Shown: piece after piece, positions 1-14,350 of the stretch
How positions within the stretch are numbered: the first letter of the stretch is position 1
Layout: every line of letters starts with the position of its first letter
NCBI GenBank assembly: GCA_046758745.1
Contig: JBHIAV010000059.1
Location: forward strand, 1 to 14,350
Source: Gemmatimonadota bacterium
Lineage (GTDB): Bacteria; Gemmatimonadota; Gemmatimonadetes; Palauibacterales; Palauibacteraceae
Direction: 5' to 3'
Length of the DNA: 14,350 nucleotides
Program-made: the position numbers and the translations under genes
The notes under the pieces: model-generated
Seen by the model: only the letters and a program-made list of their open reading frames with translations
Database searches by the model: none
Told to the model about the DNA's origin: nothing

Positions 1-56
1 TCCACCCGTTCCGGGCCAAGGGGTCCGGTCGGAGCGAAGCGACGCTGGTCGGCCGC
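1..56 (-). mobile_element. Subterminal region of IS21 copy A; the right end lies beyond the window edge
   Basis: Lies immediately after the istB stop. Contains CAGCGTCGCTTCGCTCCGA on the minus strand, a motif I recall from downstream of istB in IS21-family elements. The terminal TG/CA is not in the window. Confidence 0.55.
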
Positions 57-323
57 TCAGGCGGCCTTGGAGGTTCCGGATGACTTCCCTTTCTTGCTCT
101 CCTTTCGCATCGACGGTCCTTTGAGCGTGATCTTGTGGGCGCGATGGACCAGCCGGTCGAGGATGGCATCCCCGAAGGTGGGATCTCCGATCACCTCGTG
201 CCAGTGGTCCAGGGGCAGCTGGCTGGTGACCAGGGTGGCGCGTCGGCCATAGCGGTCCTCGAGCACTTCGAGCAAGTCCCGCCGCTCGATGTCGGAGAGC
301 GGGGCGAGACCGAAGTCGTCGAG
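57..323 (-). pseudogene. istB: IS21-family IstB ATPase, 3' half only (copy A), starting at Walker B
   Basis: Minus-strand frame reads [73 protein letters not shown], the IstB C-terminal motifs. An in-frame TAA from the palindrome lies directly upstream and there is no Walker A or start codon. Confidence 0.92.
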
Positions 324-343
324 TTATGTGGAGCTCCACATAA
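324..343. repeat. Perfect 20-bp palindrome TTATGTGGAGCTCCACATAA joining the two istB halves
   Basis: Read directly; the sequence equals its own reverse complement and is AT-rich relative to its flanks. Confidence 0.97.
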
Positions 344-595
344 GTCGACGAGGTCGGCTTTCAGCCACTCACCCGGCAGGAAGCGAGCCTCTTATTCCGG
401 CTCGTGAGCTACCGCTACGAGCGGGGCTCGACCCTCATCACCACCAACAAGGCCGTCAAGGACTGGCCCGAGGTGCTGGCCGGCGACGAGGTCATGGCCG
501 CCGCGCTTCTGGACCGGCTCCTTCACCGCTGCCACGTCCTCAACATCAAGGGCCGCAGCTACCGGCTTCGCGGCCTGGAACGCCTGGCGAAATGA
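344..595 (+). pseudogene. istB: IS21-family IstB ATPase, 3' half only (copy B), starting at Walker B
   Basis: Frame from 344 reads VDEVGFQPLTRQEASLLFRLVSYRYERGSTLITTNKAVKDWPEVLAGDEVMAAALLDRLLHRCHVLNIKGRSYRLR*. It is preceded in frame by the palindrome's TAA. Confidence 0.92.
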
Positions 596-651
596 GAACG
601 CGTCCCGACACCCGAGACCCGGAGGTGCCCGATCACTCACATACGGCAGGG

Positions 652-701
652 TCGTAAAAGTAGACGTTTCCTAAGCTCGTGCAACTGGACGTCATTTGAC
701 A
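652..701 (+). mobile_element. Right end of IS21 copy B with subterminal repeats
   Basis: Ends in ...TTTGACA (5'-TGTCAAA on the minus strand). Two imperfect 17-bp repeats, tcgtaaaagtagacgtt (652) and tcgtgcaactggacgtc (677), lie 25 bp apart, which is typical of IS21 ends. Composition changes after 701. Confidence 0.7.
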
Positions 702-709
702 ACCACGAC

Positions 710-1302
710 CTAATCTGGAGTCTCAAGCCTCCAACCCCTCCGTTCAAGGTCGTTCAGCCGTGCGCGCACAAGGGGGTCTTGCACCCGGCTCTCCGCCTGG
801 AGACGCTGAAGGGCGGCGCGACCGGACGTCCCCATTTGCGCGAGCGCGTCGACAGCGGCCACTGCTACCGGCCACTCACGGTTGCGATCTTCGGGACGAT
901 CTTCGCGGGCGACCGCCATGAGGAAGTCTATTGCCTGATCCCGCTCCGCCTGGAGACTCATCCACCGCACGATCAAGCTCCGAAGCTCCGCATTCTCCGT
1001 TGCCGTGTAGATTGCCCCCAACCGCGCGACGATTCCCGGATAGCGAATCTCCGGCGGAGGGCTATCCTCGTCTGGATGCGTGATGTACCAGAATCGGCCG
1101 GGTGACCCAACTCCAATAATAGCAGCTACTCGTTCATTCCAATCGGGCGACGTTAGGGCTACCGCCTGCAAGCTGTCGAGCTTCGCCTCGATCCGCGAGT
1201 TCGGGAGCAAAGGCTATCAACCTGTCCGACTGCCATGGACGGCGTCAGGGCTCCCAAAGCTGCGACCATACACAAAGCCCCGTGTCGCTGCTCTGAACGC
1301 AT
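710..1302 (-). pseudogene. Frameshifted putative secreted alpha-helical (HEAT-like) hypothetical protein
   Basis: RBS GAGGTG sits 8 nt before ATG 1302. The N-terminus MRSEQRHGALCMVAALGALTPSMAVG-Q looks like a signal peptide. It joins the 166-aa ORF 710..1210 if one base is added to the A3 run at 1209-1211. Confidence 0.6.
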
Positions 1303-1333
1303 CAGCATATCACCTCTCATACCCCCAGTTACC

Positions 1334-1588
1334 CTACATACATACGGTCTGACCGCTCTGGTTTATCTGCACGGCCGAAATCTGCTCGTAAGCCACGGCG
1401 GCAGTATCAAGCGCCCACAACTTGCCACACTTCTTGTGGACAATGTAGTTGTCCTTCACAAAGGCATGCTCCGCATCGGCCGACGCGGTGATCCGCGTAT
1501 CGAGACTTCCTAAACTGTCCAGAATGGCCGCGGACAGCAATTCGGCGCTTGTGTTTACGAACGGAGTGAACCCCAAACGCTGTACAGC
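1334..1588 (-). pseudogene. 3' remnant of an unknown gene, truncated by the IS3-like end
   Basis: Open frame from the IS boundary to TAG 1334 with protein-like composition. It ends just upstream of the next gene's RBS. No family recognised. Confidence 0.4.
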
Positions 1589-1725
1589 TGACCCCCGGGT
1601 TTATTGTGATGCTCAGCCCTCGCGGTAGAGGTCTTCGATGAACGCCCGGGGAGGCCGGTTCCCGAGGGAGGAGTGCCGACGCTCCCGATTATAGTAGCGA
1701 GTTCGAGTCTGGACGACCGCCCGGA
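1589..1725 (-). mobile_element. IS3/IS481-like transposase C-terminal remnant with right terminal repeat
   Basis: Frame 1723..1613 reads RAVVQTRTRYYNRERRHSSLGNRPPRAFIEDLYREG*, carrying the integrase-core YNxxRxHSSLG motif. It is followed by a putative IR reading TGACCCCCGGGTTTATTGTGA from 1589 on the plus strand. Not in the ORF track. Confidence 0.8.
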
Positions 1726-2980
1726 GAGCTATTGTCAAAAGTTGTGGATCGGGGATCGCGCATGATCAGGCGGCTTCCTTGGTGACCCGCTGCCTCAGCC
1801 TCACGGTGGCGAACGGCGACTCGATCACGTTCGTCGTCCTCAGGTGCTTCCAGTGCTCGGCCGGGAAATCGAAGAACGTGAGGAGTTTCCCTTGGTCGCG
1901 CGTGAGAGACTCGACCGCCTTCGGGTACTTGGCCCCATACTCCTCGCTGAACGTCGCGATCTCTCGCTCGGCCGCCTCCCGAATCTCGGCGTACAGGATC
2001 TCGCGCAGCTTCTCCTTCGCCCGCCCCTGGAGCCGCTTCGGCAGCTTGTCCAGGACGTTCGAAAGCCGGTGCACCCAGAGAGTCCCGCTGCTCTCTCGTC
2101 TCCGGCCAGATGTCCCTCACGGCCGACCAGAAGCCCAGCGCTCCGTCCCCGATCGCCAGGACCGGGGCACGCATGCCGCGGCGCCTCAGATCCCGAAGCA
2201 CCGCGCTCCAGCTCTCCTTTGACTCCCGGTAGCCGTCCTCCACGGCCAACAGCTCCTTCGTCCCGTCCGGCCTCGCCCCGATCATCACCAGCAGGCACAG
2301 CCGGTCGTCTTCGAGCCGGATGGTCAGATGGATCCCATCCACCCACACGTACACGTAGTCGAGCTCGGAGAGGTCCCGGCGCCGGAACGCCTCGTACTCC
2401 TCGCGCCACACCTCCACCAGCCGCGCGATGTTCGACGCCGAAAGCCCTGCTGCATCCTCCCCCAACAACACCGGCAGCGCTTCCCGGAAGTCCCCCGTCG
2501 AGAGGCCCCGCAGATACAGGATCGGAAGCACCTCGGCCACCTTCGGGCTCCGCCTCATGTACGGCGGCAGGATCCGGCTACTGAACCGCTCGCCCGCCCG
2601 CCGGTCGTTCACCCTCGAAGCCGTGATCTCAAGCGTCCCGGAGCCGATCGTTACCTTCCGGGGCCGAGCCCTCCCGTTCCTCACGACCTGAGCATGGCCC
2701 CGCTGGTCACGCTCCCCGCGGCGCTTCTCCACGTAGGCGGTGACCGCCTCGAGCGCCGCCTCCAGCATCCGCTTCGCCCCCTGGCGCGCGATCTCGTCCA
2801 GGTCCAGCCCGACCCCTTCCGTCGGGGGCGCCCTGTCCACTACCTTGAGCATGGGTGGCGTCTCCTTCCTCCCGGCCCGCCAGCCGGGCTTCGTGTGTTC
2901 GATCCGAAACCACACGGAAGGATACGCCGCCTCTTTTCATCCGCTCAAATCACTCGATCCACAACTTTCCGTGATAACTC
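1726..2980 (-). mobile_element. IS256-family insertion sequence (degenerate)
   Basis: Imperfect 26-bp terminal IRs: gagctattgtcaaaagttgtggatcg (1726-1751) and gagttatcacggaaagttgtggatcg (reverse complement of 2955-2980). Encloses a Mutator-type transposase. No target-site duplication. Confidence 0.92.
1766..2852 (-). pseudogene. IS256-family (Mutator-type DDE) transposase, frameshifted and C-terminally deleted
   Basis: AAGGAG RBS before ATG 2852 (MLKVV). Motifs RNG, LYLRGLSTGDF, VWVDGI, AIGDGALGFW and RTTNVIES are present. A 4-nt insertion near 2076-2082 splits QRD/WVH between two ORFs. Confidence 0.92.
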
Positions 2981-3178
2981 GGATCGAAAAGCCAGAATGC
3001 GTCCGGGGACCACGGCACCTACCGGGCAGCGCTCGAGCACGGCCGTGACCAGATCTCCATGCGGATCGATCACGCAGCAGGCGCGGCCCGCACGAATGTC
3101 GTCCAGAATGAGGTGCAGAAAGAGTGTGGACTTGCCGACCCCCGGTAGGCCGGACACATAGAGGCCGAGGGGGCGGTT
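2981..3178 (-). pseudogene. N-terminal fragment of a type IV coupling protein / HerA-FtsK-like ATPase
   Basis: Reads RPLGLYVSGLPGVGKSTLFLHLILDDIRAGRACCVIDPHGDLV, giving Walker A plus the IDPHGDL motif. Cut by the IS256 end at 2980. Confidence 0.8.
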
Positions 3179-3183
3179 GGCCG

Positions 3184-3237
3184 AGGGAAATCGAAGAACG
3201 TGAGGAGATTCTCCTGATCGCGCCGGAGGGACTTTAC
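3184..3237 (-). mobile_element. Short internal fragment of a second IS256 transposase
   Basis: Reads VKSLRRDQENLLTFFDFP versus VESLTRDQGKLLTFFDFP in the neighbouring IS256. The 23-bp stretch gggaaatcgaagaacgtgaggag occurs at both 1863 and 3185. Confidence 0.75.
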
Positions 3238-3343
3238 AACGGGATATTCTTCACTCAATCACCCGCGCGGCACTGTGTTGGCAAGCTTCGAGTGAACGGC
3301 GTAAACGGATCTGGGTTTTGGTGTGACCGTTTCCTGGGTCGCG

Positions 3344-3622
3344 CTACAAAGGTGTTCGCCCCTGAGAGCCTGAAGCCTCAAAAACCAGGTCGCAGCGCAG
3401 CCGCCCGCCCTCAAGGCACCAGAATGTGTCGGTCAGCTCCCAAGTGTCGTCAGGGGCCCAATCGATGTAGCTGATCCCGTCGCGCCTCAGCTGCCGCACG
3501 AGCTCGTCCAGGGTGGCCGGGGAGAAGTAGCCGACCAGAATGCCCTGTTCCTCCTCGCAGTGGCGCACCCAGACGTCAACGACGTTAACCGGCAGACGCC
3601 CAGCACTACTCTTCCAGAACAT
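3344..3622 (-). CDS. Hypothetical protein (92 aa)
   Basis: ATG-initiated ORF with globular composition in the same orientation as its neighbours. No motif recognised. Confidence 0.4.
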   Translation of the reverse strand: MFWKSSAGRLPVNVVDVWVRHCEEEQGILVGYFSPATLDELVRQLRRDGISYIDWAPDDTWELTDTFWCLEGGRLRCDLVFEASGSQGRTPL

Positions 3623-3823
3623 GCAAGCAGTTCCGCGTCATGCAACAATCCACACATCGGCCAGGCTAGGAGCGTCTTCGTATCACCCAGAGTGAGCACT
3701 TCTAGGCCATAACCGTACTTCGGTTCCAATCTGCGCCGCGAATCGCATGCCACGGGCTTTCTCCCGGTGTGGCTGTGCCACGCCTTGTTGGTACCGGACA
3801 CCACCCTATACCGAAAGCAGAGG

Positions 3824-4602
3824 TTAGCGGAAAGGAGGGAAGTCCGTGCGCTGGACGATTAACCTGTTCTGTACCGCATAACGAACCAGCTCCGGAGTGT
3901 TTCTGAGTCCTATCTTGCGCAGGATTCGCGCCCTGTGGGAACTCACCGTCTTGGGACTCAGTGACAGCTCCTTGGCAATCTCTCCAGTTGTTCGCCCCGT
4001 CCCGTACATGCACAGAATCTCGTATTCGCGCTCCGTCAAGCTGTCGTGCAGCTGCAGTCCGCCTTTCTCTCCACTGTGAGCCACCACGTGGAAGGCAAGC
4101 CGCTCGCCCATGGAGGGCGTTACGTACTTTCCTTTCTTGCGGACGTACCGGATGGCTCTCGCAAGTACGCCAGGCGATTCCTCCGAGGTGATATATCCTG
4201 AAGCACCGACTTTCAACGCCAACAGGGCATAGTGGTCCTCCCGTGCTGTGCCTAATACGAGCAATCGAAGCTGGGGCCGCTCATCCGTGAGTCGGCTGAT
4301 CATTTTGAGAACCGATGGGTCCGGGGTGGGAATGGGCAGCAGCAGGACGTCGGCGCCCGCGATTTCAGCTTTCGCGAGCAACTCGTCGACATCCGCGGCC
4401 TCTCGCCGACCACCTGCATGTCTGAAAAGGCCGCCACGACGCGCTTCAGTCCCTCGCGGTAGAGCGGTCGGCTGTCCAGAATGGCAACGTGGATCTCGAT
4501 AGTTTCGGAAGTCTCCTGTCGCCGCTGTACGGACCTTCTACCGAATGCGTGGCACCGCCACACCCCCGGAGCCGGCCCCCTTGATGTTGCAGTACCGCAC
4601 AT
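3824..4602 (-). pseudogene. NarL/FixJ-family (LuxR HTH) response regulator with atypical receiver, frameshifted; start uncertain
   Basis: C-terminal LTEREYEILCMYGTGRTTGEIAKELSLSPKTVSSHRARILRKIG is a LuxR HTH. The receiver N-terminus IHVAILDSRPLYREGLKRVV...VVGE is in another frame. Removing 2 nt at 4399-4404 gives VVGEAADVDELL. Confidence 0.85.
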
Positions 4603-4875
4603 GAGTAGGATGCCAGCAATCGACCGGATCTTACACGTCTGAGAAGACTAACCGTCTAGGTACAGCCGGTGAGCACCGCAGAAGTTTGTCCGTCTAGGGG
4701 ATGATGGGGAACACCTTCGGAAGCCCGGGGTGAACAAGACCACCACGTGCGGCTGAGCGCGCGAATACGAGGCTCGTCCCTTTGGTCCAGTGTAACATTT
4801 TCGGCCGCCACAATCGGGACATTCCCATCCGCCACTGACAGCGGGCGAACATTCTCAACCTCCTCCTTGAACCAC

Positions 4876-4995
4876 TGGAGGTGACCCGGTTTGGTGGACA
4901 CCCGATCTCTTGGGAGAGAGGAGAAGTCCACGATGCCGAGAACGAGACCGCCGTACGCGCCGGAGTTCCGGCGGCAGATGGTCGAGCTGGTGTGG
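4876..4995 (+). mobile_element. IS3-family left end with the first ~20 codons of orfA
   Basis: IR-like TGGAGGTGACCCGGTTTGGTGGACA at 4876, GAGGAG RBS, then ATG 4933 reading MPRTRPPYAPEFRRQMVELV. Similarity to OrfA is lost after that. Confidence 0.85.
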
Positions 4996-5024
4996 ATCGG
5001 ACCGGACGCCAGGTCGCGGAGGGG

Positions 5025-6551
5025 CTACTCGCCCTCCACCCTTCGGTCCAGCACCCGGTAGTGGACGGCCTCGGTCACCTGATCGGCGGCGATCTTGTCA
5101 CCGCAGCCCAGGTCGGCGATGGTTCGCGAGATCTTTAGGATCCGGTGATACGCCCGGGCGCTGAGCCCGAAGCGCTCCACGGCCGCCCGGAGGATGGCCT
5201 CCGCCTGCGCGTCCAGTCGGCAGAACTGCCGGATCTCCTCGGGCCCCATCTCCGCGTTCGCCTTTCCCGCCAGCCGCCGGCCCGCCCGCGCCCGGGCTTC
5301 CACCACCCGCTCCCGCACCCGGGCGCTCGACTCGCCGGCTCGCCCGTTCGTCAGCTCCCGCCACTTCACCGCCGGGACGTCCACGTGGAGGTCGATCCGG
5401 TCCAGCAGCGGCCCGCTGATCCGGCTCAGGTATCGCCGCACGACCGTCGGGTCGCAGGTGCACCGGCCAGAACCACTTCCATGATACCCGCACGGGCACG
5501 GGTTCATCGCGGCGACGAGCGTGAACCGCGCCGGGAAGGTAACGGCCGCCCTCGCCCGCACCACGCTCACCACCCCCTCCTCGAGCGGCTGCCGCAGCAC
5601 CTCCAGAGACCGGCGCTGGAACTCCGGCAGCTCATCGAGAAAGAGCACGCCCCGGTGCGCGAGGGACGCCTCCCCGGGCCGCGGGATGGAGCCGCCGCCG
5701 ATGAGGCCGGCGTAACTGATCGTGTGATGGGGAGCGCGGAAGGGACGCTCCTCGATGAGCCCGGAGCGCGGGCGGAGCCGTCCCGCCACGCTGTGGACCG
5801 CCGTGACCTCGACCTTCTCGGCGAGGGTCATGCGGGGGAGGATGGTCGGCAGGCGCCGCGCCAGCATCGTCTTGCCGGCTCCGGGCTCCCCGCGCAGCAA
5901 CAGGTTGTGGCCGCCCGCCGCTGCGATCTCCAGCGCCCTTCGCGCTCGCTCCTGTCCCCGCACATCGGCCATGTCCAGCCTCGGACCGGGCGCGCCCGGC
6001 TCCGCGCGCTTCAGCTCGTCCGATCGGGTGAGCGGCGCTTTCTCCCGGAGGAAATCGAGCACCGCCTGGAGGCCTCCGGCACCTAGCACGGGGAAATCCC
6101 GGACCGGACGTGTCTCGGAGAGGTTGTCGAGCGGAAGGATCAGCCCCTCCAGACCGGGCTCGGACCGGCAGCGGAGGGCGATCGGGAGGGCTCCGCGCAC
6201 GGCGCGAAGGCTCCCGTCGAGACCGACCTCGCCGACCCAGGCGTACCGGCGGGCACGGCGGCCGTCGACCTGCCCGGCCGCGGCCAGGATCCCCACCAGG
6301 ATGGGAAGGTCGAAAGCGGAACCGTGCTTGCGGGTATCCGCCGGTGCCAGGTTCACGGTGATCCGCAGCCCCGGAATGTGCAGGCCGAGCTGTGCGGCAG
6401 CCGCGCGGATCCGCTCCTTCCCCTCGCGCACCGCGCTCTCCGCCAGCCCGACGACCTGGATCATCGGCGTGCCTCGCGTGATCGCCACTTCGACCCGCAC
6501 CAGGTACGCATCCAGGCCGAGGAGCGTCACCGAGGTGACGGTCTCGAGCAT
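5025..6551 (-). CDS. comM: ComM/YifB Mg-chelatase-like AAA+ ATPase (508 aa)
   Basis: Motifs VGLAESAVRE, ITVNLAPAD.RKHGSAFDLPI, Walker A GEPGAGKT, RPFRAPHHTIS, FLDELPEF, AAMNPCPCG..CTC, SGPLLDRID and SARAYHRILKISRTIADL. ATG 6551 matches the family N-terminus. Confidence 0.96.
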   Translation of the reverse strand: MLETVTSVTLLGLDAYLVRVEVAITRGTPMIQVVGLAESAVREGKERIRAAAAQLGLHIPGLRITVNLAPADTRKHGSAFDLPILVGILAAAGQVDGRRARRYAWVGEVGLDGSLRAVRGALPIALRCRSEPGLEGLILPLDNLSETRPVRDFPVLGAGGLQAVLDFLREKAPLTRSDELKRAEPGAPGPRLDMADVRGQERARRALEIAAAGGHNLLLRGEPGAGKTMLARRLPTILPRMTLAEKVEVTAVHSVAGRLRPRSGLIEERPFRAPHHTISYAGLIGGGSIPRPGEASLAHRGVLFLDELPEFQRRSLEVLRQPLEEGVVSVVRARAAVTFPARFTLVAAMNPCPCGYHGSGSGRCTCDPTVVRRYLSRISGPLLDRIDLHVDVPAVKWRELTNGRAGESSARVRERVVEARARAGRRLAGKANAEMGPEEIRQFCRLDAQAEAILRAAVERFGLSARAYHRILKISRTIADLGCGDKIAADQVTEAVHYRVLDRRVEGE

Positions 6552-6563
6552 ACCTGCCACGGT

Positions 6564-6627
6564 GCCGGGGCCGGTCAACGGGCGATCAATCGGCTCCCGG
6601 CGAGGTTCGGGCCCGTCCGGCCCCGGC
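6564..6627 (-). other. Intergenic inverted repeat / predicted hairpin (11 bp + 6 bp stems)
   Basis: Minus strand reads GCCGGGGCCGG-ACGGGC-(27 nt)-GCCCGT-TGA-CCGGCCCCGGC. There is no U-tract. Confidence 0.7.
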
Positions 6628-7296
6628 TCACACGAAGGTCGCGATCTCGCGCAAGGCCCTGCGCTCGAGATCCGGTACGAGCGCGTCTTCCGCGGGATAG
6701 CCGACGACGAGGAGAAGAAAGGGCCGCTCGTTCGGGGGCCGGCCGAGGATCTCGTTCAGGAAGCGCATCGGGCTCGGCGTGTGGGTGAGGGAGGCGAGGC
6801 CGGCGTGGTGGATCGAGGTGATGAGGATGCCGGTGGCGATCCCGACGGACTCCTGCACGTAGTAGTTCTTGATCCGCTCGCCTGCCGGAGTCAGCCCGTA
6901 GCTTCTGGCGAAGATCGCGATGAGATAGGGTGCCGTCTCGAGAAACGGCTTGTGCTCGTTCGTGCCGAGCGGCGCCAGGGCCTCCAGCCATTCGCGCGGC
7001 GCCCGCTCGTGATAGAACTCCCGCTCCTCCGTCTCGGCCGCCTGGCGGATCCGGCGCTTCAAGGCGGGATCGGAGACGACCACGAAGTGCCACGGCTGCC
7101 GGTGCGCGCCGCTCGGCGCCGTCCCCGCCGCGCGCAGGCAGTCCTCGATGATCTCTCGCGGCACCGGACGATCGGCGAAATGGCGGACGGTGCGCCGGCG
7201 CCGCACCTCGGCGTAGAAGGAGGCTGCGCGTTGCCGCATCTCCTCGACCGGATACTCCCGGTAACCCGAAAGGGGTACGAAGGCCGGTTTCGTCAT
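6628..7296 (-). CDS. Nitroreductase family, iodotyrosine deiodinase (IYD)-like flavoprotein
   Basis: FMN motifs RRRRTVRHF and [13 protein letters not shown] signatures AAExEEREFY (E91, Y95), LGTxxxKPFL (K116), [10 protein letters not shown] and LTHTP (T173). Confidence 0.92.
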
Positions 7297-7605
7297 GGCT
7301 TACCACACTCGCGTGGCTGCGGGCCTCGTGGCGCGACGGATCCCCTCGGCCTCTCCGTCGGCGTTCCCTATGGGCGGCACGCCGCGCCCGCCTGATCCAC
7401 CGTCGATGTTCCGCTGCGCGGAATCCCTCGGCCTCCTGCTCGGTTCGCGGCTCGGCCGGCTCGGTGCACGGCCGGAAGTTCGAGGATGCGGGCGAGCGAC
7501 GCCAGATCGGGGCGCCGGGATGAGACTCTCTGTCCGGTCTTGCCGCCGCGTCGCCCGAGCCACACTCTCCCGGCGTGACACGAGGCTTCGAGCGGCAGCG
7601 CGCGA

Positions 7606-8364
7606 GTGGCTGAGGACGACGCCGGGAGATCGAGAGTCGGAACCGACCCTGTCTCTCCCCGAGTGCCCCGTCTCGACCACCTATCGTGGAGCGAGACTGC
7701 GGCGTGGCTTCGCCGCGATCCTCGCCTCCTCCTCCCGGTGGGAACGTGTCTTCAGCACGGGACCCACCTCCCGCTCGGAACCGACACGATCATCATCGCC
7801 CGCATCGCCGAGGAGATCGCGCTTCGCCACCGCATCCTTCTCGCGCCGACGGTCCCCTACGGCGTGAGCTCGGAGCGTGAGTCCGACTACGCCGGCACCG
7901 CTTCCCTGGACCGCAAGACCCTCCACCGGGTGCTGAACGAGCTGGTCGCAACCTGGGCGCGCCAGGGGCTGCATGAGGTGATCCTGATGACGGCCCACGG
8001 CTTCGGACCGCACGTCGAGGCACTCGCCACGGTGGTGAGCGGTCGGGTCCGCGTTCGCGCGGTGGACCTGAATGCCATCGATCTCTCCCGATTCTTCGGC
8101 GGCCGGCGGCCGGTGGAGCACGCGGGAGAGCTGGAGACCTCCCTCCTCCTGCACCTCGCTCCCCGGCTGGTGCGTCCGGTGGAGCCGCGCGAGGGAGGCG
8201 CCGTCGAGGAGAATGGTCCGGCGCGCCGACGAGAGCCGGAGGAGCCGGTGCCGGCGCCCGGGTCGGACGGCGTGGTCGGCTGCCCGTGGCTCGCGTCGGC
8301 GGAAAGGGGCCGACTGATATACGACTACCTGGTCTCCACGATCGGTGAGCGGCTGGCGGCATAG
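7606..8364 (+). CDS. Creatininase / creatinine amidohydrolase family protein (start uncertain)
   Basis: Motifs LSW.E, LPVGTCLQHGTHLPLGTD, PTVPYGVS, AGT.SL, TAHG and HAGELETS. Confidence 0.88.
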   Translation: MAEDDAGRSRVGTDPVSPRVPRLDHLSWSETAAWLRRDPRLLLPVGTCLQHGTHLPLGTDTIIIARIAEEIALRHRILLAPTVPYGVSSERESDYAGTASLDRKTLHRVLNELVATWARQGLHEVILMTAHGFGPHVEALATVVSGRVRVRAVDLNAIDLSRFFGGRRPVEHAGELETSLLLHLAPRLVRPVEPREGGAVEENGPARRREPEEPVPAPGSDGVVGCPWLASAERGRLIYDYLVSTIGERLAA

Positions 8365-8368
8365 GGCC

Positions 8369-9088
8369 ATGCCGACCGCGCGTATGCGGGCCGCCCACCT
8401 GGTGGCCGCGTGGGCCCTCCTCGGCCACCTCGGCGGCGTGCGGGAGGCCGCCGGTCAGATCCCGCGGGAGCTGCACGCCGGTCGGTTCGAGATCCACGTC
8501 GACGGACAGCGCGCGGCAATGGAGGTGTTCGCCATCCGCCGTCAGGGCGCCGGGCGGATGGCCGTCGGGCGGGTGATCGCAGAGTTGCCCGGCGTCGCCA
8601 CTTCGTTCGAGGTCGGGCTCGAGGTGGATTCCAAGCTCCGCCCGGTGCGCTATGAGCTGCGCCCGCGCGACCACTCGACCGTCGGAATCGTGGGAACGCT
8701 GGGCGGCGGACGCTTTCGCCTCGTCGTGTCCGGAGCGGAGGGGGAACGCCTGAAGGAGTTCCTGGCGACCGACGATCTTCTCATCGTGGAGCGGTCGGTG
8801 GCGCACCACTACTTCTTCGTCGCCGAGCGGGCCCTCGAGGCGAGCCGCGACGGGAGCCCGCGAGTCGTCGAGGCGCTGTCCCCACTCGACGCCCGGCAGG
8901 TGACCGTCGTGCTGAGGGGCGTGCGCAACGATACGATCCGCATCGGAGAGGCGGAGCGGCCCGCGCGGCGCATCGATCTCGTCTTCGGAGAGGAGCCGCG
9001 TAGCGTGTGGGTCGGTCCGGCCGGCGAGGTCCTTCGGGTGGAGATCCCGTCTCGCGGCTGGAGCGCGATCCGTCAGCCACAGGAGTGA
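8369..9088 (+). CDS. Putative secreted beta-rich hypothetical protein
   Basis: Starts 4 nt after the upstream stop. The N-terminus is signal-like, ending AAG-Q. Alternating beta-strand pattern, ending VWVGPAGEVLRVEIP. Confidence 0.75.
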   Translation: MPTARMRAAHLVAAWALLGHLGGVREAAGQIPRELHAGRFEIHVDGQRAAMEVFAIRRQGAGRMAVGRVIAELPGVATSFEVGLEVDSKLRPVRYELRPRDHSTVGIVGTLGGGRFRLVVSGAEGERLKEFLATDDLLIVERSVAHHYFFVAERALEASRDGSPRVVEALSPLDARQVTVVLRGVRNDTIRIGEAERPARRIDLVFGEEPRSVWVGPAGEVLRVEIPSRGWSAIRQPQE

Positions 9089-9091
9089 AGG

Positions 9092-9814
9092 ATGAACAAC
9101 GACTCGCCGATGGAAACGAGCCCGGGACCCGAGGCGCAGGCCGCCCCGCCCCCCCTGCCCAATCTGGCCGTTCGCGTCGTGCAGGTCTTCGTCTCGCCGG
9201 CCGCCCTGTTCGACCGCCTGAAGGAGAACCCGGCCTGGCTGGGCGCGCTCCTGCTCATCATCGGGCTCGGGCTCGGGGCGCAGCTCATCATCCCCTCGGA
9301 TCTCGTGCGGGAGGCGATCCTCGCCCGGCTGCCGGAGAACGTCCCCCCGGATGCCGTGGAGGGGCAGATCCGATTCGCCAACGCCTTTCGCTTCATCGGC
9401 ACGGTGCTCATCAGCCCGATCGTCTTCGCGATCCTCGCGGGAGTGCTGCTCCTCCTGTTCAACGTGTTCGGCGGAGGGGAGGCGAGCTTCAAGCAGCTGT
9501 TCAGCGCCGCCATCCACAGCAACTTCGTCGTGACCATCGGCGGTCTGTTCACGCTTCCGCTGATGCTGGCGGCGCGCGACCTCGAGCTCTCCCTGTCGCT
9601 CCGGCTTCTGGCCCCCTTCGCCGAATCCGGCACCTACCTGTACCGGTTTCTGGGGGGGCTGAACATCTTCGGCATGTGGGCCACCGTGGTGCTCGGGATC
9701 GCGGTGAGCCGGATCTACCCGCGGCGCTCCGCGGGCGGGGCGGGGGCGCTTCTGCTCGGGCTGTACGTTCTACTCAAGGCGATCTTCGCGATCTTCGGAG
9801 GGAGGGGAGGCTGA
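9092..9814 (+). CDS. Yip1-domain membrane protein (YknW-like)
   Basis: VFVSPAALFDRLKENPAW N-terminal motif followed by about 5 hydrophobic segments. Lies directly upstream of a MacAB-type module. Confidence 0.85.
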   Translation: MNNDSPMETSPGPEAQAAPPPLPNLAVRVVQVFVSPAALFDRLKENPAWLGALLLIIGLGLGAQLIIPSDLVREAILARLPENVPPDAVEGQIRFANAFRFIGTVLISPIVFAILAGVLLLLFNVFGGGEASFKQLFSAAIHSNFVVTIGGLFTLPLMLAARDLELSLSLRLLAPFAESGTYLYRFLGGLNIFGMWATVVLGIAVSRIYPRRSAGGAGALLLGLYVLLKAIFAIFGGRGG

Positions 9815-9928
9815 GGCCGCCAACGTCTACCGGGCGGGTAACGTCCCTCGGCCGAAGGGTGTTAGGTTGATGGCCGACGACACGCCGCCCGGCTGTCCCC
9901 ACCGCGGGCGCCCAAGGCGCGTCATCAC

Positions 9929-9955
9929 TGAAACATCGGCCCTCCGCCGATCGTA
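9929..9955 (+). promoter_or_regulatory. Putative ECF sigma promoter TGAAAC-N17-CGTA
   Basis: TGAAAC at 9929-9934 and CGTA at 9952-9955, 50 nt before the adaptor ATG. Resembles the SigW-type consensus. Confidence 0.55.
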
Positions 9956-10004
9956 TATTCTCGCCGGCGGACCCCCCGAATGAGAGGCTCGCGGAAGAGG
10001 CAGG

Positions 10005-11294
10005 ATGTCCCGTAGGAATAAAGCTCTGGTTGCGATCGGCGTGCTCGCCCTCCTCGGCACGATGGCCGCGTTCGCCCTGCGAGGGAGCGGAGGCGATGCC
10101 GTCCGCGTGCGCGTCGAGGATGTGAAGCGGCGCGATCTGGTGGCCAGGGTGACCGCCACCGGCCATATCGAGCCGAAGACCTCGGTGGACATCAGCGCCG
10201 ACGTCTCCGGCCGCATCGTCGAGCTCCCGGTGGAGGAGGGACAGGATGTGAGCGAGGGCGATCTCCTGCTCGTCATCGACCCGACCCAGTTCGACGCGGC
10301 TCTCCAGCGTAGCCTGGCGGCGCTCGCCGAGGCGGAGGCGCGGGAGGCGCAGGCGCGCGCGAACCACCAGCAGGCCCGGCGCGACTGGGAGCGGATCCGA
10401 CAGCTCAAGGAGGCGGTGAGCGATCTGGTCACCGACACGGAGTACGAACAGGCCCGCACGGCGGCGGAGGTCCAGGAGGCGATGTGGAAGGCCGCCAGGC
10501 ACGCGGTGGAGATGGCACGGGCCGGGGTGCAGGAAGCCAGGGACATGCTGGCCAAGACGGTGATCCGCGCCCCGATGAGCGGACGGATCACTCGCCTCAA
10601 CGTGGAGAAGGGGGAGACGGCGATCGTCGGAACGATGAACAACCCCGGAAGCCTTCTCCTCACGGTCGCCGACCTGTCGGTGATGGAGGCGGTGATCGAG
10701 GTGGACGAGACCGACGTGCCCGAGATCTCCGTCGGGGACTCGGCCACCGTGGAGATCGACGCGTTTCCCGACCGGGTCTTCTACGGGCGGGTGACGAAGA
10801 TCGGGAACAGCTCGATCATCCCCCGCGCCTCCATGCAGGCCAGGGGTCGCGAGGACGCGATCGATTTCGAGGTGCGGATCACCCTGAACGATCCGGAGGG
10901 CCGCTTGCGGCCGGATCTCTCTGCCACCGCGGACGTGATCACGGCGGTCCGCGAGCAGGTGCTGTCGATACCGATCATCGCGCTCACCCTTCTCGGCCCG
11001 GACGACTTCGAGCCGATCCCGAACGAGAACCTGCCGGTGGACACGACCTCCACGAAGGGAAAAGAAGAAGTGGAAGGCGTGTTCGTGGTGGAGGGCGACA
11101 TCGCGCGATTCCGACCGGTGGAGGTGGGCATCGCCGGCGACAACTACTTCGAGGTGGCGAGCGGGCTCGAGGAGGGAGAGACCGTGGTGTCGGGGTCGTA
11201 CCAGGCGATCCGGGATCTGGAAGACGGCTCCCGGATCAAGGTGACCGCCCGCGATAGCACCGAGTCTCCGCGGACGACGGCGAGCACCCGGTAA
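10005..11294 (+). CDS. Efflux periplasmic adaptor (membrane fusion protein, MacA/HlyD family)
   Basis: N-terminal TM anchor, lipoyl half [30 protein letters not shown], coiled hairpin, [15 protein letters not shown] and C-terminal [10 protein letters not shown]. Confidence 0.95.
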
Positions 11295-11382
11295 GGCGCG
11301 CCCGCTAGCTTCGAGGAACGGCCCTTCTCCCGAGGCGTGCGCTGGGGTCGGCGGCGCCGAAACCGAAGGACGGGACATCGGG

Positions 11383-12099
11383 ATGGACGACGTGATCATA
11401 TACACGCGCGACCTTCGCAAAGACTACGCCATGGGCGCCGAAACGGTGCACGCCCTGCGGGGCGTGGACATAGAGATCCGGCGCAACGAGTTCATCGCGA
11501 TCATGGGCCCGTCGGGCTCCGGCAAGTCCACGCTCATGAACCTCATTGGCTGTCTCGACACGCCGACCTCGGGCGAGTACGTGCTGAACGGTCAGCCGGT
11601 CCAGGACCTGGACGACGACGAGCTGGCCCGCATCCGGAACCGCGAGATCGGGTTCGTCTTCCAGACCTTCAACCTCCTGCCCAGGGCTACGGCGCTGCAC
11701 AACGTGGAGCTCCCGCTCATCTACGGTGGAGTTTCCGCCAGGAAGCGGATCGAGCGGGCGAAGGAGGTGCTCGGCCAGGTCGACCTTGCGGATCGCATGG
11801 ATCACAAGCCCACCGAGCTCTCCGGCGGGGAGCGGCAGCGGGTGGCGATCGCCCGAGCGCTGGTGAACAACCCGTCCATCCTGCTCGCGGACGAGCCGAC
11901 CGGCAACCTCGATTCCGTCACCTCCGGCGAGATCATGCGCGTCTTCGAGAGTCTGCACGCGCACGGGCAGACGATCCTCATGGTCACGCACGAGCTGCAC
12001 GTCGCGGCGCACGCGCGGCGGGTCATCACGCTGCTGGACGGGAGGATCGAGTCCCACGACGCGGTTCTCGAGGCGACATCGGCAGCGAGCTCGTCGTGA
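11383..12099 (+). CDS. ABC transporter ATP-binding protein (MacB/LolD family)
   Basis: Walker [21 protein letters not shown], signature [15 protein letters not shown], Walker [13 protein letters not shown] and H-loop VTHE. Confidence 0.97.
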
Positions 12100-13340
12100 A
12101 CTTCCTCGAGGGGATCCGGCTGGCGCTGCAGCAGATTCGTGCCCACAAGCTGAAGTCGTTCTTCACCCTGGTCGGCGTGATCATCGGGATCACCTTCCTC
12201 ATCGCGGTGATCACCGTGGTGGAGGGGATGAACCGGTACGTGCGGGAAGACTTCGCGGGCTCGATCTTCGGCGTGAACACCTTCACCGTGGTGCGGCGCA
12301 GACAGGTCTCGACGGGCGCCGAATCGGAGGAGCAGCGGCGCAGGCAGGCCCGCAACCCGGAGCTCACGATCCGCGAAGTCGACGTGGTGCGGGCGGCGGT
12401 GCCGAACGCGTGGCGCTTCGCCTACTTGCAGGACCGAGGCCTGTCGGAGGTCTCGTACGGGGAGCGGCGGAGGCGCAACGTCTGGCTTCGCGGCGGCTCG
12501 GAGGGGTATGAGGAGCTGCAGGGGTGGGACGTGGAGCGGGGCCGGGGACTCTCTTCGCTCGACCACCGACGCGGCCTCAAGGTGGCGGTCATCGGTCACG
12601 CGATCTCCGAGAAGCTCTTCCCCGACGGGAACCCGCTCGGGAAGCGGATCCGTCTGGCCGGACACCGGTTCGAGGTGGTCGGCGTCCTCGAGAAGCAGGG
12701 CGGCTGGCTCGGAATCATCCGTGACGCTTCGGTGCTCATCCCCTTCTCCACGTACGCCCAGACCTTCGCCTGGAAGCGGGACCGAGTGGAGGAGATCCAC
12801 GTCAAGATGCGAAGCGCCGGAGAGATGCAGGCCGCCATGGCCTCCGTCGAAGAAGCGCTTCGCCGCACGCGGCGCCTGAGGCCCGGGGAGGAGAATGACT
12901 TCTGGCTTCAGACGTCGAACGACCTGCTGAGCGCATGGGAGAAGATCAACCAGATCCTGCTCGCCGCCCTCCCGGGTCTCGTCTCGGTGTCACTGGTGGT
13001 CGGCGGAATCGTGATCATGAACATCATGCTCCTCTCCGTGGCCACCCGCATCCGGGAGATCGGCATCCGCAAGGCGATGGGGGCGAGGCGGCGGGACATC
13101 CTCCTCCAGTTCCTGGCCGAAGCCTCGACCCTGTCGCTCCTCGGCGCCGCGATCGGCGTGGGGCTCGGGATCGGGCTCGGGAAGGCGGTCGACCTGCTCA
13201 CTCCCCTCCCCGTCTCGGTGCCGGCGTGGGCGATCCTCGTCTCGCTCGGCCTCGGCCTCGCCGTGGGGGTGGGCTCGGGTCTCTACCCGGCGTACCGGGC
13301 GGCGAAGCAGGAGCCGATCGTGGCGCTGCGGTATGAGTAG
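12096..13340 (+). CDS. MacB/FtsX-family ABC permease 1
   Basis: GTG start overlaps the ATPase stop (GTGA). Motifs [15 protein letters not shown], a periplasmic domain, [25 protein letters not shown] and [10 protein letters not shown]. Confidence 0.95.
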
Positions 13341-14350
13341 CCGTCGGCGCAGCGGGATGGGCTGGTTCAGCACCCTGCTCGAGGGCGGTCGGGTCGCATT
13401 CGATTCGCTCCGCGCGAACAAGGTGAGGAGCGGCCTCACCATCCTCGGCGTGACGATCGGCGTGATGGTCGTGATGGTGATGGCGGCCGTGATCACCGGC
13501 ATCAACACGAGCTTCACGGAGCTCATCGCGTCGCGCGGACCGACCACCTTCTACGTCTCTCACGCCCCGTTCGGCGGAGGCAGCGTCACTGTGCTGGACG
13601 AGGACGAGCCGGAGTGGCTTCGCAACCCACCCCTCGACACCCGCTGGGTGGCGGAGCTCGGGCGTCTTCCCGGCATCCTGGACGCGACGGCGTACGCCGA
13701 CCTGGGCGGCATGGGCTACCAGGCGAAGGCGGGTTCCGAGCAGGTCGGGATCACCCTCGGAGGGGCGGCTCCCAACTTCCTGGAGATCGATGCCGGAGAT
13801 CTCATGGACGGCCGCTTCTTCACGGAGACCGAGGACGAGAGGAGGCGGGCGGTGGCCGTGATCGATTCCGCGACAGCGCGGGATCTGTTCGGGGGTCGGG
13901 ATCCGATCGGGAAGACGATCCTCATAGGCCAGCGCTCCAACATCCGCGCCCCTTTCCAGGTGATCGGCGTGTACCGCCCGCCGCCGAACCTGTTCGCCGG
14001 GCTCGCCTCGCACTACGTGCTCGTGCCGTTCCACTCGGCAGAGAAGCACATCGATTTCTGGGACCGGCTGGTGAGCTTCATCATCCGACCGGCGCCGGGG
14101 ACGACGCAGCAGGAGGCGATGGACGCCGTGTACGGGAGGATGCGGCAGCTGCGCCATCTGCGTCCGGGAGAAGACGACAACTTCGCCGTCATCACGAACG
14201 ACGAGATCTTCAACGTCTGGAGTCAGATGACCGGCGTCCTGTTCGCCGTCATGGTGGCCCTGTCGGGCGTCGGGCTCATGGTAGGCGGCGTCGGCGTGAT
14301 CGGAATCATGATGATCTCGGTCACCGAGCGCACCCGGGAGATCGGCCTCC
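13333..14350 (+). CDS. MacB/FtsX-family ABC permease 2 (3' end beyond the window)
   Basis: ATG 13333 overlaps the previous stop. Reads LRANKVRSGLTILGVTIGV ... VGGVGVIGIMMISVTERTREIGL and stays open to the window end. Absent from the ORF track because it has no stop codon. Confidence 0.95.
   Translation, partial: MSSRRRSGMGWFSTLLEGGRVAFDSLRANKVRSGLTILGVTIGVMVVMVMAAVITGINTSFTELIASRGPTTFYVSHAPFGGGSVTVLDEDEPEWLRNPPLDTRWVAELGRLPGILDATAYADLGGMGYQAKAGSEQVGITLGGAAPNFLEIDAGDLMDGRFFTETEDERRRAVAVIDSATARDLFGGRDPIGKTILIGQRSNIRAPFQVIGVYRPPPNLFAGLASHYVLVPFHSAEKHIDFWDRLVSFIIRPAPGTTQQEAMDAVYGRMRQLRHLRPGEDDNFAVITNDEIFNVWSQMTGVLFAVMVALSGVGLMVGGVGVIGIMMISVTERTREIGL

Follow-up and report, generated by a model that had tools for sequence, protein, structure and literature searches.

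A 20-bp RIT-derived palindrome joins the 3′ halves of two different istB genes at one Walker-B codon

Recombinase-in-trio (RIT) elements, which carry the genes ritA-ritB-ritC, were reportedly first described by Van Houdt in 2009 in Cupriavidus metallidurans CH34. Three other systems are close enough to the locus presented here to be compared with it. The first is formed by the Xer recombinases with their dif site, whose core has a centre of 6-8 bp, and by the Xer-dependent integrating elements, for example the CTX phage. The second is formed by elements that home into other elements, such as the members of the IS1111 group that insert into integron attC or REP sequences, and the Tn7-like elements. 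The third is the IS21 family itself, of which the full-length IstB protein (PF01695) is an AAA+ protein with Walker A and Walker B motifs.

In the portion of Van Houdt 2012 (PMC3414803) consulted, RITs are about 3.5 kb in size and vary in their ends, and 'no convincing' binding sites are recognized. Imperfect palindromes of 47 and 51 bp at RIT ends are given in the consulted portion of Nielsen 2017 (PMC5737581), and in that of Idola 2023 (PMC10214605), a comparison of elements, Table 1 has 'NT' for the target specificity of RITs, and their mode of movement and their need for three recombinases are likewise marked as not tested; recombination experiments with RITs are reported in none of these three partial texts. 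An excerpt of PMC8138268 groups RitA, RitB and RitC with the 'simple' tyrosine recombinases related to Xer, and RitABC appears in a table of PMC10322971; another candidate source, PMC12306157, was rejected, as RIT there stands for rho-independent terminators. In the literature searched, the coverage of which does not extend to Ricker 2013, a paper that may bear on RIT ends, we found no description of homing into istB, of a palindrome at one side of the element or of junctions formed by a solo palindrome.

The window, i.e. the whole stretch of DNA that was analysed, is a complete contig (C59) of 14,350 bases from a Gemmatimonadota metagenome-assembled genome (MAG) of 3.07 Mb, which consists of 130 contigs, has 68% G+C and is 87% complete. 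Two different istB genes are broken here at one Walker-B codon and stand head to head, and the 20 bp that join them are foreign to both (Table 1). The joining segment is a perfect palindrome, TTATGTGGAGCTCCACATAA, which lies within the region 309-358 singled out by the preliminary description and occurs as a single copy in the window as well as in the entire MAG. When the window was scanned for the 10-mer half of the palindrome with at most one mismatch, two occurrences were found against 0.17 expected by chance. Read outward, the left flank (CTCGACGACTTCGG, minus strand) begins LDDFG and is open for 88 codons up to a stop at 57-59, and the right flank (GTCGACGAGGTCGG, plus strand) begins VDEVG and is open for 83 codons. 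The remaining contig resembles ordinary chromosome, with ORFs for a HEAT-like protein, a LuxR-type regulator, a ComM-like Mg-chelatase ATPase and MacB-type permeases and with a broken Mutator/IS256-family transposase gene.

Table 1. Features of the istB-istB junction in the window
Feature	Position	Strand	Remarks
istB-A 3′ fragment, first IS21-family element	57..323	-	88 codons, LDDFG...SKAA; begins at the Walker-B h-D codon pair
Hexamer CTCGAC (istB-A codons L-D), presumed left crossover/overlap segment	318..323	-	presumed because the hexamer repeats in whole RIT insertions
20-bp palindrome, two back-to-back RIT arms TTATGTGGAG / CTCCACATAA	324..343		sole RIT-derived DNA in the window
Hexamer GTCGAC (istB-B codons V-D), presumed right crossover segment	344..349	+	presumed on the same basis as 318-323
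istB-B 3′ fragment, second IS21-family element	344..595	+	83 codons, VDEVG...RLAK; stop 593-595

Both flanks are bona fide C-terminal halves of IstB. The left fragment matches Pfam PF01695 (IstB_IS21) at profile positions 159-236 of 238 (E 8e-26) and the right one at 159-233 (E 3e-28), and since both matches begin at position 159, both breakpoints fall on the same codon. Sequence, translations and Pfam matches thus agree with the preliminary description, which had proposed that a 20-bp palindrome fuses two divergent istB genes at one Walker-B codon, and the string that it gave as common to both breakpoints, STCGACGASKTCGG, is correct. In contrast to full-length IstB, the fragments lack everything before position 159, including Walker A and the greater part of the AAA+ fold, and both are therefore non-functional. 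Read outward, the two hexamers that adjoin the palindrome differ in one of six bases (CTCGAC versus GTCGAC).

Such a structure could in principle be a chance palindrome or a local inverted duplication within one IS21 element, and the inverted repeat around the palindrome does extend to arms of 24 nt with 88% complementarity. However, the flank proteins share only 29 of 74 residues (39%, BLASTP; the preliminary description, which had also rejected a duplication, counted 28 of 74 by hand) and the flank DNA read outward agrees at 21 of 40 bases, which excludes an inverted duplication. In addition, the 20-mer recurs across phyla beside RIT genes, as described below, and an origin by chance or duplication is refuted; the probability left to it is negligible.

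An exact-match scan for the 20-mer, with one genome per species, gave at least 122 public loci, which are spread over Acidobacteriota, Verrucomicrobiota, Proteobacteria, Myxococcota, Planctomycetota, Firmicutes and other phyla and include complete chromosomes. The usual pattern is that on one side of the palindrome two more copies of the 10-mer (T[TA]ATGNNGAG) follow at offsets 6 and 23, and that the hexamers just inside and just outside the palindrome are mutual reverse complements. Among the matches listed, an arm detector could score 116 loci (115 public loci and the window; seven were too short), and RIT arms at offsets 6 and 23 were present on exactly one side in 69 of them, on both sides in none and on neither side in 47. 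These 47 arm-less loci, to which the window's own belongs, are referred to as solo palindromes. Using tblastn with three Rit proteins, we found Rit genes next to the palindrome, always on one side, in 37 of 123 loci among the matches listed, many of which have flanks of only 300 bp.

Two of the palindromes (L004 and L005), separated by 3.2 kb of a single contig, enclose three integrase-family ORFs, with lengths of 327, about 297-320 and 338 residues; in the relative L128, all three ORFs belong to the Phage_integrase family. The element bounded by L004 and L005 is a RIT, and elements with a palindrome end are about 3.2-3.6 kb long and contain three adjacent integrase-family genes. The palindrome of the window is identical to the ends of bona fide RITs (L004/L005, L124 and L128), an identity that shows derivation from a RIT and not membership among them. 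The preliminary description had attributed the junction to a tyrosine recombinase element and had noted that the arm motif recurs in RIT ends, and its choice of agent was largely right.

L124 and L128 are whole RIT insertions, each in a single istB gene, so that recombinase-bearing elements with these ends, which the preliminary description had suggested looking for, do occur inside istB at this codon. In L124 the istB 5′ half ends ...AAVILD with the codons TTG GAT and is followed by TCATGTGAAG, 7 nt and TAATGTGGAG; after ritC-ritB-ritA, which are on the opposite strand, come CTCCACATTA, 7 nt, CTTCACATGA, ATCCAA, the palindrome, TTGGAT and GATCTGGGATAT (LDDLGY). L128 is built to the same plan, with the hexamer ATTGAC and with the palindrome on the RitC side. 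The general order begins with the istB 5′ half and a hexamer, to which arm2′ and arm3′ are joined; after the rit genes come arm3, arm2, the inverted hexamer, arm1′ and arm1, and a further hexamer leads into the istB 3′ half. In both whole insertions the palindrome is confined to the end next to the istB 3′ half. The hexamer corresponds to the h-D codon pair of the IstB Walker B motif. On the IstB profile the 5′ half runs up to position 160, and position 159 is the first of the 3′ halves; this overlap arises because the two hexamer codons are present on both sides.

To what extent these rules hold among RITs was seen in a survey of 80 RitC-related loci, in 33 of which the detector found both ends. 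One palindrome is present in 25 of these elements (on the RitA side in 15, on the RitC side in 10), two palindromes in one, and none in seven, two of the last being doubtful detections. Among the 25 elements with one palindrome, the inner hexamer by the palindrome and the outer hexamer are exact reverse complements in 15, and the inner hexamers at both ends are identical in 14; both rules hold in 11, and the other 14 deviate from one or both by 1-4 bases. As for the target, 8 of 11 public flanks that start with hD[DE] are IstB from position 159; of the remaining three, one is a HEPN-domain gene, one a DEAH-like sequence and one an unassigned ORF. Considering these three, it is the DNA motif itself that appears to be recognized, with istB as its commonest supplier. 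The data support the conclusion that one RIT lineage occupies istB at precisely this pair of Walker-B codons.

Compared with these elements, the window has the outer end of a three-integrase element and lacks the rest of it. Arms at offsets 6 or 23 are absent from both sides of its palindrome, in place of the complete order (arm, 7 nt, arm, 6 nt) that is seen subterminally in RITs. No Rit-like trio was found in the window or in the MAG, where integrase matches are single and scattered over contigs C4, C27, C94 and C100; one weak chance match apart, the MAG has no RIT arm pair, nor was the 5′ side of istB-A found in it. These negative results refer to a MAG that is incomplete to the degree given above and broken at repeats. 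Having neither RIT genes nor subterminal arms, and only the 20-bp arm pair, the window holds a footprint or by-product and not a RIT element. It is a RIT-derived footprint that results from ordinary tyrosine recombinase chemistry in an undescribed use.

As the palindrome sits 323 bases from the contig end and in repeated DNA, it had to be considered whether the assembler switched strands via a short palindrome and so fused unrelated IS21 copies. We therefore aligned Logan contigs of four runs (X1-X4), all from one study and labelled hydrothermal vent metagenome, to positions 1-1400 of the window; these are contigs and neither raw nor long reads. The palindrome is crossed by a contig of 194 nt in X1 (294-487) and by one of 185 nt in X2 (303-487), and in X3, a sample not flagged as source, a 614-nt contig matches window positions 1-569 with no changed letters. 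The junction consequently has independent sequence support from three samples, and the preliminary description's proposal to look for sequences that span it was answered in its favour, by contigs from one study. The depths of the bridging contigs (11.2, 10.4 and 9.3) are near those of the unique contig downstream (11.6 and 12.1 in X1 and X2).

A further point on the side of an assembly chimera is that the assembly graph forks at position 323 in both X1 and X2. The side branch has a depth of 5 and continues with 30 letters, which on the minus strand read ...DRLQRTELLI ahead of LDDFG and represent uninterrupted istB-A; since it runs on into the intact 5′ side of istB-A, it places the break exactly before CTCGAC. 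On the other hand, separate per-run assemblies of three samples bridge the junction without changed letters, one of them across 569 bases, and the depth of the bridge matches that of the unique DNA downstream. The true paths of a chimera would have only the 20-bp palindrome in common, as the adjoining hexamers differ, and 20 bp is shorter than the usual word sizes of assembly. The same architecture also recurs in 16 unrelated metagenome contigs. Taken together, we regard a chimera as very improbable.

From the fourth run, a contig of 122 nt contains the arm CTCCACATAA, 7 nt, the arm CTGCACATGA and then window positions 318-348 (hexamer, palindrome and GTCGA) with one changed letter. It shows a complete RIT end in the same study. 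A 27-nt string of this RIT end gave no matches in public genome contigs and none in metagenome contigs. Over window positions 377-940 contigs of X4 give no cover.

The recurrence of the architecture was seen when metagenomes were scanned for palindromes that have NTNGAYGA, in the outward direction, on either side; this gave 27 contigs with 54 flanks, several of the contigs being from related samples and repeating one pair. At least 20 codons are open in 47 of the 54 flanks, and in 43 of these 47 a match to IstB begins at position 159. IstB 3′ halves with this start are present on both sides in 16 of the 27 contigs, and they are mostly clearly different proteins. Together with the 8 of 11 public flanks, these counts bear out the target named in the preliminary description, the Walker-B codons of two different IS21 copies. 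The anatomy of the junction, its recurrence and its reality are established, and in all probability it was made by a RIT.

How a RIT could produce it depends on where the strands are exchanged, and here the geometry of the sites offers guidance. At complete RIT ends at other loci, a 10-bp arm ending in CATAA, 6 bp and an inverted arm starting with T[TA]ATG form units of CATAA-N6-TTATG geometry, which resemble dif. Unlike in dif, the arms in the window lie back to back with their outer ends touching and no spacer, and a core with a 6-8 bp centre is thus absent; each arm instead has a hexamer and non-cognate istB sequence as its partner. A further difference from the Xer-dependent systems is that the RIT supplies its own three recombinases. 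The 6-bp hexamer beside CATAA repeats at every junction, which places the crossover most likely in the hexamers, just 3′ of CATAA. The preliminary description had taken the position 3′ of CATAA from dif, and this is consistent with the placement of the hexamers. It had also assumed recombination across the GAGCTC core, and this part is disfavoured, because the arms abut without a spacer and GAGCTC is never the repeated unit. The palindrome halves are, judging from sequence, the putative binding arms of the Rit proteins.

On this basis a model of integration can be proposed. In the RIT lineage, 10-bp arms of the CTCCACATAA type would be repeated at both ends, and in the circular or end-to-end form the order would be arm2-hexamer′-arm1′-arm1-hexamer-arm2′, i.e. 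two back-to-back dif-like cores that share the palindrome. For integration, the hexamer would cross over with an identical or near-identical h-D codon pair in the Walker B motif of istB (NTNGAY GA), and the product would run from the istB 5′ half through a hexamer into the RIT, and from there through the inverted hexamer, the palindrome and another hexamer into the istB 3′ half. If a target of the form p1-hexamer-p2 crosses over in one hexamer, the result is precisely the insertion that is observed. The occurrence of the palindrome on the RitA side in some elements and on the RitC side in others is accounted for by the symmetry of the junction.

The window requires two targets, since a conservative recombinase that excises an element from one insertion cannot leave 3′ halves of different genes. 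We consider it somewhat probable that one RIT recombined with two of them. A RIT resident in istB-B would have used its inner core (arm2-hexamer′-arm1′) to recombine with the same motif of istB-A in a second IS21. The 20 bp between the crossover points would then remain between two 3′ halves, as in the window, and the 3.5-kb RIT part, now without a palindrome, would come to lie between two istB 5′ halves elsewhere. With the IS copies in the same orientation on one replicon the outcome would be an inversion, and with copies on separate replicons a fusion; copies in opposite orientation would give the palindrome-bearing product as an excised circle. Both IS21 copies would be inactivated.

According to this one-RIT route there should be palindrome-less RITs with an istB 5′ half on either side, and L153, on the complete 2.95-Mb chromosome of genome G011, is such an element. 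Its end hexamers, CTCGAT and ATTGAC, lead directly into the 5′ halves of two different istB genes, ...RTEVLVLD (with GPTGVGKT) and ...RPALLIID (with GPPGTGKS), which cover Pfam positions 2-160 and 6-160. L163 is a palindrome-less product of the same type, formed from Y1-transposase genes. Neither istB 3′ halves nor a matching solo palindrome was found in G011, and the lack of 3′ halves fits a deletion in this genome and not an inversion. The sole palindrome-like site of G011 (C1:971891, 2 mismatches) was considered as a partner and rejected, being the end of a different RIT-like element with the hexamer CCGTTC. RITs themselves were already known; what the window adds is the product complementary to a RIT between two istB 5′ halves.

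Some observations stand against the one-RIT route. The partner product is not observed in the organism of the window, whose MAG is incomplete; the hexamers CTCGAC and GTCGAC differ at one base, and classical tyrosine recombinases tolerate heterology in the overlap poorly. The two products, a solo junction and a palindrome-less RIT, were not seen together in one genome among the genomes examined. When RitB of L005 was compared with five long-contig genomes, Sorangium (G006) gave weak matches only (E 2e-11, 30% identity).

A different course of events was envisaged in the preliminary description, namely independent insertions into istB-A and istB-B followed by recombination of the two ends. In this course two RITs are inserted, and recombination between their palindromes, either site-specific at the centre or homologous, deletes the RITs, the istA-istB 5′ parts and the DNA between them. 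It yields exactly the sequence observed, with each hexamer native to its own istB, and the X4 contig, a RIT end with the palindrome beside GTCGA, is a possible parent form; RITs are also often present in several copies per genome according to the consulted portion of Van Houdt 2012 (PMC3414803). The part of the claim that holds is thus the resulting sequence; that two insertions are needed does not follow, as one RIT and a naive istB suffice, for which L153 is the precedent. Deletion between two RITs takes three events instead of two, and the palindrome, with its abutting arms, lacks dif-like core geometry at the centre. A variant by inversion should yield a palindrome flanked on either side by RIT arms, an arrangement found in none of the 116 loci among the matches listed, and palindrome-less RITs between 5′ halves (L153, L163) are left unexplained. 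We therefore consider deletion between two RITs rather unlikely and prefer the recombination of one RIT with two istB targets.

The solo palindromes indicate both the reach of the proposed recombination and its limits. Homologous outward flanks in the same register are present in 7 of the 47, the window's own and L015, L024, L045, L063, L080 and L110. IS66-type genes, recognized by eye, are joined at the AHxRRKF and RKNWLF motifs in L015 and L024, and in L045 two Y1/IS200-like genes are joined at the HUH motif ...NH[YI]. The other 40 of the 47, among the matches listed, have no in-register homology between their flanks, and about 20 of these are sites in which the palindrome stands between TCGGCC and GGCCGA. 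Another route to solo palindromes may for that reason exist: palindromic targets such as TCGGCCGA might yield them, as both cores could use one site.

What, then, do these elements do to the transposons they enter? The RIT targets seen comprise the Walker B motif of IstB, two motifs of IS66 TnpC, the Y1/IS200-like HUH motif and an IS91-like HxH motif. Like the elements that home into other elements, the RIT lands on a conserved sequence of another mobile element; the difference is that its target is a catalytic-motif codon pair in a transposition gene, that the agent is a trio of tyrosine recombinases and that two IS copies become fused. We see an even chance that RITs are widespread 'transposon hunters', in which a guide-like 6-bp hexamer, particular to each lineage, homes to the matching catalytic-motif codons in the transposition genes of others. 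The two back-to-back cores at each end junction would let one RIT recombine with two target copies, inactivating both ISs, inverting, deleting or fusing the DNA between them, and leaving 20-bp solos that would then serve as perfect landing pads for later RITs and so give rise to elements with two palindromes.

RIT elements occur across many bacterial phyla. The comparison of their ends provides a concrete site model, with 10-bp arms, a 6-bp crossover hexamer and two back-to-back cores, and the Walker-B codon pair of istB is a defined natural target for them. On this evidence, insertion sequences can fall prey to a site-specific element, which can also rearrange the genome between IS copies, and the solo palindromes could mark past RIT-driven inversions, deletions and replicon fusions in genomes and metagenomes.

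Conserved motifs of transposition genes other than istB adjoin the same 20-bp RIT (recombinase-in-trio) end palindrome in further RIT lineages. The IS66-type, HUH and HPHIH motifs listed in the table were identified by eye, and the computed part of this result is the in-register homology of the flanks only.

At L209, in genome G011, the variant palindrome TTATGTGGAACTCAACATAA has the hexamer CCGTTC (the presumed crossover segment) on both sides, and the arm-like repeats ATATGTTGCG and TTATGTTGCG lie to its right. The same genome carries L153, a palindrome-less RIT between two istB 5' halves, and L209 marks where another, different RIT-like element ends. In the RIT lineage represented by L179 (MNUR01000082.1), each end carries CTATGTGGAGCTCCACATAG as its palindrome, while the hexamers differ among the four positions (ATACTA/CTCCAT and ATGGAG/TTCCAT). 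In L052/L126 (G003:C31), an IstB 3' half that is 69% identical to istB-A of the window adjoins the palindrome, and RIT arms follow. Within 2 kb of this locus Rit genes were not detected, so it may derive from a RIT by truncation or be a miniature form of one.

In two metagenome contigs, L216 and L223, the two IstB flanks of a solo palindrome (the 20-mer with RIT arms on neither side) are almost one protein over the visible part, with identity at 17/18 and 20/36 residues, respectively. Either one IS21 is present here in two copies, or the contig is a fold-back artefact of assembly.

At the end of the window contig, a Mutator/IS256-family gene is the third damaged insertion sequence. This transposase gene appears to be broken: of the 379 positions of the Pfam Transposase_mut profile, its 408-aa ORF matches 21-252 only, and another ORF overlaps it in a different frame.

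In about 20 of the 47 solo palindromes from public genome contigs, the 20-mer is flanked by TCGGCC and GGCCGA, which extends it to a perfect 32-bp palindrome, and beyond these 32 bp the outer flanks of the sites show no homology to each other. RITs of the same class as these solo sites (L004/L005) bear the palindrome at both ends. An ORF of 608 aa, which by eye looks like glmS, lies about 160 bp upstream of the L004/L005 RIT; the region downstream of glmS is the classical Tn7 attachment region. RITs of the L004/L005 class look as if they had integrated into a pre-existing TCGGCC/GGCCGA solo site.

Features of the window and of the compared loci
Feature	Location	Strand	Remarks
Mutator/IS256-family transposase gene, apparently broken	window 1689-2915	minus	408-aa ORF, Pfam Transposase_mut
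Second, overlapping ORF	window 1766-2074		apparent C-terminal part of the transposase
608-aa ORF	L004 12-1838		
Palindrome	L004 2001		
Variant palindrome	L209, G011:C1:971891-971910		
32-bp TCGGCC/GGCCGA solo palindromes	L003, L006, L009, L013, L018, L020, L022, L026, L039, L070, L087, L090, others		genome contigs
AHxRRKF and RKNWLF motifs	L015, L016, L024, L028, L034, L066, L068, L121		IS66-type
...NH[YI]H HUH motif	L033, L035, L045, L081, L101, L113, L163, L164		Y1/IS200-like transposases
HPHIH motif	L023		looks IS91-like
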